Source of the DNA: Candidatus Dormiibacterota bacterium
GTDB taxonomy: Bacteria; Chloroflexota; Dormibacteria; Aeolococcales; Aeolococcaceae
Direction: 5' to 3'
Assembly (NCBI GenBank): GCA_963718525.1
Contig: OY970355.1
Location: 1,440,001 to 1,504,000 of the forward strand
Length of the DNA stretch: 64,000 bases
The notes beneath the pieces are model-generated. The model searched no databases and had not been told where the DNA came from. It saw only the letters and a program-made list of their open reading frames with translations. Below, one piece after another: positions 1 through 64,000 of the stretch. Each line of letters begins with the position of its first letter. The stretch's first letter is position 1. A program made the position numbers and the translations under genes.

Positions 1-89
1 CGCTCAATGTGCTGATGTCCGAGCACGGACTGCAGGCGGCATCGAGCCGGCTCGTTGAAGCACTCAACGAACAGGTGAGCGAGCCCTGA
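1..89 (+). CDS. 3' end of an unidentified gene running in from the left edge
   Basis: Frame starting at base 3 reads LNVLMSEHGLQAASSRLVEALNEQVSEP, then TGA at 87-89, 1 nt before the next ATG. Confidence 0.5.
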   Translation, partial: LNVLMSEHGLQAASSRLVEALNEQVSEP

Positions 90-90
90 G

Positions 91-1296
91 ATGACTCGCC
101 TCCGCACCGACCGGGTGCTCCTCATCGGCATCGTCGTCGCGGTGGTCAGTCCGCCGATCCTGACCCTGGTGCTGGCGCGATTGCCGTCTTCCGAGGCCCG
201 CGCATACGTCTTTCTCTATCTCGGCATCGTCGTGTCGCTGGGTCTGCTCACCGGACTCGTCCCGGCGATCGTTGCGGCCGCGATCTCGTCGGTGCTCGCC
301 GACTACTTCTTCCTTCCGCCCGTCGACAGCCTGAGCCTCGCCAATCCGAGCGATGTGCTCTACCTGCTCATTTTCTTCGTGACTGGCGCCGCCGTCGGTG
401 GTGTCGCGGCACTTCGGCGCCGGGCGATCGACGAGGCGCGCGAGCTGTCGCGAACGCTCGGCGCCGCCAACGCTGAACTCGAGCGGCTATATCGCGAGCA
501 GGCGGCGTCAGCGCGCACCGCCATTCGGCTCGCCCAGACGCAGCAGCAGGTCTCAGCGCTTCGCGACGCCGACCGCATCCGACGCGAGCTCCTGCAGAAC
601 GTCAGCCACGAGCTGCGCACCCCGCTGGCGAGCGTCCTGACAGGTGCGACGGTGCTCCTCGGACGGTCCGACCTCACCGAGGCTGTCCGCGGGGGCCTGA
701 CCGGCATCGTCACGCAGTCACGGAGGCTCGATCGCCTGGTGGGTGACATGCTCGACCTGGCCCGCATCGAGGGTCACGCGCTCGAGCTGCACCTCGAACC
801 AGTCGATGTCGTTGCCGCAGCCGAGGCCGCCGCTGCCCGCCTGATACAGACGCGTCCATCGCGGGGCGTCCGTGTGGTCGGGGAGCGGGGATCCCTGGAG
901 GCGCTGGCCGACTGGGAGCGGCTCGGACAGGTGCTGGACAACCTGCTCGTCAACGCTGACCGCTATGCGCCGGTGACCTCGCCGATCGAGATTCGGGTCG
1001 CTCCCGGTGCCCGGGGAACCGTCCTGACCCGAGTGATCGACCACGGTCCCGGCGTCCCCGCGAACATGAGGGAGCGCATCTTCGAGCGCTTCGTCCGCGA
1101 TGAGGACGCCAGTGCCGAGGGCACGGGCCTTGGCCTTGCGATCGTGCGCGGGATCATCGAGGCGCACGCCGGTCGCGTCTGGCTGGACGACCCGGAGAGC
1201 GCCGGCGGCGCTGTGTTCGCCTTCACTCTGCCAGCCGCCCCGGTCGAGCAGGCACAGCCCGAGACCGCCGTCACCGGACCCGCAGTCGCGTCCTAA
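91..1296 (+). CDS. KdpD-type sensor histidine kinase, membrane + kinase portion only (DUF4118-like TM region, HisKA, HATPase_c)
   Basis: N-terminal TM helices ending DYFFLPP; H-box SHELRTPL; N-box NLLVNADRY; DHGPGV and GTGLGLAIV G-boxes; no KdpD or Usp N-terminal domain. Confidence 0.88.
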   Translation: MTRLRTDRVLLIGIVVAVVSPPILTLVLARLPSSEARAYVFLYLGIVVSLGLLTGLVPAIVAAAISSVLADYFFLPPVDSLSLANPSDVLYLLIFFVTGAAVGGVAALRRRAIDEARELSRTLGAANAELERLYREQAASARTAIRLAQTQQQVSALRDADRIRRELLQNVSHELRTPLASVLTGATVLLGRSDLTEAVRGGLTGIVTQSRRLDRLVGDMLDLARIEGHALELHLEPVDVVAAAEAAAARLIQTRPSRGVRVVGERGSLEALADWERLGQVLDNLLVNADRYAPVTSPIEIRVAPGARGTVLTRVIDHGPGVPANMRERIFERFVRDEDASAEGTGLGLAIVRGIIEAHAGRVWLDDPESAGGAVFAFTLPAAPVEQAQPETAVTGPAVAS

Positions 1297-3509
1297 ACGG
1301 CCGCGCTCTCGTGGGGGTTTGGGAGCACGTGAACGTCCACGTCGGTGAGCAGCTCGATGAGCTTGCGCAGCGTCCCGCGACGTCCGCGGCCGCGCGTGAC
1401 CACGATCTCGGTGGCCAGAATCTTGCGCGCGTAGTGCGTGAGGGCGCTCGCCGGGTCCCGCTCGTAGAGGGTCACGAACGTCCCGTCTGCCTGGTGGGTG
1501 AGAGCGGCATAGGCACCGAGGAGTTGCATCTCCTGCTCAGAGCGCTTGCGGTCACGAACCGTGACGGCGGTCATCTTGCCGTCCAGCCGGGCAGCGAGCG
1601 CGGCGGTGCTGGCAATGACGTCCTCCATGCCGGGACGAGGCGGCACGCACAGCATGACCCGCGGCTTCACCTCCCAAGGCGTCTCGATCCCGCGGTCGCG
1701 CATGTACGCGACCAGGCGGCGATCCGTGTGCTCGGCGAGGATGCGGAAGGCGAGCTCGCGGAGGGACGCGAGGATCTCGGGTCGGAAGGCGAGGGAGCGA
1801 GCCTGCGCGGCCTCGCTCGCCGGAACGATCTCACCGCGGCGGAGGCGTTCATCAAGGAGGGACGGCGTGATGTCGACGATCTCGAGCTCCGTCACCTGGT
1901 CGAGGAACGCGTCATCGACAACGTGCTCTGGGCGCGCCCCGAGCATCGCGCCCATGCCCTCAACCGTGCTGCGGAGATCGGTGAGATGCAGCGTCGCGAT
2001 CAGCATCATCCCCGCCCGCAGCAGACGTGGCACCGCCTCGGTGATCGGCCGCCCCTGCGTGTCAACTCCCGCCAGATCGTCGAGGCATGCGACCTCCGGG
2101 TTGCGGCGGAGCAGCGCTTCAACGTCGACAATCCCGTCGCGAGCGGGCGAGCTCCGGCCGCCGAGCATCTCGAGGTCGCCGAGCGCAAGCTCGCAGCGGT
2201 TGCGCCCATCCGTCTTCACCGCGGCAACGACGACATCCGTGCCGCGCTGCTGGCGACGATTCGCCTCATCGAGCATCGCCACCGTTGTGCCGCAGCCGCG
2301 GGCATATCCGAGGTAGACGCGCAGCCCGGAGCGGCTCGCGCTGGCGTGCAGCGCGCGGAGGAGCATGTCCGAGTCGGGGCGCTGGTCGCTGGCGAATGGA
2401 ACGTCGCGGCTGACCGGAGCAGGACGGGCAACGACGTGCACGCTCACGTCCGGCAGCTCGGCGATCAACCGGTCCACGAGCCCGCGTCGGAGACGGCCGC
2501 GCACTCCGGCATGGGCCGCCTCACCGACAACGACGTGCTGTACGGCGAGCTCCTGCGCGACGCCGATCACAGCATCGGCGACCTTGCCCTCGCGCTCGAG
2601 GAACCCGCACTGCAGGAGTTCGGCCAGCTCCCTTGCCTTGGTTCGGCCGCGCTCCGTCTCCTCATCGTGCCGCCCCGACACGACGAGCACCGTGCAGAAT
2701 CCGCCGAAGCGCCGCGCGAGGCGGCTGGCACGCCGGATCAGCGGGCCGCTGCTCTGACGGCCGCTGACGGCGACGAGCACGGATTGCGGAGCTGGGCGGA
2801 CGGCGCCCCGCGCGCGACCGACGGTCTGCGCCACCAGTCGAAGCGCGATCTCGCGGAGCGCTGCGAGATTTCCCGGCCGGAAGAAATTCGCGAGCGCCGT
2901 GTCGATCTTCTCCGGTGCGTAGATGTTGCCGTGACGCATGCGCTTTCGCAGCGCCTCGGGGGAGATGTCGATGAACTGGATCTCGTCAGCATTGTCGAGA
3001 ACCTGGTCGGGCAGGGTCTCGCGAACCGGTATGCCGGTGATCCGCTCGGCGAGGTCCTTGACGGACTCGAGGTGCTGCACGTTGACGGTGGTGACCACGT
3101 CGATCCCGGCGTCGAGAATCTCCTCGACGTCCTCGTAGCGCTTGGCGTGGCGAACGCCGGGCACGTTGGTGTGAGCGAGCTCATCGATGAGCACGACCTG
3201 GGGGCGGCGCGCGAGGATCGCGTCAAGGTCCATCTCCTCCATGAGCTTCCCGTGGTACTCGGCCTTGAGCCGCGGGACGACCTCGAGGCTGCCGATGGCC
3301 TGCTCGGTGAGCTTGCGCCCGTGGGTTTCCACGTATCCCACGACGACGTCCTCACCCTGGGAGCGGCGGTCGTGAGCTTCACGGAGCATCGCGAAGGTCT
3401 TGCCGCTCCCTGGCGTGGCCCCGAGGAACACGCGCAGATGGCCGCGCCCCGTCTTTGCCGGGGCCGCCATGGTATCGGTCGCGAGCGTGCCGGTCATCTG
3501 ACTAATCAT
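1293..3509 (-). CDS. Soluble tandem KdpD(N-terminal sensor)-Usp-KdpD-Usp protein without kinase domain
   Basis: LRVFLGATPGSGKTFAML...DELAHTN...KRYEDVEE...TTVNVQHLES (KdpD domain) then a Usp domain; second copy LRVYLGYARGCGTT...TLHLTDLRS plus a second Usp. Start may be ATG 3497. Confidence 0.88.
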   Translation of the reverse strand: MISQMTGTLATDTMAAPAKTGRGHLRVFLGATPGSGKTFAMLREAHDRRSQGEDVVVGYVETHGRKLTEQAIGSLEVVPRLKAEYHGKLMEEMDLDAILARRPQVVLIDELAHTNVPGVRHAKRYEDVEEILDAGIDVVTTVNVQHLESVKDLAERITGIPVRETLPDQVLDNADEIQFIDISPEALRKRMRHGNIYAPEKIDTALANFFRPGNLAALREIALRLVAQTVGRARGAVRPAPQSVLVAVSGRQSSGPLIRRASRLARRFGGFCTVLVVSGRHDEETERGRTKARELAELLQCGFLEREGKVADAVIGVAQELAVQHVVVGEAAHAGVRGRLRRGLVDRLIAELPDVSVHVVARPAPVSRDVPFASDQRPDSDMLLRALHASASRSGLRVYLGYARGCGTTVAMLDEANRRQQRGTDVVVAAVKTDGRNRCELALGDLEMLGGRSSPARDGIVDVEALLRRNPEVACLDDLAGVDTQGRPITEAVPRLLRAGMMLIATLHLTDLRSTVEGMGAMLGARPEHVVDDAFLDQVTELEIVDITPSLLDERLRRGEIVPASEAAQARSLAFRPEILASLRELAFRILAEHTDRRLVAYMRDRGIETPWEVKPRVMLCVPPRPGMEDVIASTAALAARLDGKMTAVTVRDRKRSEQEMQLLGAYAALTHQADGTFVTLYERDPASALTHYARKILATEIVVTRGRGRRGTLRKLIELLTDVDVHVLPNPHESAAV

Positions 3510-3536
3510 GCGCGCGCCGGCAGCCCCCTAAACGCG

Positions 3537-4184
3537 TTACCCGCTCAGACTGGCCTGCTGGGCGTCGAGCGCGAGGTTGAGCTTGAGGACGTTGACCACC
3601 GGTTCGCCGAAGATCCAGAGGATGCGGCCTTGCAGCTGCGATTCAACGAGCGCCTGGACCTTGGTGGCGCTGAGGCCACGGGCACCTGCCACCATGTTCA
3701 CCTGGGCGAGCGCGGCGGCCTCACTGATGTCAGGGTCGAAGCCCGTGAAATCGGAGGTGACGAGGTCGATCGGGATGGGGGTGGAGACGCCGGCCGCGGT
3801 GTAGGCGGCGACGGCCGCCTTCGTGTTCTCCAGCAACAGAGAGTTGGACGCCCCGTAGTTGCTACCCGTGGAGTTCGCCGCGTTGCAGGGCTGCAGGACG
3901 CCGGTGCTGGCGTTGGTCGTGTACGAGAGGCGTCCCTGGAAGTACTTGGTGTTGATAGTGATCTTCAAGCTCCCGTCCTTGGCAAGGGTCTCCTGCGGGC
4001 AACTCTGTCCGATCATCGTGGACCCGACGACCTTGCCGTTGACCGTGATCAGGCTGCCGTTGGCATTGCTGTTGAACGCGACCTGCGAGATGCCGGTGAT
4101 CACGAACGTGTATACCAGCGCGAGCGCGGCGACGAAGACGGTGAGCCGGAGGCCGATCAGGAGTTGCTTGGGAAGGTTGCGCAT
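3537..4184 (-). CDS. kdpC: K+-transporting ATPase subunit C
   Basis: N-terminal TM helix, ANGSLI...GS.MIGQ, YFQGRLS, GSNYGASN, DLVTSD..GFDPDIS, GEPVVNVLKLNLALD. Confidence 0.95.
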   Translation of the reverse strand: MRNLPKQLLIGLRLTVFVAALALVYTFVITGISQVAFNSNANGSLITVNGKVVGSTMIGQSCPQETLAKDGSLKITINTKYFQGRLSYTTNASTGVLQPCNAANSTGSNYGASNSLLLENTKAAVAAYTAAGVSTPIPIDLVTSDFTGFDPDISEAAALAQVNMVAGARGLSATKVQALVESQLQGRILWIFGEPVVNVLKLNLALDAQQASLSG

Positions 4185-4194
4185 GGTGTGTCGC

Positions 4195-6255
4195 CTAGAC
4201 CAGGTGAGCTGCGGTGATGATCAGGTCGATGATCTTGATGCCGATGAAGGGCGCGATGATGCCGCCCAGACCGTAGATGAGCAGGTTGCGGCGCAGCAGC
4301 GCCGCAGCGCCGACGGCGCGGAAACGCACGCCGCGAAGCGCGAGCGGGACGAGCGCGATGATGATGAGCGCGTTGAAGATGACGGCGCTGAGAATCGCGC
4401 TGTGCGCCGAATGCAAACCCATGACGTTGAGCACCGACAATGGCTTGAGTGCCGCGTACGCAGTGAACATGGCCGGGATGATCGCGAAGTATTTGGCGAC
4501 GTCGTTGGCGATGCTGAAGGTTGTGAGCGCGCCGCGTGTGATCAGCATCTGCTTGCCGGTCTCAACGATCTCGATGAGCTTGGTCGGATCACTGTCGAGA
4601 TCGACGAGGTTGCCAGCCTCCTTGGCGGCTTGGGTGCCACTGTTCATGGCGACGCCGACGTCAGCCTGCGCCAGCGCCGGAGCGTCGTTGGTGCCGTCAC
4701 CGGTCATGGCGACGAGCTTGCCGCCGGCCTGCTCCTGACGGATGAGGTCGAGCTTGTTCTCCGGGGTCGCCTGCGCAAGGAAGTCGTCGACGCCTGCTTC
4801 GGCGGCGATGGCCGCCGCGGTCAGGGGGTTGTCCCCGGTGATCATCACGGTGCGAAGTCCCATGCGACGCAGCTCCGCGAACCGTTCGGCGATGCCCGGC
4901 TTGACGATGTCCTTCAGGTGGATCGTCCCCAGAACGACGCGGTTCTCGGCGACGAGCAGCGGTGTCCCACCACTGCGGGCAATCACCTCGACCTGGGCGT
5001 TGACCTCGGTCGACACCGCGTTGCCGCCGGCCCATTTGTCGATGGAGTCACCGGCACCCTTGCGGATGCTGTCGCTCGCCCGGTCAACGCCGCTCATCCG
5101 GGTTTCTGCCGTGAACGGCACGAACGTCCAGGGATCACCGGCGGCCTCTTCCGGGGCGCCGAAGCGCCGTGCCAGCGCGACGATCGAGCGGCCTTCGGGG
5201 GTCTCGTCGGCGCGGCTGGCCAGGTCGGCCGCCTGCACGAGCCGCTCCATCTTGATGCCGGGCGCAGGCAGGAACTCCGTCGCCTGACGGTTGCCGAGGG
5301 TGATGGTGCCGGTCTTGTCGAGCAGCAGGGTGTCGACGTCGCCTGCGGCCTCGACGGCGCGTCCCGACATGGCGAGGACGTTCTTCTGCAGCAGGCGGTC
5401 GATACCCGCGATGCCGATGGCGCTCAGCAGCCCACCGATCGTGGTGGGAATCAGGCAGACGAGCAGGGCGATCAGGACCGTCACTTCGATCGAAGCGCCG
5501 GAGTAGATGGCGTACGGCTGGAGGGTCACCACCGCGATGAGGAAGATGAGAGTCAAGCTGGCGAGCAGGATGTTGAGGGCGATCTCGTTGGGCGTCTTCT
5601 GACGTGAGGCGCTCTCGACCAGCGAGATCATGCGATCGAGGAACGTCTCTCCCGGGTTCTGCGTGATCTCGATGACGATGCGATCGCTCAGGACGCGCGT
5701 GCCACCCGTGACGGCACTCCGGTCGCCGCCGGCCTCGCGAATGACTGGTGCGGATTCACCTGTGATCGCCGACTCATCGACGCTGGCGATGCCATCGACG
5801 ATCGTGCCGTCGCTCGGGATCACGTCGCCCGCCTCGCACACGACGATGTCACCCTTGCGCAGCTCGATCGCGGGCACGGGAGTCTCCGTTCCGCCGATAC
5901 CACCCTGCAGCTTGCGGGCGATCGTCTCCGTCCGCGTGCGGCGCAGCGCCTGCGCCTGCGCCTTGCCGCGGCCCTCAGCGATGGCTTCGGCGAAGTTCGC
6001 GAAGAGCACGGTGAACCAGAGCCAGAGTGCGATTTGCCCGACGAAGCTTGTGTCGGTCGCACCTCCGAAGATGTCCGCGATGAACACATACGTCGTCATC
6101 ACGGCGCCGATCTCCACGATGAACATCACGGGGTTGCGCACCATCACGCGCGGATTGAGCTTGACGAAGCTCTGACCGATGGCTGGGAGGAGCAGCTCTG
6201 GATCAGTGACGCTGCTGCGCCGGCGCTTGGGGTTGCGTACCGCTGCGAGAGCCAT
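4195..6255 (-). CDS. kdpB: K+-transporting P-type ATPase subunit B
   Basis: [25 protein letters not shown] phosphorylation site, [28 protein letters not shown]. Confidence 0.98.
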
Positions 6256-6257
6256 GG

Positions 6258-7982
6258 TCAGTGCACCGTGATGAGCTTGAAGTGCTCGAGAATCGGCCCG
6301 AGCGAGACAGCCGGGAAGAAGGTGAGGGCGGCGACGATGATGATCGTCCCGATCAGCAATGCGACGAAGAGCGGACCGTCAGTTGGGAAGGTACCCGCGC
6401 TTGCCGGCACGATCTTCTTCTTGACGAGGCTGCCGGCCAGCGCCATCACGGGGATCAAGAACAGGAACCGCCCCGTCCACATCGCGCCGGCGAGCATCAG
6501 GTTGTAGAAGACGGTGTTGCCCGAAAGACCGGCAAACGCGCTGCCGTTGTTGCCGGTCGTGGATGCGAACGCATAGAGGATCTCCGTCAGCATGTGCGGC
6601 GTTCCCTGCGTTGCGATCGGTCCAGCCTGACCTCCCGCGGTGAGCACGGCGATCGCCGAGAAACCGAGGATCGACGCCGGCAGGATCAGAAGCGCCAGGG
6701 CCGCGAACTTGACGTCGCGCCCCTCGATCTTCTTGCCGATGTATTCGGGCGTCCGGCCGACCATCAAACCGGCGATGAACACCGCGACAATCGCGAAGAC
6801 GACCATGCCGTAGAGGCCCGAGCCGACGTCCCCCGGAGTGATCTCTCCGAGCTTGATGAGCACGAGTGGCACCAAGCCTCCGATGGGCGTGAGGCTGTCC
6901 TGCGACGCGTCGACCGACCCAGTGCTGGTACCGGTCGTGGCCGTGTTGTACAGCGCCGACTGGACCGGTCCGTTGCGGACTTCCTTGCCCTCCATGTTCC
7001 CGCCCTCGGACTGGCTCGTGGCGAGTTGCGTGGCGCCCGTGCCAACAAGCGCCGGGTTGCCCTGCTGCTCCTGCCAAGCGACCACCCCGAATCCCGCGAT
7101 GAGGATGATCCCCATGACCGCGCCGAGCGCGATCCCTTGCTTGACCTTGCCCACCCACTTCCCGAAGGTGATGGCCAATCCGAAGGGGATCAGCAGGCAG
7201 ATGAAGATCTCCAGCGAGTTCGTGAAGCCGTTGGGATTCTCGAACGGATGGGCGGCATTCGCGTTGAAGTAACCTCCGCCGTTGGTGCCGAGGTCCTTGA
7301 TCGCCTCCATCGACGCCACCGGCCCCTGTGCGATCGTCTGCAGGCCGTTGGTGAGCGTGTGCACCACCGAGTAGTTGCTGAAGTTCTGGATCGCGCCGTT
7401 TGCGACCAGCACGAGTGCCAGAACCACGCTGATCGGGAGCAGGATGTACAGGATCCCACGCACCATGTCCGCCCAGAAGTTGCCGAGCGTACTCATGGTT
7501 CGCCGGGCGATCGCGCGGATGATCACGATCGCCACCGCCATGCCCATCGCCGCACTGAGGAACTGGTGGAGCACAAGACCGACGATCTGCGAGAAGTAAC
7601 TCATGGTCGCTTCGCCGGCGTAGTTCTGCCAGTTGGTGTTGGTGGCGAAGCTCATCGCGGTGTTGAACGCGAGTGTTGGTGCAACGCCGGGGAGGTTCGC
7701 CGGATTGAACGGCAGGTGGTCCTGGAAACGGAGCACCAGATACGTGAAGCCGATGCTCATGAAGGTCACGGCCATGATCGATACGAGATACGCGACCCAG
7801 CCCTGTTCGTGGCTCTCGTCAACGCCGATGAGGCGGTAGGTAACACGTTCAACCGGGCGGATGAGCGGGCTCAGCCAGACGCGCTCACCCTTGTACACCT
7901 TGACCATGTAGCCGCCGATGAACCACGCGCCGACGCCGACCGCGGCGTACGTGACCACCGCGGCAATGATGTCGAGGACCAT
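6258..7982 (-). CDS. kdpA: K+-transporting ATPase subunit A
   Basis: [57 protein letters not shown]. Confidence 0.98.
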
Positions 7983-8071
7983 CAGAAGCGCTCAGGAGCG
8001 ATGAGCGCGACGAGGAGGTAGATCCCCGCAATCAACGCAATGATCGCGGACACGATGTACCCAGTGAGCAC
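7982..8071 (-). CDS. kdpF: K+-transporting ATPase subunit F (29 aa; absent from the ORF track)
   Basis: GTG start, (M)LTGYIVSAIIALIAGIYLLVALIAPERF*; KdpF C-terminal YL..AL..PERF signature; GGGAGG RBS; TGATG overlap with the kdpA start. Confidence 0.92.
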   Translation of the reverse strand: MLTGYIVSAIIALIAGIYLLVALIAPERF

Positions 8072-8072
8072 G

Positions 8073-8159
8073 TCAGATCCTCCCCAGCCCGGCGGCCAGA
8101 AGATACGCCGCGACGAGCATCCCGGCGAAACAGAGCACAACCAGCAGGTCGAGTGGCAC
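8073..8159 (-). CDS. 28-aa single-TM peptide upstream of kdpF (kdp accessory peptide)
   Basis: (M)PLDLLVVLCFAGMLVAAYLLAAGLGRI*; stop 1 nt before the kdpF GTG; start lies 6 nt after a -10-like GATACT. Confidence 0.7.
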   Translation of the reverse strand: MPLDLLVVLCFAGMLVAAYLLAAGLGRI

Positions 8160-8165
8160 GGGACG

Positions 8166-8210
8166 AGTATCGAATCGGCTGCGTCAACGCTGCGTCAACG
8201 AAGGGTCAAC
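8166..8210 (-). promoter_or_regulatory. kdp operon promoter with three 11-bp-period GTTGAC direct repeats (putative KdpE boxes) and -10-like GATACT
   Basis: GTCAAC on the + strand at 8183, 8194 and 8205; GATACT (- strand) at 8171-8166, 11 nt from the proximal repeat. Confidence 0.7.
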
Positions 8211-8251
8211 CTGGTCCCGCCGCCCGCTACCGAGTTCGCACCCTGTGCGAC

Positions 8252-9085
8252 TCAGCGATGCGCCAGCCTCACGCGCGGTGCACCGGCGCCAAGCGCCGCA
8301 CCGGCCTGGTCGGCGAGTGTGACAGCGGCGAGCAGCTGATCGCGTCGCACCTTCGTACCCGGCTCGGCGACCAGCACGTAACGGCCGAGGCGTCGCTGGT
8401 CGTGCTCCACGTCGATCGTGATCTCCTTGCCGGGGAGGCCGAGCGTGTCAACTCCCCACCAGATGCGCCCCCAGCTCACGTTGCCGTTTCGATCGATGGT
8501 CGGACCCGGGCGCTCCGGACGCGATGTGTCGAACCAACAGTCGCGCAGCCCGAGCAGGCTGCGCAACTCCCTGGCAACCGCGTCGACAACCTCGTCCGCT
8601 TCGGCTCCGGCGGCCATCAACTCGGCAACGGCCTGGATATGCGCGAGGTCGTCGCTCTGTCGCACCGCGAGTCCACGGTTTCTGCGATTCCGCGCGGAAA
8701 GCTGGCCGACGATCAGCCCTCCGATGAGCAGCAACGCCGTGGTCTCGATGTCCTGCGGATGAGAGATCGAAAGGGATCCATAGGGCTGCGTGAAGCCGAT
8801 GTCGTAGCAGAGTGCCGCGGATACGGCAGCGATCAGTGCGGTGAATCGCGTCCCGATCGATGCGAGCAACGCGACCAGGACGGCGAAACCGAGAGCTACA
8901 GACGCAGCCGATGCCTGGCCACGAAACGGCAGGAGCGCGAAGGCGAGCGCGATAGGCGCGACCACCGCGGCTATAAGCACCGCCATCGGCACGATCCTGG
9001 GCGCGATCGCGCGCACCCGAGTCCACCAGCCCCTTCGGGGGCTGTCCGGCTCGGACGGCGTCGCGCTCGGGAGCATTGTCACCAC
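8252..9085 (-). CDS. DUF4118-like (KdpD TM region) membrane protein with GAF-like C-terminus, no kinase domain
   Basis: About 4 TM helices with CYDIGFTQPYGSLSISHPQDI (KdpD-like FF..P...L.I loop), followed by a GAF-like region ending LLAAVTLADQAGAAL. Confidence 0.75.
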   Translation of the reverse strand: MVTMLPSATPSEPDSPRRGWWTRVRAIAPRIVPMAVLIAAVVAPIALAFALLPFRGQASAASVALGFAVLVALLASIGTRFTALIAAVSAALCYDIGFTQPYGSLSISHPQDIETTALLLIGGLIVGQLSARNRRNRGLAVRQSDDLAHIQAVAELMAAGAEADEVVDAVARELRSLLGLRDCWFDTSRPERPGPTIDRNGNVSWGRIWWGVDTLGLPGKEITIDVEHDQRRLGRYVLVAEPGTKVRRDQLLAAVTLADQAGAALGAGAPRVRLAHR

Positions 9086-9091
9086 GCCCGG

Positions 9092-9238
9092 CTAGATGCC
9101 ACCTCCGGTCGGCCACTCGACGACCGCCGCCTCCCGAGCGTTGAGATCGTCGCACGCGAGGACGAGGTCGCCATGCGCCCCCGGGGTAACGTTCTCCGTC
9201 CCTGACGCCACAACGACGTACTCATCCTCACGCATCAT
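9092..9238 (-). CDS. Possible 48-aa acidic small protein
   Basis: MMREDEYVVVASGTENVTPGAHGDLVLACDDLNAREAAVVEWPTGGGI*; fills the gap between the second repeat promoter and the DUF4118 gene. Confidence 0.3.
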   Translation of the reverse strand: MMREDEYVVVASGTENVTPGAHGDLVLACDDLNAREAAVVEWPTGGGI

Positions 9239-9281
9239 CTCGATCCCTATTGTTCACCTTCATCGTCGTCGTGCACCACGT

Positions 9282-9316
9282 AGGATCTCAGCGCGGCCGT
9301 CAACGGTGCATCAACG
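9282..9316 (-). promoter_or_regulatory. Second putative KdpE-box promoter (GTTGAT-N5-GTTGAC-N11-GATCCT)
   Basis: GTCAAC at 9299 and ATCAAC at 9310 (11-bp period); same 11-nt spacing to a -10-like hexamer as at 8166-8210. Confidence 0.6.
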
Positions 9317-10012
9317 GGGCGGTCCGAAACGGTATCCCTGACGTCCCACGGTCACCACGATCTCGGGGTGCGGCGGGTCCTTCTCGAGCTTGACTCGGAG
9401 GCGCTGCGCGAACGTCCGGAGGTAGTTCCGCTCGTCCGCGTACTGCGGCCCCCAGACGCGCTGGAGCAGCGTGCGATGGTCGATCGTGGCCCCCGCGTTG
9501 CGCGCCAGCTCGGCGAGCAGCAGCCACTCGGTTGGCGAGAGCCGGACCTCCACGCCGTCTCGCGTGACCGAACGTGCGCCGAGATCGACGCGAACATCGC
9601 CCTGCACAACGATGCCCCCGGCGCCGTCGGGCGGGCTGATGCGGCGCAGCACCGCTCGCACCCTGGCGAGCAGCTCGTCTGCGCCGAAGGGCTTCGCCAG
9701 GTAGTCGTCCGCCCCGAGGTCGAGGGCGCGGACCTTGTCACTCTCCTCGCCGCGAGCGCTGATCACGATGACGGCCGGTCGCTGGCGGTTCTCCATCTGT
9801 TCGAGGATCTGCCAGCCGTCGATGAAGGGCAGACCGATGTCGAGCAGAACGATGTCGCTCGTGTTGGCGTCGCGAAGCATCTGCGAGGCGGTGATGCCGT
9901 GGGTCGCGACCGACGTGACATAGCCGGCGGCGGTGAGTGCGCTCGCGAGCAGTTCGCGAAGCGCCGTGTCGTCCTCAACCACGAGGATGTGCGTGCGGCG
10001 CTCGTCCGTCAA
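9311..10012 (-). CDS. kdpE: OmpR-family response regulator KdpE
   Basis: ILVVEDD, LLDIGLP, KVRALDLGADDYLAKPF, LSPTE...LLQRVWGPQY...YLRTF..RLRVKLEKDPPHP..GYRF; TTG start at 10012 overlaps the upstream stop. Confidence 0.88.
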   Translation of the reverse strand: MTDERRTHILVVEDDTALRELLASALTAAGYVTSVATHGITASQMLRDANTSDIVLLDIGLPFIDGWQILEQMENRQRPAVIVISARGEESDKVRALDLGADDYLAKPFGADELLARVRAVLRRISPPDGAGGIVVQGDVRVDLGARSVTRDGVEVRLSPTEWLLLAELARNAGATIDHRTLLQRVWGPQYADERNYLRTFAQRLRVKLEKDPPHPEIVVTVGRQGYRFGPPR

Positions 10013-10524
10013 CAGGAACCCGGACCCGGTGGGGTGGCGCCCGGGACGACCGTGACCGTCTCGGTGAAGGTCGCGGGCGGAGCGAACGCCTGGTGGCTTG
10101 GCGACACGAGCTCGACCTCGATGGCGTGCCGGCCAGAGGACAGGTCCTGCGGGATCTGCCAGGTATCGACGGTGGGCCCTTGAACACCGTCGACGATGAC
10201 GGCGAGGTAGTACTGCGCCGACGTTGCAGGGACCAGATGCCCAGGCGACGGTACTCCGCATACCGTGAGCGTGAGTGGCGCGCCGACTGTGGACCCGGGT
10301 GCGGGCGACACGATGCGCACAGGGTACGGTGCCGACACGATCAGGGCGGGGCTGAACACCCAGCTCGCCAGCAGGGCGGCGGCGCCACCGGCGGCGGCGA
10401 CACCGCCCGCGACGCGCAACGCGCTTCTACGAACTGCGAAGACCAGCAGTCCGCCGCCGAAGATCAACAGCGCCAGGCCCCACTGCAGGGGAAGCGGAAG
10501 CCCGCTGACGATGTGTGCGATCAC
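10009..10524 (-). CDS. Membrane-anchored protein with Ig-like/beta-rich extracellular domain
   Basis: Two N-terminal TM segments, then VRIVSPAPGSTV...HAIEVELVSPSH. Confidence 0.7.
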   Translation of the reverse strand: MIAHIVSGLPLPLQWGLALLIFGGGLLVFAVRRSALRVAGGVAAAGGAAALLASWVFSPALIVSAPYPVRIVSPAPGSTVGAPLTLTVCGVPSPGHLVPATSAQYYLAVIVDGVQGPTVDTWQIPQDLSSGRHAIEVELVSPSHQAFAPPATFTETVTVVPGATPPGPGSC

Positions 10525-10536
10525 TGGTGCTCGCGG

Positions 10537-11001
10537 TCAGCGGGCGACGGTGAAGAAGATCGTCGGCGTCACGTCGCGAGGGGAGAAGGGGAAGTGGTCC
10601 TGCGCGACGAACTCGGCATACATCGAGTATTCGAGCCCCGGTTTCACGGTGATTGGCTGCGAGAGCGTGTACTGCATGTAGATCAACTGGTTGTTGAGGT
10701 ACAGGTGGACGTGGCCTTTGGTAGGGGTGATGTCACTCGTGGTCACCGTTGTCACGACTCCGCCTGTGATCGATACCCTGACGACAAGCGTGGTGCCGTG
10801 GACGACCTCACCGCTGGTGGGGGCGATCAGCGTGATTTTCACCGGTGACGACGGCCGGTGACCAAGGCCACCCGACGGGGTGGGATAAGGCGTGGCCGCC
10901 GGCGTTCCCGAGGCGGAAGGTCCGCCACCGGCAGCGGCCGAGCTGCACGCCGTGACGCACAGCACCAGCGCGGTCAGGAGGACGAGCAATGGGCGTCGCA
11001 T
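10537..11001 (-). CDS. Lipoprotein with His-containing beta-sandwich domain
   Basis: Signal peptide with VTAC lipobox, Pro/Thr linker, GHVHLYLN and EFVAQDH motifs. Confidence 0.75.
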   Translation of the reverse strand: MRRPLLVLLTALVLCVTACSSAAAGGGPSASGTPAATPYPTPSGGLGHRPSSPVKITLIAPTSGEVVHGTTLVVRVSITGGVVTTVTTSDITPTKGHVHLYLNNQLIYMQYTLSQPITVKPGLEYSMYAEFVAQDHFPFSPRDVTPTIFFTVAR

Positions 11002-11085
11002 CGTTTCAGTTCCCTGCCCACGCCATTATGAGGAGCGGTGGTGCCGCGGGCCCCTATACCGATGCCGCCGTCCTAGCCGGGCCGG

Positions 11086-11712
11086 CTAACGCAGCCGGTA
11101 GGTGGCCGGCCGCTCGTCCGTGACGGAGACCTTCGGCGCGTTACGCTCGAGGATGCGCCGTACTTGCTGAGGCGTGAACGTTGCGCCAAGGCGTTTCCGG
11201 ATCGCCGCAACTGCCAGGGGCCGGGTCGATTCCTTGAGGATCGCCAGCACCTTGTCGTCAGGTGTGCTCCGCGTGGCCGTGTGCTTGCCGTTGGACGCCA
11301 CCGCAGGCGCGCGTTTCGGCTCGGGAGCGCTCTCCGGGACATGCATCGGCTGCTCGACGGCAACTGGCACCGGTGTCGCCGCCGGATGCGGGGCTTCGCT
11401 CCGTCCCGGGAGATCGATCCGAGCAGGCCGCGAGGAGCCCTCGCCGTGCAGGCGAGCCCACATCGCGGGAAGGTCGTCGAGGACCTGGCGGACGAACGCT
11501 GCCGAACCGCTCACCTCGATCTCACGGTCGCCATCGCGCAGCCGCAGCGAGTGCGACATCGGCGCGGCCGGCACCTCCACTCGGGGCGCCGGGCGAAAGG
11601 GCGGCCGGGAATCGTTGTTGAAATTGGGTCGCGGGCCCGAGAACTGTCGGGGGCCGGAGAACGAGGGACGGTCCGAAGAGGGGCGTCCCTGATAGGGGCG
11701 GTCGTCAGGCAT
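11086..11712 (-). CDS. Hypothetical protein with C-terminal winged-HTH-like domain
   Basis: ATG 11712 with GGAG RBS; C-terminus DKVLAILKESTRPLAVAAIRKRLG...QQVRRILE...TYRL. Confidence 0.7.
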   Translation of the reverse strand: MPDDRPYQGRPSSDRPSFSGPRQFSGPRPNFNNDSRPPFRPAPRVEVPAAPMSHSLRLRDGDREIEVSGSAAFVRQVLDDLPAMWARLHGEGSSRPARIDLPGRSEAPHPAATPVPVAVEQPMHVPESAPEPKRAPAVASNGKHTATRSTPDDKVLAILKESTRPLAVAAIRKRLGATFTPQQVRRILERNAPKVSVTDERPATYRLR

Positions 11713-12358
11713 TGGTCTCCTGGTTGGCTGTGGGTTCGTCGTGGTTGTGTCCCTGGCTCCGAGCGGCCCTCGGCGCCGACTCCGCGACCACCGGGCTGCC
11801 GACAACATCGGCGTCCGGGTCGGCCTCAGCCTTCGATTCCTTGGTCAGGTCGGTGATCTGGACATGGCGATCATCGTCGGGCAGGGTGATCTGGGGGAGA
11901 TCGTCATCATCCGACGGCGCCGGTCCGAAGAGACGCTCCTGGATCTTGGCGCGCAGCGGCGACTGGATCAGCGCGAACACCCCACCGACGACCGCGGCGC
12001 CGATCAGCAGGTTGCGCACGCGGTGCGTCTTCTTCTTGGGCCGGATTGCGCTGCTCAGCTTCCCCGACGCGTCGGCAATGCGCTCCCGTGCGGCATTGCT
12101 CGCGGCCGTGACCCGGCCGTCTGCCGCAATCTGCTCGGCGGTCTCCGCCAATGTCCCGGCGGCGCTCTGCAGCACCTGGCTCAGACTTTCCGCGCCGCGC
12201 TGCACGGTGGGGAGTGCAGCGCTACCCGCACCGCGCGCGAGCGTCACCGCATGATCCGCTAGATCACCGATCGCATCGGCCGCGCGAGCGCGGTCAAGCA
12301 CGGCAGCTCTGGAACGTCGACTCCGCATGATGCAATGACCTCCGTTCTCACCTGCCAT
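11705..12358 (-). CDS. Hypothetical protein with helical N-terminus, one hydrophobic segment and acidic tail
   Basis: Overlaps the downstream gene start; LLIGAAVVGGVFALI hydrophobic stretch; start uncertain (12358 or 12328). Confidence 0.65.
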   Translation of the reverse strand: MAGENGGHCIMRSRRSRAAVLDRARAADAIGDLADHAVTLARGAGSAALPTVQRGAESLSQVLQSAAGTLAETAEQIAADGRVTAASNAARERIADASGKLSSAIRPKKKTHRVRNLLIGAAVVGGVFALIQSPLRAKIQERLFGPAPSDDDDLPQITLPDDDRHVQITDLTKESKAEADPDADVVGSPVVAESAPRAARSQGHNHDEPTANQETNA

Positions 12359-12448
12359 CTATGGCGCCAACTAATTGAAGTGGCGCGAACAGACTGATTC
12401 TACGTTGGTTGCACGGTTCAACGCTCCGTACGCGGCGGGCTGTGACGC

Positions 12449-12763
12449 TCAGGCGGCGGAGGAAAGCGCCGGGGCAATGTCGCGGAGACTGATCGGCGAG
12501 GCTTCGCGAGCAAGCGCTGTGTCCAGCGGCGCGTCGAGAAACCACCTGATGCGCGCCGCAGCGACCGGTCCGACGAGCTTGGCAAGCTCTGGCTCCGAAG
12601 CGCTGTAGATCGATCGCAGTGACGGGTAGGATCGGATCAGCTTCACGAAGGCGGCAGGCTCGAGACCGTCGACCCCGGCGAGGTGGCTCACCCGGCGCCG
12701 GGCGAGGGAACCGGCCTCATCGGCATCGAGAGGGAGCTGAAGCTCGATCGTGCGGATGGGCAT
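12449..12763 (-). CDS. Stand-alone tandem helix-hairpin-helix (UvrC/ERCC4 C-terminal-like) protein, 104 aa
   Basis: HLAGVDGLE...KLIRSYPSLRSIYSASEPELAKLVGPVAAARIRWFL matches the (HhH)2 pattern; ATG 6 nt after TACACT. Confidence 0.75.
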   Translation of the reverse strand: MPIRTIELQLPLDADEAGSLARRRVSHLAGVDGLEPAAFVKLIRSYPSLRSIYSASEPELAKLVGPVAAARIRWFLDAPLDTALAREASPISLRDIAPALSSAA

Positions 12764-12769
12764 GCGTCG

Positions 12770-12799
12770 AGTGTAACGAACGGATGTTCGACTTGTCAA
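12770..12799 (-). promoter_or_regulatory. Sigma70-type promoter TTGACA-N18-TACACT with a LexA (Cheo/SOS) box CGAACGGATGTTCG in the spacer
   Basis: TTGACA 12799-12794, TACACT 12775-12770, CGAAC-N4-GTTCG palindrome at 12777-12790. Confidence 0.85.
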
Positions 12800-12829
12800 A
12801 TCGGCTCGATCGTGAGTACCCTTGCCTCG

Positions 12830-13057
12830 ATGCCTCTATACGAATACCGCTGCAACGACTGCTCGGCCGTGTTCGAGCTGCTGCGTCCCATGGCCGATCG
12901 CGAGGTTGCCGCCGTCTGCCCGGGCTGCGAGAGCCGGGCCAGCATGCCGCTCATCAGCCGGGTGGCCGTCCACGCCGGCACGGGGTCGGACGCGTCGCCG
13001 TCGATGACCGGTGGCGGTGGCGGGTGCTGTGGCGGCAGTTGCGGCTGCGCGAACTGA
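12830..13057 (+). CDS. FmdB-family zinc-ribbon protein
   Basis: MPLYEYRCNDC...CPGC...GGGCCGGSCGC. Confidence 0.9.
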   Translation: MPLYEYRCNDCSAVFELLRPMADREVAAVCPGCESRASMPLISRVAVHAGTGSDASPSMTGGGGGCCGGSCGCAN

Positions 13058-13064
13058 CCGACGT

Positions 13065-13742
13065 TCAGCCGGCAGTGACGGCGGGGATCGCGACAGCTCG
13101 CTGAGCGAGGCTCCCCGTCAGGTCGAGCTCCGTCTGCAGGACTGAGGCGAGAAAGACCCGCCGATGGGCCGGGTGGGGCCCGTACTCGCGGATTGCGGCA
13201 CGGTGCTCGGGGGCGCCATACCCCTTGTTGCTCGCCCAGTTGTAGTGTGGAGCCTCGTCGTGCATGCGGGTCATCAGGGCGTCGCGATGCACCTTGGCGA
13301 TGATCGAGGCGGCTGAGACCGCCGGCACCTTGCGGTCACCGGCCACGAGCGAATGGAGGGGGCGGGACACCGGGATCCGGAGGTTGCCGTCGCAGCAGTA
13401 GCCGTCGGCGTCGACGGCGGCGACGAGCCGGCAGAAGATCTCCACGTTCGCCCACCCGAGCCCCCGTGTGTTGATCTCGTCCACGCTCACCTCGGCAACC
13501 GCCCAGGCCACTGCCCGCTCCCGCAGCACAGCACCGACGAGCTCACGCTGTTTGGCCGTCAGCAGCTTGCTGTCGCGGAGCAACGGGTGGCGGAAGCGCT
13601 GCGGCAGCACCACGGCGGCGGCAACCAGCGGGCCCGCATACGCACCGCGACCGACCTCGTCCATGCCGCACAGGCGGAAAGCGCGCCAATCGCTGACCGC
13701 GAAGGTGGTTCGGATGTAGTCGGGAACGCGGAACCGCGGCAT
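13065..13742 (-). CDS. rnhB: Ribonuclease HII
   Basis: GMDEVGRGAYAGPLVAAAV, LRDSKLL, GDRKVPAVSAASIIAKVHRD, NKGYG, HRRVF. Confidence 0.95.
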   Translation of the reverse strand: MPRFRVPDYIRTTFAVSDWRAFRLCGMDEVGRGAYAGPLVAAAVVLPQRFRHPLLRDSKLLTAKQRELVGAVLRERAVAWAVAEVSVDEINTRGLGWANVEIFCRLVAAVDADGYCCDGNLRIPVSRPLHSLVAGDRKVPAVSAASIIAKVHRDALMTRMHDEAPHYNWASNKGYGAPEHRAAIREYGPHPAHRRVFLASVLQTELDLTGSLAQRAVAIPAVTAG

Positions 13743-13815
13743 CGGCTGGCGCAGAGTGTAGCCCTCGGGTTTGCTACGGTGACGGGACTACGTCCACTCC
13801 TGGGAGGCAGATCGC

Positions 13816-14742
13816 TTGAACGACGTGCTCTGGACCGACGTCTCTCCACGCGATGGGCTCCAGAACATCGCCGATTCGATCAGCACCGAGGCGAAGATCG
13901 CCCTGGTCCGCGGGCTGCTCGATGCCGGCGTGCCGCGTGTCGAGGCAACGTCGTTCGTCTCCCCGAGCTGGGTGCCGCAGCTGGCGGACGCGCCCGCGGT
14001 ACTGGCCGGATTGCAGAACGAGCTCGGGCGGTTGCGCGTGTTGATCCCAAATCTTCGCGGCCTCGAGCTCGCGCTCGCGCACGGTATTCGCAACGTGCTC
14101 GTGACCATCGCCGCGACGGACTCCTTCAACCGTCGCAACGTCAATCGCACGGTGGAGGAGTCGCTCGATGAGATCTCGCACATCGTCGAGCTCGCCGGCG
14201 AACGCGCGTGCACGGTCGACGCCGCTGTCTCCGTGAGCTTCGGCTGTCCGTTCGAAGGGGTCGTTGCGCCGGCGCGGGTCGTCGAGCTCTGCGGCGAACT
14301 GGTTACCCGTGGCGTCTCGGAGGTGGGCGTTGCCGACACAATCGGCGTGGCGACCCCCGCAGACGTGACAGCGATGTGCGCGCTCGCATCCGCCGCTGTG
14401 CCGATCGATCGTCTGTCGCTGCACGTGCATGACACGCGCGGGCTCGGTGTTGCCAATGTCATCGCGGCGTTCACCGCCGGCGTTCGCCGCTTCGATGGGT
14501 CGGTGGGTGGTGTCGGTGGTTGCCCGTTCGCTCCGCGCTCGACTGGCAACGTCTGCACCGAGGACGCGTTGCAGGCGCTGCATTCTCTGGGCGCGGTGAG
14601 CGGCATCGATCTCGGTGCAATGTGTGCGGTCGCCGAGGCTCTGGCGTCCGAGTTGCGCCGCGATCTTCCCGGCAAGCTGTATCGAGCAGGCATCTGGAGC
14701 AGGGCTCCGCAGGAAGCGGTCGCAGAGACGAGCGTTGGCTGA
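13816..14742 (+). CDS. Hydroxymethylglutaryl-CoA lyase
   Basis: DVSPRDGLQN, SFVSPSWVPQLAD, ADTIG, LHVHDTRG, GGCPFAPRSTGNVCTED. Confidence 0.93.
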   Translation: MNDVLWTDVSPRDGLQNIADSISTEAKIALVRGLLDAGVPRVEATSFVSPSWVPQLADAPAVLAGLQNELGRLRVLIPNLRGLELALAHGIRNVLVTIAATDSFNRRNVNRTVEESLDEISHIVELAGERACTVDAAVSVSFGCPFEGVVAPARVVELCGELVTRGVSEVGVADTIGVATPADVTAMCALASAAVPIDRLSLHVHDTRGLGVANVIAAFTAGVRRFDGSVGGVGGCPFAPRSTGNVCTEDALQALHSLGAVSGIDLGAMCAVAEALASELRRDLPGKLYRAGIWSRAPQEAVAETSVG

Positions 14743-16261
14743 AGGCGTTTCCAAGCGGCTCGAACGCGCGCGCGCCGGGGGTCCGCAGCGCCATCGGGAG
14801 AAACTCGCCGCCCAGGCCAAACTGATGCCCCGCGACAGGATCGCGCGATTGTTCGATCCCGGCACCTGGTTCGTCGAGGACGGCCTGCTTGCCGGCACCG
14901 AGGACCCCGAGCTTGCCGCCGAAGGGGTGATCACCGGTATCGGCGTCATGCACGGTAGAACGTGCGCGGTGATGGCGAACGACCCGACGGTCAAAGCCGG
15001 GTCATGGGGCCCGCGCACCGTTGAGAAGATCATCCGCATTCAGGAGACAGCGGAACGCCTGCAGATTCCGCTCGTGTACCTGGTGGATTCCGCAGGCGCG
15101 CGCATCACCGAACAGGTGGCGATGTTTCCGGGCCGACGCCACGCCGGCCATATCTTCCAGATGCAGGTGCGGCTTTCGGGTCAGGTGCCGCAGGTGTGCG
15201 TGCTCTTCGGACCGAGCGCCGCAGGTGGCGCATACATCCCGGCGTTCTGCGACGTCGTGATCATGGTGGAGGGCAACGCGTCGATGTACCTGGGCTCGCC
15301 ACGCATGGCTGAGGTCGTGGTCGGCGAGAAGGTGACCCTCGAGGAGATGGGCGGCGCGCGCATGCACTGCACGGTGAGCGGCTGCGGTGACGTGCTCGTC
15401 GCCGACGAGGAAGCAGCCATCGTGTCCGCACGTCGCTATCTCGAGTATCTGCCCCAGTCGTGGCACGACACACCGCCGGTTGCGGCGTCACGCGATGTCG
15501 ATGAAGGATACGAGGACATCAGCGGCGTGATCCCTCCGGAAGCAGCTAAGGGGTACGACGTGATGGCATTCGTTCGGGGCATCATCGACGCCGGTTCCTT
15601 TTTTGAGATCAAGCGACTCTTCGCTCGCGAGATCGTGTGCGGCTTAGCACGCATCGATGGCCACGCTGTCGGAATCCTCGCCTCGCAGCCTCGTTTCAAG
15701 GGAGGCGTTCTCTTTGTGGATTCGGCGGACAAGGCGACACGCTTCATCACCTGCTGCGACGCGTTCAACGTTCCGCTGCTGTTTCTCGCCGATGTCCCCG
15801 GGTTCATGATCGGCACAGCCGTCGAGCGTCAGGGGATCATCCGCCATGGCGCAAAGATGATCGCGGCGATTGCGCAGGCACAGGTCCCGCGCATCTGCGT
15901 GATCCTGCGCAAGGCATACGGTGCGGGGCTGTATGCGATGAGCGGACCCGCGTTCGACCCCGATTGCACACTCGCACTGCCCACCGCGCAGATCGCGGTG
16001 ATGGGGCCGGAGGCTGCGATCAATGCCGTGTACTACAACAAGATCCAGGACACTCCGGAAGAGGATCGCGCTGCGTTCGTCAAGGACCTTCAGGATGACT
16101 ATCGAGCTGACATCGACATCTCTCGGCTGGCGTCCGAGCTGATCGTCGACGCGGTCGTGCAACCGGCGGAGCTGCGCGCGGAGTTGGTTCGCCGCTTTCA
16201 CGCATACCGGTCGAGGCGCCGTGCGGATGTCCTGCGCCACCACCCGGTTTCGCCTGTCTGA
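14735..16261 (+). CDS. Acyl-CoA carboxylase carboxyltransferase (beta) subunit, methylcrotonyl-CoA carboxylase-like
   Basis: ANDPTVKAGSWG, VDSAGARI, GPSAAGGAY, DVPGFMIG, RKAYGAG; TTG start at 14735 inferred. Confidence 0.92.
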   Translation: MAEGVSKRLERARAGGPQRHREKLAAQAKLMPRDRIARLFDPGTWFVEDGLLAGTEDPELAAEGVITGIGVMHGRTCAVMANDPTVKAGSWGPRTVEKIIRIQETAERLQIPLVYLVDSAGARITEQVAMFPGRRHAGHIFQMQVRLSGQVPQVCVLFGPSAAGGAYIPAFCDVVIMVEGNASMYLGSPRMAEVVVGEKVTLEEMGGARMHCTVSGCGDVLVADEEAAIVSARRYLEYLPQSWHDTPPVAASRDVDEGYEDISGVIPPEAAKGYDVMAFVRGIIDAGSFFEIKRLFAREIVCGLARIDGHAVGILASQPRFKGGVLFVDSADKATRFITCCDAFNVPLLFLADVPGFMIGTAVERQGIIRHGAKMIAAIAQAQVPRICVILRKAYGAGLYAMSGPAFDPDCTLALPTAQIAVMGPEAAINAVYYNKIQDTPEEDRAAFVKDLQDDYRADIDISRLASELIVDAVVQPAELRAELVRRFHAYRSRRRADVLRHHPVSPV

Positions 16262-16281
16262 GCCGAGGTCGGTAGGGAGAG

Positions 16282-16926
16282 ATGGCCAACGCAGGGCTGA
16301 ATGGTTGGCTGCAGAGCATCGGCTACCTGGCCGTCGCACTGTTCGTCGGCATCGAGAGCCTCGGGGTGCCGCTTCCGGGCGAGACGATGCTGATCACCGC
16401 CGCGGTGTTTGCGGCCACGACGCATCAGCTGTCCATCGTCGGGATCATCGCGGCGGCGATCATCGGCGCGGTGATCGGCGACAACATCGGCTTCGGCATC
16501 GGATGGTTCGGCGGCTATCCGATCCTCAGGCGCTTCGGCAGGTACGTTCGCCTCGACGAGGCCAAGCTCAAGGTCGGCCGATACATCTTCATGCGCCACG
16601 GTTCCAAGGTCGTCTTCTTTGGCCGGTTCGTCTCCGTGCTGCGAACCTACGCAGCCTTCCTTGCCGGGACCAACCGGATGCACTGGTCGCGGTTTCTCGT
16701 CGCGAACGCGGCGGGTGGCATCGTCTGGGCGACGCTGTATGGCGTTGGAGCGTATTCGGCCAGCAGTGTGATCGCGACGCTGAACACGCCAGTCGAAATC
16801 GGATTCGCGGCGCTTGCCGTCGTGGTGATCGTGGCGAGCGCCATCTTCATCCGCAGGAACATCAAACGGCTCGAGGCCGTCGCCGAGGAGGCCCTTCCCG
16901 GCCCTCTCGAGGGATTCTCCACGTAG
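16282..16926 (+). CDS. DedA family membrane protein
   Basis: ESLGVPLPGETML, GDNIGFGIG, FGRFVSVLR, AGTNRMHWSRF. Confidence 0.93.
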   Translation: MANAGLNGWLQSIGYLAVALFVGIESLGVPLPGETMLITAAVFAATTHQLSIVGIIAAAIIGAVIGDNIGFGIGWFGGYPILRRFGRYVRLDEAKLKVGRYIFMRHGSKVVFFGRFVSVLRTYAAFLAGTNRMHWSRFLVANAAGGIVWATLYGVGAYSASSVIATLNTPVEIGFAALAVVVIVASAIFIRRNIKRLEAVAEEALPGPLEGFST

Positions 16927-16951
16927 TCTGTCGGGGCCGGGCGGACGGAGT

Positions 16952-17665
16952 TCAGAACGCCGGGTTGGCCACCGACCCGCCCGTCGAACCGGGCGAGCTG
17001 GGCGCAGGAGCCGAGATCAGCTCGGCGCGCCACACGAATCGGTTGTAGTCCTGCCACCACGGGTCACAGGTGATCATCGTGAGTTCGTGTCCCGATGTCG
17101 GGGCCAGCTGGGTCACCCGGCTGGGGGCGATATCCCACTTGGCGGTGACCCTGTAGACATAGGTATGGCAGGTGCGGTTCTGGATCGTGATCGTGTCGCC
17201 GACGTTGAGCTCGTTGATGTACTGGAAATCCGGCTCACGGTGGAAGGCGATGATCACGTTCCCCTGCTGGCCGGGGTCCGGTGTTCCCGCGTAGTGGACC
17301 ATCGATCGCGAGTCCAGCAGCGCCCACGTGCCGTTGCCGGCAACTGCGGCGTAGTGATACTGCGCCGGAGCCCCGAAATCCACGAGGGCGTAATCAGTCG
17401 CAGAGCTCGTCCCACAGGTTGGCGACTTCGATGCCACCGGGGCCGGGACGACCGGGTGGGTGGTGCCACCGTTCCAGTGCTTGAGCGCCGTGGAGTCCGT
17501 CGCGCCGCGTTGGAACACGCCGATGATCGGCCCGGCGATCAGGGCGCCGCCTGCGAGGATCGCCGCGACCCCGAGCGCGAGCAAGACCATCCAGAGGCGG
17601 ACCTTCCTGCGTCCGGGACGCCGCGACTGCTCAGCGACACCGGCTGTGAGATGAGAAGCCATCAC
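16952..17665 (-). CDS. Sortase (class D/E-like)
   Basis: N-terminal TM anchor, GNVIIAFHR (His), LTMITCDP (Cys), NRFVWRA (Arg). Confidence 0.88.
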   Translation of the reverse strand: MMASHLTAGVAEQSRRPGRRKVRLWMVLLALGVAAILAGGALIAGPIIGVFQRGATDSTALKHWNGGTTHPVVPAPVASKSPTCGTSSATDYALVDFGAPAQYHYAAVAGNGTWALLDSRSMVHYAGTPDPGQQGNVIIAFHREPDFQYINELNVGDTITIQNRTCHTYVYRVTAKWDIAPSRVTQLAPTSGHELTMITCDPWWQDYNRFVWRAELISAPAPSSPGSTGGSVANPAF

Positions 17666-17743
17666 TCACAGAATAGCCAGCATCCCTCGGTCACGCGGTG
17701 ACGCGAGCGCCACGGCCCGTTTGAGCTGAAGTGGTGGTCCTGG

Positions 17744-18013
17744 CTAGCGGTTACGTGGATTCCGCGGCCGTTTGCGGCCGTAGGCGACGCCTTCCGCGAC
17801 CGGATCGAAGGCGGCCCCCGGCCCGGTGGCCGGGGTGATGCCTTCGCCCTGCACAAACACTTTGCGAGAGCCGACGTCGATCAGGTACGCGAGCGACTTC
17901 CCGCCCGACTGGTCCGGGATCATCGACACGTCAGCGACTGTCCCGGTACGGCGGCTGCCGCCGTATGGAAAGCTGACCCTCGTCCCTACCGCGATTGGGC
18001 CGCCGTCACTCAC
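17744..18013 (-). CDS. Small hypothetical protein, SH3-like beta barrel with basic tail
   Basis: GTG at 18013 overlaps the upstream stop (GTGA); IAVGTRVSF...GTVADV...YLIDV; RKRPRNPRNR tail. Confidence 0.6.
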   Translation of the reverse strand: MSDGGPIAVGTRVSFPYGGSRRTGTVADVSMIPDQSGGKSLAYLIDVGSRKVFVQGEGITPATGPGAAFDPVAEGVAYGRKRPRNPRNR

Positions 18014-18345
18014 CGAGGCGCTGCGCGGAAGCAGTCGCTGCAGTAAACGGGCTTGTCGCCACGCGGCTGGAACGGAACGCGCGCAACGCCCCCGCAGCCG
18101 GCGCAAGGCACTTCGTACATCTGGCGAGGGCCATTGCTGCGGTATCCGCCGCCGCCACCGCCACTACCGCCAAAGCCGCCGCCGCCACCACCGCCGCCGC
18201 CACTCTGACGACGCGCCGCTCTGCAGCTGGGGCAGCGAGAAGGGGGGTTTGTGAGGCCACGAGAGGCAAAAAAGTCCTGCTCGCCCTCAGTCCAAATGAA
18301 GTCGACGCCGCAATCGCGGCAACGTAGAGTCTGGTCTACCGACAC
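18010..18345 (-). CDS. Zinc-ribbon / CxxC-x17-CxxC domain protein with Gly-rich linker
   Basis: LRCRDCG..F.WT.GEQDFF...NPPSRCPSCR; CAGCG..ARVPFQPRGDKPVYCSDCF; GGAGG RBS. Confidence 0.92.
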   Translation of the reverse strand: MSVDQTLRCRDCGVDFIWTEGEQDFFASRGLTNPPSRCPSCRAARRQSGGGGGGGGGFGGSGGGGGGYRSNGPRQMYEVPCAGCGGVARVPFQPRGDKPVYCSDCFRAAPR

Positions 18346-18565
18346 GCGCCTTGTTCCTCCGTCCGGCGCGTTGTGATACGGCGACCGGGTTGGTGATAGT
18401 TACGGGGTAACAGTACACGGTCGAGAGGGTCCTCGCAAAGGGATAACTGCGTGACAACCCAGCCTTTCCATTGCGCTGTTACGATCTTGCGATCCCTGGA
18501 CAGGAGCAGGCCGGAGACGCACAGGGCGCCTCGGTGGCTGCCGGTAGGGGTGGAGGGCAGCTCCA

Positions 18566-19750
18566 ATGCCACCAGCGCGCCATCGCCTCTTCACGTCCGA
18601 GTCGGTCACCGAGGGACACCCCGACAAGGTCGCGGACCAGATCAGTGATGCCGTCCTTGACGCGGTCCTGAGCAAGGATCCACTCGGCCGGGTCGCCTGT
18701 GAGACCGCGCTGAGCACCGGAACGGTCCTGGTCTTCGGGGAGATCACCACCGAGGCCTATGTGGACATTGCCGGACTCGTCCGCCAGACAATCAAGGAGA
18801 TCGGCTACACCCGCGCGAAGTACGGCATCGACTGGGAGACCTGCGGCGTCCTGGTCGGGATCGACGAGCAGTCTCCGGACATCTCTCAGGGCGTCAATCA
18901 TGGCGGTGCCGGCGACCAGGGAATGATGTTCGGGTACGCCTGTGACGAGACTCCCGAGCTGATGCCGGCGCCGATTCAAATGGCCCACCAGCTCGCTCGC
19001 CGGCTCGCGGTTCTGCGCCGCGACGGCACGCTGCGCTGGGCTCGGCCGGATGGCAAGACGCAGGTGACCATCGAATACGACAACGAAGGGCGCCCGCGCC
19101 GCGTCGACACGGTGCTTGTCAGCGTGCAGCACGGCGAAGAGGTGACCCAGGAGCAGATCTTCGAGGACGTCCAGCACCACGTCGTCGAGAAGGTGATCCC
19201 CGCCGATTGGCTGGATGCGGGCACCAAGCGGTACGTGAACCCGACCGGTCGCTTCGTCATCGGCGGCCCGATGGCCGACGCCGGGCTCACCGGTCGCAAG
19301 ATCATCGTCGACACGTACGGCGGATATGCCCGCCACGGCGGGGGCGCCTTCAGCGGCAAGGATCCCTCCAAGGTCGATCGCAGCGCGGCGTACGGGGCGC
19401 GCTGGGCTGCCAAGAACGCCGTCGCCGCGGGGCTCGCGACCAAATGTGAGATCCAGGTCGCGTACGCCATCGGCGTTGCCAAGCCCGTCTCGGTCCTGGT
19501 GGAGACGTTCGGCACCGAGAAGGTGCCGGCCGACATGATCGCCTCGCTCATCGACGAGTACATCGATCTGTCGCCCTTCGGGATCATGAGCGCCCTCGAG
19601 CTGCGCCGCCCCATCTACCGCCAGGTCGCGGCCTATGGCCACTTCGGCCGCAGCGATCTGGACCTGCCGTGGGAGCGCACCACGCTCGCCGAGCAGTGGG
19701 CCGAGGACGCCGGCACCGAGCCTCTTCTCGTCGCGGCAGCCACGGCGTAG
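18566..19750 (+). CDS. metK: S-adenosylmethionine synthetase
   Basis: [46 protein letters not shown]. Confidence 0.98.
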
Positions 19751-19773
19751 TCGCGGGCTCCGGAGGACAGCGC

Positions 19774-20913
19774 GTGGGTCTGCACATCCTCGTGCTTGCT
19801 GGCGGCAGCGGCACCCGGCTGTGGCCGCTGAGCCGGCGGTCGACGCCCAAGCATCTGCTCCCCCTGGCTCGGGGGGGCCAGACGTTGCTGCGGGCGACGC
19901 TTGACCGCGTGGTCGGGCTGGGCGACAGCGTCCGGATCGTCACGGCGGGCGATCAGATCGAAGGCTGCCGTGAAGCCCTCGCAGAGCTGTCGCTCCCCGA
20001 TAGCGCGTACATCGCGGAACCGCTCGCTCGTGGGACTGGCCCGGCTCTCGGCCTGGCGGTCGGCCTCATCGCGCGCGAGGATCCGGATGCGCTGATCGCG
20101 AGCGTCCACGCCGACCATCGGGTCAGCGACGCGGCGGCGTATCGCGCGGCAGTGCTCGCTTCAGCCGGGTGGGCCAAGGCAACCGACGGTCTCGCGACCG
20201 TCGGTCTGGTACCCGTCGCACCGGTCACCGGGTTCGGCTACATCGAGCTGGGCGAGCCTCGACGCCCCGAGGATTGGAGCGCGCCCGAGGGGAGTCCGAC
20301 GCACGCGGCGGCAGCGGCGGGGCTGCTGCCAGCCTTCGAGTCGGCGGGATTCACCGAGAAGCCGTCAGCCGAGATGGCCCAGGCCTACGTGAGGGGTGGG
20401 CGGCATCTCTGGAACCTCGGCCTCTTCGCGTGGACGGCGCGTCGGTTCCTCGACGAGCTGCGCGCCGACGACCCGGAGCTCAGCTCCGCCCTGGAGAGGG
20501 TGGTGGACGCCCGCGTCCGAGGCGACGACCAGGAGGCCACCAGAATCTACGGGGCTCAGCGGGCCCAGGCGGTCGAGCCGCTCGTGCTGGAACGCACCTC
20601 CCGCCTCACCGTCGTGGAGGCGACCTTTGGCTGGTCCGACCTCGGGTCGTGGACGGATGTTCACGATGCACGGGTGGCGGAAGGCGACGTCGACGGCGAT
20701 GGGAACGTTCTCGAAGGCAGCGCGTTCGTCACCGCGGCCCGCGGATGCACCGTCGTCTCGCGCTCCGGCAGGATCGTCGCCGTCGCCGGCATCGATGGTG
20801 TTGTGGTGGTCGACACCCCGGACGCCGTGCTGGTGGTTCCCGCGCTGCAGTCGCAGCTCCTCAAGGAGGTCGTCGACCAGCTTCGCTCGGCCGGCCGCGA
20901 TGAGGTCCTCTGA
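19774..20913 (+). CDS. Mannose-1-phosphate guanylyltransferase
   Basis: LAGGSGTRLWPLSRRSTPKHLL, EPLARGTGPA, HADH, FTEKP, WSDLGSW; GGAGGA RBS before GTG 19774. Confidence 0.92.
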   Translation: MGLHILVLAGGSGTRLWPLSRRSTPKHLLPLARGGQTLLRATLDRVVGLGDSVRIVTAGDQIEGCREALAELSLPDSAYIAEPLARGTGPALGLAVGLIAREDPDALIASVHADHRVSDAAAYRAAVLASAGWAKATDGLATVGLVPVAPVTGFGYIELGEPRRPEDWSAPEGSPTHAAAAAGLLPAFESAGFTEKPSAEMAQAYVRGGRHLWNLGLFAWTARRFLDELRADDPELSSALERVVDARVRGDDQEATRIYGAQRAQAVEPLVLERTSRLTVVEATFGWSDLGSWTDVHDARVAEGDVDGDGNVLEGSAFVTAARGCTVVSRSGRIVAVAGIDGVVVVDTPDAVLVVPALQSQLLKEVVDQLRSAGRDEVL

Positions 20914-20960
20914 TCCGCAGCCCTGGGAAGCCGCGGATGCGTGCGATTAGAATGGGGCAG

Positions 20961-22418
20961 ATGATGCCGAGCCCGATCCGGTTCGGGACCGACGGATGGC
21001 GGGCCGTGGTCGCGGATGACTTCACGTACGCGAACGTTCGCTGCGTTGCCCAGGGTGTCGCGTCGTATCTCGCGGCTGACCCCCGCGCCGTCGTCGTGGG
21101 ACACGACTCGCGTTTCTGTGCCGAGTTGTTCGCGCGCGAGGTCGCGCAGGTGCTCGTCGCCAACGGGCGTCGCGTCATCCTGCTCGACCGCGTGACCCCG
21201 ACCCCGGCGGTCTCCTGGGCGATCACCCGGCACCAGGCTGCCGGTGGGATCGTCGTCACCGCAAGCCACAACTCCGCGGAGTTCAACGGCATCAAGTACA
21301 AACCGGACTTCGGTGGATCGGCCCCGCCCGAGGTCGTCACCGAGATCGAGCGCCACACCGCGGCGGCAATCGAGTCGGGTGTCACCACGATGACCTACAA
21401 GGAGGCGGTCGCGACCGGACGCCTCGACTTTGTCGATCCCCTCCCGGACTTCTTCGAACAACTCGGCAAGATGGTTGACCTCGACGCGCTCCGCAATCAC
21501 GGTCTGCGTGTGCTCCACGAAGCCATGTACGGTGCCGGAGCGGGACTCATTGCCCGAGCGCTCCAGGGTGGATCGACGACCGTCGAGGAGCTGCACGGCG
21601 AGCGGAACCCGGGATTTGGCGGGATGCACCCGGAGCCCATCGATCGCTACATGCCCGAGGCGATGGAGCGCATGCGGTCGGGGCACTTCGACCTCGGGAT
21701 CGCCAACGACGGCGACGCCGATCGCGTCGGCATCATCGACGAGACCGGTCGCTACATCAATCAACTGCAGGTGATGGCCCTCTTCGCGATGTACCTGCTC
21801 GAGAAGCGCGGGCTGCGCGGCGACATCGTGCGTTCGATCACGACCTCGGGGATGATCGACGCCCTGGGTGAACGCTTCGGAGTCACGGTGCACGAGATGC
21901 CCGTCGGCTTCAAGTACATCGGCGGGAAGATGATGGAAACCGACGCACTTCTCGGCGGTGAGGAATCCGGCGGCTACGCGTTCCGTGGCCACATCCCCGA
22001 GCGCGACGGCATCCTGTCCGGACTGATGATGGCCGCGATGATCGTCGACTACGGGCTGCCCCTTTCTGGGATCCTCGCCCACCTCGAAGACCTCGTCGGA
22101 CCGCACGCCTACGACCGCCACGACATTCGGTTTCCCCGCGACGGTTACGAAGAGCGCAAGGAGCAGATCTACGCGCGCATGCAGCAGAACGAGCCGGACA
22201 CCCTTGCCGGGAGCAGGGTCGCGCGCACCCGCACCGATGATGGTTACAAGTTCTACATGGACGACGGATCCTGGGTGCTGATGCGCATGAGCGGGACCGA
22301 GCCGCTCATGCGGGTCTATGCCGAGGCAACCACAAAGGAGCGGGTGGAGCAGCTCATCGGCGCCCTTGAGAACCAGAGCGGTGTCTCCGAGCGCATCGCC
22401 GTGGGCGCGAGCGAATGA
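20961..22418 (+). CDS. Phosphomannomutase/phosphoglucomutase
   Basis: FGTDGWR, TASHN, DGDADR, GGEESGG, RMSGTEP; ATG 7 nt after TAGAAT. Confidence 0.95.
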   Translation: MMPSPIRFGTDGWRAVVADDFTYANVRCVAQGVASYLAADPRAVVVGHDSRFCAELFAREVAQVLVANGRRVILLDRVTPTPAVSWAITRHQAAGGIVVTASHNSAEFNGIKYKPDFGGSAPPEVVTEIERHTAAAIESGVTTMTYKEAVATGRLDFVDPLPDFFEQLGKMVDLDALRNHGLRVLHEAMYGAGAGLIARALQGGSTTVEELHGERNPGFGGMHPEPIDRYMPEAMERMRSGHFDLGIANDGDADRVGIIDETGRYINQLQVMALFAMYLLEKRGLRGDIVRSITTSGMIDALGERFGVTVHEMPVGFKYIGGKMMETDALLGGEESGGYAFRGHIPERDGILSGLMMAAMIVDYGLPLSGILAHLEDLVGPHAYDRHDIRFPRDGYEERKEQIYARMQQNEPDTLAGSRVARTRTDDGYKFYMDDGSWVLMRMSGTEPLMRVYAEATTKERVEQLIGALENQSGVSERIAVGASE

Positions 22419-22816
22419 AAGACATCGCAGAGGCGTCCGAATCCATCCACGCGTCCGGTTCGAGACGCGTCGAGAAACCCTGGGGCTACGAGCTCCGCTG
22501 GGCCATTACCGAACGCTACCTGGGAAAGTTGATCCACATCAACCAGGGCCACTCGCTGAGCCTGCAGTACCACGTGCAGAAGGACGAGTGGATCTACCTC
22601 CAGTCCGGAGCCCTGGACCTCCAGCTGGAGGACGGCAACGGCGAGATGGAGACCCACAGGCTGGCTCCGGGCATGAGCGCCCACGTGCGTGCGGGTCGCC
22701 GCCATCGTTTCGTCGCCGTCGAGGACAGCGACGTCTTCGAGGTGTCGTCGCCGGAGATCGACGATGTGGTGCGCCTCGAGGACAGTTACGGACGGGCTGG
22801 GACCTCGGCTCCGTGA
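22415..22816 (+). CDS. Cupin protein (type II mannose-6-phosphate isomerase C-terminal-like)
   Basis: VEKPWGYE, LSLQYHVQKDE, HRF, EVSSPEIDDVVRLEDSYGR. Confidence 0.85.
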   Translation: MKDIAEASESIHASGSRRVEKPWGYELRWAITERYLGKLIHINQGHSLSLQYHVQKDEWIYLQSGALDLQLEDGNGEMETHRLAPGMSAHVRAGRRHRFVAVEDSDVFEVSSPEIDDVVRLEDSYGRAGTSAP

Positions 22817-22946
22817 GCTGAGCCCGCCGAGTTCTCCACTGTTTCCACAGGCCGACGTGGATAATCGAACAGGTTTTCGCCGTCGGGGCCATGGCTACCT
22901 GGCGGACCAGGCGCGCAATGCCCTGGGGATCTCCGGCGAGGTCCGG

Positions 22947-23717
22947 GTGCTCGCCGAGATCCCGCTTCCCATGGTGCACACCGCGTTCGGCCTCGCAGTG
23001 GCGGCGGCCGAGGTACTCCTCCGGCCCGAGGCCGTCGGGCTCGACAGGAGTGCCGCCGCCGATGCCGGCCTGGCCATTCTCACCGGTCTGATCCTGGTCG
23101 CATACGACTTCTTGATCTATCCGTCCGATTCGAGGCCGGGGCCGGTGGGCACGGCGCTGCCCATGGCCGCCGTGCTGTCGTTCGGAACGCTGCTAGCCAT
23201 CGCGGTGCTGCCCCTCTCGATCCGGATCGCCGGTGGCGCGATCGCTGCCGTGGTGATCGGAGGGGTGCCTCAGCTCGCCGGTCGCCGGGCGCTCGGGAAG
23301 GAGGGGTGGTTCACCCGGCTGATCAGGGACGTCTCGGGGATCGCCGTCCTGGCACCCGTGCTCATCGGGGCCTTCGCACCCACGCTACCGGTCCGCCTCC
23401 GGCTCGCAGCCGTGTTCCTCGTGGTGTTCCTGGTGAGCCTCGACAGCCTGCGCACCGAGCGCCTCTCCATTCCTCTTACGATCCTGTGCGCTCTCCTGGT
23501 CGGCGGCGTCGTCGTCGGGGGCGCCGCGCTGATAGGGGCGAGCAACGCTCACACGGGGCTGCGAGCCGCGATCCTGCTCGTGCTCTGGTACGGCGCCCGA
23601 GGCGTCGCCGGCGCATTCGGCGGCCCGTCAGGGCGCCGCTGGGTCATCGCGGAATATGCCCTTTTCGTGATCGCAGCGATTGCCGGCGCGATCTGGGCGC
23701 ACCTCGCCCCCTTCTGA
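22947..23717 (+). CDS. Multi-pass membrane protein of unknown function
   Basis: About 8-9 hydrophobic segments; start uncertain (22857, 22947 or 22971). Confidence 0.7.
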   Translation: MLAEIPLPMVHTAFGLAVAAAEVLLRPEAVGLDRSAAADAGLAILTGLILVAYDFLIYPSDSRPGPVGTALPMAAVLSFGTLLAIAVLPLSIRIAGGAIAAVVIGGVPQLAGRRALGKEGWFTRLIRDVSGIAVLAPVLIGAFAPTLPVRLRLAAVFLVVFLVSLDSLRTERLSIPLTILCALLVGGVVVGGAALIGASNAHTGLRAAILLVLWYGARGVAGAFGGPSGRRWVIAEYALFVIAAIAGAIWAHLAPF

Positions 23718-23727
23718 GCCGAGAGGC

Positions 23728-24930
23728 TCAGAAGAGACGCAGGCCCTGCCCCGCGGCGATCCGTGGCGGGGTCGCATCTGCGGAGTGGAGGCGCTCCACC
23801 TGCGCTTGTGACTTCTCGACCTGCTCAGAGAGGTCGTGGACGGTGATCTTCATCGCCTCGAGTGCCCGGAGCTTGTACGTGTCGATCTGGTCGAGGGCGG
23901 CGAAGACGTTGTCCCACGCGCGCTGGAGCGAGCCCATGTCGATGCCCGGGCTGGCTGCCTGGCTCTCCACGGTGGCCGTCTGCTCACGCAGCACCGAGGA
24001 GGTGCTCTCGATCATCGAGCTCGTGGTCTCGTTCACCGCCTTGACCTGCTCACTCACGAGCTTCTGGTTGGTGAGCGCTTGCGCGACCATGACCGCGGTT
24101 CGCAGCGCGGCAACCGTCGTGGTGGTGGCGGTGCGAACAGCGCGGACGAGCTCGCGGTTGTTGACCTCCACGACGCGGAGCGCCGCGTAGCCCTGGACGG
24201 CGACGGCGAGCTGCGTGAGGATCTCCTGACGCCGGCGCCTGACCGGATAGAGGATGTCCTCCTGGAGCACCCTGGCGCGCTCGGGATCGCCGATCGCCAC
24301 GTGATTGATCTGGGCTTCCAGGCCGGTGTCGAGCTTCTCTGCCATGTAGGTGTACTGGCGGAGGGTCTCCATCTGCGACCAGAGCGCTTTCTGCTCCTGA
24401 CCGATCGCCGCGTTGTCCTTCTCGAGCTCGGCACCACCTTCGCGCAGGGCACCGACGATGCCCTCGATGTGGCTCTGCGACCGCTGATATTTCGCGAAGT
24501 ACGCGCGCACCCGGTCGCCGAACGGCACGACTCCCAGAAGCTTCCGGGGACCACCCTGGGTCAGATCATGCTTCGCAGGATTGAGCTCCTCGACCGAACG
24601 GCGCAGCTCCAGCAGGCTCTTGGCGATCGGAGCGTCGCCCTGACCGAGGCCGCTCATCGCGCGAGTCGGACGGTCGAGCAGTCGGTTGCTCATGTCGGAC
24701 GTGGACCTGATCTCGCGATCGGCGAGGCTGTCGATGTCGTCGACGCGCCTGCGGTAGTCATCGCCGTGGACGTCGATCGACCGGAGGCCGCCGACGAACG
24801 TTGCAACCATGCCGTCGATCCGCTTCGCAGCCTCGGGGTCGATGGTCACCTCGCGCTCTGCCTCGGCCGGGCCCACCGTTGTGGCCGCTGCCGGCGCTGA
24901 GAGGGAGAGCTCGGGAAGGTCTGCTGTCAC
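23728..24930 (-). CDS. Toxic anion resistance protein (TelA family)
   Basis: RKLLGVVPFGDRVRAYFAKYQ, ELEKDNA, NNRELVRAV.TA.TTTVAALRTAVMVAQAL..QK. Confidence 0.88.
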   Translation of the reverse strand: MTADLPELSLSAPAAATTVGPAEAEREVTIDPEAAKRIDGMVATFVGGLRSIDVHGDDYRRRVDDIDSLADREIRSTSDMSNRLLDRPTRAMSGLGQGDAPIAKSLLELRRSVEELNPAKHDLTQGGPRKLLGVVPFGDRVRAYFAKYQRSQSHIEGIVGALREGGAELEKDNAAIGQEQKALWSQMETLRQYTYMAEKLDTGLEAQINHVAIGDPERARVLQEDILYPVRRRRQEILTQLAVAVQGYAALRVVEVNNRELVRAVRTATTTTVAALRTAVMVAQALTNQKLVSEQVKAVNETTSSMIESTSSVLREQTATVESQAASPGIDMGSLQRAWDNVFAALDQIDTYKLRALEAMKITVHDLSEQVEKSQAQVERLHSADATPPRIAAGQGLRLF

Positions 24931-26501
24931 TGAGTCACGTGCTCCTCGCTGGCGTCCGTCCCGGCGGAGGCCGGGTCCGTGATCGTGACAGGAGTTTGCC
25001 GCTTGCGCCGCCCGTTTCGGTCACCGTTCTCATACGACGTGCCGTTGCGGGCGCCGTTGAGATGCTGCGTTTCCGGCTGTGAGGACGCCGCCCTCGTGAT
25101 GGCGGGCAGCAATGACTGACGGGCCAGGCCGGTGAGCGCACCTGCCTGCTGGATGATCTCCGCGAGCGCACCAGTCACGCCCTGGGCGCCGTTGAGCACG
25201 GTGAACTGGTCGACATGCTCGAACGGGGCTGCAGCGGCAGCCACGATCTCGGGCAGCTTCTCGGCGATCTGCTGGGCGATGACCGCCTCCTGGTTCTGGC
25301 TCATCGCCGCGGCCCGGCGCTCGATACCAGATGCCTCCGCCTCCATGCGGGCGCGGATGGCGTCAGCTTCGGCGAGGCCCTTGGCCTTGATGGCATCGGC
25401 TTCCGCCTGCCCGGTGATCCGGGTGGCGTCGGCCTGGGCGGTCGCCTGCATCTTGAGAGCGGCAGCCTGTGCTTCCGCCTGCACCTTGGTCTGCGCTGCC
25501 ACCGCCTCGGCGCGAAGACGAACCTCCTGCGCCTCCGCCTCTGCCTGACGGATGCGCACGTCGCGTCCAGCGGCCGCGAGCGTGGTCTGCCGGTACGCCT
25601 CGGCGTCAGCCGGCCGGCGCACGTCGACCTGGAGCTGCTGTTCCTTCTGTTGCGCCTGCAACTCCGCCACCCGCGTCTGCTCGGTGACGACTGCCTGGTG
25701 GGCCTTTGCCTCGGACAGCGGTCCCTGCTGCGCCGCGAGCTGAGTGGCCGTGTCGGTCTCGGCCTGGTAGCCCGCCTTCTTGATGTTGGTATCGCGGGCT
25801 GACTCGGCCATGAGGGCCTGCGCGACCTGCTCCTGACTCACCGCGGTGCGCTCGGCGTTGGCGCGCGCGATGCGAGCGTTCTGCTCGACCTCGGCCTGGT
25901 GTGGCGCGGCGAGGTTCTCGATGTAGTTCGAGGGACTCGTGATCGATTGAATCTGGAAGCTGTCGATCACCAGCCCGAACGACTCCATCTCCTGCGAGCA
26001 GCGATCGCGCACCTGCTGCGCGAACTTGTCCTGGTCGCTGATCATGTCCTCAACGGTCATCGAGCCCGCGATGGCCCGCAGGTGACCGACGAACACGTTC
26101 TGGACCTTGGTCTCGAGCTCCTGGGCCGGCCGGTCCAGAAAGCGCCGAGCCGCGTTGGCGATCGAGCGGTAGTCGTCGCCCACCTTGTAGACGATCACAC
26201 CGCGCAGGTCGACGCGGATCTTCTGCTGCGAGACGCAGGGCACCCCGATCTCACTCTCGTGCGCTTCGAGGGAGAGGCGGCGAACCCGGGTGATGCCGGG
26301 AGCGACCAGGCATCCGCGTCCGGTGACGATGCGGAAGCCCATGCTCTCGCCCACGCCGTCGGGACGCTGGTTGGTCCGGAAACCGCTGATGATCAGCGCC
26401 TCGTCCGGCTCGGCGACGCGCCACGCTGCCCGAAACAGCAGTACCAGCATCAGCAGCCCGCCGATGATGATTCCCAAGATCACGTAGGCCAGCGTTGTCA
26501 T
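24927..26501 (-). CDS. Flotillin/SPFH domain protein
   Basis: N-terminal TM, VAEPDEALIISG, GHLRAIAGSMTVE, AEA-rich coiled coil, VLNGAQG. Confidence 0.93.
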   Translation of the reverse strand: MTTLAYVILGIIIGGLLMLVLLFRAAWRVAEPDEALIISGFRTNQRPDGVGESMGFRIVTGRGCLVAPGITRVRRLSLEAHESEIGVPCVSQQKIRVDLRGVIVYKVGDDYRSIANAARRFLDRPAQELETKVQNVFVGHLRAIAGSMTVEDMISDQDKFAQQVRDRCSQEMESFGLVIDSFQIQSITSPSNYIENLAAPHQAEVEQNARIARANAERTAVSQEQVAQALMAESARDTNIKKAGYQAETDTATQLAAQQGPLSEAKAHQAVVTEQTRVAELQAQQKEQQLQVDVRRPADAEAYRQTTLAAAGRDVRIRQAEAEAQEVRLRAEAVAAQTKVQAEAQAAALKMQATAQADATRITGQAEADAIKAKGLAEADAIRARMEAEASGIERRAAAMSQNQEAVIAQQIAEKLPEIVAAAAAPFEHVDQFTVLNGAQGVTGALAEIIQQAGALTGLARQSLLPAITRAASSQPETQHLNGARNGTSYENGDRNGRRKRQTPVTITDPASAGTDASEEHVTQ

Positions 26502-26749
26502 CGTGGCAACCTCATGGTGTCTGTCGGCGCCACCTCAACGGTGCGACCGCCCAGGCTACCCACCACAAGGACCTGGGAGTGTTTGGTGATGGTTGCGGCC
26601 TTGTCCGAGGCGCATGCGAGGAAGCGCTCGGTGCCCGCCCGAACCTCGATGAGCACCTCACCGAGGTGTCCCGGGGTGATGTCGGCGGTCACTCTCGCCA
26701 GCTTGCCGACCACGTCGATGGCCATTCGTCGAAGCTCCTTACCAGACAC
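26498..26749 (-). CDS. NfeD-like C-terminal OB-fold protein
   Basis: VVGKLARVTADI.PG.LGEVLI...V.VV......VEV; coupled to the flotillin gene; start may be 26725. Confidence 0.75.
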   Translation of the reverse strand: MSGKELRRMAIDVVGKLARVTADITPGHLGEVLIEVRAGTERFLACASDKAATITKHSQVLVVGSLGGRTVEVAPTDTMRLPR

Positions 26750-26827
26750 ACGATACCCGCGGTTTTGGGCCTCAAATCCTGAACCTGACGCTACTCGGCT
26801 TTCGGCTCAGACGGCATGCCCCGCGCC

Positions 26828-27586
26828 CTACTGTCCGAGTTTGCGCCGTTCCTCGTAGAGGGCTGCGTCGGCCCTCGCGATCACCGCTTCGGCGGTGTCC
26901 GCGTCGCCGACGGTGGTCATCCCGACGCTCACCGAATGACCCGTGCTCGCGGCGTACTGGCGACGGATGTCCGCGAGCGTGCGCTCGGCGTCTTCGGGCG
27001 CAACGTCGACGAGGGCGCAGAGGAACTCGTCCCCGCCATACCGGATGACCAGGTCGTACGAGCGGACACGTTTGCGGATTGCCTCGACGACCTCGACGAG
27101 GACGCGGTCACCGGCGGCATGACCCTGGGTGTCGTTAACGTGCTTGAGGCTGTCGACGTCGAGAAAAATGACCGCGATCCCCTTGCCGCCGACCCGGCGG
27201 GACCTGTCGATCTCGCGTTGCAGGGCGGCCAGGCCGGCACTTCGACGCAGTGCCCCGGTGAGGTCGTCTGTGGCCGCGACTTCGATCAGCTTGTGCGTGT
27301 ATGACGCCATGGCGCGTAAGCGGTCGAGCGCAGCACGAAGCTGTGCGGGATCAAGTGGCGCCAGCGCCTCGGGCTTGAGCCCCAGCGCGGTCGCCAGCAC
27401 CTTGCGCGTGACTTCGACCGAGAGACGCCGGCTGTTCCTGAGCTCCGGTTGCTGGGTCCATCCCACGAAATCGCGGGTCGGGGTCTCGGGAATGACGGCC
27501 TCCGTCCGGGCCGCGAGCGCGGGAACAGGTGCCTTCGAGAATGGACGCTCGGAGGCTGGAGCCGTCTCCCCGATCTGTGCCATCAC
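26828..27586 (-). CDS. GGDEF diguanylate cyclase
   Basis: DDLTGALRR, DVDSLKHVNDTQGHAAGD, RSYD I-site, RYGGDEF, RADAALY. Confidence 0.9.
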   Translation of the reverse strand: MMAQIGETAPASERPFSKAPVPALAARTEAVIPETPTRDFVGWTQQPELRNSRRLSVEVTRKVLATALGLKPEALAPLDPAQLRAALDRLRAMASYTHKLIEVAATDDLTGALRRSAGLAALQREIDRSRRVGGKGIAVIFLDVDSLKHVNDTQGHAAGDRVLVEVVEAIRKRVRSYDLVIRYGGDEFLCALVDVAPEDAERTLADIRRQYAASTGHSVSVGMTTVGDADTAEAVIARADAALYEERRKLGQ

Positions 27587-27631
27587 TTCCCTAACGGATC
27601 GGATACGCCGGTGGGTTCCGTCACTGCCAGA

Positions 27632-28384
27632 TTACATACCCAGATATGCCCTCTGGATATCGGGGGATGCGATCAGGTCGCCCGACGGCCCTGAGAGTGC
27701 GACCGAACCGGTTTCCAGCACGTAGCCGCGCACGGCCGTCTTGAGCGCGAGGAGCGCGTTCTGCTCTATCAGCAGGATGGTCGTTCCTTTGGAGTTGATC
27801 TCCCGAATGACGTCGAAGATCGCATCGACGAGGATGGGTGCGAGGCCGAGCGAAGGCTCGTCGAGCATCAGCACCTTCGGATTGCTCATCAGCGCGCGAC
27901 CGATCGCCACCATCTGCTGCTCGCCGCCGCTCAGGCTGCCGGCGAGCTGTGCGGCGCGCTCACGAAGTCTGGGAAACAGTGTGAAGACGCGCTCGAGGTC
28001 GGTCCGCATGCCCGCCCGATCGCTGCGAGTGTACGCGCCCATGTCGAGGTTTTCGCGAACCGTCATGCGCGGGAAGAGCCGCCGTCCCTCCGGCGCATGT
28101 CCCACGCCGAGACGCGCGATCTTCTCGGCTCCGAGACCACGAGTTGGTTTGCCGAACAGGCGCACCTCGCCACTCCTCGGTCCGATGAGGCCACTGATCG
28201 TGCGCAGTGTGGTCGTCTTGCCCGCGCCGTTACTGCCGATGAGTGCGACGATCTCGCCTTCGCGAACCTCCATCGAGACCTTGCGCAACGCGTTGACGCG
28301 ACCGTAAAAGACGTCGATCTCGCGCAGTTCGATGACCAACGTCCCCGCGGCGGCCGCCGGCCCTGCCGTGCCGAGCTGACTCAC
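27632..28384 (-). CDS. livF: Branched-chain amino acid-type ABC transporter ATPase
   Basis: GSNGAGKTT, PEGRRLF, LSGGEQQM, LDEPSLGLAP, EQNA; GTG start overlaps the livG stop. Confidence 0.92.
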   Translation of the reverse strand: MSQLGTAGPAAAAGTLVIELREIDVFYGRVNALRKVSMEVREGEIVALIGSNGAGKTTTLRTISGLIGPRSGEVRLFGKPTRGLGAEKIARLGVGHAPEGRRLFPRMTVRENLDMGAYTRSDRAGMRTDLERVFTLFPRLRERAAQLAGSLSGGEQQMVAIGRALMSNPKVLMLDEPSLGLAPILVDAIFDVIREINSKGTTILLIEQNALLALKTAVRGYVLETGSVALSGPSGDLIASPDIQRAYLGM

Positions 28385-29163
28385 GCTGTGCGCATCTCGT
28401 CGTTCGCACCGGTGCCAAGGTACGCCTCGATGACGCGAGGGTCCTTCCGGACGTCCGCGGGACTGCCCTCGGCGATCTTCTCGCCGTGATCCAGGACGAC
28501 GATGCGATCGCTCACCTCCATGACGAGGCGCATATCGTGCTCGATGAGAAATATCGTGAGACCCTCGTCGCGAAGCCGGGAGATGAGTTGCATCAACTCC
28601 CGCTTCTCCTGCGTGTTGAGACCGGCAGCCGGCTCGTCGAGCAGCAGCAGACGCGGCTGGGTGGCCAACGCGCGGGCGATCTCCAGGCGACGTTGCAATC
28701 CGTATGGCATCTCCCGGGCGTAGGAACCGGCGTACCGTGCGAGACCGAGAAGGTCCAGGAGGTGAAGCGCCCGCTCTTCGACGGATCGCTCCTCCCGGCG
28801 GGCGCGGCGCGTTTTGAAGGCACCATCCCACACGCGCTCTTTCATCCACCAGTGCGCACCGACCATCACATTGTCCACCGCGGTCATGAACGCGAAGAGC
28901 CGGATGTTCTGAAATGTTCTCGCGATTCCCATTTTCGTTATCCGATGGGGTGGGAGACCGGCAATCGAGGCACCGTCCAGCGTGATCGATCCTGAGGTGA
29001 TCGGGAAGAGCCCGGTCACGCAGTTGAAGGCAGTCGTCTTGCCCGCACCGTTGGGACCGATCATCGAGAGGATCTCGCCCTTGTCGAGGCTGAAGCTGAC
29101 GCTCGAGACGGCAAGAAGACCGCCGAATCGCTTGGTCACGGTGTCGAGTTCGAGCAGTGGCAC
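28381..29163 (-). CDS. livG: Branched-chain amino acid-type ABC transporter ATPase
   Basis: GPNGAGKTT, ARTFQNIRLF, YGLQRRLEIARAL, DEPAAG, IEHDM, VIEAYLG. Confidence 0.93.
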   Translation of the reverse strand: MPLLELDTVTKRFGGLLAVSSVSFSLDKGEILSMIGPNGAGKTTAFNCVTGLFPITSGSITLDGASIAGLPPHRITKMGIARTFQNIRLFAFMTAVDNVMVGAHWWMKERVWDGAFKTRRARREERSVEERALHLLDLLGLARYAGSYAREMPYGLQRRLEIARALATQPRLLLLDEPAAGLNTQEKRELMQLISRLRDEGLTIFLIEHDMRLVMEVSDRIVVLDHGEKIAEGSPADVRKDPRVIEAYLGTGANDEMRTA

Positions 29164-29164
29164 T

Positions 29165-30733
29165 TCAGGCGATTCCCTGCACGGCGGCGAGTGATTCGGT
29201 TTCCCCCGAACTCTCCAGCTCGATGCGGCGCGCGCGGCTGGGGAGCAGACCTCCCGGGCGTAACAACATCATCAGGATGAGCGCGATTCCGTAGAGCGGG
29301 AATGTGAACGAGCTGAAATCGATGCTCGCCAGTGCCGGAACGTGCACCGTCTGACTGACGGTCGTTGCCCATGCATTCATGTCCGGCAGCACCCAGAAGA
29401 TGACGAAGGTCAGGATGAAGCTGCCGAGGATGACTCCGGTGATGTTGCCGATGCCGCCGAGCACAATGATGCTGAGGACGGCGATGGACACCGAGAAGCT
29501 GAAGTCGTCCGGCGATACGATGCTGACCAGCGAGCCGTAAAAGGCTCCGGCGAGACCACTCACGGAGGCGCCGATCGCGAAGGCCAGCAGCTTGGTGGTC
29601 GTCGTGTTGATTCCGGTGGCGGCGGCGGCGACCTCGTCCTCACGTAACGCGACCCACGCTCGTCCGACCCGTGAGTGTTCGATGTTGCGCAAGAGCACAA
29701 CGACGATGAGGACCACCAGAAGGATGGCCCAGTAATACCAGCGCGGACTTTCGCTGAAATTGAAGGGGCCGAAGTGCGGCTGGTCGATTCCCGATATCCC
29801 GTTCGCGCCCCCCGTGAGATTGAAGGCGTTATTGGTCGCGAGGTCGGGAACGATCTCTCCGAAGCCGAGGGTCACGATCGCGAGATAGTCGCCGCGGAGT
29901 CGTAGTGTCGGCGCTCCGAGGACGGCGCCGAACAGTGACGCGATCCCGGCGCCAAGGAAGATGAGCACCCACAGTGGCAGGTGGATGCCGTGAAAGGGCG
30001 ATGCGAACGACGCGCAGGCGTAGGCGCCGATTGCGAAAAAGGCCGCATAGCCGAGGTCGAGCAGCCCGGCGAAGCCGACCACGACGTTGAGTCCGAGCGC
30101 CAGCAGCATGTATACGGCCAGTGATCCCGCAGCCCAGAGCAGGAAATCAGGGGCCTGGTGAAACATGAGGGGCAGGAAGAGCCCGAAGGGCAACGCCGCA
30201 ACCGCGAATGCCAGCGTCTGACGTCCGACGACCCAGCGACGCGCTCCGTAGACAAGGGCTCCCAACGCGAATCCGTACATGGTCAGCCACACCGCGGAGT
30301 CGGTGTATGTGCCGGGAGTGAAGGATCCGAACAACGGCTCCTCCTGAACGACGCTGTAGAGGAACCACACCACGGTGGTGAGGGCCAGTCCCAGGAGGCC
30401 GGCAACAAGTCGAATCCGGTCCGCCCGGCGGCCGAGGCTCGTTCCTCTGAGGCGAGCGGCCACTTCCGCCAGCGGCGAGAGCAGCAAGATCAGCATGCAG
30501 ACGCCGAGGATGTACATGAGGAAGGTGCCGATCCCGGTCGGAGGCGATACGACCGCGTCCTGTGCGCTGAATCCCACGCCCGCAGAGAAGGGGCCGACGA
30601 ACCACGGCAACAGCCAGCCCATGAGGAGCAGGCCTGAGGCGGTCGAGGCGAGGATCCAGAACACGGTGGTGCCCTGATTCCGCTGCCCGGTGCCGGGATC
30701 GGACCGGAAGAAGGACCTGAGACGATCAAGCAC
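29165..30733 (-). CDS. livM: Branched-chain amino acid ABC permease with extended N-terminal TM region
   Basis: LGLNVVVGFAGLLDLGYAAFFAIGAY, LRLRGDYLAIVTLGFGEI, GRAWVALREDE. Confidence 0.92.
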   Translation of the reverse strand: MLDRLRSFFRSDPGTGQRNQGTTVFWILASTASGLLLMGWLLPWFVGPFSAGVGFSAQDAVVSPPTGIGTFLMYILGVCMLILLLSPLAEVAARLRGTSLGRRADRIRLVAGLLGLALTTVVWFLYSVVQEEPLFGSFTPGTYTDSAVWLTMYGFALGALVYGARRWVVGRQTLAFAVAALPFGLFLPLMFHQAPDFLLWAAGSLAVYMLLALGLNVVVGFAGLLDLGYAAFFAIGAYACASFASPFHGIHLPLWVLIFLGAGIASLFGAVLGAPTLRLRGDYLAIVTLGFGEIVPDLATNNAFNLTGGANGISGIDQPHFGPFNFSESPRWYYWAILLVVLIVVVLLRNIEHSRVGRAWVALREDEVAAAATGINTTTTKLLAFAIGASVSGLAGAFYGSLVSIVSPDDFSFSVSIAVLSIIVLGGIGNITGVILGSFILTFVIFWVLPDMNAWATTVSQTVHVPALASIDFSSFTFPLYGIALILMMLLRPGGLLPSRARRIELESSGETESLAAVQGIA

Positions 30734-31898
30734 GAGTGGTCACCTCGACCCCGAAGAGCCCCACAGGGCGGAAGGTGAGGATGAGGACCAGGATCGCGAA
30801 GATCAGTGCTTCACTCCATTCTCCGCCGAGGAGCGACCCGCCGAAGACGTAGATGATGCCGATGAGGAAACCGCCGATGCCGGCGCCGACGATGTTGCCG
30901 ATGCCACCGAGCACCGCCGCGGTGAACGCGATGATGCCGAGGTGAAAGCCGACGTTCCATTTGAGATCGCCGTACTCGATGCTGTAGATCACCGCGGCAG
31001 CCGCAGCAAGCGCGGAGCCGATGAAGAAAGTCGCCGAGATGGTGCGATTGATGTTGATGCCGCAGAGCAAAGCAGCCGTGCGGTCCTGCGCGGTGGAGCG
31101 CATCGCCTTCCCGAGTCGTGTGCGCCGCACGAAGGCGCCGAGGGCGAACATGAGCAGCAGCGCTGAGCCCACCACAAAGATATCCGTGTAGCCGACACTC
31201 ACCCCACCGATCGCGAATGCCTGACCATTGATCCACGACGCCATCTTTGTGGGGACATTGTCCGGGCCTTCGCGGACCAGCATGACGCCCTCGATCAGGA
31301 ACGAGACGCCGATGGCCGTGATCAACGGAGCAAGCCTGGGAGCGTCACGAAGCCGCCGGTAGGCCACGAACTCGATCGCCACCCCGGTCAATCCGGCCGC
31401 GAGCATGGACAGCGGAAAGATGATGGCCAGAGCCAGCAGGAGACCCCCAAAGTTATGGGTCGCCAGCGAATCGAGGTGCAACCTGTCGGCGATGAAGATC
31501 GCGTAGAACCCGGAGACCGTGAACACGTCGCCGTGAGCGAAGTTGATCAGCTCGATGATGCCGTACACCATGGTGTAACCGACAGCGACGAGCGCGTAGA
31601 TCGCTCCCAGGACGAGCGCGTTGTCGATCTGGTGACCCATGAGCGTTGCGCCGCCCTGGAAATACGTTCCCACGATCGACGCCACGATCACGAGCAGCAG
31701 CAGAAGCGCGAAATTGTGGGAGATCCATGCATAGGCGATGCGGAACGACGGCCCGATTGCCCGTGCGATATTGCCCGCTTCGAGCGAACGCGGTGCCAGT
31801 CCCGCCTGATCCACAAGCGTGGAGGTCAGAGGTTGCCCGGTGGCACCACGTGCCGTTGGCGTCAGACGTGCGTCAGGTGTCCCGCTTGGGTCGCTCAT
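30726..31898 (-). CDS. livH: Branched-chain amino acid ABC permease
   Basis: YALVAVGYTMVYGIIELINFAHGD, TRLGKAMRS, FTAAVLGGIGN, RPVGLFG. Confidence 0.92.
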   Translation of the reverse strand: MSDPSGTPDARLTPTARGATGQPLTSTLVDQAGLAPRSLEAGNIARAIGPSFRIAYAWISHNFALLLLLVIVASIVGTYFQGGATLMGHQIDNALVLGAIYALVAVGYTMVYGIIELINFAHGDVFTVSGFYAIFIADRLHLDSLATHNFGGLLLALAIIFPLSMLAAGLTGVAIEFVAYRRLRDAPRLAPLITAIGVSFLIEGVMLVREGPDNVPTKMASWINGQAFAIGGVSVGYTDIFVVGSALLLMFALGAFVRRTRLGKAMRSTAQDRTAALLCGININRTISATFFIGSALAAAAAVIYSIEYGDLKWNVGFHLGIIAFTAAVLGGIGNIVGAGIGGFLIGIIYVFGGSLLGGEWSEALIFAILVLILTFRPVGLFGVEVTTRA

Positions 31899-31923
31899 CT
31901 TTGTCCCCCGGCACGAAAACACG

Positions 31924-31954
31924 AAAAGGGGGAGAGCGCTCGGCGCTCTCCCCC
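31924..31954 (-). terminator. Intrinsic terminator/stabilising hairpin between the binding-protein gene and the permeases
   Basis: GGGGAGAGCGC-TCG-GCGCTCTCCCC 11-bp stem, followed by TTTT on the - strand. Confidence 0.7.
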
Positions 31955-31974
31955 TGATCGTTACATGTCGTCGA

Positions 31975-33336
31975 TCAGCTCTTCAAGGTGACGTTGCCGC
32001 TGGTGTCAACAGCGTAGGTGCCGTCACCCACCCAGAGGCCACCTGAAACCTTGTAGAGGGTGAAACCGGTGTTGGTCGTGTCCCCGTTCGCGTCGAAGGT
32101 CGTGTGACCGAGCGCGCCGTCATACGCAGTCTGGTGGAGCTGCGCGACGACCGCGTCCCGGAAGGCCATGGTGCTGGACGGCGGCTGGCCGCCGTTGGCA
32201 ACCAGCACGTCGTGGATGGCCTTGAGGAGGATGTTCATCGCGTCGTAGCCATACGCGGTGTAGGGCTCCTTGGTGCCGTCGTTGTAGGGCGCGGGCTTGG
32301 CCGAGTAGGCCGCCGCGTACTGAGAGAAGAATGTCGCGGAGCTGGCCAGCTTGGTGACGTCAGGTGCGCTGGTGGCGTAACTGCCAACGCTTTCGGTCGC
32401 GTTGGATCCGGAGTCCGCGTCGGTGATGAACTTCGTGTCCTGGCAGCCGTCGCCTCCGAGGAGCGGGACGTTGAAGCCCGCCTTGCCCATGTCACGACGC
32501 ACCAGACCGCAGCCGTTACCGCTGGTGCCGCCGAAGAAGATGGCCTGGGCGTGATCGGCCTGAGCGTTGCTGATCTGAGTGGCGAACGACGTGGTGGAGC
32601 CGGGAAGGCTCGCAGACCCGACGACCATGCCGCCTTCAGTCGTGGTGTATGCCTTTGTGAAGATGAGCGCGAGGCCGCGGCCGTACGCCTCCTGGTCGTC
32701 GATGACATACACCTTGGACGCGTTGAGAACCTTGGCCGCGACGTACGCATCAATCTCGCCCTGCTGGATGTCGCTGGCGATGACCCGGAAGTAGGTGTGC
32801 GGGCCTGGGTACAGCGCCGCCGTGTCGATCTTGATGGTCGGATCGCTGCAGACCGTCACCACCACGGTGAGGCAGGGGTTGGTGTTCGAGGGGCTGATCA
32901 AGGCCAGGTGGTTCTGCGATGCCACCGGGATCTCGGCCAGTGCGACCGACGAGTTGAATGGCCCGACCACTCCCATGACAGTGCCGTCGTTTGCCAGGGC
33001 CGTGATGTTCGTCGCACCCTGTGCCGGGTCATGCCCGTTCTTGAGGACTGTCGAGTCGTCCTTGCTGATGTATTTCAAGGTGCAGCCGCCCAAGAGCTTG
33101 GCGGCAATCGCCTGGTTCACGGCGAGCTCGGCAGCCAGCTGCGGGAATGGGCCGTCAGTCGCATCGCCGCCGGTTAACGGCAGGTCCGTCGCCACCGTGA
33201 TCGTGCCCTTACAGCCGGCGATACCGGCTGCGGTGCTGTTGCTCGTCGTCGGGGTGGACGTCGTGCCGCAAGCAGCTAAGACGCCAAGCGCGGCTATCGC
33301 GCCAATCGACAAAACCCCTCTGGTGGGCTTGACCAT
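31975..33336 (-). CDS. LivK-like ABC substrate-binding lipoprotein
   Basis: LAAC lipobox, VVGPFNSSVA, ISPSNTNP, YFRV, IDDQEAYG, YGYDA; GAGGAG RBS. Confidence 0.9.
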   Translation of the reverse strand: MVKPTRGVLSIGAIAALGVLAACGTTSTPTTSNSTAAGIAGCKGTITVATDLPLTGGDATDGPFPQLAAELAVNQAIAAKLLGGCTLKYISKDDSTVLKNGHDPAQGATNITALANDGTVMGVVGPFNSSVALAEIPVASQNHLALISPSNTNPCLTVVVTVCSDPTIKIDTAALYPGPHTYFRVIASDIQQGEIDAYVAAKVLNASKVYVIDDQEAYGRGLALIFTKAYTTTEGGMVVGSASLPGSTTSFATQISNAQADHAQAIFFGGTSGNGCGLVRRDMGKAGFNVPLLGGDGCQDTKFITDADSGSNATESVGSYATSAPDVTKLASSATFFSQYAAAYSAKPAPYNDGTKEPYTAYGYDAMNILLKAIHDVLVANGGQPPSSTMAFRDAVVAQLHQTAYDGALGHTTFDANGDTTNTGFTLYKVSGGLWVGDGTYAVDTSGNVTLKS

Positions 33337-33488
33337 GTGCTGGGTTCTCCTCTCTCTGCGAGGCAATTGCTGGTGAGGGGACCTGTGTACACTCGGGCAC
33401 GACGGGTTGTCAATCGCCCATTGGAACTACGTCGCGAGAATCGATGGGTAATCCAAGGACCCCGTCAACCTCGCTAGGATCATTGGTC

Positions 33489-34214
33489 ATGGTCTTCGCT
33501 GCCGTTGCGAGTGGGCTGAGTGCAGCGTTTGCCGTGGTCGTCTTGTTGAGATTCCTGCGCAGCAGGCGCCCGGCTTTCGCGGCCTGGACCCTCGGTCTTC
33601 TCATCTTTGCGGGCGCGGCGGCGTTCCAGGCGGCCGGGGAGACGGGTGGCTGGTCGCCGGCGGTGTTCCGGGGCTTCTATCTGCTCGGCGGGGTGCTCGG
33701 AGTCATCTATCTCGCGCTCGGCACGATCTTCCTGCTGGCTCCTCGCCGGGTGGCGTGGGCCTGCGCGGTGGTGCTCGGGGTGATCACGATCGTCCTCGCG
33801 GTCGACGCCGCGGTGATCCCGGTCGACGCCGCCAAGCTCACCACCGCCAAGGGAGTGCTCGGGGATGCCATCCAGCAGGGGTCGCTCCTCTTCATCGGCG
33901 TGGTGTTCCTCAACATCATCGGAACCCTGGTGCTCGTCGGTGGATCGGCGTGGTCTGCATATCGGTTCATACGCGACCACGCCGGCATCGACCGCGTGAT
34001 CTGCAACGTGCTCCTCACCGGCGGCGCGCTGATCATCGCCGTGGGCTTCTCGGCGGCCAAGACCGTGGGCATCGCCAATCTCGACGTCCTCGGCGCCTAC
34101 GAGGCGGCCGGGATCGCAATCATGTTCGGCGGCTTTCTCGCGCTCGGGAAGGTCGGGGTCCGGCGTGCGGCTGCTTCCCCATCGGGGCCTGCAACTGCAA
34201 CTTCCGGGTCGTGA
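33489..34214 (+). CDS. Multi-pass membrane protein of unknown function
   Basis: About 7 TM helices; ATG 8 nt after TAGGAT; GTGA overlap with the next gene. Confidence 0.75.
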   Translation: MVFAAVASGLSAAFAVVVLLRFLRSRRPAFAAWTLGLLIFAGAAAFQAAGETGGWSPAVFRGFYLLGGVLGVIYLALGTIFLLAPRRVAWACAVVLGVITIVLAVDAAVIPVDAAKLTTAKGVLGDAIQQGSLLFIGVVFLNIIGTLVLVGGSAWSAYRFIRDHAGIDRVICNVLLTGGALIIAVGFSAAKTVGIANLDVLGAYEAAGIAIMFGGFLALGKVGVRRAAASPSGPATATSGS

Positions 34215-35518
34215 GCGGTCTGCTCGCGGCCGCGGATGCGGCGACGTGGCGTGATCGCGACGCCGAGCTGATCTCCCCGGCATACCACCGCTACTCGAAC
34301 CTCGTCGTGGAGAGCGCCAAGGGCGCGCATCTGCACACGGTGGACGGCCGCGACGTCCTGGACTTCGGCTGCGGCATCGGGGTGACCAATCTCGGACACG
34401 GCCATCCGGCCGTGGTCGCCGCGGTGCACGAGCAGGTCGATCGCCTCTGGCATACGTCGGTCACCACGTTCCACCCTCAGATGATCGAGGCGGCGGCAGC
34501 GCTCGTCTCGATCACGCCGCCCGCGCTCGACCAGGTGTTTCTCACCAACTCCGGCGCCGAGGCGGTGGAAGGAGCGATGAAGCTCGCCCGGCGGGCGACC
34601 GGCCGGCCCGACATCATCGCGTTCATTGGGGGATTCCACGGCCGGACCTACGGAGCCCTTTCCCTGACGGCGAGCAAAGCCGGATATCGGCGCGGCATGG
34701 GCCCGCTGCTCCCGGGGGTCCACCACGTCCGCTACCCGTACTGCTTCAGGTACTGCTCGCATGCCGATGACGAGGTCTGCGACGTCGTCGAGCGCGACCT
34801 CGAGCTGCTCTTCGCCACCACGACGGCGCCCGAAACCGTCGCCGCGATCATTGTCGAGCCGGTGCAGGGCGAGGGCGGCTATGTCGTTCCGCCGCCCACG
34901 TTGATGCCCACGCTGCGCCGGATCTGCGACGAGCACGGCATTCTCCTGGTCGCCGACGAGGTGCAGACCGGCTTCGCCCGCACGGGGAGAATGTTCGCGG
35001 TCGACCATACGCGTGTCGTGCCGGACATCATGTGCCTTGCCAAAGCGCTCGGCAACGGCATGCCGATCGCCGCGATGGTCGCCGGTCACCGTGTGATGAG
35101 CGCGTTTCACGAGGGCGAACACGGCACCACATACGGCGGCAATGCGGTTGCGTGCGCGGCGGCGATCGCGGTCATCGAGACACTCACGAGCGAGCGCATC
35201 CCGGAGCGCGCCGACCGGCTCGGCCGCCGGGTCATGGAGCGCGCCCGTGGATGGCAGGCGGAGATTCCCGCGCTCGCCGACGTGCGCGGCCTTGGTCTGA
35301 TGATCGGGCTGGAGTTCATGCAGGGCGGCGCTCCGGCAGCCAAGCTGGTGGACCGGGTCGCCGCCAACGCGCTCACGCGCGGACTGCTGCTGCTCTCCTG
35401 TGGTATCGATGGGAACGTGATCAGGTTGATCCCGCCGCTCACGATTCCCGAGGCTGAGCTGGACGCAGGCCTCGACATCCTCGAGGCCGCATTGCGCGAC
35501 GAGGCGGCGGCCTCATGA
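34211..35518 (+). CDS. Class III PLP aminotransferase (4-aminobutyrate aminotransferase-like)
   Basis: DFGCGIGVTNLGH, NSGAEAVE, FHGRT, EPVQGEGG, DEVQTGFARTG, AKALGNG, HGTTYGGN. Confidence 0.92.
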   Translation: MSGLLAAADAATWRDRDAELISPAYHRYSNLVVESAKGAHLHTVDGRDVLDFGCGIGVTNLGHGHPAVVAAVHEQVDRLWHTSVTTFHPQMIEAAAALVSITPPALDQVFLTNSGAEAVEGAMKLARRATGRPDIIAFIGGFHGRTYGALSLTASKAGYRRGMGPLLPGVHHVRYPYCFRYCSHADDEVCDVVERDLELLFATTTAPETVAAIIVEPVQGEGGYVVPPPTLMPTLRRICDEHGILLVADEVQTGFARTGRMFAVDHTRVVPDIMCLAKALGNGMPIAAMVAGHRVMSAFHEGEHGTTYGGNAVACAAAIAVIETLTSERIPERADRLGRRVMERARGWQAEIPALADVRGLGLMIGLEFMQGGAPAAKLVDRVAANALTRGLLLLSCGIDGNVIRLIPPLTIPEAELDAGLDILEAALRDEAAAS

Positions 35519-37017
35519 CCACGGTGGACACGTCGCTCGAAGTCGGGAATCTGATCAGCGGCGCGTTCCGGCCCTCCGGATCCGGGCGCACGTTCGAATC
35601 ACGCAACCCCGCGGACAGCGGCGAGGTCGTCGGCGTGTTCCCCCGCAGCGACGCGGCGGATGTGGACGCCGCGGTCGCCGCCGCCCGAGATGCATTCGAC
35701 GCCTGGCGGCGGACACCGTGGCCGTCTCGCGCCGCCATCATCCTGCGCGCATCCGAGCTGCTCGAGGAACGCAAGGAAGCGCTCGCTCAGCTCATGACCC
35801 AGGAGATGGGCAAGGTACTCACCGAAGCGCGCGGTGACGTGCAGGAAGCCATCGACATGGGCAAGTTCATCGCCGGTCAAGGCCGCCGCGCGTTCGGTGA
35901 AACGGTGCCGAGCGAGCTGCGCGACAAGTGGGCGATGACCATGCGCCAGCCGTTCGGTGTTGTCGGCTGCATCACGCCGTGGAATTTTCCGATTGCCATA
36001 CCGTCGTGGAAGATCTTCCCGGCGATCATGGCGGGCAATGCGGTGGTTCTGAAGCCGGCCGAGGACACGCCGCTGTGCGCGTTGCGCTTCGTCGAGGCGC
36101 TGGAGGATGCGGGGCTTCCGGCCGGTGTCGTCAATGTCGTCTTCGGCTTCGGCGAGGAGGCCGGGGCGGCGCTCGTCGCGCATCCCGATGTCGCTGCGAT
36201 CTACTTCACTGGAAGCGTCGACACCGGGCGCATCGTCTCCGAGACCTGCGGCCGGATGCTCAAGAAATGCTCGCTCGAGCTCGGTGGCAAGAACGCCATC
36301 GTGGTGCTCGACGATGCCGATATCGAGCTCGCGGTTGACGGCGCGCTCTGGGGCGCCTTCGGAACCGCGGGCCAGCGGTGCACCGCGTCATCGCGCCTGA
36401 TCATCGAGCAGGGCGCTCTCGACCGCTTCACGTCGCGATTGGTCGAGCGTGCGTCACACCTCCGCCTCGGAGACGGCCGCGACGAGAAGGTCGACGTCGG
36501 TCCGGTGATCAACGAGACCCAGCTCAAGCGCATCCACTCCTACACGGAGATCGGCAGAGCCGAAGGCGCTTTGCTGCTGCTTGGTGGCGAGTTCGCAACC
36601 GAGGGAGCGCTCGCCAGAGGGTGGTTCTACCGTCCCACGATCTTCAGCGAGGTCAAGCCGGCGATGCGGATCGCGCAGGAGGAGATCTTCGGCCCGACCA
36701 CGGCGATCATGCCTGTCTCGTCCGTGGAGGAGGCGATCGCCGCCGCCAACTCCACCCAGTACGGACTCAGCCTGAGCGTGTACACGAACGACCTGCGCAC
36801 CGCCTTTCATGCGATCAACGAGCTCCATTCGGGGATCGTCTACATCAACGCCCCGACCATCGGCGCGGAGATCCAACTGCCATTCGGGGGCACTCGCAAC
36901 ACGGGTAACGGCCACCGCGAGGCGGGTGGTCACGTGCTCGATGAGTTCAGCGAATGGAAGTCCGTGTACATTGACTACAGCGGACGCCTCCAGCGCGCGC
37001 AGATCGATACGGAGTGA
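35515..37017 (+). CDS. NAD(P)-dependent aldehyde dehydrogenase
   Basis: [34 protein letters not shown]. Confidence 0.95.
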
Positions 37018-37025
37018 GGCCAGTC

Positions 37026-37886
37026 GTGAACGGGCTCGAAGAACGTTTCACGACATACGAAGGCAAGCGCCTGCGCTACGTGACCGGGGGAGCCGGACCC
37101 CCGCTGCTGCTCTGTCACGGCTTCATCGGCTCGGCCGAGAATTTCAACGACTGGTTCGACGTCCTGCTGCAGCGCAGAACGATCATCGCGCCGGATCTGC
37201 CCGGCTTCGGACGCTCGGCTCCGATGGACGGCGGCCACTCTGCCCCTGCGCTCGCACGCGCCGCGCTGGCAGCCGCGAGCGACGCCGGCGCAGCAACCTT
37301 CGACGTGGCGGGGCTGTGCCTCGGTACCCCGGTCGCGCTGGCGATCGAACGCGCTCGTCCGCAGGCGACCGAGCGCCTGATCCTGCACACGCCACTGGTT
37401 GCGCCCTGGCTCATCCGGCGCGCGTTTCACCTCCAGGTGGACATCATGCTGGCGCCGTTCGTGTACCCGGCGATCGTCTGGCTCGCGCACCAGCGCACCA
37501 TGAGCGACATCTACAAACGGCTGATGGTGGAAGGCAAGAACGTCGACCCGGTCGCCGCCAAGGCCAATTTCGACAACCAGATACTCGCGGACCCGCGCGC
37601 CGCTCGCGAATGGCTGCACGACGTCCTGCAGCGCAATGACCTTGCTCAGGTTCGTGGTTCCGGGCATCCGACCCTCATCCTAGTCGCCGAACACGACCGC
37701 ATCGTCAACGTGCGTCGCCTCCAATCGGCGCTCGCGGGTGCTCCGGACGTTTCCGTTGACGTCATCCGGCAGGCGGGCCACGCGTGGAGCCCGGAGCTGT
37801 CACGCCGTCAGCGCACGCTCATCGCGGCATTCCTCGACGACCAGCCACTGCCGCGCGCCGACGAGGCCGCGGTGGTTGCAGCATAG
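37026..37886 (+). CDS. Alpha/beta hydrolase fold protein
   Basis: LLLCHGF, PDLPGFGRS, GLCLG at the nucleophile elbow, EHDRIV, AGHAW. Confidence 0.85.
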   Translation: MNGLEERFTTYEGKRLRYVTGGAGPPLLLCHGFIGSAENFNDWFDVLLQRRTIIAPDLPGFGRSAPMDGGHSAPALARAALAAASDAGAATFDVAGLCLGTPVALAIERARPQATERLILHTPLVAPWLIRRAFHLQVDIMLAPFVYPAIVWLAHQRTMSDIYKRLMVEGKNVDPVAAKANFDNQILADPRAAREWLHDVLQRNDLAQVRGSGHPTLILVAEHDRIVNVRRLQSALAGAPDVSVDVIRQAGHAWSPELSRRQRTLIAAFLDDQPLPRADEAAVVAA

Positions 37887-37896
37887 GCGCTCGGGG

Positions 37897-38697
37897 GTGG
37901 CACCGGATCAGGAGAACGGCGTCGGCGTGGAGGCGGATCGCGCGATCATGGCCTTCATCCGAGAGTCGCGGAGGGCACGCGAGCTTCCGCGGGCCGGGCC
38001 GTTCGCGCTCCTCTTCACCGAGGGGACACGACTGCGTTTCCTGAACTACGCGATTCCCGACGACGACGCCGACCCGGACGACTCGGAGCTTGACACGCTG
38101 GTCGCGGCGTTCCGGACCGCGGACCGCATCCCGCGCGTCGAGTTCCTGCCATCTGTGGCGCCAGCACTGGAGCCACGTTTGACTTCCCACGGGTGGACCA
38201 TCGAGGATCGTCTGCCACTCATGACCTACACGGAGACGATGGTTCGCGAACTGCCGCCGCCCGACGGCATCCTGGTCGACGCGCCGCCGGATGACGCGAC
38301 GCTGCTCGAGATGGCTCGCCTGCAGCACGATGTCTTCGACGACCCGGAGCCCGCCGACGCACGCACGGTCGAAAGGTTGCGCCGTTCGCTCTCCCGAGGA
38401 GGGCGGGCGCTCGTCGGCCGGGATGTCGAGACGGGCGCAGTGGTGGGAGCAGCACTGTCCGGGGCGCCCGCCGGCGGGGCGACGGAGGTGGTCGGCGTGG
38501 CGATTGCGCCCTCCCACCGCAGACGGGGGCTCGCTGCAGCGCTGGTGTCGGCGCTCGTGTCTCTTGGGCTCGACGCGGGACTGACAACGATCTTCCTCGA
38601 GGCTGCGCCCGGGGCAGACGGCGCCTACCGCAACGCGGGATTCAGGCGGACGTCGACGAGCGTGCACATATCGTTGGGCGGTGACGCCGACGCCTGA
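37897..38697 (+). CDS. GNAT-family N-acetyltransferase
   Basis: VAIAPSHRRRGLAAAL acetyl-CoA motif A; AYRNAGF. Confidence 0.85.
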   Translation: MAPDQENGVGVEADRAIMAFIRESRRARELPRAGPFALLFTEGTRLRFLNYAIPDDDADPDDSELDTLVAAFRTADRIPRVEFLPSVAPALEPRLTSHGWTIEDRLPLMTYTETMVRELPPPDGILVDAPPDDATLLEMARLQHDVFDDPEPADARTVERLRRSLSRGGRALVGRDVETGAVVGAALSGAPAGGATEVVGVAIAPSHRRRGLAAALVSALVSLGLDAGLTTIFLEAAPGADGAYRNAGFRRTSTSVHISLGGDADA

Positions 38698-39979
38698 CCC
38701 GGTCCCCGCCGCGGAGCGCCGATGGCCGCCTCCGGCCCTTCGGGTGCGGCCGTTCCGCTGGTACTGGGCAGCGCAATGGCCGACCCTGCTCGGCACCTGG
38801 ATGCAGGTGGTCGCCCTCGGGTATCTCGTCTACCAGCGGACCGGGAGCACGACAGCAGTGGCCGCGGTGGCGGCCGCCGATGGGATCCCGTCGGTGATCC
38901 TCTCGCTGGCCGGTGGAGTCCTCGCTGACCGCCTGCCCCGGCGACGGATCCTGCTGGTCACCCAGTCGCTGCTCGGGCTCAGCGCCGGGTCGCTGGCGGT
39001 CCTGGTCGCGACCAACCACGCGAGCTTCGCGGCAATCCTTGTCGTGGCGATCGTGTTCGGCGCCACCGATGCTGCGGACCTGCCAACCCGCCAGGCACTC
39101 GTCGCCGACCTGGTGGAGCGGCACCTGGTGGTCAACGCCGTCGCGCTTGGCGCGGCCGCGATGAGCGCCACGCGTATCGTCGGCCCCTCCGTGGCCGGTC
39201 TCCTGATCGGGCTCGCCGGCCCGGCTGTCTGCTTCGGATTCCTCGCCGTGGCATACCTGGCTCCGATCGTCGTGCTGCTGACGGTCATCCCCGACGTCGC
39301 GCCCCTGCCAAGGCAGGCAGGCGCGACCGCCTGGCATGACCTGACCGCCGGCCTCCGGGTGGCAGCGGCGGATCCACTCGTCCGTGGCGTGGTGATCGTC
39401 GCCTCGGTTCTGGCGTTCTGCGGCGTCTCCTACATGCCGTTCCTGCCCGTCCTGGCCAAAACACAGCTGCACGTGGGACCGGCGGCGCTCGGCATCATGT
39501 ACAGCGTCGGCGGGATCGGCGGCCTCGTCGGCGGTCTGGCGATCGCCTCGCTGGGACGAGGAGCGGGACGGCTCCAGCTGATGCTCGTCGGCGGCGTCGT
39601 GTATGCAGCGAGCCTGTTCACCGTGGCCCATGGAGCGGTGCTCGCGGTCACGCTGCCCGCGCTCGTCGGGATCAGCTTCGCCTTCGTCGCCGTGAGCACG
39701 TCGATGACCACCCTCCTCCAGACCGACACCGATCCTGCGTTGCGCGGCAGGCTCCTCGGCATCTACGCAACGATCTTTGCCGGCCTGCAACCGCTGGGAA
39801 CCGTGGCATACGGTGTGATGGCCCACTCGGTGGGGTTGTTCAACGCCATCGGGGTGGGTGCCCTGCTCGTCGGAGCGGCAACCGTGCTCGTGGTGGTCAC
39901 GCCGTCGTTCCGGGCCCGCGTCAGCGGGCTCAGCGTGGGCCGAGCCGGGGCGGCCGTAGCCCCCGATACACTGGGCTGA
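38681..39979 (+). CDS. MFS transporter (MFS_3/EntS-like)
   Basis: GTWMQVVA, GGVLADRLPRRRIL, PTRQAL, RIVGP, LRGRLLG. Confidence 0.92.
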   Translation: MTPTPDPVPAAERRWPPPALRVRPFRWYWAAQWPTLLGTWMQVVALGYLVYQRTGSTTAVAAVAAADGIPSVILSLAGGVLADRLPRRRILLVTQSLLGLSAGSLAVLVATNHASFAAILVVAIVFGATDAADLPTRQALVADLVERHLVVNAVALGAAAMSATRIVGPSVAGLLIGLAGPAVCFGFLAVAYLAPIVVLLTVIPDVAPLPRQAGATAWHDLTAGLRVAAADPLVRGVVIVASVLAFCGVSYMPFLPVLAKTQLHVGPAALGIMYSVGGIGGLVGGLAIASLGRGAGRLQLMLVGGVVYAASLFTVAHGAVLAVTLPALVGISFAFVAVSTSMTTLLQTDTDPALRGRLLGIYATIFAGLQPLGTVAYGVMAHSVGLFNAIGVGALLVGAATVLVVVTPSFRARVSGLSVGRAGAAVAPDTLG

Positions 39980-39981
39980 GG

Positions 39982-40941
39982 ATGGTGCATCGACGAGGCG
40001 GGGCTGCGGTCGCGGCACTCTGCACAGCGGTGATCGCGGCGTGCGGCTCGAACCAGCCCGCTGCGGTCGCCGCATCCCCGGTGATCGCGCGCGTCGCCTC
40101 GGACACCATCACGCTCGCGCAGTTCAACGTCCGGTACCAGAGCGCTTCCACCAGCATCGAACAGGGCGGCGCGGGTAAGAATCCACCTCCTGCTGCGGTC
40201 ACGCAACTGCGCGCCGCGATTCTGCGCAGCCTGATTCTCGACACGGTGATTCGCGAAGAGGCGACACGGCTCGGCGTCGTGGCGACCCCGGCGGAAGTGT
40301 CCGCCGAGGTGGCGACCGACGCGCAACAGGCGGGTGGTCTGAGCGCGCTCAAGACCGAGCTCGCCGGCGCGGGTGGGTCGATCGCTCAGCTCGAGGACGA
40401 GATCTCCTCGAACCTCAATGAACAGCGCGTCGAGAACGTCTTCGCGCAGCAGCGCGCCGCACTCGTCGAGACGACGCTCGCGACCGGCGCGAGCTTCATC
40501 ACGACTGCCAAGACGTATTCGGACGATTCGGGCTCCACGGGGACGGCAGCCAAGGGTGGCGATCTGGGTGTCCTGACGGCGACGCAACTCAAGACGTACG
40601 ACCCGTCCTTCGCGACAGCCGTTGAGTCGCTTCCGGTCGGCGCGTACACGAAAACCCCCGTCCACGACGCCGGGGGCTACGACATCGTGATGGTGTATTC
40701 GAAGTCCGCGGCGGGGTGGGGTGTTCGCCACATCCTGATCTATGCGGGGAACCCGTACAACGTGATGGACCGGCCGGGTTGGTTCGCTGACGCGCTGTTC
40801 ACCGCGGTCAACCAGCTCTGCGCCGCGAACCAGATCGTGGTGTCGCTGACCAATGCAGGTGGCAATCCGTGCACGCCGAGCCCGAGTCCCACGGCTGCAA
40901 GTCCGACCCCAAGGCCGACCGCGACTGCCCCTGCCGCGTGA
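39982..40941 (+). CDS. PrsA/SurA-like foldase lipoprotein (parvulin-type PPIase)
   Basis: IAAC lipobox, SurA-N-like helical region, AKTYSDD...KGGDLG, F..AVESLPVG..T.PV...GYDI. Confidence 0.8.
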   Translation: MVHRRGGAAVAALCTAVIAACGSNQPAAVAASPVIARVASDTITLAQFNVRYQSASTSIEQGGAGKNPPPAAVTQLRAAILRSLILDTVIREEATRLGVVATPAEVSAEVATDAQQAGGLSALKTELAGAGGSIAQLEDEISSNLNEQRVENVFAQQRAALVETTLATGASFITTAKTYSDDSGSTGTAAKGGDLGVLTATQLKTYDPSFATAVESLPVGAYTKTPVHDAGGYDIVMVYSKSAAGWGVRHILIYAGNPYNVMDRPGWFADALFTAVNQLCAANQIVVSLTNAGGNPCTPSPSPTAASPTPRPTATAPAA

Positions 40942-41504
40942 GGTGCTTCCTCGCGGTGCCGCTCGAGGAGCCAGGCCTCGGGACGGCGCAGCGGCTGCAG
41001 GCTGACCTCCGTGAGCGAGTTCCGGAGGTGCGCTGGGCGCGACCCGAAACTCTTCATCTGACCGTGCACTTCTTCGGACAGCTCGATGACCGGCGGGCCG
41101 CCACCGCGCTTGCGCTCGTCACGCCGATCGCCCCCAACACATTCACATTCGACGTGGCCCTGGATCGGCTTGGTGCCTTTCCGCAGCGCGGCACACCCCA
41201 TGTCTTGTGGCTTGGACCAGCGGGCGACGTCCCCGAGCTCACCGCGCTCGCGCTCGAATGTCGCGACGTGCTTGGCGTCGCGGGCTTCGACATCGAAGAG
41301 CGGTCATTCCATCCGCACTGCACGCTCGGCAGACCCCGTATGCCGTGGAGCGAGACGGCGCGTGCGGCGTGGACCGCCGCTGTGGCCGAATCTCGGCCGG
41401 ACGTCCATTTCACCGCGTCACGTCTCGTGCTCTTCGAGTCGCGATCCGCGCCGGAAGGCGCAATCTACGCGGAACGATCGTCGCTGTTGTTGGCTTCGCG
41501 CTGA
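40938..41504 (+). CDS. thpR: RNA 2',3'-cyclic phosphodiesterase (2H family)
   Basis: RCFLAV, HLTVHFFG and FHPHCTLGR 2H motifs, LFESR. Confidence 0.9.
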   Translation: MRCFLAVPLEEPGLGTAQRLQADLRERVPEVRWARPETLHLTVHFFGQLDDRRAATALALVTPIAPNTFTFDVALDRLGAFPQRGTPHVLWLGPAGDVPELTALALECRDVLGVAGFDIEERSFHPHCTLGRPRMPWSETARAAWTAAVAESRPDVHFTASRLVLFESRSAPEGAIYAERSSLLLASR

Positions 41505-41510
41505 CTGCGG

Positions 41511-44192
41511 TCAGCGGTCGCGCGGGTCCGCGAGCTCGGTCTCGAGCCCGTAGTGCTCGATGGCGGCGGCGACGACATGACGAGGGAGCTTCTCCTGCTG
41601 CGCGAGTCCGTCCAGCACGGCGACTGAGATCGATTCTGCGTCGACCTCGAAGTGCCGGCGCAGCGCAGCTCGCGTGTCGCTGCGGCCGTATCCATCGGTG
41701 CCGAGCGGGATGAACGGGACAGTGACGAATCGACCGATCTGATCGGGCACCGCCTTCATGTAGTCGGTCACCGCAACGATCGGCCCGCCGTCACCACCCA
41801 ACTGCTCATCGATGTACGCGACGCGCGGTTCAGCGTCCGGATGGAGCCGGTTCCAGCGCTCGACCTCGAGCGCGTCCTGGCGCAGCAGCTGGAAGCTCGT
41901 GGCGCTCCAGACCTCGGCGGCGACGTCGTGCTGTTCGAGCAGCATGGCCTGCGCCTCGAGGGCGGCCTGCACTGCGGTGCCGCTGGCGAGAATGCGCGCT
42001 CGGTGGGTGCGCTCGCCCTCCGCGGGCCTGTAGCGGTACAGACCCCGAAGGATGCCGTCGTCGCTGCCGTCCGGCATCGGCGGCATGGGGTAGTTCTCGT
42101 TGTACAGCGTGATGTAGTAGAAGATGTCCTCGCCGTCGACGTACATCCGGCGCATGCCGTCGCGAATGACTGTCGCAAGCTCGAACGCGAAGGCGGGATC
42201 GTAGATGCGCACGTTCGGGATCGCGCTGAAGAGCAGCGGCGAATGCCCGTCCTCGTGTTGCAGACCCTCGCCGTTCAGCGTGGTGCGTCCGGCGGTGCCG
42301 CCGAGCATGAAGCCGCGACCGCGTGAGTCGCCGAACGCCCAGATGAGGTCGCCGACACGCTGATACCCGAACATCGAGTAGTAGATGTAGAACGGAATCA
42401 CGGCCTGGCCGTGGGTGGCATACGCAGTCCCCGCCGCTGTGAAGCTGCCCATCGAGCCGGCTTCGGTGATGCCCTCCTCGAGGATCTGCCCGTCGACCGC
42501 TTCACGATAGGACAGCACCATGCCCGCATCCACGGGTTCGTACGTCTGGCCGAATGGCGCGTAGATCTTCACCTCGCTGAAGAGCGCATCCATGCCGAAG
42601 GTGCGCGCCTCATCCGGGATGATCGGCACGACTCGGTTGCCGATGCCCGGATCGCGGAGCAGGTTGCGCAGCAGACCGGCGAACACCATCGTCGTCGACG
42701 CCGCGCGTGTGCCACTCCCGGAGAGGAACTCCGCGTAGGGCGCGTCACCGGGCAGCTCGAGCGGCTTGGACCGCACCACCCTGCGCGGGAGCATCCCACC
42801 GAGCGCGCGCCGGCGCATGAGCAGGTACTCGACCTCGTCGGAATTCGCACCCGGATGGTAGTAGGGGGGCTTGGCGTCGGCGAGTCGCTTGTCGGTGATG
42901 GGCAGCTCGAGCAGATCGCGAAACGCGCGCAGCTCGGCTTCGCCGATCTTCTTGATCTGGTGGGTCGAGTTGCGCGCCTCGAAACCGGTGCCGAGCGTCC
43001 ATCCCTTGACGGTGTGGGCGAGGATCACCGTCGGCGCTCCGTGCTGTTCGAGTGCCAGCTTGTAGGCCGAATACACCTTGCGATAGTCGTGACCGCCGCG
43101 GCGCAGGTGGCGAAGGTCGTCGTCGGACAGATGCTCGACCATCTTGCGCAGACGCGGATCCGGGCCGAAGAAATGCTCGCGGATGTATGCGCCGCTCTCG
43201 GTCGCGTACTTCTGGAACTCTCCATCCGGGACTCGATTCATCTGATCCACGAGCACGCCGTGCACGTCGCGTGCGAGCAGCTCGTCCCACTCGCGGGCCC
43301 AGATCACCTTGATGACGTTCCAGCCGGCGCCGCGGAAGATTCCCTCCAGCTCCTGGATGACCTTGCCGTTGCCGCGCACCGGCCCATCGAGACGTTGCAG
43401 GTTGCAGTTGACGACGAATGTCAGGTTGTCGAGCTGCTCGCGCGCGGCCAGAGACAGCGCGCCGAGCGTCTCCGGCTCGTCGCATTCGCCGTCACCAAGG
43501 AAGCACCACACGCGGCTCTCGCTCGTGTCCGCGATGTGCCGGTTGTACAGGTAGCGGTTGAAACGCGCCTGGTAGATGGCGTTGAGCGGCCCGAGGCCCA
43601 TGGACACCGTCGGAAACTCCCAGAAGTCGGGCATCAGACGCGGATGCGGATACGAGCTGAGCCCGTTGCCTCCCGTCTCCTGACGGAAGTTGTCCATCTG
43701 CGCTTCGGTGATCCGGCCCTCGAGGTACGCGTGCGAGTACATGCCCGGCGCCGCGTGCCCCTGGTAGTAGATCTGGTCGCCGGAGGTGCCGTCGTCCTTG
43801 CCACGGAAGAAGTGGTTGAACCCGACCTCGTAGAGCGACGCCGCCGACGCGTACGTGGAGAGATGCCCACCGATACCGTCGCTTCGCTTGTTCGCCCTGG
43901 TGACCATGGCCGCGGCGTTCCAGCGAACGATGCGGCGGATGCGCCGCTCCATCTCCTCGTCACCGGGAAACCAGGGCTCCTCGTCGGGCGGAATCGTGTT
44001 GATGTACGGCGTCGAGACGAGCGATGGCACGGGCACCTGCAGGCGGCGCGCGCGCTCGAGGAGCTTGCCGATCACAAAGCGCGCCCGAACCGTGCCCTCG
44101 GAAGCGACCAGCGCATCAAGGGACTCCAGCCACTCGGCGGTCTCCGCGGCGTCCGCGTCGGGAAGCTGGTGAAGGAAGGCGTCGAACGTCAT
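41511..44192 (-). CDS. aceE: Pyruvate dehydrogenase E1 component, homodimeric type
   Basis: GGHLSTYAS, YPHPRLMPDFWEFPTVSMGLG, GDGECDEPE, NCNLQRLDGPV, GEGLQHEDG. Confidence 0.97.
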   Translation of the reverse strand: MTFDAFLHQLPDADAAETAEWLESLDALVASEGTVRARFVIGKLLERARRLQVPVPSLVSTPYINTIPPDEEPWFPGDEEMERRIRRIVRWNAAAMVTRANKRSDGIGGHLSTYASAASLYEVGFNHFFRGKDDGTSGDQIYYQGHAAPGMYSHAYLEGRITEAQMDNFRQETGGNGLSSYPHPRLMPDFWEFPTVSMGLGPLNAIYQARFNRYLYNRHIADTSESRVWCFLGDGECDEPETLGALSLAAREQLDNLTFVVNCNLQRLDGPVRGNGKVIQELEGIFRGAGWNVIKVIWAREWDELLARDVHGVLVDQMNRVPDGEFQKYATESGAYIREHFFGPDPRLRKMVEHLSDDDLRHLRRGGHDYRKVYSAYKLALEQHGAPTVILAHTVKGWTLGTGFEARNSTHQIKKIGEAELRAFRDLLELPITDKRLADAKPPYYHPGANSDEVEYLLMRRRALGGMLPRRVVRSKPLELPGDAPYAEFLSGSGTRAASTTMVFAGLLRNLLRDPGIGNRVVPIIPDEARTFGMDALFSEVKIYAPFGQTYEPVDAGMVLSYREAVDGQILEEGITEAGSMGSFTAAGTAYATHGQAVIPFYIYYSMFGYQRVGDLIWAFGDSRGRGFMLGGTAGRTTLNGEGLQHEDGHSPLLFSAIPNVRIYDPAFAFELATVIRDGMRRMYVDGEDIFYYITLYNENYPMPPMPDGSDDGILRGLYRYRPAEGERTHRARILASGTAVQAALEAQAMLLEQHDVAAEVWSATSFQLLRQDALEVERWNRLHPDAEPRVAYIDEQLGGDGGPIVAVTDYMKAVPDQIGRFVTVPFIPLGTDGYGRSDTRAALRRHFEVDAESISVAVLDGLAQQEKLPRHVVAAAIEHYGLETELADPRDR

Positions 44193-44420
44193 TCGAAGCG
44201 AGGATATACACCCGGGAGCCGGAAACCGCCTGCGTTACCGATTGCGGTCTTTGCACCAACCTGTGGTACTGTCTTGGCAAGTGCTCGCGTATCGGCGAGC
44301 CATGCCTCTTGGTGAACCCTCTCTCCGCCGGTCATCGGCGGGTCTCAAGAATCCGGCACACGACAGTCCAGCGAGGGGATTCTGGGATAACGGGGATGGC
44401 CCGGGTCCCGAGGTACCACG

Positions 44421-45674
44421 GTGACAACGTTTGAATCCATCGGCGTGCGTCCGCGCACGTCCGCCGCTCTCCGCGAGAACGGTTTCACAGAGGCCAACAC
44501 CGTCCAGCAGGAGGCGATCCCGCCGCTGCTCGCGCGTCACGACTGCGTGATCGAGGCGCCGACCGGGTCGGGGAAGACGCTCGCATACGTCGTGCCCATG
44601 GTCGAGCGGCTCGCCGGGCACCAGGGTCACGGCGCCAGGGCGCTGATCGTGACCCCGACGCGTGAGCTCGCAACCCAGGTGAACGCGGTGATCCGCAAGG
44701 TCGACCCTGCGCTGCGCACGGTGATCTGCATCGGCGGGGTCGGCTATGGTCCGCAAACCGGCGGTCTGCGCAATGCCCCGGACGTGATCGTCGGCTGCCC
44801 GGGACGGCTTCTCGACCTCGCAAGCAACGGCCTCGCACGCCTCCGGGACATCGAATACCTCGTCCTCGACGAGGCCGACGAGATGCTCGACCAGGGTTTC
44901 GCCAAGGATGTCGAGAAGATCATCTCGATGTGCCCCAACTTCAGCAGCAGCGCTCGGCGCCAGACGGTGCTCGCCTCGGCGACGATGCCCGACTGGGTGC
45001 AGCGCATGATCACCAAGCACCTGTACGAACCGGCGCGCGTGCGGGTCGTGAACGAACAGGTGCCCGCGCTCGAGCACGGCGTCATGAACGTCGTCAAGTC
45101 GCAGAAGATCGACGCGCTGTCCAGGCTGCTGCGCCGGCAGCGGACCACCGAGCTCAACCAGACCATCGTCTTCCACCGCACCAAGCACGGTGCCAAGAAG
45201 CTCGTTCGCGATCTACTTCGCATGGGCCACGCTGCCGGTGAGCTCCAGGGCAACCTGTCGCAGAATGCGCGTGACCGCGCACTTGATTCGTTTCGTGCGA
45301 ATCGCACCGAGGTCCTCGTCGCCACCAACGTCGCGGCCCGTGGGATCGACGTTGTCAACGTTGGCCTGGTGATCAACTTCGAGCTTCCGGAGACTCCTCA
45401 GTGGCTCACCCACCGGGTCGGGCGCACCGCGCGCAACGGCAACGAGGGCAAGGCGATCACGTTTCTCAGCGAGGATGACGGCGAACAGTGGCGCAAGCTG
45501 CGCCGTCTCGGGGCTCCGGCGCTGCCGGAGATCGACGGGACGCTGCTGCTCACCACCGGCGAATGGAAGCTCGGCGCTCCGCCGCGCGAGACTACGCCAG
45601 CGCCTGCTCCAGGTCGGCCACTAAGTCGTCGACGTCCTCAATACCGACGGACAGGCGCAGCAGCCCGTCGCTGA
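44421..45674 (+). CDS. DEAD-box RNA helicase
   Basis: Q motif, APTGSGKT, PTRELA, DEAD, SAT, ARGID, HRVGRTAR. Confidence 0.95.
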   Translation: MTTFESIGVRPRTSAALRENGFTEANTVQQEAIPPLLARHDCVIEAPTGSGKTLAYVVPMVERLAGHQGHGARALIVTPTRELATQVNAVIRKVDPALRTVICIGGVGYGPQTGGLRNAPDVIVGCPGRLLDLASNGLARLRDIEYLVLDEADEMLDQGFAKDVEKIISMCPNFSSSARRQTVLASATMPDWVQRMITKHLYEPARVRVVNEQVPALEHGVMNVVKSQKIDALSRLLRRQRTTELNQTIVFHRTKHGAKKLVRDLLRMGHAAGELQGNLSQNARDRALDSFRANRTEVLVATNVAARGIDVVNVGLVINFELPETPQWLTHRVGRTARNGNEGKAITFLSEDDGEQWRKLRRLGAPALPEIDGTLLLTTGEWKLGAPPRETTPAPAPGRPLSRRRPQYRRTGAAARR

Positions 45675-46743
45675 CGCCGACCCGCCTCCGGGTCTCCTCG
45701 GGTACCGACGCGTGGGTCATCAACGCCGGGCTTTCGGCGAGGGACTCCACGGCGCCGAGTGATTCCGCGAGCGTGAACACGCGAAGTCGCTCGAGAAACG
45801 AGCGCGCTGCGTCTCCCGAGGACACCGCGAATGACACCACGCCGCCGAAGTACCCGCCCATCTGGCGCCGGGCGAGGGCGTGGCCGGGGTTGCTCTCGAG
45901 TCCGGGGTAGTACACCTGGACCACGGCGTCCTGACCCTCGAGCCAACGAGCGATGGTCAAGGCGCTCTCGCACTGACGTAGCACCCGGAGTTGGAGCGTT
46001 TTCAGCCCGCGGAGCAGCAACCAGCAGTCGAATGGGGAGGGAACCGCGCCGACGGCGTTCTGGTGGAAGCGCAATCGCTCCGCAAGGGCATCGTCCGATG
46101 TGAGCACCGCTCCGCCGAGGACATCACTGTGGCCGCCGAGAAATTTCGTCGAGCTGTGGATGACCAGGTCGGCGCCGAGCTCGATCGGCCGTTGCAACAC
46201 CGGGCTCGCGAAAGTGCTGTCGACTGCGACCAGCGCGCCCGCACCGTGAACAAGCTCGCTCACAGCGTCGAGGTCGACGACGCGCAGCAGGGGATTGGTC
46301 GGTGACTCGAGCCACACCAGGCGAGTGCGCTCGGTCATCGCCGCGACCACGGCATCCGGGTCGGTGGGATCCACTGCCGTGAAGGTCAGGCCGTAGCGCC
46401 GTAAGACCTTGTCGAACAGACGGAACGTGCCGCCGTAGACGTCCTCCGTGAAGACGACATGATCGCCGGGATCCAGCAGCAGCATCACGTTCGCGGTGGC
46501 GGCGAGGCCGGAGGAGAAGGCGAGACCGTGCCCGGCATTCTCGAGCGACGCCAGACACTCCTCGAGGTTTGCGCGCGTTGGATTGCCGGAGCGGGAGTAC
46601 TCGAATCCCCGATGCCGGCCCGGGGATTCCTGCGCGAAGGTCGTCGCGAGGTGAATTGGGACGACCACCGCGCCGGTGGCCGGATCCGGTCCCTGCCCGA
46701 CGTGCAGGGCGCGCGTGGCCAGACCGTGCGGCTTGTGCTGCAC
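45592..46743 (-). CDS. Cystathionine gamma-lyase/synthase (Cys/Met metabolism PLP family)
   Basis: YSRSGNPT, ESPTNP, HSSTKFLGGHSD, LAESLGAVESL, RLSVGIE. Confidence 0.93.
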   Translation of the reverse strand: MQHKPHGLATRALHVGQGPDPATGAVVVPIHLATTFAQESPGRHRGFEYSRSGNPTRANLEECLASLENAGHGLAFSSGLAATANVMLLLDPGDHVVFTEDVYGGTFRLFDKVLRRYGLTFTAVDPTDPDAVVAAMTERTRLVWLESPTNPLLRVVDLDAVSELVHGAGALVAVDSTFASPVLQRPIELGADLVIHSSTKFLGGHSDVLGGAVLTSDDALAERLRFHQNAVGAVPSPFDCWLLLRGLKTLQLRVLRQCESALTIARWLEGQDAVVQVYYPGLESNPGHALARRQMGGYFGGVVSFAVSSGDAARSFLERLRVFTLAESLGAVESLAESPALMTHASVPEETRRRVGVSDGLLRLSVGIEDVDDLVADLEQALA

Positions 46744-46746
46744 CTG

Positions 46747-48117
46747 TCAGCTGCGTCCGCGGCGGGCGACGAACTCGAGCAGGTCGCTCCGCGTGATCAC
46801 CCCAACGGGGACGTCGCCTTCGACGATCATCAGTGCCGGCTCGCCGCCCAACAGCGCCTCGAAGGCTTCCTCGATCGGCGCACCGGCGGCGACGCGGGCG
46901 AACGGTGGGTCCATCGCCGTCGACACCGACGTGGTGACCATGGTGGGGTCGCGGTAGATTCGGTCCAGCAGGGTTCGTTCCTGGATGCTGCCAACCACGC
47001 CACCACCCGAGGTGCTCCCGTTCTCTGTGACGAGCAGCTGCGAGATCCCGTACTGCTGCATGAGGTCGATCGCTTCTCCAACCGATTTGCCCGCACCGAC
47101 GCTGACGAGCTCCGGCACCCCGTCACTGTGTGAGTCGATGACCTCGCGTACGCGCGCAGGCACGAGCCGCTGCAGGTAGCCGTTCTGGCGCATCCACTCG
47201 TCGCTGAAGAACTTGCTCAGGTAGTTGCGCCCGGTATCCGGGAGGAGGACCACGATGACGTCGTCCGGCTTGGAGTCGACGGCGACCTGGATCGCCGCGT
47301 GCAGTGCGAGGCCGGCCGACCCGCCGACGAGGATCCCCTCCTGGCGTGCGAGCTTACGGGCGGCCACGAAGCTCTCGCGGTCGGTGACCTGGATGAACTC
47401 GTCGACAACGTCTCGATCAAAGGTCCCGGGCCAGAAGTCCTCGCCGACGCCTTCGACCTTGTACGGGGCGATCTCGCCGCTGTAGATCGAGCCCTCCGGG
47501 TCGGCGCCGATCACCCGGACGGCCGGGTTCTGCTCCTTGAGGTATTTGCCGGCGCCGCTGATGGTGCCGCCCGTCCCGACACCGGCGACGAACGCCGTGA
47601 TGCGGCCGTCGGTCTGACGCCAGATCTCGGGGCCCGTGGTGCGGTAATGCGCTTCGGGGTTGCGCGTGTTGAAGTACTGGTTGGGTTGATAGGCGCCCGG
47701 CACCTCACGGGTCAGCCGGTCCGCGACCGAGTAGTACGACTGCGGCGAGTCGCGCTCGACGTTGGTGGGGCAGATCACCACCTCGGCGCCGTACGCGCGC
47801 AGCAGGCTGATCTTCTCCGCCGACATCTTGTCGGGCATGACGAAGATCATCTTGTAGCCCTTGATCGCCGCGGCCATCGCAAGCCCGTGTCCGGTATTGC
47901 CGGAGGTGGGCTCGACGACGGTGCCTCCCGGGCGCAGCAGTCCACGGCGCTCCGCGTCCTCGAGCATCGAGAGCCCGATGCGGTCCTTGACGCTGCCGCC
48001 AGGGTTGAGCTGTTCGAGCTTGGCCAGGATCAGAGGCCGGAGCCCCTCGGTGACCTTGCTCAGCCGGACCAACGGGGTGTTGCCGACCAGGTCGAGGATG
48101 CTCTCGACGTACTCCAC
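46747..48117 (-). CDS. cbs: Cystathionine beta-synthase with C-terminal CBS pair
   Basis: GNTPLV, NPGGSVKDR, EPTSGNTG, GTGGT, PDTGRNYLSK, CBS domains. Confidence 0.92.
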   Translation of the reverse strand: MEYVESILDLVGNTPLVRLSKVTEGLRPLILAKLEQLNPGGSVKDRIGLSMLEDAERRGLLRPGGTVVEPTSGNTGHGLAMAAAIKGYKMIFVMPDKMSAEKISLLRAYGAEVVICPTNVERDSPQSYYSVADRLTREVPGAYQPNQYFNTRNPEAHYRTTGPEIWRQTDGRITAFVAGVGTGGTISGAGKYLKEQNPAVRVIGADPEGSIYSGEIAPYKVEGVGEDFWPGTFDRDVVDEFIQVTDRESFVAARKLARQEGILVGGSAGLALHAAIQVAVDSKPDDVIVVLLPDTGRNYLSKFFSDEWMRQNGYLQRLVPARVREVIDSHSDGVPELVSVGAGKSVGEAIDLMQQYGISQLLVTENGSTSGGGVVGSIQERTLLDRIYRDPTMVTTSVSTAMDPPFARVAAGAPIEEAFEALLGGEPALMIVEGDVPVGVITRSDLLEFVARRGRS

Positions 48118-48204
48118 TGCCCGGCCATTCTAGTGCCAGGCGGCGGTGGTCCCCGTGACCTAATTCCACTCCACCGCGCTTTTGTCGCGGCATACTGAGA
48201 ACGA

Positions 48205-49536
48205 ATGGAGCAGGCTGGAAGCCACGACCTTGTCGGGGCGCGCGCAGACATTCCCGGCTACACACTGGATCGCGGGATCAGCGTCGACCGGGCCGGTGCG
48301 CTTCTCGACGGCCACGACAGCGCGACCGGATCGCGCGTGCTCATCCGGCTGCTCAGCCCTGCGCTGTCCACCGATGCCGCCTTCCGACGTCAGATCCGCC
48401 ACGACATGGCGATCCTCGGCGCGTTGCGGCACCAGCACCTCCTCTCGGTCATGGCGTTCGACGACAAACATGCCGCGATCGTCTACGAGTGGGTGGACGG
48501 AATCACGCTGCGTCACCTGATCGATGTCTCCGGGCGCCTGACGGCGGGCGCGGCGCTGGCCGTCTTCGATGATTCGCTGGCCGCCCTCGAGGCGCTCCAC
48601 GGCGCCGGGATCATCCATTGCGACGTGACGCCGGGCGCGGTCCTGCTCGACACCGACGGCACCGCGATCCTTCGTGACGCGGGTGTTCCGGCGCCGCCGC
48701 TTCGCCGCGGCTGGCGCGCCGGAACGCCCCAGTACATGGCGCCCGAGCTATGGGCCGGAAGACCGCACACGGTGGCAACCGATATCTATGCGGCGACGGG
48801 CGTGCTGGTCGATGCGCTCACCGCGCGTCCCCCGTACCTCGGCACTGATCTCACCGGGCTCGGTGTCCAGCACACCCAGGGAGCGCTGCCCAGTGAGGCG
48901 GTCCCGATGGTCGCGAGGGAGCTGGTGATTCGCGGCCTCGCGAAGGATCCCCGCGACCGGCCGGCGAGCGCCGCGCTGTTCCGTCGTGACGTCGAGGTCG
49001 CTGGAGCGACGTTCCTTGGACCCGGCTGGCGGGAGCAGGGACGTTCGTGGCTGGCGATTGTCGTCGCCGACCGTCTTGCCGACCCTGCCCCCAAATCTCC
49101 GCCGGTCGAATTCATCGACGATGACGACGACACGCTGGTGCCAGGGCTCGCGATGGGCACCGCGGCGGACGCTTCGCGTGCCGCCGGTGTCGGCTGGAAG
49201 GTGTGGTCGGTCGCGGCTGCAGCGGTGATCGCGCTGATCGTGATGGTGATCTTTGCAGCACAGGCGCTCGGGGGTCCCGGAGTTCAGGTCTCGCCGACCC
49301 CGCCACCGGGGCCGATCTTCACGGGACCGTCGAGCGCGCCGACCGACGCCGCCGTGCCGACCAGCATCGACACCGCGGGCGCGCCCTCGGCAACGCCGAC
49401 GGCGCCTCCGTCGGCCACGCCGACAGCGACGCTCGCGCCGAGCACGGTGCCGATCACCATCATCGCGCCCACGCCAACGCCCACCACGACGGCAACTCCG
49501 AGCCCGACGCCGTCATCCAAGCCGACGCCGAAGTGA
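48205..49536 (+). CDS. Membrane Hanks-type Ser/Thr kinase-like protein, probably catalytically degenerate
   Basis: GTPQYMAPE and DIYA retained; VAIK->VLIR, HRDLKPxN->HCDVTPGA, DFG->DAG; TM helix and Pro/Thr tail. Confidence 0.85.
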   Translation: MEQAGSHDLVGARADIPGYTLDRGISVDRAGALLDGHDSATGSRVLIRLLSPALSTDAAFRRQIRHDMAILGALRHQHLLSVMAFDDKHAAIVYEWVDGITLRHLIDVSGRLTAGAALAVFDDSLAALEALHGAGIIHCDVTPGAVLLDTDGTAILRDAGVPAPPLRRGWRAGTPQYMAPELWAGRPHTVATDIYAATGVLVDALTARPPYLGTDLTGLGVQHTQGALPSEAVPMVARELVIRGLAKDPRDRPASAALFRRDVEVAGATFLGPGWREQGRSWLAIVVADRLADPAPKSPPVEFIDDDDDTLVPGLAMGTAADASRAAGVGWKVWSVAAAAVIALIVMVIFAAQALGGPGVQVSPTPPPGPIFTGPSSAPTDAAVPTSIDTAGAPSATPTAPPSATPTATLAPSTVPITIIAPTPTPTTTATPSPTPSSKPTPK

Positions 49537-49547
49537 ACGCGGCACCG

Positions 49548-51716
49548 TCAGGGCGCCGGGATGACGTTGTAGACGTCCCTCGCGTAGTCGAGCATCATCC
49601 TCGCGGCTGAGAAACGCGGGCCATTGGTGCGCAGCGATGCACGCATCCGCTGCACCCAGCCGCGGGGAATGCCGTGCTCATCGCGCTGATAGAAGAGTGG
49701 CACGACCTCGTGCTCGATGATGTCGAAGAGGGTTGCCGCGTCGCGTGAGTCCTGCATGCCGTGGTCGAAGAGGATGTCGCCGGGGATGGCCCATCCGTTG
49801 GTCCCGTTGTAGGCCTCCGCCCACCATCCGTCGAGCACCGAGAGGTTGAGCCCTCCGTTCAGCGCCGATTTCATCCCGCTGGTGCCGCTCGCCTCGAGCG
49901 GTGGCCGTGGGACGTTGATCCACACGTCACAGCCGGCCACCATGTGCTCGGCCGTCGCGAGGCTGTAGTTGTCGAGGAACGAGACCCGGCTCATCGCCGC
50001 GGGCTCGCGCTCGAAGGTGAAGAGTCCCTGCGCTGCGTGCTTGGCCTCCTCGTCCTGCGGGTGCGCCTTGCCGGCGAAGACCATCTGCGCGGGGCGATCC
50101 TTGTTGTCGAGCACGCTGGCGGCACGCGCCGGGTCGAGCGTCAGCAGCTGGATGCGCTTGTACCCCGCGAGACGGCGTGCGAATCCGAAGGTGAGCGCGT
50201 GCTCGTCGAAACCGTTCTCGGCGGCCTCGACATACCAGCGCGGCTCGTCGCGGGCGAGCCGGTTCGCAACACTGCGCTCGCGCACGTACTGCGCGAACTC
50301 GGCGCGCAACGCGTTGCGCAGCGCCCACAGCTCGGCGTCGGGTATGTCGTCCACCCCCCGCCACGTGTCCGGATCGGCGGCGCGCGCGTCCCAACCCGCA
50401 CCGAGGTAGCGATCGAGCAGCTCTCGCATCCGCGGCACCATCCAGGTCGGCACGTGCACGCCGTTGGTGACGTGTCCGATCGGCACCGTGTCGGCGGGTC
50501 GCTCGGGGAACAGCGACTGCCACATCTGCCGGGCGACCTCGCCGTGACGGCGGCTGACCCCGTTGCGCGAGCGGCTCATCTTGATGCCGAGCGGCGTCAT
50601 CACGAACTGCTCGTGGGGGTTGTCCGGCCGGGTGCGGCCGAGATGGAGGAAGCCCTCGAGGTCGAGCCCGGCCTGCTCGGGATAGTCGCCGAGCACCTCG
50701 ACAATCTCGCTGACGTCGTAGCCCTCATTGCCGGCGCTCACGGGAGTGTAAGTCGTGAAGACGGTTCGCTCGCGCGCGGCGGTGAAGGCCTCGTGGCGAG
50801 AGCGTCCGAGCGACATCTCCCGGCGTGCCATCTCCAGCGGCGCGAGCGCGGCGTGGCCCTCGTTGAGGTGCACGACGGAGGGATCCAGCCCCATTGCGTC
50901 GAGCGCCCGCATCGAGCCGATACCGAGGAGCGCGTACTGGGCGAGCCGCGTCGGCCGGTCGGCCACGTAGAGGCGGCTGGTGATCCACTGGTCGATGGCC
51001 GAGTTCTCCGGGCGCTGCGCGTCGAGCAGATAGAGGGGCGTGCGACCGACGTCGAGCCGCCACACCTGAACAACCACGTCACGACCGCGGAGCGGGACCG
51101 TGACGGTCAGCGGGATTCCGCCTTTATGGACAAGAGCGGCGGGAACTCGCTCCGGATCGACCTGGAGCCAGTATTCGAGCTGATATCCGGATCGGTCCAT
51201 GCGTTGCTGGAAATACCCCTGCCGGTAGAGGAGTCCGACACCGACCATCGGGAGCGCCATGTCGGACGCCTGCTTGAGGATGTCGCCTGCCAGCACGCCC
51301 AGGCCGCCCGCGTAGATGGGCAGGGATCGGTGCACCGCGAACTCGGCGCAGAGAAAGGCCACCGGGTGCAGCGGTGTCGCCCTCCCCTCGATGGGCGGAC
51401 GGCTCAACTCGTGGTCGAGCGCACCGACAAGGTCGTGGAGTCGATGGAGCATCGTCGCGTCACCCGCGACGCGCTCGAGGGTCGCCGACGAGGTCTCATC
51501 GAGGAGGCGGATGGGATTGTGGTTGCTCGTCTCCCAGCGCACGGGGTCGATCATCCGAAAGACGTCGTCGCCGCCATGCCACCACGACCACGCGTAGTTG
51601 TAGGCGAGCCGTGCGAGCGGCTCGAGTGGTGACGGCAGCCGCGCTGCGAGGTCCGACGCCGCGTGGTCGATATCCTCGCTGCCGTCCGCAAGCGTGGCGG
51701 TGGCGAGCTCGGTCAT
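49548..51716 (-). CDS. glgP: Alpha-glucan (glycogen) phosphorylase
   Basis: YAGGLGVLAGD, HLNEGH, TNGVH, FARRLAGYKR, GKAHPQD, EASGTSGMK. Confidence 0.95.
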   Translation of the reverse strand: MTELATATLADGSEDIDHAASDLAARLPSPLEPLARLAYNYAWSWWHGGDDVFRMIDPVRWETSNHNPIRLLDETSSATLERVAGDATMLHRLHDLVGALDHELSRPPIEGRATPLHPVAFLCAEFAVHRSLPIYAGGLGVLAGDILKQASDMALPMVGVGLLYRQGYFQQRMDRSGYQLEYWLQVDPERVPAALVHKGGIPLTVTVPLRGRDVVVQVWRLDVGRTPLYLLDAQRPENSAIDQWITSRLYVADRPTRLAQYALLGIGSMRALDAMGLDPSVVHLNEGHAALAPLEMARREMSLGRSRHEAFTAARERTVFTTYTPVSAGNEGYDVSEIVEVLGDYPEQAGLDLEGFLHLGRTRPDNPHEQFVMTPLGIKMSRSRNGVSRRHGEVARQMWQSLFPERPADTVPIGHVTNGVHVPTWMVPRMRELLDRYLGAGWDARAADPDTWRGVDDIPDAELWALRNALRAEFAQYVRERSVANRLARDEPRWYVEAAENGFDEHALTFGFARRLAGYKRIQLLTLDPARAASVLDNKDRPAQMVFAGKAHPQDEEAKHAAQGLFTFEREPAAMSRVSFLDNYSLATAEHMVAGCDVWINVPRPPLEASGTSGMKSALNGGLNLSVLDGWWAEAYNGTNGWAIPGDILFDHGMQDSRDAATLFDIIEHEVVPLFYQRDEHGIPRGWVQRMRASLRTNGPRFSAARMMLDYARDVYNVIPAP

Positions 51717-52420
51717 TGCCTGCCGCCGGATTCTGCCAGAGCCTGCTGCAACGCCGCCACGCCGCCCTTTGAACCGCCGGCGTGCCGGAACACCGCGGTC
51801 CCGGCGACGAGCACGTCCGCACCCGCGTCGACACAGGCCTTCGCATTGGTGGCGTCGACACCGCCGTCCACCTCGACTTCGGTATCCAGCCCCTGGCGTT
51901 CGACCTCACGCCGCACCTGCTCCACCTTGAGCAAGGTGCGCGGTATCAACGACTGTCCGCCAAATCCAGGGTCGATGGTCATGACGAGCGCAAGGTCACA
52001 CGCTTCGAGAATGTCGTCGAGCATCTGCGCGGGGGTGCTGGGATTGATCGCTGCGCCGGATCGGCAGTCGAGTGTGCGGATGGTCGACAGCGTGCGGTGC
52101 AGGTTGGGACACACCTCATAGTGCACGGTGATCGCATCCGCTCCGGCAGTGGCGAACGTGCTCAGATGCGCGTCGGGATTGACGATCATCAGGTGCAGCT
52201 CGAGCGGCAGCGAGGTCGCGCGCCGGAGCACGCGCACCGTCTCGACGCCGAAGGTGAAGTTGGGCACGAAGACGCCATCCATGACATCGACGTGGATGCG
52301 CTCGGCCCCGGTGTCCTCGAGGTCGTGCGCGGCGTTCGCGATATGTCCGAAGTCAGCGGCGAGCAGGCTCGGCGCGATCCGGACAGCATCTCGGCAGGGC
52401 TTCCAGGTCGATCGCGGCAT
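51713..52420 (-). CDS. rpe: Ribulose-phosphate 3-epimerase
   Basis: IAPSLLAADF, HVDVMDG.FVPNFTFG, HLMI, PGFGGQ, VDGG. Confidence 0.95.
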   Translation of the reverse strand: MPRSTWKPCRDAVRIAPSLLAADFGHIANAAHDLEDTGAERIHVDVMDGVFVPNFTFGVETVRVLRRATSLPLELHLMIVNPDAHLSTFATAGADAITVHYEVCPNLHRTLSTIRTLDCRSGAAINPSTPAQMLDDILEACDLALVMTIDPGFGGQSLIPRTLLKVEQVRREVERQGLDTEVEVDGGVDATNAKACVDAGADVLVAGTAVFRHAGGSKGGVAALQQALAESGGRQ

Positions 52421-52473
52421 CCCGCGGATTCTGGCAGACGCGGGTGAGCCGGCTACCGAAATTATCCGAGCCG

Positions 52474-53214
52474 TCACCCTGCCGCGGCAGCGGCGTCGAG
52501 GAACCAGGCGAGCGTGCCATCGATCGGGCGGACCCGTGACGCGGGAGCCTCGCCCCGGGCGGTGGCGACCAGCGCAGGGTGCTTGGACGCGCCCGTCACC
52601 ATGAACCCGACTGCTGCCGCGGCGTTGATCGCGGGGAAGGTGAGCGTCATCCGGTCATATGGTTCGTAGTCGGCGAGGCCGCGTGTCGCCCAGCGATCGA
52701 CCACGTTGAGGGCCGGGGTCCCGGGGAACAGTGACGCGGTATGGCCGTTCTCGCCGAGGCCGAGGAGGACCACATCGAGGCGCGGTGCACCGCCGGGTCC
52801 GGCCGGTAGCGAGCTTGCAAGCAGATCCGAGTATTCGGCCGCGGCCGCATCGAGATCGGGGCGTTCAGCCGGCATCCGGTGCACTCTGTCGGGGTCGATG
52901 GGAACACGGCTCAGCAGCGTGGTCTGCGCGAGATGGAAGTTGCTGCGGGGATCATCCGGTGGGCAGGCGCGCTCATCGGCGAAGTAGACGTTCCACCAGG
53001 TCCAGTCGATCCGTCCCCGCCAATCGCCCCCCACGAGGAGTTCGTTGAGGAGACGCGGCGTGCTGCCCCCTGAGAGGGCTATCGAGAAGCTGCCGTGGTC
53101 GGCGTGGGCGCGACGGCACTCGGCGGCGAGCCAGGTCGCAACCGCGTCGGCGACCTCCGGCGCCGTCTCACTGACGACGCGCTCGCCGGCCAGATCGTCG
53201 AGCGCACCCGCCAT
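52474..53214 (-). CDS. pgl: 6-phosphogluconolactonase
   Basis: LSGGSTP, FADER, SNF, LGLGENGHTASLFP, RMTLTFP. Confidence 0.93.
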   Translation of the reverse strand: MAGALDDLAGERVVSETAPEVADAVATWLAAECRRAHADHGSFSIALSGGSTPRLLNELLVGGDWRGRIDWTWWNVYFADERACPPDDPRSNFHLAQTTLLSRVPIDPDRVHRMPAERPDLDAAAAEYSDLLASSLPAGPGGAPRLDVVLLGLGENGHTASLFPGTPALNVVDRWATRGLADYEPYDRMTLTFPAINAAAAVGFMVTGASKHPALVATARGEAPASRVRPIDGTLAWFLDAAAAAG

Positions 53215-53221
53215 GGCCACG

Positions 53222-54781
53222 TCAGGGGACGTGCCAGGCCCGTCCGTCGCGCGCCATGAACGCGTGCAACTCCTCGGGACCCCATGTGCCCGACGGGTAA
53301 TTCGGGGAATGGACGGCGTCGGGAGGATGCGCGCGCCAGCCGTCGAGAATGGCGGTGCAGAAGCGCCACGCCTCCTCGACCTCGTCCTCGCGCGCGAAGA
53401 GAGTCGGGTCACCGCGCATGCAGTCGAGCAGCAGGCGCTCGTACGCATCGGGAGATTGCTCGCGGAAGGCCGTGCCGTAGATGAAGTCCATGTTCACGGA
53501 CTCGATCCGGAGCGCCTGGCCGGGGATCTTCGCGCCGAAACGCAACGTGATCCCCTCGTCCGGCTGAATGCGCAGGATGAGCAGGTTCGGCTCGATGCCG
53601 TCCGTGGGCACCGCGCCCGATGCCAGCGGGACGCTGCCGGCGAACGGCGAATGGGGCACGCGACGGAACTGGATGACAATCTCCGTGGCTCGCTTCGCCA
53701 GGCGTTTGCCGGTGCGCAGGTAGAAGGGCGTTCCCGCCCAGCGCCAGTTGTCGATATCCACCTTGAGCGCGACAAAGGTCTCGCGAAGTGAGGTGGGCGA
53801 GACGCCTTTCTCCTCACGGTACCCGGTCACCGGCTCGCCGTTGATGAGTCCTGCTGAATACTGTCCGCGCACCGAGTGAGACAGCGCGTCGTCGGGATGG
53901 ATCGGCCGCACGGCTCGGAGCAGCTTGACCTTCTCGTCACGAACCATCTCAGCCTGAAAGTTCGACGGCGCCTCCATGCCGACGATTGCCACCAGCTGCA
54001 TGATGTGGTTCTGGACGATGTCGCGCAACGCACCGGCGCTCTCGTAGTACGCGCCTCGACCCTCCACGCCGATCTGCTCCGCCACGGTGATCTGGACGTG
54101 GTCGATGTACTGCCGGTTCCACAACGGCTCGAAGATCCCGTTGGCGAATCGGAAGACGAGCAGGTTCTGAACGGTCTCCTTGCCCAGGTAATGGTCGATG
54201 CGATAGATCTGCTCTTCGGTGAAGGCGGTATGGAGGCGCGCATTGAGCTCGCGCGCGCTGGCAAGGTCGCGCCCGAACGGCTTCTCGATGATGGTGCGCA
54301 CGAACGTGCCGGGAACCTGAGTGGTCAGACCGGCGGCGTTGAGCCCATCCGCGAGCGGCGTGACGGCGGTTGGTGGTGTGCTGAAGTAGAGCAGCCGGTT
54401 GCCTCGAGTGCCGCGTTCGGCGTCCGCCGCCTCGAGCGCGCGCTTGAGTGCGTCGAAACCATCCGGGGCTTCGAGCTCGTACGTCACGTACCAGAGTCCG
54501 GCGGCGAATTTCTCCCACACGTCGTTGCGAAGCTGCACGCGTCCGTACTGCTCCACGCCTTCGCGCATGTCGGCGCGGAACTCATCGTCGCTCAGGTGAC
54601 TGCGTGCGGCGCCGATGACCGTGAAACCGTCCGGCAGACTTCCTTCCGCCGCCAGCGCATACAGAGCGGGGACGAGCTTGCGTTTGGTGAGGTCGCCGCT
54701 GGCGCCGAAGATCACGACGCAGCACGGAACCGGTATCCGCGGTTCCTTGCGTCGCTCGTAGCGCGGGTGCTCCGCGATCAG
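53222..54781 (-). CDS. zwf: Glucose-6-phosphate 1-dehydrogenase
   Basis: IFGASGDL, EKPFG, RIDHYLGKE, LRTGKRL, AYERL; first GTG is at 54715 but the frame and homology extend to about 54781. Confidence 0.95.
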   Translation of the reverse strand: MIAEHPRYERRKEPRIPVPCCVVIFGASGDLTKRKLVPALYALAAEGSLPDGFTVIGAARSHLSDDEFRADMREGVEQYGRVQLRNDVWEKFAAGLWYVTYELEAPDGFDALKRALEAADAERGTRGNRLLYFSTPPTAVTPLADGLNAAGLTTQVPGTFVRTIIEKPFGRDLASARELNARLHTAFTEEQIYRIDHYLGKETVQNLLVFRFANGIFEPLWNRQYIDHVQITVAEQIGVEGRGAYYESAGALRDIVQNHIMQLVAIVGMEAPSNFQAEMVRDEKVKLLRAVRPIHPDDALSHSVRGQYSAGLINGEPVTGYREEKGVSPTSLRETFVALKVDIDNWRWAGTPFYLRTGKRLAKRATEIVIQFRRVPHSPFAGSVPLASGAVPTDGIEPNLLILRIQPDEGITLRFGAKIPGQALRIESVNMDFIYGTAFREQSPDAYERLLLDCMRGDPTLFAREDEVEEAWRFCTAILDGWRAHPPDAVHSPNYPSGTWGPEELHAFMARDGRAWHVP

Positions 54782-55710
54782 TGTGATGCCGCGGTCCCCG
54801 CAGGCAACTCGGCCTTCACCGGGTGGCCGCCGAATTCGTTGCGGAGCGCGGCGATCACCTTGTTGCCGAAGCCGTCAGTCAGGCGCGACTGGAACCGCAT
54901 GAACAGCGACATCGCCAGCACCGGAGCGGGCACTGAGAGCTGCATCGCCTCCTCGACGGTCCAGCGTCCCTCGCCGGAGTCGTCGACCCACCCGCGCAGC
55001 TGGCTCAGCTGCGGATCGCGGGCGAACGCACGCTCAGCGAGTTCGAGCAGCCAGGAGCGCACCACGCTCCCCTGGTTCCACAGGTGCGCGATCGCGTGGA
55101 GATCGAGTTCGCCGAAGTCCTGCTTCGCCTGCATGATCGCGAACCCCTCGGCATACGCCTGGAGCATCCCGTACTCGATGCCGTTGTGCACCATCTTGAT
55201 GAAGTGCCCAGACCCGGATGGCCCGACATGCAGGAAGCCGTCTGGGGGCGCGAGGGTTGTGAAGATCGGGCGCCAGTGGTCGATGGTTGCCTTGTCACCG
55301 CCGGCCATGAGGCAGTACCCAACCTCCAGGCCCCAGATCCCGCCGCTGGTTCCTGCGTCGATGAAGTTGATGCCGCGTTCGACGCTGCTCGCAGCTCGCG
55401 CGATCGAGTCGTGGTAGTTGCTGTTGCCGCCGTCGATGATCGTGTCACCCTTCTCGAGCAGCGATTGCAGCGCAGCCACCGTGTCGTCCGTCACCTTTCC
55501 CGACGGGACCATGATCCAGACGCCGCGTGGTTTGTCGAGCGCAGCGATGAGTTCGTCGATGCTACCGGTCGTGGTGGCGCCGAATGCCTCGACGGTCGCG
55601 CGTGCCTCCGGGTTGGGATCGTACGCGACGACCGCGTGATCACCGTCGCGACGCAGCCGGTGCACCATGTTGCTGCCCATCCTGCCGAGCCCGACGAAAC
55701 CGATCTGCAT
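54778..55710 (-). CDS. gnd: 6-phosphogluconate dehydrogenase, decarboxylating (short form)
   Basis: MQIGFVGLGRMG, IDGGNS, DAGTSGG, KMVHNGIEYG, DSGEGRWT, RNEFGGH. Confidence 0.95.
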   Translation of the reverse strand: MQIGFVGLGRMGSNMVHRLRRDGDHAVVAYDPNPEARATVEAFGATTTGSIDELIAALDKPRGVWIMVPSGKVTDDTVAALQSLLEKGDTIIDGGNSNYHDSIARAASSVERGINFIDAGTSGGIWGLEVGYCLMAGGDKATIDHWRPIFTTLAPPDGFLHVGPSGSGHFIKMVHNGIEYGMLQAYAEGFAIMQAKQDFGELDLHAIAHLWNQGSVVRSWLLELAERAFARDPQLSQLRGWVDDSGEGRWTVEEAMQLSVPAPVLAMSLFMRFQSRLTDGFGNKVIAALRNEFGGHPVKAELPAGTAASH

Positions 55711-55738
55711 GGTGATGAGTCCTTGTGTGTGGCGGCGC

Positions 55739-58552
55739 TCAGCGCCCCGCCGTGGTTGCGGCGACCGCATCGGTGAGGCTGGCGAGCCCCGCATCGAGGT
55801 CGCCGGCGATGTGGACGCGGACGACACGCCGGCCGTGGGAGCGCAGGGATTGGAGGTCACCGGCGGCCTGCGCTCGCTTGAGTATCGAGAACGTGAACGG
55901 TTGTCCTGGAATGGGGACGTCGGTGCCGTCGTCGGCGGTGATCTGGATGTAGACGCCCGTGTTCGGGCCGCCCTTATGGAGCTGCCCGGTGCTGTGAAGG
56001 AAGCGCGGGCCGAAGCCGAGTGTGGTCGCGAGCCGGCGTGTGTCGCGTATGGCGACACGCAGATGCTGCAGCGCAGCCGCATTCGAATCGTCAGGCGTGA
56101 CGTATGCCATCAGCGCCACGTAATCGCCTTGACGGGCGGTGTCGAGATGGGCAGCGAGCGCGCTCGCTGCGCTGGAACCGGAGACGTCGCCGTACACCCG
56201 CAGTGCTCCATCGGTCACCGCTGCCGGCTCGTCCGGGAGCGACCCGGTCTGCTGATATTGCTGCAGCACCGCTTTGGTGTTGTCCTTCGACTCCTGCACG
56301 TTCGGTTCGTCAAATGGATCGATGCCGAGGTGCGCGCCCGCGACAGCAGTCGCGAACTCCCAGCGGAAGAATTCGGCGCCGAGGTCGTACTCGTCGGCGA
56401 GGTCGAAGACGATGACCGGATGTCCTGCCTCTCGCAGCGCATCGATGGAGTGATCGAATCCAGCGTTATCACCGAGCCGAAGTGCGACAAAGAGCCGGTC
56501 GCCGGCGTAGACCGCCGGGCTCCCGATGGGCTCGTCGCCGATCGGGATGACGCCCTTGCCCTCCTTGCCGGTGCTCTCGGCGATGAGCTGCTCTGCCCAG
56601 AGCGAGAAGGCCTCGATCTCCTTTGGCGCCAGGATGGTCACCTTGTCGCGGCCCTCGTCGTGGAGCACGCCCATCACGGTTCCGAGGCTGAGCCCGCAAT
56701 TGAGGTCGCCGGGGACGCCGGCCGTGCAATTCCGCCGCATCTGCGCGGCACGCTCGAGCAGCAGGTCGCAATCGATGCCGATGATCGCGGCGGGCACGAG
56801 ACCGAACATGCTCAACGCGGAATAACGGCCGCCGATGTCGGGGGGATTCTTGAACAGGTGCAGGAATCCCCGGTCGCGCGCGATGGTCGCGAGCGGCGTG
56901 CCCGGGTCGGTGACCGCGATGAAGTGTGCGCCGGGATTGTCGCTGACGCCGGACGTCAGCTCCCAGAAGTGCGCCAGGTGTGAAAGCGTCTCCAGCGTCG
57001 TACCCGATTTGCTGGACACGATGTACCCCGTTGCCCTGGGATCGATGGCGCCGGTGAGCCGGGCGATTGCGAGTGGATCGGTCGTGTCCAGCACGTGGAG
57101 CACCGGTTGTCCCTCCGCACTGCCGAACGAGGTGCCCAGCACCTCCGGACAGAGGCTGGAACCGCCCATCCCGAGCAGGACGCAGTCGCGCCATCCCGCT
57201 TCGCGCACCTCGGCGGCGAGCGACCGCAGTGCGGGCAACCGCTCCTGCATCGCGCCGATCACATCGAGCCAGCCCAGCCGGTTGTTGATCACCGCCGCAT
57301 GGGCGGCGTCTCCCGGCTTCCAGAGATTTGGGTCGCGGCGCCAGATGCGGGTGGCGATCTCGCTGGCCTGGGGCGTGTTGAGCGGAATGTCGGTCGCGCC
57401 GGTATCGATGCGTTGGCGACGTGCGTACCCCGAGCCCATGGCGTCGATCTTCTCCGCGATGCCGCGGATCAGCTCGCTGTAGGAGTCGGCGAATTGCTTG
57501 ACACCGTCATCGAGCAGCTGCTGCGTCACCGCGTCCATGTCGATGCCGACCTCGGCAAGCTGTTCCATCACCCGGTGAGCGCCCGCAAGGTCGGACTTCA
57601 CGGTGTCGCCGGCCACGACGCCGTGATCGAGGAACGCCTCGATGGTCGCGGGCGGCATCGTATCCACGGTGTCCGGACCGATCAGCGTCTCGGCGTAGAC
57701 AACGTCGCGGTAGTTGGGGTTCTTGGCACTGGTGCTCGCCCACAACGGGCGCTGCACATGCGCACCCGCGGCACGCAGCCGCTGAAAGCGCTCCTCACCG
57801 AAGCGCTTCTCGAAAAGCTCGTACGCGAGCCGCGCGTTGGCGATCGCCGCCTTGCCGAGCAACCCCTCGATGAGCGCATTGCCGGGATCCGCGGCGAGCT
57901 TTTCCTGGAGCAGCCTGTCCACCAGCGTGTCGACGCGGCTCACGAAGAACGACGCCACCGAATGAACGTCGAGCGACTGACCTGCGCTGTGGCGTGCCTC
58001 GAGCGCAGCGATGTACTGCTCGATCACGCGGTCATGCATGGCGATCGCGAAGATGAGCGTGACGTTGACGTTGCGCCCATCGGCGATGGTGCGATTGATC
58101 GCCGGCATTCCCTCGAGCGTGGCAGGGATCTTGATCATCAGGTTGGGGCGGTCAACCCGCTCCCAGAGGGTCCGTGCCGTTGCGATGGTTGCGTCGGTGT
58201 CGTGCGCAAGGCTCGGGGGCACCTCCAGGCTGACGAATCCGTCCGCGCCTGACGTGCGTTCGTGGACCGGTCGGAGCGTGTCCGCGGCGTGCTGGATGTC
58301 GGCGATCGCGAGCTCGGTGAACACGTCCTGGGGGTCGTCGATCCCGGACGAGATCAACTCGCGGATCTGATCGTCATAGAGCGACCCTTCCGCGATCGCC
58401 TTCTGGAAGATGGTGGGATTGCTGGTCAGCCCGGTAACGTTCTCTTCGGCGATGCGGTGCTCCAGCTGACCGGTGGTGACCAGCTCGCGGCTGATGAAGT
58501 CGAGCCAGACCGACTGGCCGCGTTCGGCGAGCTGCTGGAGTGGGTTCGTCAT
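55739..58552 (-). CDS. Bifunctional transaldolase / glucose-6-phosphate isomerase
   Basis: GQSVWLD, TSNPTIF, IKIPAT, RPLWASTS (Tal); LGMGGSSL, SKSGTTLE, GGRYS, EQLIAESTGK, FDEPNV (Pgi). Confidence 0.95.
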   Translation of the reverse strand: MTNPLQQLAERGQSVWLDFISRELVTTGQLEHRIAEENVTGLTSNPTIFQKAIAEGSLYDDQIRELISSGIDDPQDVFTELAIADIQHAADTLRPVHERTSGADGFVSLEVPPSLAHDTDATIATARTLWERVDRPNLMIKIPATLEGMPAINRTIADGRNVNVTLIFAIAMHDRVIEQYIAALEARHSAGQSLDVHSVASFFVSRVDTLVDRLLQEKLAADPGNALIEGLLGKAAIANARLAYELFEKRFGEERFQRLRAAGAHVQRPLWASTSAKNPNYRDVVYAETLIGPDTVDTMPPATIEAFLDHGVVAGDTVKSDLAGAHRVMEQLAEVGIDMDAVTQQLLDDGVKQFADSYSELIRGIAEKIDAMGSGYARRQRIDTGATDIPLNTPQASEIATRIWRRDPNLWKPGDAAHAAVINNRLGWLDVIGAMQERLPALRSLAAEVREAGWRDCVLLGMGGSSLCPEVLGTSFGSAEGQPVLHVLDTTDPLAIARLTGAIDPRATGYIVSSKSGTTLETLSHLAHFWELTSGVSDNPGAHFIAVTDPGTPLATIARDRGFLHLFKNPPDIGGRYSALSMFGLVPAAIIGIDCDLLLERAAQMRRNCTAGVPGDLNCGLSLGTVMGVLHDEGRDKVTILAPKEIEAFSLWAEQLIAESTGKEGKGVIPIGDEPIGSPAVYAGDRLFVALRLGDNAGFDHSIDALREAGHPVIVFDLADEYDLGAEFFRWEFATAVAGAHLGIDPFDEPNVQESKDNTKAVLQQYQQTGSLPDEPAAVTDGALRVYGDVSGSSAASALAAHLDTARQGDYVALMAYVTPDDSNAAALQHLRVAIRDTRRLATTLGFGPRFLHSTGQLHKGGPNTGVYIQITADDGTDVPIPGQPFTFSILKRAQAAGDLQSLRSHGRRVVRVHIAGDLDAGLASLTDAVAATTAGR

Positions 58553-60454
58553 TCAGCCGGCCTCCGTGGGAGCACCGACGAGCGCGTTCACCGCCGCGAC
58601 GATCGCGTCGGCATCGATCCCTGCGGCGGCCATCAGTTCGTTGGGGCTGGCGGAGCCGGGAAGGCTGCGTACCGCCAGATGGGTGATGCGGGGCGGGGAC
58701 TCCTCAAGCGCGAGCGCCTCCATCACCGCCGCACCGAGCCCCCCTTGCGGGTAGTGGTCCTCGACCACGACCAGGCGCCCGCCGGTCGCGTCGCTGGCCT
58801 GTCGCAACGTCGCGGTGTCGATCGGCTTCACCGAGTACAGGTCGATGACGCGGCAGTGGGTGCCGGTGCTGGCCAGGCGGTCGGCTGCCGCGAGGCATGC
58901 GTGCAGCGTCACGCCGCCACCGACGAGCGTCACCACGTCGTCGCCAGACTGGCGGAGGACCTTGGCGCCGCCGATCGGAAATTCCTCATCGTTGTCGTAG
59001 ATCACCGGGTATGCCCCACGCGTCGTGCGGAGGTAGCTGATGCCGTGGAGATCGGCCATTTGAGCGACGAGCTTTGCCGTCGACACGGCGTCGCTGGGAT
59101 AGAGGACTGTCGAGGTGTGCACCGCACGCAGCGACGCGATGTCCTCGAGCGCCATCTGCGATGGACCATCGGCGCCGATCTCGCAGCCGGCGTGCGAGCC
59201 GGAGAGACGGATGCTCACCTCCGAAACGCCTGCCATGCGTATGAAGTCGTACGCGCGCGAGAGGAACGCTGCGAAGGTGGATGCGAACGGAACGTACCCG
59301 CGCACCGAAAGACCCACCGCGCTCGCGACCATCTGCTGCTCGGCGATGTACATCTCGAAGAAGCGGTCCGGATACGCGTCCCGGAACTCCTCGGAATGCG
59401 TCGAGTTGCTCACCTCGCCGTCGAGAGCCACGATGTCGTGGCGGGCACCGAGCGCGCGCAGGGTGTCGCCATACGCCTTGCGGGTTGCGACCTTGTCGCC
59501 CAGCTCGTACGTTGGCAGCAGCACGGGCCTGTCGACAGCAGTCGACGACGCGGACTCGAGTGGCTCCGGTGGCTGGACGTCGATGAGCAGATTTCGCTCG
59601 CCGCCCAGTTCGGCGATCGCCCGCTCGGCCAGATCGGGGGGCAGCGCCTTGCCGTGCCAGCCGTCCTTGTTCTCGATTTCCTTGAAGCCCTTGCCCTTGA
59701 TCGTCCGGGCGATCACCACAGTCGGGCGGTCCCCGCCCGAGCGCGCGGATGCCAGGGCTTCATCGATTTCCGCGAGGTCATGGCCGTCGATCACGATGGG
59801 TCGGCAACCGAACGCTTCAGCGCGACGGCGGTAGACGTCGAGGTTCCACTCGTACTCGGTCGGTCCGCGCTGGCCGAGCCGGTTCACGTCGAAGATCGCC
59901 GTGAGGTTGGAGAGGCCGTAGTAGGCGGCTTTGTCGAGCGCCTCCCAGATGGATCCTTCAGCGAGCTCGCTGTCGCCGCAGAGCACCCACACATGGAAGG
60001 GAAGGCGGTCGAGATACTTGCCGGCGAGGGCAACCCCGACGGCCACCGCCAGTCCCTGGCCGAGCGAGCCCGTGGCAACGTCCACCCAGGGGATGATCGG
60101 CGTCGGGTGGCCCTGGAGCCTCGAGCCGAAGGTCCGGTAGGTGAGCAGCTCCTCGTCGGTGATGGCGCCCACCGCCTTGTACATGCCGTAGAGGAGGGGA
60201 GAGGCGTGGCCCTTGGAGAAGATGAGGTGGTCGTTGTTGGCCAGTTCCGGGCGCGCAAAGTCGTAGCGGAGATGGCGAGCGGCGAGCACGGCGATGATGT
60301 CGGCGGCCGACATGCTCGACGTCGGATGTCCCGATCCCGCCTTGGTGCTCGCCCGGATCCCGTCGACGCGGATCTGCTGCGCGACCTCGCCCACGAAATC
60401 CAGCGCCGGACGCGCTCCTGTCTCGGCGTTCTCGATCACTGCCATTGGATCCAC
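58553..60454 (-). CDS. tkt: Transketolase
   Basis: GSGHPTSSMS, SKGHA, LQGHP, TGSLGQG, GDSELAEGSIWE, IAEQQM, DGPSQM. Confidence 0.95.
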   Translation of the reverse strand: MDPMAVIENAETGARPALDFVGEVAQQIRVDGIRASTKAGSGHPTSSMSAADIIAVLAARHLRYDFARPELANNDHLIFSKGHASPLLYGMYKAVGAITDEELLTYRTFGSRLQGHPTPIIPWVDVATGSLGQGLAVAVGVALAGKYLDRLPFHVWVLCGDSELAEGSIWEALDKAAYYGLSNLTAIFDVNRLGQRGPTEYEWNLDVYRRRAEAFGCRPIVIDGHDLAEIDEALASARSGGDRPTVVIARTIKGKGFKEIENKDGWHGKALPPDLAERAIAELGGERNLLIDVQPPEPLESASSTAVDRPVLLPTYELGDKVATRKAYGDTLRALGARHDIVALDGEVSNSTHSEEFRDAYPDRFFEMYIAEQQMVASAVGLSVRGYVPFASTFAAFLSRAYDFIRMAGVSEVSIRLSGSHAGCEIGADGPSQMALEDIASLRAVHTSTVLYPSDAVSTAKLVAQMADLHGISYLRTTRGAYPVIYDNDEEFPIGGAKVLRQSGDDVVTLVGGGVTLHACLAAADRLASTGTHCRVIDLYSVKPIDTATLRQASDATGGRLVVVEDHYPQGGLGAAVMEALALEESPPRITHLAVRSLPGSASPNELMAAAGIDADAIVAAVNALVGAPTEAG

Positions 60455-60554
60455 CTCCGATGAGCCTCTGAGCTTGAATCATGCCGCGACTGCCCCAAGC
60501 CGCGCGGCGCGGTATTGGTTAAGGTCGCATGGGGTACAGTCACGGCTCTGGCGC

Positions 60555-60632
<78 letters not shown>

Positions 60633-60683
60633 GCCCTCCTCCCGCCAGATCGGGAGCACCGTATAACCCTTCTTGAAGGGCAC

Positions 60684-60712
60684 TTGCAAAATGGTTTAGG
60701 GTGCGTTAAACT
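60684..60712 (+). promoter_or_regulatory. Sigma70-type promoter of the integrase operon
   Basis: TTGCAA (60684-60689) -N17- TAAACT (60707-60712). Confidence 0.65.
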
Positions 60713-60787
60713 TGCAGGGGTTAACCGGTAGATAACACCGACATCCGTCGGAAAGCCGGTGCAAGCCTATAAAAGGGTCTAACCGCT

Positions 60788-61729
60788 GTGGCTGATCTCA
60801 CCCTCGTCCGGCCGGCGGCATCGGATGCCCTGCACCGCCTGGCCGATGACTTCCTCGCCGACAAGCGCGCCAACGGCAAGGCGGCGAAGACCACCGAGAT
60901 GTACCAGTGGTCGCTGGATCGCATCTTCCTGCCCTGGTGCGCCGAAGCCGGGATCACCGAGCCGTCCCAGCTCACCGATCGCGCCCTGGTCCGGTTCGTG
61001 AGCAGCCTGCGCGAGCACGGTGGTCCGAGCGGAGCACCGCTGAGCGACGCCTCCGTCAACTCCTACTCGCGCTCGGTGCGCGCCTTCCTGCACTGGGCGG
61101 AGAAGGAACTCGGCGAGCGCGTCAAGGTGCCGATGAAGAAGCTGCCCCGGCAACTCCTCGAGGTGCTGTCCACCGAGGAGATCCAGCGCATGGAGGACGT
61201 CGCCCGGTCGGAGCGCGACGAACTCCTGGTCCGCACGTTGGCCGACACCGGCATCCGCCTCGGCGAGCTCCTCGGCCTGCGCGCAAAGGATCTGGTGGAG
61301 ACCGACCGAGGCCGCTATCAGCTCCGGGTCGATGGCAAGACCGGCCAGCGCTTGGTCCCATGCACCCCGGCGCTCGCCCGCCGTCTCCGCCGCCACCTCA
61401 GCCGCAGGCATGCCGAGAAGGGCGACAGGATGTTTGTGGGCACCCGACGCAGCGCGCGTACCGGCGAGTACGAACCGCTCACCGCGAACGGCGCCGAGCA
61501 GGCAATCCGTCATCTTGGCAAGGAGGCCGGCATCGGCCGGCGCGTGTACCCGCATTTGTTCCGGCACTCCTACGCGACTCTGATGCTGCGCCGGGGCATG
61601 TCCACGATCCAGTTGCAGTCGATCCTCGGGCATAGCTCGATCACGATGATCGCCCAGGTCTACAGCCACCTCAACACCGACGACGCGTACGACGCCGCGA
61701 TGAAGGCGCTCCTCGGCGGGGACGAGTAG
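60788..61729 (+). CDS. Tyrosine recombinase/integrase
   Basis: TGIRLGEL (R), DGKTG (K), HLFRH (HxxR), LGHSS, VYSHL (Y); N-terminal SAM-like domain. Confidence 0.95.
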   Translation: MADLTLVRPAASDALHRLADDFLADKRANGKAAKTTEMYQWSLDRIFLPWCAEAGITEPSQLTDRALVRFVSSLREHGGPSGAPLSDASVNSYSRSVRAFLHWAEKELGERVKVPMKKLPRQLLEVLSTEEIQRMEDVARSERDELLVRTLADTGIRLGELLGLRAKDLVETDRGRYQLRVDGKTGQRLVPCTPALARRLRRHLSRRHAEKGDRMFVGTRRSARTGEYEPLTANGAEQAIRHLGKEAGIGRRVYPHLFRHSYATLMLRRGMSTIQLQSILGHSSITMIAQVYSHLNTDDAYDAAMKALLGGDE

Positions 61730-61731
61730 CG

Positions 61732-62109
61732 ATGAGCCGTACGGGCATGGGCCACCTCGCGCACCAGGTGAGGGTTCCGCTCCCGGGTTGGATGGATGCA
61801 CCGGGAGATGTCGGGCTGGATGCCGGCATCGCCGAGTTGATACAGAAGCTGTGGAGCCTCGGCATCGAGACCTCGATGAGCTGCGAAGGCGGTCCGGGTG
61901 CTGACGGCGTCATCAACGACGCGTACATCTGGTTCGCTGAGCCCGACGATGCGTGGGACTTTGCGCGGGCGCTCACCGAGGCGAATGGTGGACAGCCGAC
62001 AAAGCTCACCATCAGCGCAGAGAACGACCAGGCGTGCGTGATGTTTGCTTCGTCGCTTATCCCTGCGATTGTGGGCGCCGACCTCGTCCGGCTCGAGCCA
62101 CCGCAGTGA
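61732..62109 (+). CDS. Hypothetical protein of the element
   Basis: Starts 2 nt after the integrase stop; LDAGIAELIQKLWSLGIETSMSCEG motif. Confidence 0.7.
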   Translation: MSRTGMGHLAHQVRVPLPGWMDAPGDVGLDAGIAELIQKLWSLGIETSMSCEGGPGADGVINDAYIWFAEPDDAWDFARALTEANGGQPTKLTISAENDQACVMFASSLIPAIVGADLVRLEPPQ

Positions 62110-62375
62110 GCCGGACCACCCGCATCACCGGCCCGGATGGCCGGGTGACCACGATCAAACAGACGTCGTCGTGCGGCTGCCTCACCGTTCTGGCCGCCGT
62201 TGTCGTTATCTTTGGTCCGGCGGCATGGTTCGGACCCGTCGGCGCTGTCCTCGCCTACACCTTCCTCGGGCTCCTGGTGGTCGGCGCGCTGGCGTACCAG
62301 ATCAGCCAGGCCCGTCGTCGCCCAGTGGTGTCCGCTCCCACGCCGCCGCCCGCACCGCCCCCGGCAGCGCCATGA
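62106..62375 (+). CDS. Small two-TM membrane protein with Pro-rich tail
   Basis: GTGA overlap with the upstream gene; SSCGCLTVLAAVVVIFG...LGLLVVGALAY. Confidence 0.65.
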   Translation: MSRTTRITGPDGRVTTIKQTSSCGCLTVLAAVVVIFGPAAWFGPVGAVLAYTFLGLLVVGALAYQISQARRRPVVSAPTPPPAPPPAAP

Positions 62376-62797
62376 GTCGCCAACGCCGCCGCCGCCGAAG
62401 CCCGCATCCGCCTCCGCACGTAGTGCAGCTCCTCCAGGATTCGGACCCGTACCCTATGCGATGGCCGGCGGACGAGACGCGGTGGCCGCGTGGCGGGAAG
62501 CCAGCCCTGATCCACGATGACAAGGTCTTCTGCTGCCGCTGCCATAAGCGGTTGGGCATTCTCCGTTGGTCCGGTGGTCCGGTCCCCCAGCGCGTGTGTG
62601 ACCTGATCCCCGGCTATATCGAGAAGAGGATCAGCATGCCCTCCCTGCAGGCCGTCGTCCGCTTCACCGCGAGGTCTCGTCTGCGGCTGCTCCAAGGGCG
62701 GACCATCACCGAGCCAGCGCTAACGGTGGCGTGTCCCTTCACGGCCGAATGCCCATGCGGCCAACCGCTTGACATCAGTCCTGCTAACTCGGGATAA
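62372..62797 (+). CDS. Hypothetical Cys-rich (possible Zn-binding) protein
   Basis: ATGA overlap; CCRCH and CPFTAECPC motifs; Arg-rich N-terminus. Confidence 0.55.
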   Translation: MSRQRRRRRSPHPPPHVVQLLQDSDPYPMRWPADETRWPRGGKPALIHDDKVFCCRCHKRLGILRWSGGPVPQRVCDLIPGYIEKRISMPSLQAVVRFTARSRLRLLQGRTITEPALTVACPFTAECPCGQPLDISPANSG

Positions 62798-62908
62798 TTT
62801 GACGCAAGACCGACGGTAGGGCGCCCCCGCTGACAACGCGGGCTGGTTTCGCCAAACGTCCAACGTCTCACCGACCCCACGGGGCGCTGAGTTGGAGGAC
62901 GCCTGCCC

Positions 62909-63286
62909 GTGAGAGTCACGATCGATCCGGAAAGCTTGCGGCGTGAGTTGGCGCGAAGAGGCAAGAACCAGGCCGCGTTCGCCACCATCGCCGGTCTGAC
63001 CGAGCCGACGGTGTCCCACGCGATGACCGGTAAGACCATCTCCGAGGCGACGCTGTCGAAGATGGCTCGGGGCCTGGCCATCACTCCGGTCATCGCCGGC
63101 GCCGACGATCTGCTGGCCGCCCGGCTTCGACGTCGAGTGCCTCCTTGCGGTCGCCCTCACCGCCCGGATCTGGCGACAGTTCTGGCCAGCGACGACAACA
63201 TCCCCGCACAAGAAAGCGGCGCCGAAGGGGCTCAACCCTCGACGCCGCATCGGGAGGGCAGTACCAGTGCCGCATCCCGAAGCTAA
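62909..63286 (+). CDS. Cro/C1-type helix-turn-helix protein
   Basis: LRRELARRGKNQAAFATIAGLTEPTVSHAMTG...ATLSKMARGL; GGAGG RBS. Confidence 0.8.
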   Translation: MRVTIDPESLRRELARRGKNQAAFATIAGLTEPTVSHAMTGKTISEATLSKMARGLAITPVIAGADDLLAARLRRRVPPCGRPHRPDLATVLASDDNIPAQESGAEGAQPSTPHREGSTSAASRS

Positions 63287-63479
63287 CGATAGCACCGCTT
63301 ACGACCCGTGGGCACCGCCAGACGGTGATGTCGCGTGGTTCGGCGAGTCCGCGAAACGCCAGAATTACATCAGGCTCCTGGAGGCGCACAACGAGTCGCT
63401 GTACCGCGAGGCGGTTGCGTTCGTTCAGACCTTTCGCGCTGAGATTGACCAGGACGCGCGGGCGGGTCGGGCAGCATGA
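63267..63479 (+). CDS. Small hypothetical protein
   Basis: GGGAGG RBS before GTG; ATGA overlap with the next gene. Confidence 0.55.
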   Translation: MPHPEANDSTAYDPWAPPDGDVAWFGESAKRQNYIRLLEAHNESLYREAVAFVQTFRAEIDQDARAGRAA

Positions 63480-64000
63480 GCGCGACCATTTCCAAGGCTA
63501 GCCCTAGAAAGTCGAGAAGGTCAGGGCGACCACGTGACAACGCGATCCGCGAGGCACTGCGGACGATCGTCGAGAGCGTCAAGCCATGCACCCTCCGGCA
63601 GGCGTTCTACCAGGCGACGGTGCGCGGCGTGGTGCCGAAGACGGAGGCCGGATACGACAAGGTGGGTCGCCTGCTGGTCGAGATGCGTCTCGATGGTTCG
63701 CTCCCGTGGGAGTGGATCACCGACAACATGCGGTGGATGCGCAAGCCACGCACCTACGGCAGCCTGGAGGATGCGGCGACGTGGTGGGCGGCCGGGTATC
63801 GGCGTGACCTTGTGCCAGCGCTCGGACGCGTCGAGGTATGGCTGGAGAAGGACGCGCTCGCCGGAGTGATCTACCCAGTCACCGAGGAGTGGGACGTGCC
63901 GCTGATGGTGACCCGTGGCTACTCCAGCCTGTCGTTCCTACACGCCGCCGCGGAGAGTTGGCGGATGGACTGGCGCGACGCGCTCGATCAGCCGGTGACT
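63476..64000 (+). CDS. Spo11/TopoVI-A-like TOPRIM protein (Mini-A type), truncated by the window edge; absent from the ORF track
   Basis: Open frame MSATISK...TLRQAFYQ...WEWITDNMR...VEVWLEKDALAGVI...VPLMVTRGYSSLSFL: WHD R.xFY catalytic Tyr and TOPRIM EK and RGY.S motifs. Confidence 0.8.
   Translation, partial: MSATISKASPRKSRRSGRPRDNAIREALRTIVESVKPCTLRQAFYQATVRGVVPKTEAGYDKVGRLLVEMRLDGSLPWEWITDNMRWMRKPRTYGSLEDAATWWAAGYRRDLVPALGRVEVWLEKDALAGVIYPVTEEWDVPLMVTRGYSSLSFLHAAAESWRMDWRDALDQPVT

Follow-up and report, generated by a model that had tools for sequence, protein, structure and literature searches.

The feature analysed here comprises a promoter, an operator and an open reading frame and lies entirely on the minus strand, at positions 12449 to 12799 of the window, by which we mean the whole 64-kb stretch of DNA under study. 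The reading frame encodes a protein of 104 residues, referred to below as the HhH protein, and is closed by a stop codon at 12449-12451. Its parts and the neighbouring genes are listed in Table 1. An initial annotation had described a leaderless, near-consensus promoter of the form TTGACA-N18-TACACT-N6-ATG with a palindrome CGAAC-N4-GTTCG between the -35 and the -10 element, and both descriptions were borne out. The 18-nt spacer consists of AGT, the 14-mer CGAACATCCGTTCG and a single T; the six nucleotides CGACGC separate the -10 hexamer from the start codon at 12763-12761. The palindromic operator overlaps the promoter of the HhH gene, as is expected of a member of a LexA regulon. A promoter scan of positions 12000 to 13300 returned this site only, with 10 of 12 positions matched (shuffle mean 0.1). 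A version of the protein with 116 residues and a TTG start was rejected, because this TTG belongs to the -35 hexamer. The pattern CGAAC-N4-GTTCG occurs once in the window, where 0.12 copies were expected and 12 of 100 shuffles contained at least one copy. In the 3.34 Mb of the genome it is found at five places, the reversed control pattern at none.

Table 1. Position of the HhH gene, its control elements and its neighbours in the window
Feature	Position	Strand	Basis
-35 hexamer TTGACA	12799-12794	-	promoter scan
LexA-type operator CGAACATCCGTTCG, Cheo-box type GAAC-N4-GTTC	12777-12790	.	inside promoter spacer
-10 hexamer TACACT	12775-12770	-	promoter scan
Leaderless CDS, 104 aa plus TGA stop	12449-12763	-	ATG 6 nt past -10, no Shine-Dalgarno sequence
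ELQLPL, codons 7-12, candidate beta-clamp-binding hexapeptide	12728-12745	-	conserved E-[LM]-x-L-P-[LF]
(HhH)2 domain, five helices, residues 14-80	12524-12724	-	AF2, Foldseek, PDB profile search
RIRWFLDAPL, residues 71-80	12524-12553	-	8 of 10 positions invariant in family
Variable low-confidence tail, residues 81-104, candidate ssrA-like ClpXP degron	12452-12523	-	conserved terminal Ala-Ala
Zn_ribbon_8 (FmdB-type) protein, 75 aa, divergent	12830-13057	+	Pfam PF09723, E 1.1e-13
Conserved hypothetical protein, 207 aa	11705-12328	-	synteny in 71/80 loci
208-aa protein, Pro/Arg-rich disordered N-terminus, winged helix	11086-11712	-	synteny in 77/80 loci

Two genes follow the HhH gene on the same strand. 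The 207-aa protein contains a hydrophobic stretch which, on visual inspection, looks like a membrane segment. In the 208-aa protein, the disordered N-terminus is followed by a module of a beta-hairpin plus a helix and by the C-terminal winged helix, the latter being supported by AF2 and Foldseek. An Atlas search with both proteins yielded, besides Dormibacterial hypotheticals, a match of the 207-aa protein to DUF5324 (score 0.93), which can be regarded as a lead only. The 207-aa gene possesses its own -10 element TAGAAT (12402-12397) and a GGAGG Shine-Dalgarno sequence; TAGAAT or TATGAT in combination with GGAGG was conserved in 15 of the 18 loci inspected. Therefore, the downstream pair is not obligatorily co-expressed with the HhH gene. 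Two studies provided RNA contigs whose ends, at 12363 and 12379, lie just inside the predicted 5' UTR of the 207-aa gene; this is at most a weak hint of an own start of this gene. In the intergenic stretch that separates the HhH gene from the 207-aa gene, no terminator-like structure was found (RNA folding z-score of -1.22; no hit of the terminator scan on the minus strand). Metatranscriptome contigs from relatives (Logan, four runs) cover the 207-aa and the zinc-ribbon gene and none of them the HhH gene; they are uninformative on expression.

Predicted fold and conserved termini of the HhH protein

The AF2 model has a mean pLDDT of 75, with values of 85-94 in the core, and places helices at residues 14-29, 36-45, 49-54, 57-64 and 66-77. 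The best Foldseek matches were ERCC1, UvrC, FAAP24, XPF and Hef (probability 1.00, best E-value 0.012), and a profile search of PDB sequences identified Hef (8.7e-4), FAAP24 (8.8e-4) and UvrC (3.2e-3) as well as LigA, ERCC1 and DisA. All of these matches are (HhH)2 domains, in agreement with the presence of two helix-hairpin-helix motifs and a helix that connects them. According to model and searches, the protein almost certainly adopts the XPF/ERCC1/UvrC-type (HhH)2 fold, and the tandem HhH domain of UvrC/ERCC4 type named in the initial annotation is thus confirmed. The same holds for the statement that the 104-aa translation product lacks a nuclease domain: Pfam reported HhH matches alone, namely HHH_5 (E-value 0.0011, 19.8 bits) and HHH_2 (0.017, 15.7 bits), neither of which reaches the gathering cut-off of 27 bits for this protein. 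Some family members carry precomputed assignments to PF14520 or PF12826.

The homologues form 97 protein clusters, and the correctly called forms have a length of about 90-125 residues. In the family alignment 21 columns are invariant; length, start, stop and the motifs at both termini are kept down to a sequence identity of 43%. The segment RIRWFLDAPL, which ends the folded domain, was aligned by hhalign (probability 97.7%) with the sequence IRWIIDSPY that closes a metagenomic HhH2 protein. The conservation of this segment suggests a protein interface. Both hairpins are degenerate in the family alignment: the first one reads G-[LVIM]-[ED], the second one V-G-P. Because of these degenerate hairpins, of a pI of 6.6 (family median 6.7) and of an HHH_5 match below the gathering score, binding of the HhH protein to DNA is not assured.

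For the N-terminus, the initial annotation had named a QLPL motif. A conserved motif does exist at this position, but it consists of E7-L8-x-L10-P11-L12, and the residue occupied by the glutamine is variable (Q, E, L, D or S). In the family alignment E7, L10 and P11 are invariant, and the motif E-[LM]-x-L-P-[LF] was found in 77 of 80 loci, where its codons vary synonymously; the homologues have consequently kept an N-terminal motif. According to a recent preprint, the clamp-binding motif is Q-phi-x-L-F or Q-phi-x-L-x-L, with positions 1, 4 and 5 of the pentapeptide as the most important ones, and the affinity of hexapeptides is at least ten-fold lower for the clamp of B. subtilis than for that of E. 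coli (bioRxiv 10.64898/2026.05.27.728225). The HhH proteins match the hexapeptide at positions 2 (L or M), 4 (L) and 6 (L in 70, F in 7 of the 77 loci). Position 1 is unmatched; it is a glutamate in 76 and an aspartate in one of these loci, and never a glutamine. The organism's own DinB carries the canonical QLDLF, which indicates that motifs of the Q type are in use at the clamp of this organism.

The motif is part of an arm that is predicted to be disordered: mean pLDDT values are 47 for residues 1-10 and 66 for residues 11-20, and no secondary structure was assigned to residues 1-12. It is thus located in a flexible segment, as is expected of a clamp-binding peptide. Co-folding of the HhH protein with the organism's own DnaN gave a score of 0.53, compared with 0.00 for the best of three controls, and the verdict of the tool was 'weak support'. 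The mark applied here was reached by 116 of 157 solved complexes and by 2 of 215 mismatched pairs; scores of at most 0.60 comprise 18 of these 157 complexes and both mismatches that passed. Contact agreement between the runs was at least 82% and the pLDDT of the partner at least 63; no interface was released. As clamp-peptide complexes have already been solved, the pass may simply reflect likeness to these structures. The earlier proposal that the protein couples the clamp to damaged DNA is therefore weakly supported: positions 2, 4 and 6, the disordered arm and the co-folding score speak in its favour, but the glutamate in place of the glutamine does not. Taken together, the HhH protein may bind the clamp, and we rate this as somewhat less than an even chance. 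For a competition with UvrC, which had been proposed as well, nothing was found in support.

The opposite end of the protein, a tail of 24 residues, was not mentioned in the initial annotation. Its last two residues are Ala-Ala in 79 of the 80 loci, compared with 201 of 9680 long frames (2.1%) in the genome. The tmRNA tag of the host is ANNAPLALAA, and clpX is present in the genome with a score above its cut-off. With respect to an ssrA-like degron, the free C-terminal Ala-Ala agrees, but the preceding leucine of the ssrA tag does not: the ending LAA occurs in one of 80 loci only. The other endings are SAA, RAA, KAA, HAA, EAA, QAA, NAA, TAA and DAA, the residue before Ala-Ala being usually S, R, K, H, E, Q or T. 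Whether the terminal Ala-Ala serves as a degron for ClpXP seems to us evenly balanced.

Operator conservation and the probable SOS regulon of the host

At the homologous HhH loci the core of the box is perfect in 73 of 77 scorable cases and has one mismatch in the remaining four; the homologues thus keep the LexA box. Considering the complete 14-mer at 76 scorable loci, CGAAC-N4-GTTCG was observed in 73 and CGCAC-N4-GTTCG in 3 cases. The position of the box is equally well preserved. In each of 76 scorable loci, the distance to the -10 element is 2 nt and a TTG is located at most 12 nt upstream of the core. The -10 elements are variants of TAnnnT, for example TACCAT, TAGACT, TACACT and TATACT.

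Related boxes precede further genes of this genome, as is expected of a LexA regulon. The box upstream of lexA (C1:2398945-2399562) is GAACATCCGTTT, the one upstream of recA is GTACAAATGTTC. Among 20 genomes of the family, 19 have a box in front of lexA; in 18 of them it reads GAAC-N4-GTTT and is located at about -77 to -90, and in one it is perfect and located at -100. In this genome, the box occupies an equivalent promoter position in front of imuA' (followed by imuB and dnaE2), radA, a LysM gene and a DUF222-HNH gene. A Metallophos SbcD-like gene is also preceded by a box; there, no promoter-like context was scored. The LysM gene, which is YneA-like, encodes a TM segment (read by eye) plus LysM and is located near lexA, carries two boxes. 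Because the box is conserved at the homologues and related boxes precede SOS genes, the HhH gene is very probably a member of the LexA regulon. The SOS control assumed in the initial annotation is strongly supported by the conserved box, by the lexA boxes and by the boxes at classic SOS genes, and we consider such control, which would act through LexA binding to the operator, highly probable. As a side observation, recA is split between two frames in this assembly. Should this split be real and not an error of long-read sequencing, the strain would have an impaired SOS induction.

Among 401 sampled genomes of the phylum, the HhH gene was found in a single family of the Dormibacteria. A HMMER scan of the whole library without length limit retrieved 19 representatives at E-values of at most 1e-10, all of which have 45-174 residues; longer proteins enter only from 1.8e-8 on, and do so via generic HhH parts, in support of a stand-alone form of the domain. 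The sister family lacks the HhH gene, and in five of its genomes the 208-aa protein was not found with the query used here, an empty answer which the tool itself rates as weak. Neither PHROGs nor PADLOC contained a match to the HhH protein or to the products of the two downstream genes. In the literature, no description of an equivalent SOS gene was found, in line with the earlier remark that the gene was not recognised as a known one.

Alternative interpretations

One alternative is that the reading frame has arisen by decay from uvrC or an ERCC4 nuclease and is without a function of its own. The automatic name given to the family by JGI, 'ERCC4-type nuclease', would fit a remnant, as would the weak NCBIfam matches to UvrC (E-value 0.059) and Hef (0.11), but the name is misleading for a protein without a nuclease domain. 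An intact uvrC is located elsewhere in the genome, and in this genome, which is 88.9% complete, no ERCC4 domain (PF02732) was found. BLASTP revealed no similarity between the HhH protein and a C-terminal region of the organism's UvrC that stops within its HhH2; the comparison of the full UvrC C-terminus by hhalign gave a probability of 64% with 30% identity over 40 columns, i.e. a remote similarity. Together with the conservation of length, termini and invariant columns described above, these findings make decay exceedingly improbable, and the uvrC fragment considered in the initial annotation is discounted. Alternatively, the palindrome might serve another regulator or control the divergent zinc-ribbon gene only. 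This gene lies outside the unit and starts 30 nt beyond the -35 element of the HhH gene; a possible promoter TTGTCA-N18-TACCCT, seen by eye, abuts the box. Moreover, a palindrome GGAAC-N4-GTTCC precedes an ORF tentatively read as an MFS-type transporter, which shows that look-alike sites exist. Of the 80 loci, 65 contain the zinc-ribbon gene, and in 57 it is the adjacent, divergent neighbour. However, the box accompanies the HhH gene also where this neighbour is missing: its position within the HhH promoter is exactly preserved at all 77 scorable loci, which include some of the 23 without an adjacent zinc-ribbon gene. Since the same motif also stands in front of lexA in nearly all family genomes examined and in front of recA, imuA'BC, radA, the LysM gene and the DUF222-HNH genes, we regard control by another regulator, or of the zinc-ribbon gene only, as very improbable.

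The most serious competitor accepts SOS induction and dispenses with the clamp. Here, the HhH2 domain would act on DNA or, in the way XPF-family HhH2 domains dimerise, pair with another protein; the N-terminal arm would recognise some other target, such as ImuA'/ImuB, RecA or the co-distributed 207-aa and 208-aa downstream proteins. The glutamate at position 1 of the motif, the QLDLF of the organism's own DinB and the low grade of the DnaN co-folding result can all be explained in this way. The nearly invariant RIRWFLDAPL suggests a protein interface, and the entry titles of the closest folds (ERCC1-XPF, Hef and FANCM-FAAP24) describe dimerisation modules. A partner encoded next door would agree with the synteny of the two downstream genes (Table 1) and with the failure to find the 208-aa protein in five genomes of the sister family, from which the HhH gene is missing as well. 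On the other hand, a conserved -10 element and Shine-Dalgarno sequence belong to the downstream pair itself, the motif fits the clamp-binding hexapeptide at three positions and, like that of Hda, lies in a disordered N-terminus, and all three co-folding controls scored 0.00. We consider a role that leaves the clamp aside a realistic possibility, with the chances on balance against it. A role as division inhibitor was set aside, as no obvious membrane segment was seen by eye and a YneA-like gene with two boxes is already present.

Proposed mechanism and comparison with known systems

The interpretation which we prefer, and which we put forward tentatively as falling just short of even chances, is that of a transient, damage-induced factor that docks on DNA and the clamp and is cleared by ClpXP. 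DNA damage would activate RecA, LexA would cleave itself, and the operator between the -35 and the -10 element would be released. The leaderless mRNA would then be produced and translated at once. The HhH2 domain might dock on DNA at backbone or junction sites, and the disordered E-L-x-L-P-L arm could enter the peptide cleft of the DNA-loaded beta clamp in a manner comparable to the QLSLPL of Hda. An occupied clamp would act as a brake or allow a hand-over towards the co-induced ImuA'-ImuB-DnaE2 polymerase; alternatively, a partner might be recruited via the conserved RIRWFLDAPL face. After re-repression by LexA, the flexible tail with its terminal Ala-Ala would deliver the protein to ClpXP, such that the effect would be transient.

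A more specific and, in our opinion, unlikely version of the docking factor is a self-limiting clamp plug induced by damage. An HhH2 dimer would present two Hda-like arms and fill both clefts of the beta dimer, the pair of HhH2 domains holding the DNA at a stalled fork. The replicative polymerase would be evicted, and the consequence would be a pause of replication or the transfer of the clamp to the ImuA'-ImuB-DnaE2 mutasome. The ssrA-like tail would enable ClpXP to remove the block within minutes of LexA re-repression. If this were true, the HhH protein would represent a new class of SOS checkpoint effector made from an XPF module of archaeal or eukaryote style.

Several known systems share single elements with the HhH protein. 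UmuD/UmuD' of E. coli is SOS-induced and cleared by ClpXP or Lon, and a short motif in its N-terminal arm mediates clamp binding. In contrast to the HhH protein, it possesses a LexA-like S24 peptidase fold and a different motif, and works with UmuC. With YneA and ChiZ the HhH gene has in common that these are small lineage-specific genes with a GAAC-N4-GTTC box; however, their products are membrane-bound LysM division inhibitors, whereas no membrane-like segment was seen by eye in the HhH protein. The small protein SocB of Caulobacter is controlled by ClpXP. It is reported to bind the beta clamp and to block elongation after DNA damage, which is the same kind of mechanism as the one proposed here (PMC6393856). 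SocB has no relation to the HhH protein in sequence or fold; moreover, it is a member of a toxin-antitoxin-like pair with control via stability, whereas control of the HhH gene would operate at the promoter, via a LexA-type box.

With respect to the arm, the closest parallel is offered by Hda and HdaA. The N-terminal QLSLPL of Hda and QFKLPL of HdaA are reported as clamp-binding motifs; like these, ELQLPL has leucines at positions 4 and 6, shares that of Hda at position 2, has a proline at position 5, and is located within the first 12 residues in front of a folded domain (PMC3836487). The HhH protein differs from them in having E instead of Q at position 1 and an HhH2 instead of an AAA+ domain; in addition, its gene is very probably SOS-regulated and has no known link to DnaA. 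The five-helix tandem HhH fold is common to XPF, Hef, ERCC1, FAAP24 and the C-terminus of UvrC. Unlike in these proteins, neither a nuclease nor a helicase domain is attached in the HhH protein, and both of its hairpins are degenerate; it is only remotely related to the UvrC of the organism itself.

SOS regulons outside the model phyla have mostly been inferred from core genes, and lineage-specific effectors like SulA, YneA, SidA and ChiZ have been a source of new checkpoint biology. With the HhH gene, an uncultured lineage from soil contributes a clearly delimited and undescribed gene under very probable SOS control, whose operator, N-terminal peptide, tail and HhH2 core can each be tested with recombinant parts. 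If the clamp is indeed the target, the family would contribute a clamp-occupying factor under promoter control and a clamp motif that begins with E. Otherwise, the RIRWFLDAPL face would point to an unknown partner in damage tolerance.

Promoter and operator of the HhH gene

The initial annotation proposed a near-consensus promoter, TTGACA-N18-TACACT-N6-ATG, with a palindrome between its -35 and -10 hexamers. Both were found, on the minus strand, ahead of the gene for a stand-alone (HhH)2 protein (HhH gene, HhH protein; see the table). A promoter scan of positions 12000-13300 gave this one promoter, matched at 10 of 12 positions, versus 0.1 expected. The palindrome CGAAC-N4-GTTCG, a LexA-type operator with the core GAAC-N4-GTTC (in the following, the box), occurs once in the 64-kb window (0.12 expected; at least one copy in 12 of 100 shuffles) and at five places in the host genome G000 (single contig C1, 3.34 Mb, 66% G+C); a reversed control pattern gave 0. 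Because no Shine-Dalgarno sequence precedes the ATG and this codon follows the -10 hexamer so closely, the HhH mRNA should be leaderless, which upholds the 104-aa leaderless ORF of the initial annotation. An ORF list offered a TTG start giving 116 aa; it was rejected, as that TTG is part of the -35 hexamer itself.

Features of the HhH locus (window coordinates)
Feature	Position	Strand	Remark
-35 TTGACA	12799-12794	-	HhH promoter
Spacer, 18 nt: AGT + palindrome CGAACATCCGTTCG + T	12790-12777 (palindrome)	-	HhH promoter
-10 TACACT	12775-12770	-	HhH promoter
ATG start	12763	-	6 nt after -10
HhH ORF, 104 residues	12449-12451 (stop)	-	
207-aa hypothetical protein and 208-aa protein	11086-12328	-	downstream of HhH gene
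Zn_ribbon_8 (FmdB-type) gene, 75 aa	12830-13057	+	divergent from HhH gene

The HhH protein has 97 homologous clusters, and the gene was located in 80 genome loci. Dormibacteria-type names stand on 66 of the 80 record titles (Changshengia and Aeolococcus were confirmed by a taxonomy check); the other 14 carry the depositor labels Chloroflexi, Chloroflexia or Chloroflexota (8), Actinomycetes (2), Saccharimonadales, Acidiferrales, Binatia and Angelobacter (1 each). Box and gene are co-conserved: among the 77 scorable loci, a perfect GAAC-N4-GTTC is present in 73 and the one-base variant GCAC-N4-GTTC in four. (Excluded were L043, cut by a contig end, and L038 and L075, whose N-terminus is lost, probably by frameshifts.) The spacing is fixed in all 76 loci with a callable -10 hexamer: the core stops exactly 2 nt ahead of a TAnnnT hexamer and is itself preceded, at most 12 nt upstream, by a TTG. 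The first ATG or GTG follows the -10 hexamer after 6 or 7 nt in 67 of the 76; for the other nine, the script picked a different ATG/GTG first or the spacing differs. The divergent zinc-ribbon gene adjoins the HhH gene in only 57 of 80 loci; elsewhere the box remains with the HhH gene. On these sequence grounds, the box is assigned to the HhH gene and, with the regulon pattern below, very probably to LexA.

The probable SOS regulon of the host genome

GAAC-N4-GTTC is the LexA operator in Gram-positive bacteria and Chloroflexi, and the regulon pattern in G000 agrees with this. Promoter-embedded boxes of the HhH type precede imuA' (RecA-like by Pfam), which is followed by imuB and dnaE2, as well as radA and DUF222-HNH genes at two places (Pfam check made for the 1.86-Mb copy); a YneA-like gene has two. 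A Metallophos SbcD-like gene is preceded by a box for which no promoter-like context was scored. GAACATCCGTTT lies upstream of lexA and GTACAAATGTTC upstream of recA. lexA was examined at 20 loci of the family, a set without one partial locus, one at the start of a contig and two that come from unpublished genomes. GAAC-N4-GTTT stands 77-90 nt upstream in 18 of the 20; of the other two, one carries the perfect form at -100 and one lacks a box. Control of the HhH gene by the SOS response is, by sequence, very probable.

Several further observations were made. The YneA/ChiZ-like gene (G000:C1:2397112-2397160 and locus L151, 134-481), with LysM identified by Pfam and a TM segment read by eye, has its two LexA-type boxes in tandem, about 1.5 kb from lexA; its product is a candidate for the division inhibitor of the SOS response in this lineage. 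In the leaderless DUF222-HNH copies (G000:C1:540622, minus strand; 1859563, plus strand), the box stands directly before a TATACT -10 hexamer; mycobacterial 13E12-type genes are under LexA control in this way too. At G000:C1:3193142 (plus strand), GGAACCATCGTTCC lies between TTGACA and TATAGT upstream of a 502-aa ORF, which we take to be a putative MFS-type transporter; it is a look-alike palindrome, possibly the site of another regulator. The match to recA (G000:C1:2411451-2412411) falls in two overlapping frames and looks frameshifted, the C-terminus of dnaA (locus L090, 42-1220) reads like a frameshift product, and two related few-contig assemblies, G008 and G011, have a split DnaN; all these breaks are probably long-read indel errors, not pseudogenes.

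Fold and termini of the HhH protein

Pfam gave only HHH_5 and HHH_2, both sub-threshold. The AF2 model, based on a 30-sequence alignment (mean pLDDT 75), has five helices at residues 14-77 (pLDDT 85-94); confidence is low for residues 1-12 as well as for the C-terminal tail. HhH2 domains of ERCC1, UvrC, FAAP24, XPF and Hef held the top Foldseek ranks (best E-value 0.012, probability 1.00), and a profile search of PDB sequences found Hef (8.7e-4), FAAP24 (8.8e-4) and UvrC (3.2e-3); topoisomerase V also scored, via its many HhH repeats. The protein almost certainly has the HhH2 fold. A decayed uvrC, which the initial annotation had considered, is ruled out: uvrC is intact elsewhere in G000, BLASTP against a stretch of the UvrC C-terminus that ends within its HhH2 gave no alignment, and hhalign against the full UvrC C-terminus reached a probability of only 64%. 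The value was 97.7% for a metagenomic HhH2 protein with the domain end IRWIIDSPY, by our own reading an XPF/Hef-type fragment, for which Pfam shows HHH families only. An ERCC4 domain was not found in the G000 genome. A whole-library HMMER scan without length limit gave 19 representatives at E≤1e-10, all of 45-174 aa (the 174-aa forms are upstream start mis-calls in which the promoter is translated), and beyond these generic HhH matches only; the protein thus stands alone, as originally described. Its database names are 'hypothetical protein' and JGI 'ERCC4-type nuclease' only; the latter is wrong as to nuclease.

The clamp-like N-terminus of the initial annotation stood in part. The motif E-[LM]-x-L-P-[LF], in which E7, L10 and P11 are invariant in the family alignment (A1), occurs in 77 of 80 loci (position 1: E in 76, D in one; M at position 2 and F at position 6 in seven loci each), and its synonymous codon variation across loci argues for selection on the peptide. 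It lies in the register of the N-terminal clamp-binding hexapeptides QLSLPL of Hda and QFKLPL of HdaA, as given in the relevant passages of PMC3836487; unlike these, it has E where the defining Q stands. Such hexapeptides bind a Gram-positive clamp poorly, according to passages of a recent preprint (bioRxiv 10.64898/2026.05.27.728225). Co-folding with host DnaN (A1 with a further alignment, A2) scored 0.53 versus 0.00 for the best control, graded 'weak support' by the tool, with contact agreement of at least 82% and partner pLDDT of at least 63. Of 157 solved complexes, 116 attain the tool's pass mark, as do 2 of 215 mismatched pairs; scores up to 0.60 comprise just 18 of the 157 plus both passing mismatches. 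Since clamp-peptide complexes are already solved, the pass may merely mirror likeness to them. Docking to the clamp via the N-terminal arm is a candidate function to which we give somewhat less than even chances. Host DinB carries QLDLF. In ImuB of the SOS cassette (G000:C1:212347-213555), the sequence QTDLL stands close to the C-terminus, the place of the clamp motif in other ImuB proteins; it is a candidate for another non-canonical motif of the lineage.

The C-terminal tail (10-22 residues in the aligned family) is variable in sequence, but its last two residues are Ala-Ala at every one of the 80 loci except L034, where a frameshift seems likely. Among long frames of G000, 2.1% have this ending. 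ClpX recognises C-terminal AA-COOH, and several SOS proteins are ClpXP substrates. The host has clpX and the tmRNA tag ANNAPLALAA; in the HhH family, Leu rarely precedes the terminal AA. That this end is a degron is a candidate reading, as probable as its opposite.

Neighbourhood, distribution and proposed role

The downstream 207-aa and 208-aa genes are syntenic in 71 and 77 of 80 loci, respectively. The 207-aa protein has a hydrophobic stretch (membrane segment by eye; DUF5324 is an Atlas lead only). The 208-aa protein was not found in five sister-family genomes; its N-terminus is disordered and rich in Pro and Arg, its C-terminus is a winged helix (high confidence), and it also contains a module of a beta-hairpin plus a helix. 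As the pair has its own conserved -10 (TAGAAT or TATGAT) and a GGAGG Shine-Dalgarno sequence in 15 of 18 loci inspected, it was treated as a separate unit, which might also receive read-through transcription. Upstream, rnhB is present in 69 of 80 loci. The zinc-ribbon gene has a possible leaderless promoter, TTGTCA-N18-TACCCT-N7-ATG, whose -35 would overlap the HhH -35 on the opposite strand and abut the box, so that partial co-repression is conceivable.

The HhH gene was found in 16 of 401 sampled genomes of the phylum, all in one family, where 15 of 17 genomes other than G000 carry it (13 of 15 without two unpublished ones); it was found in none of four searched sister-family genomes (0/4), nor in the rest of the sample. 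In line with the initial view that this is not a described SOS gene, no equivalent was found in the literature searched, which covered a minority of the subscription journals.

Taken together, the HhH protein would be a transient, damage-induced factor that docks to DNA and the clamp and is then cleared by ClpXP, a combined reading that we hold tentatively, just short of even chances. Its main rival, an SOS-induced protein acting via another partner or via DNA alone, is only somewhat less probable. We regard the HhH protein as a lineage-specific small SOS effector, whose combination of modules has no earlier description in the literature searched.
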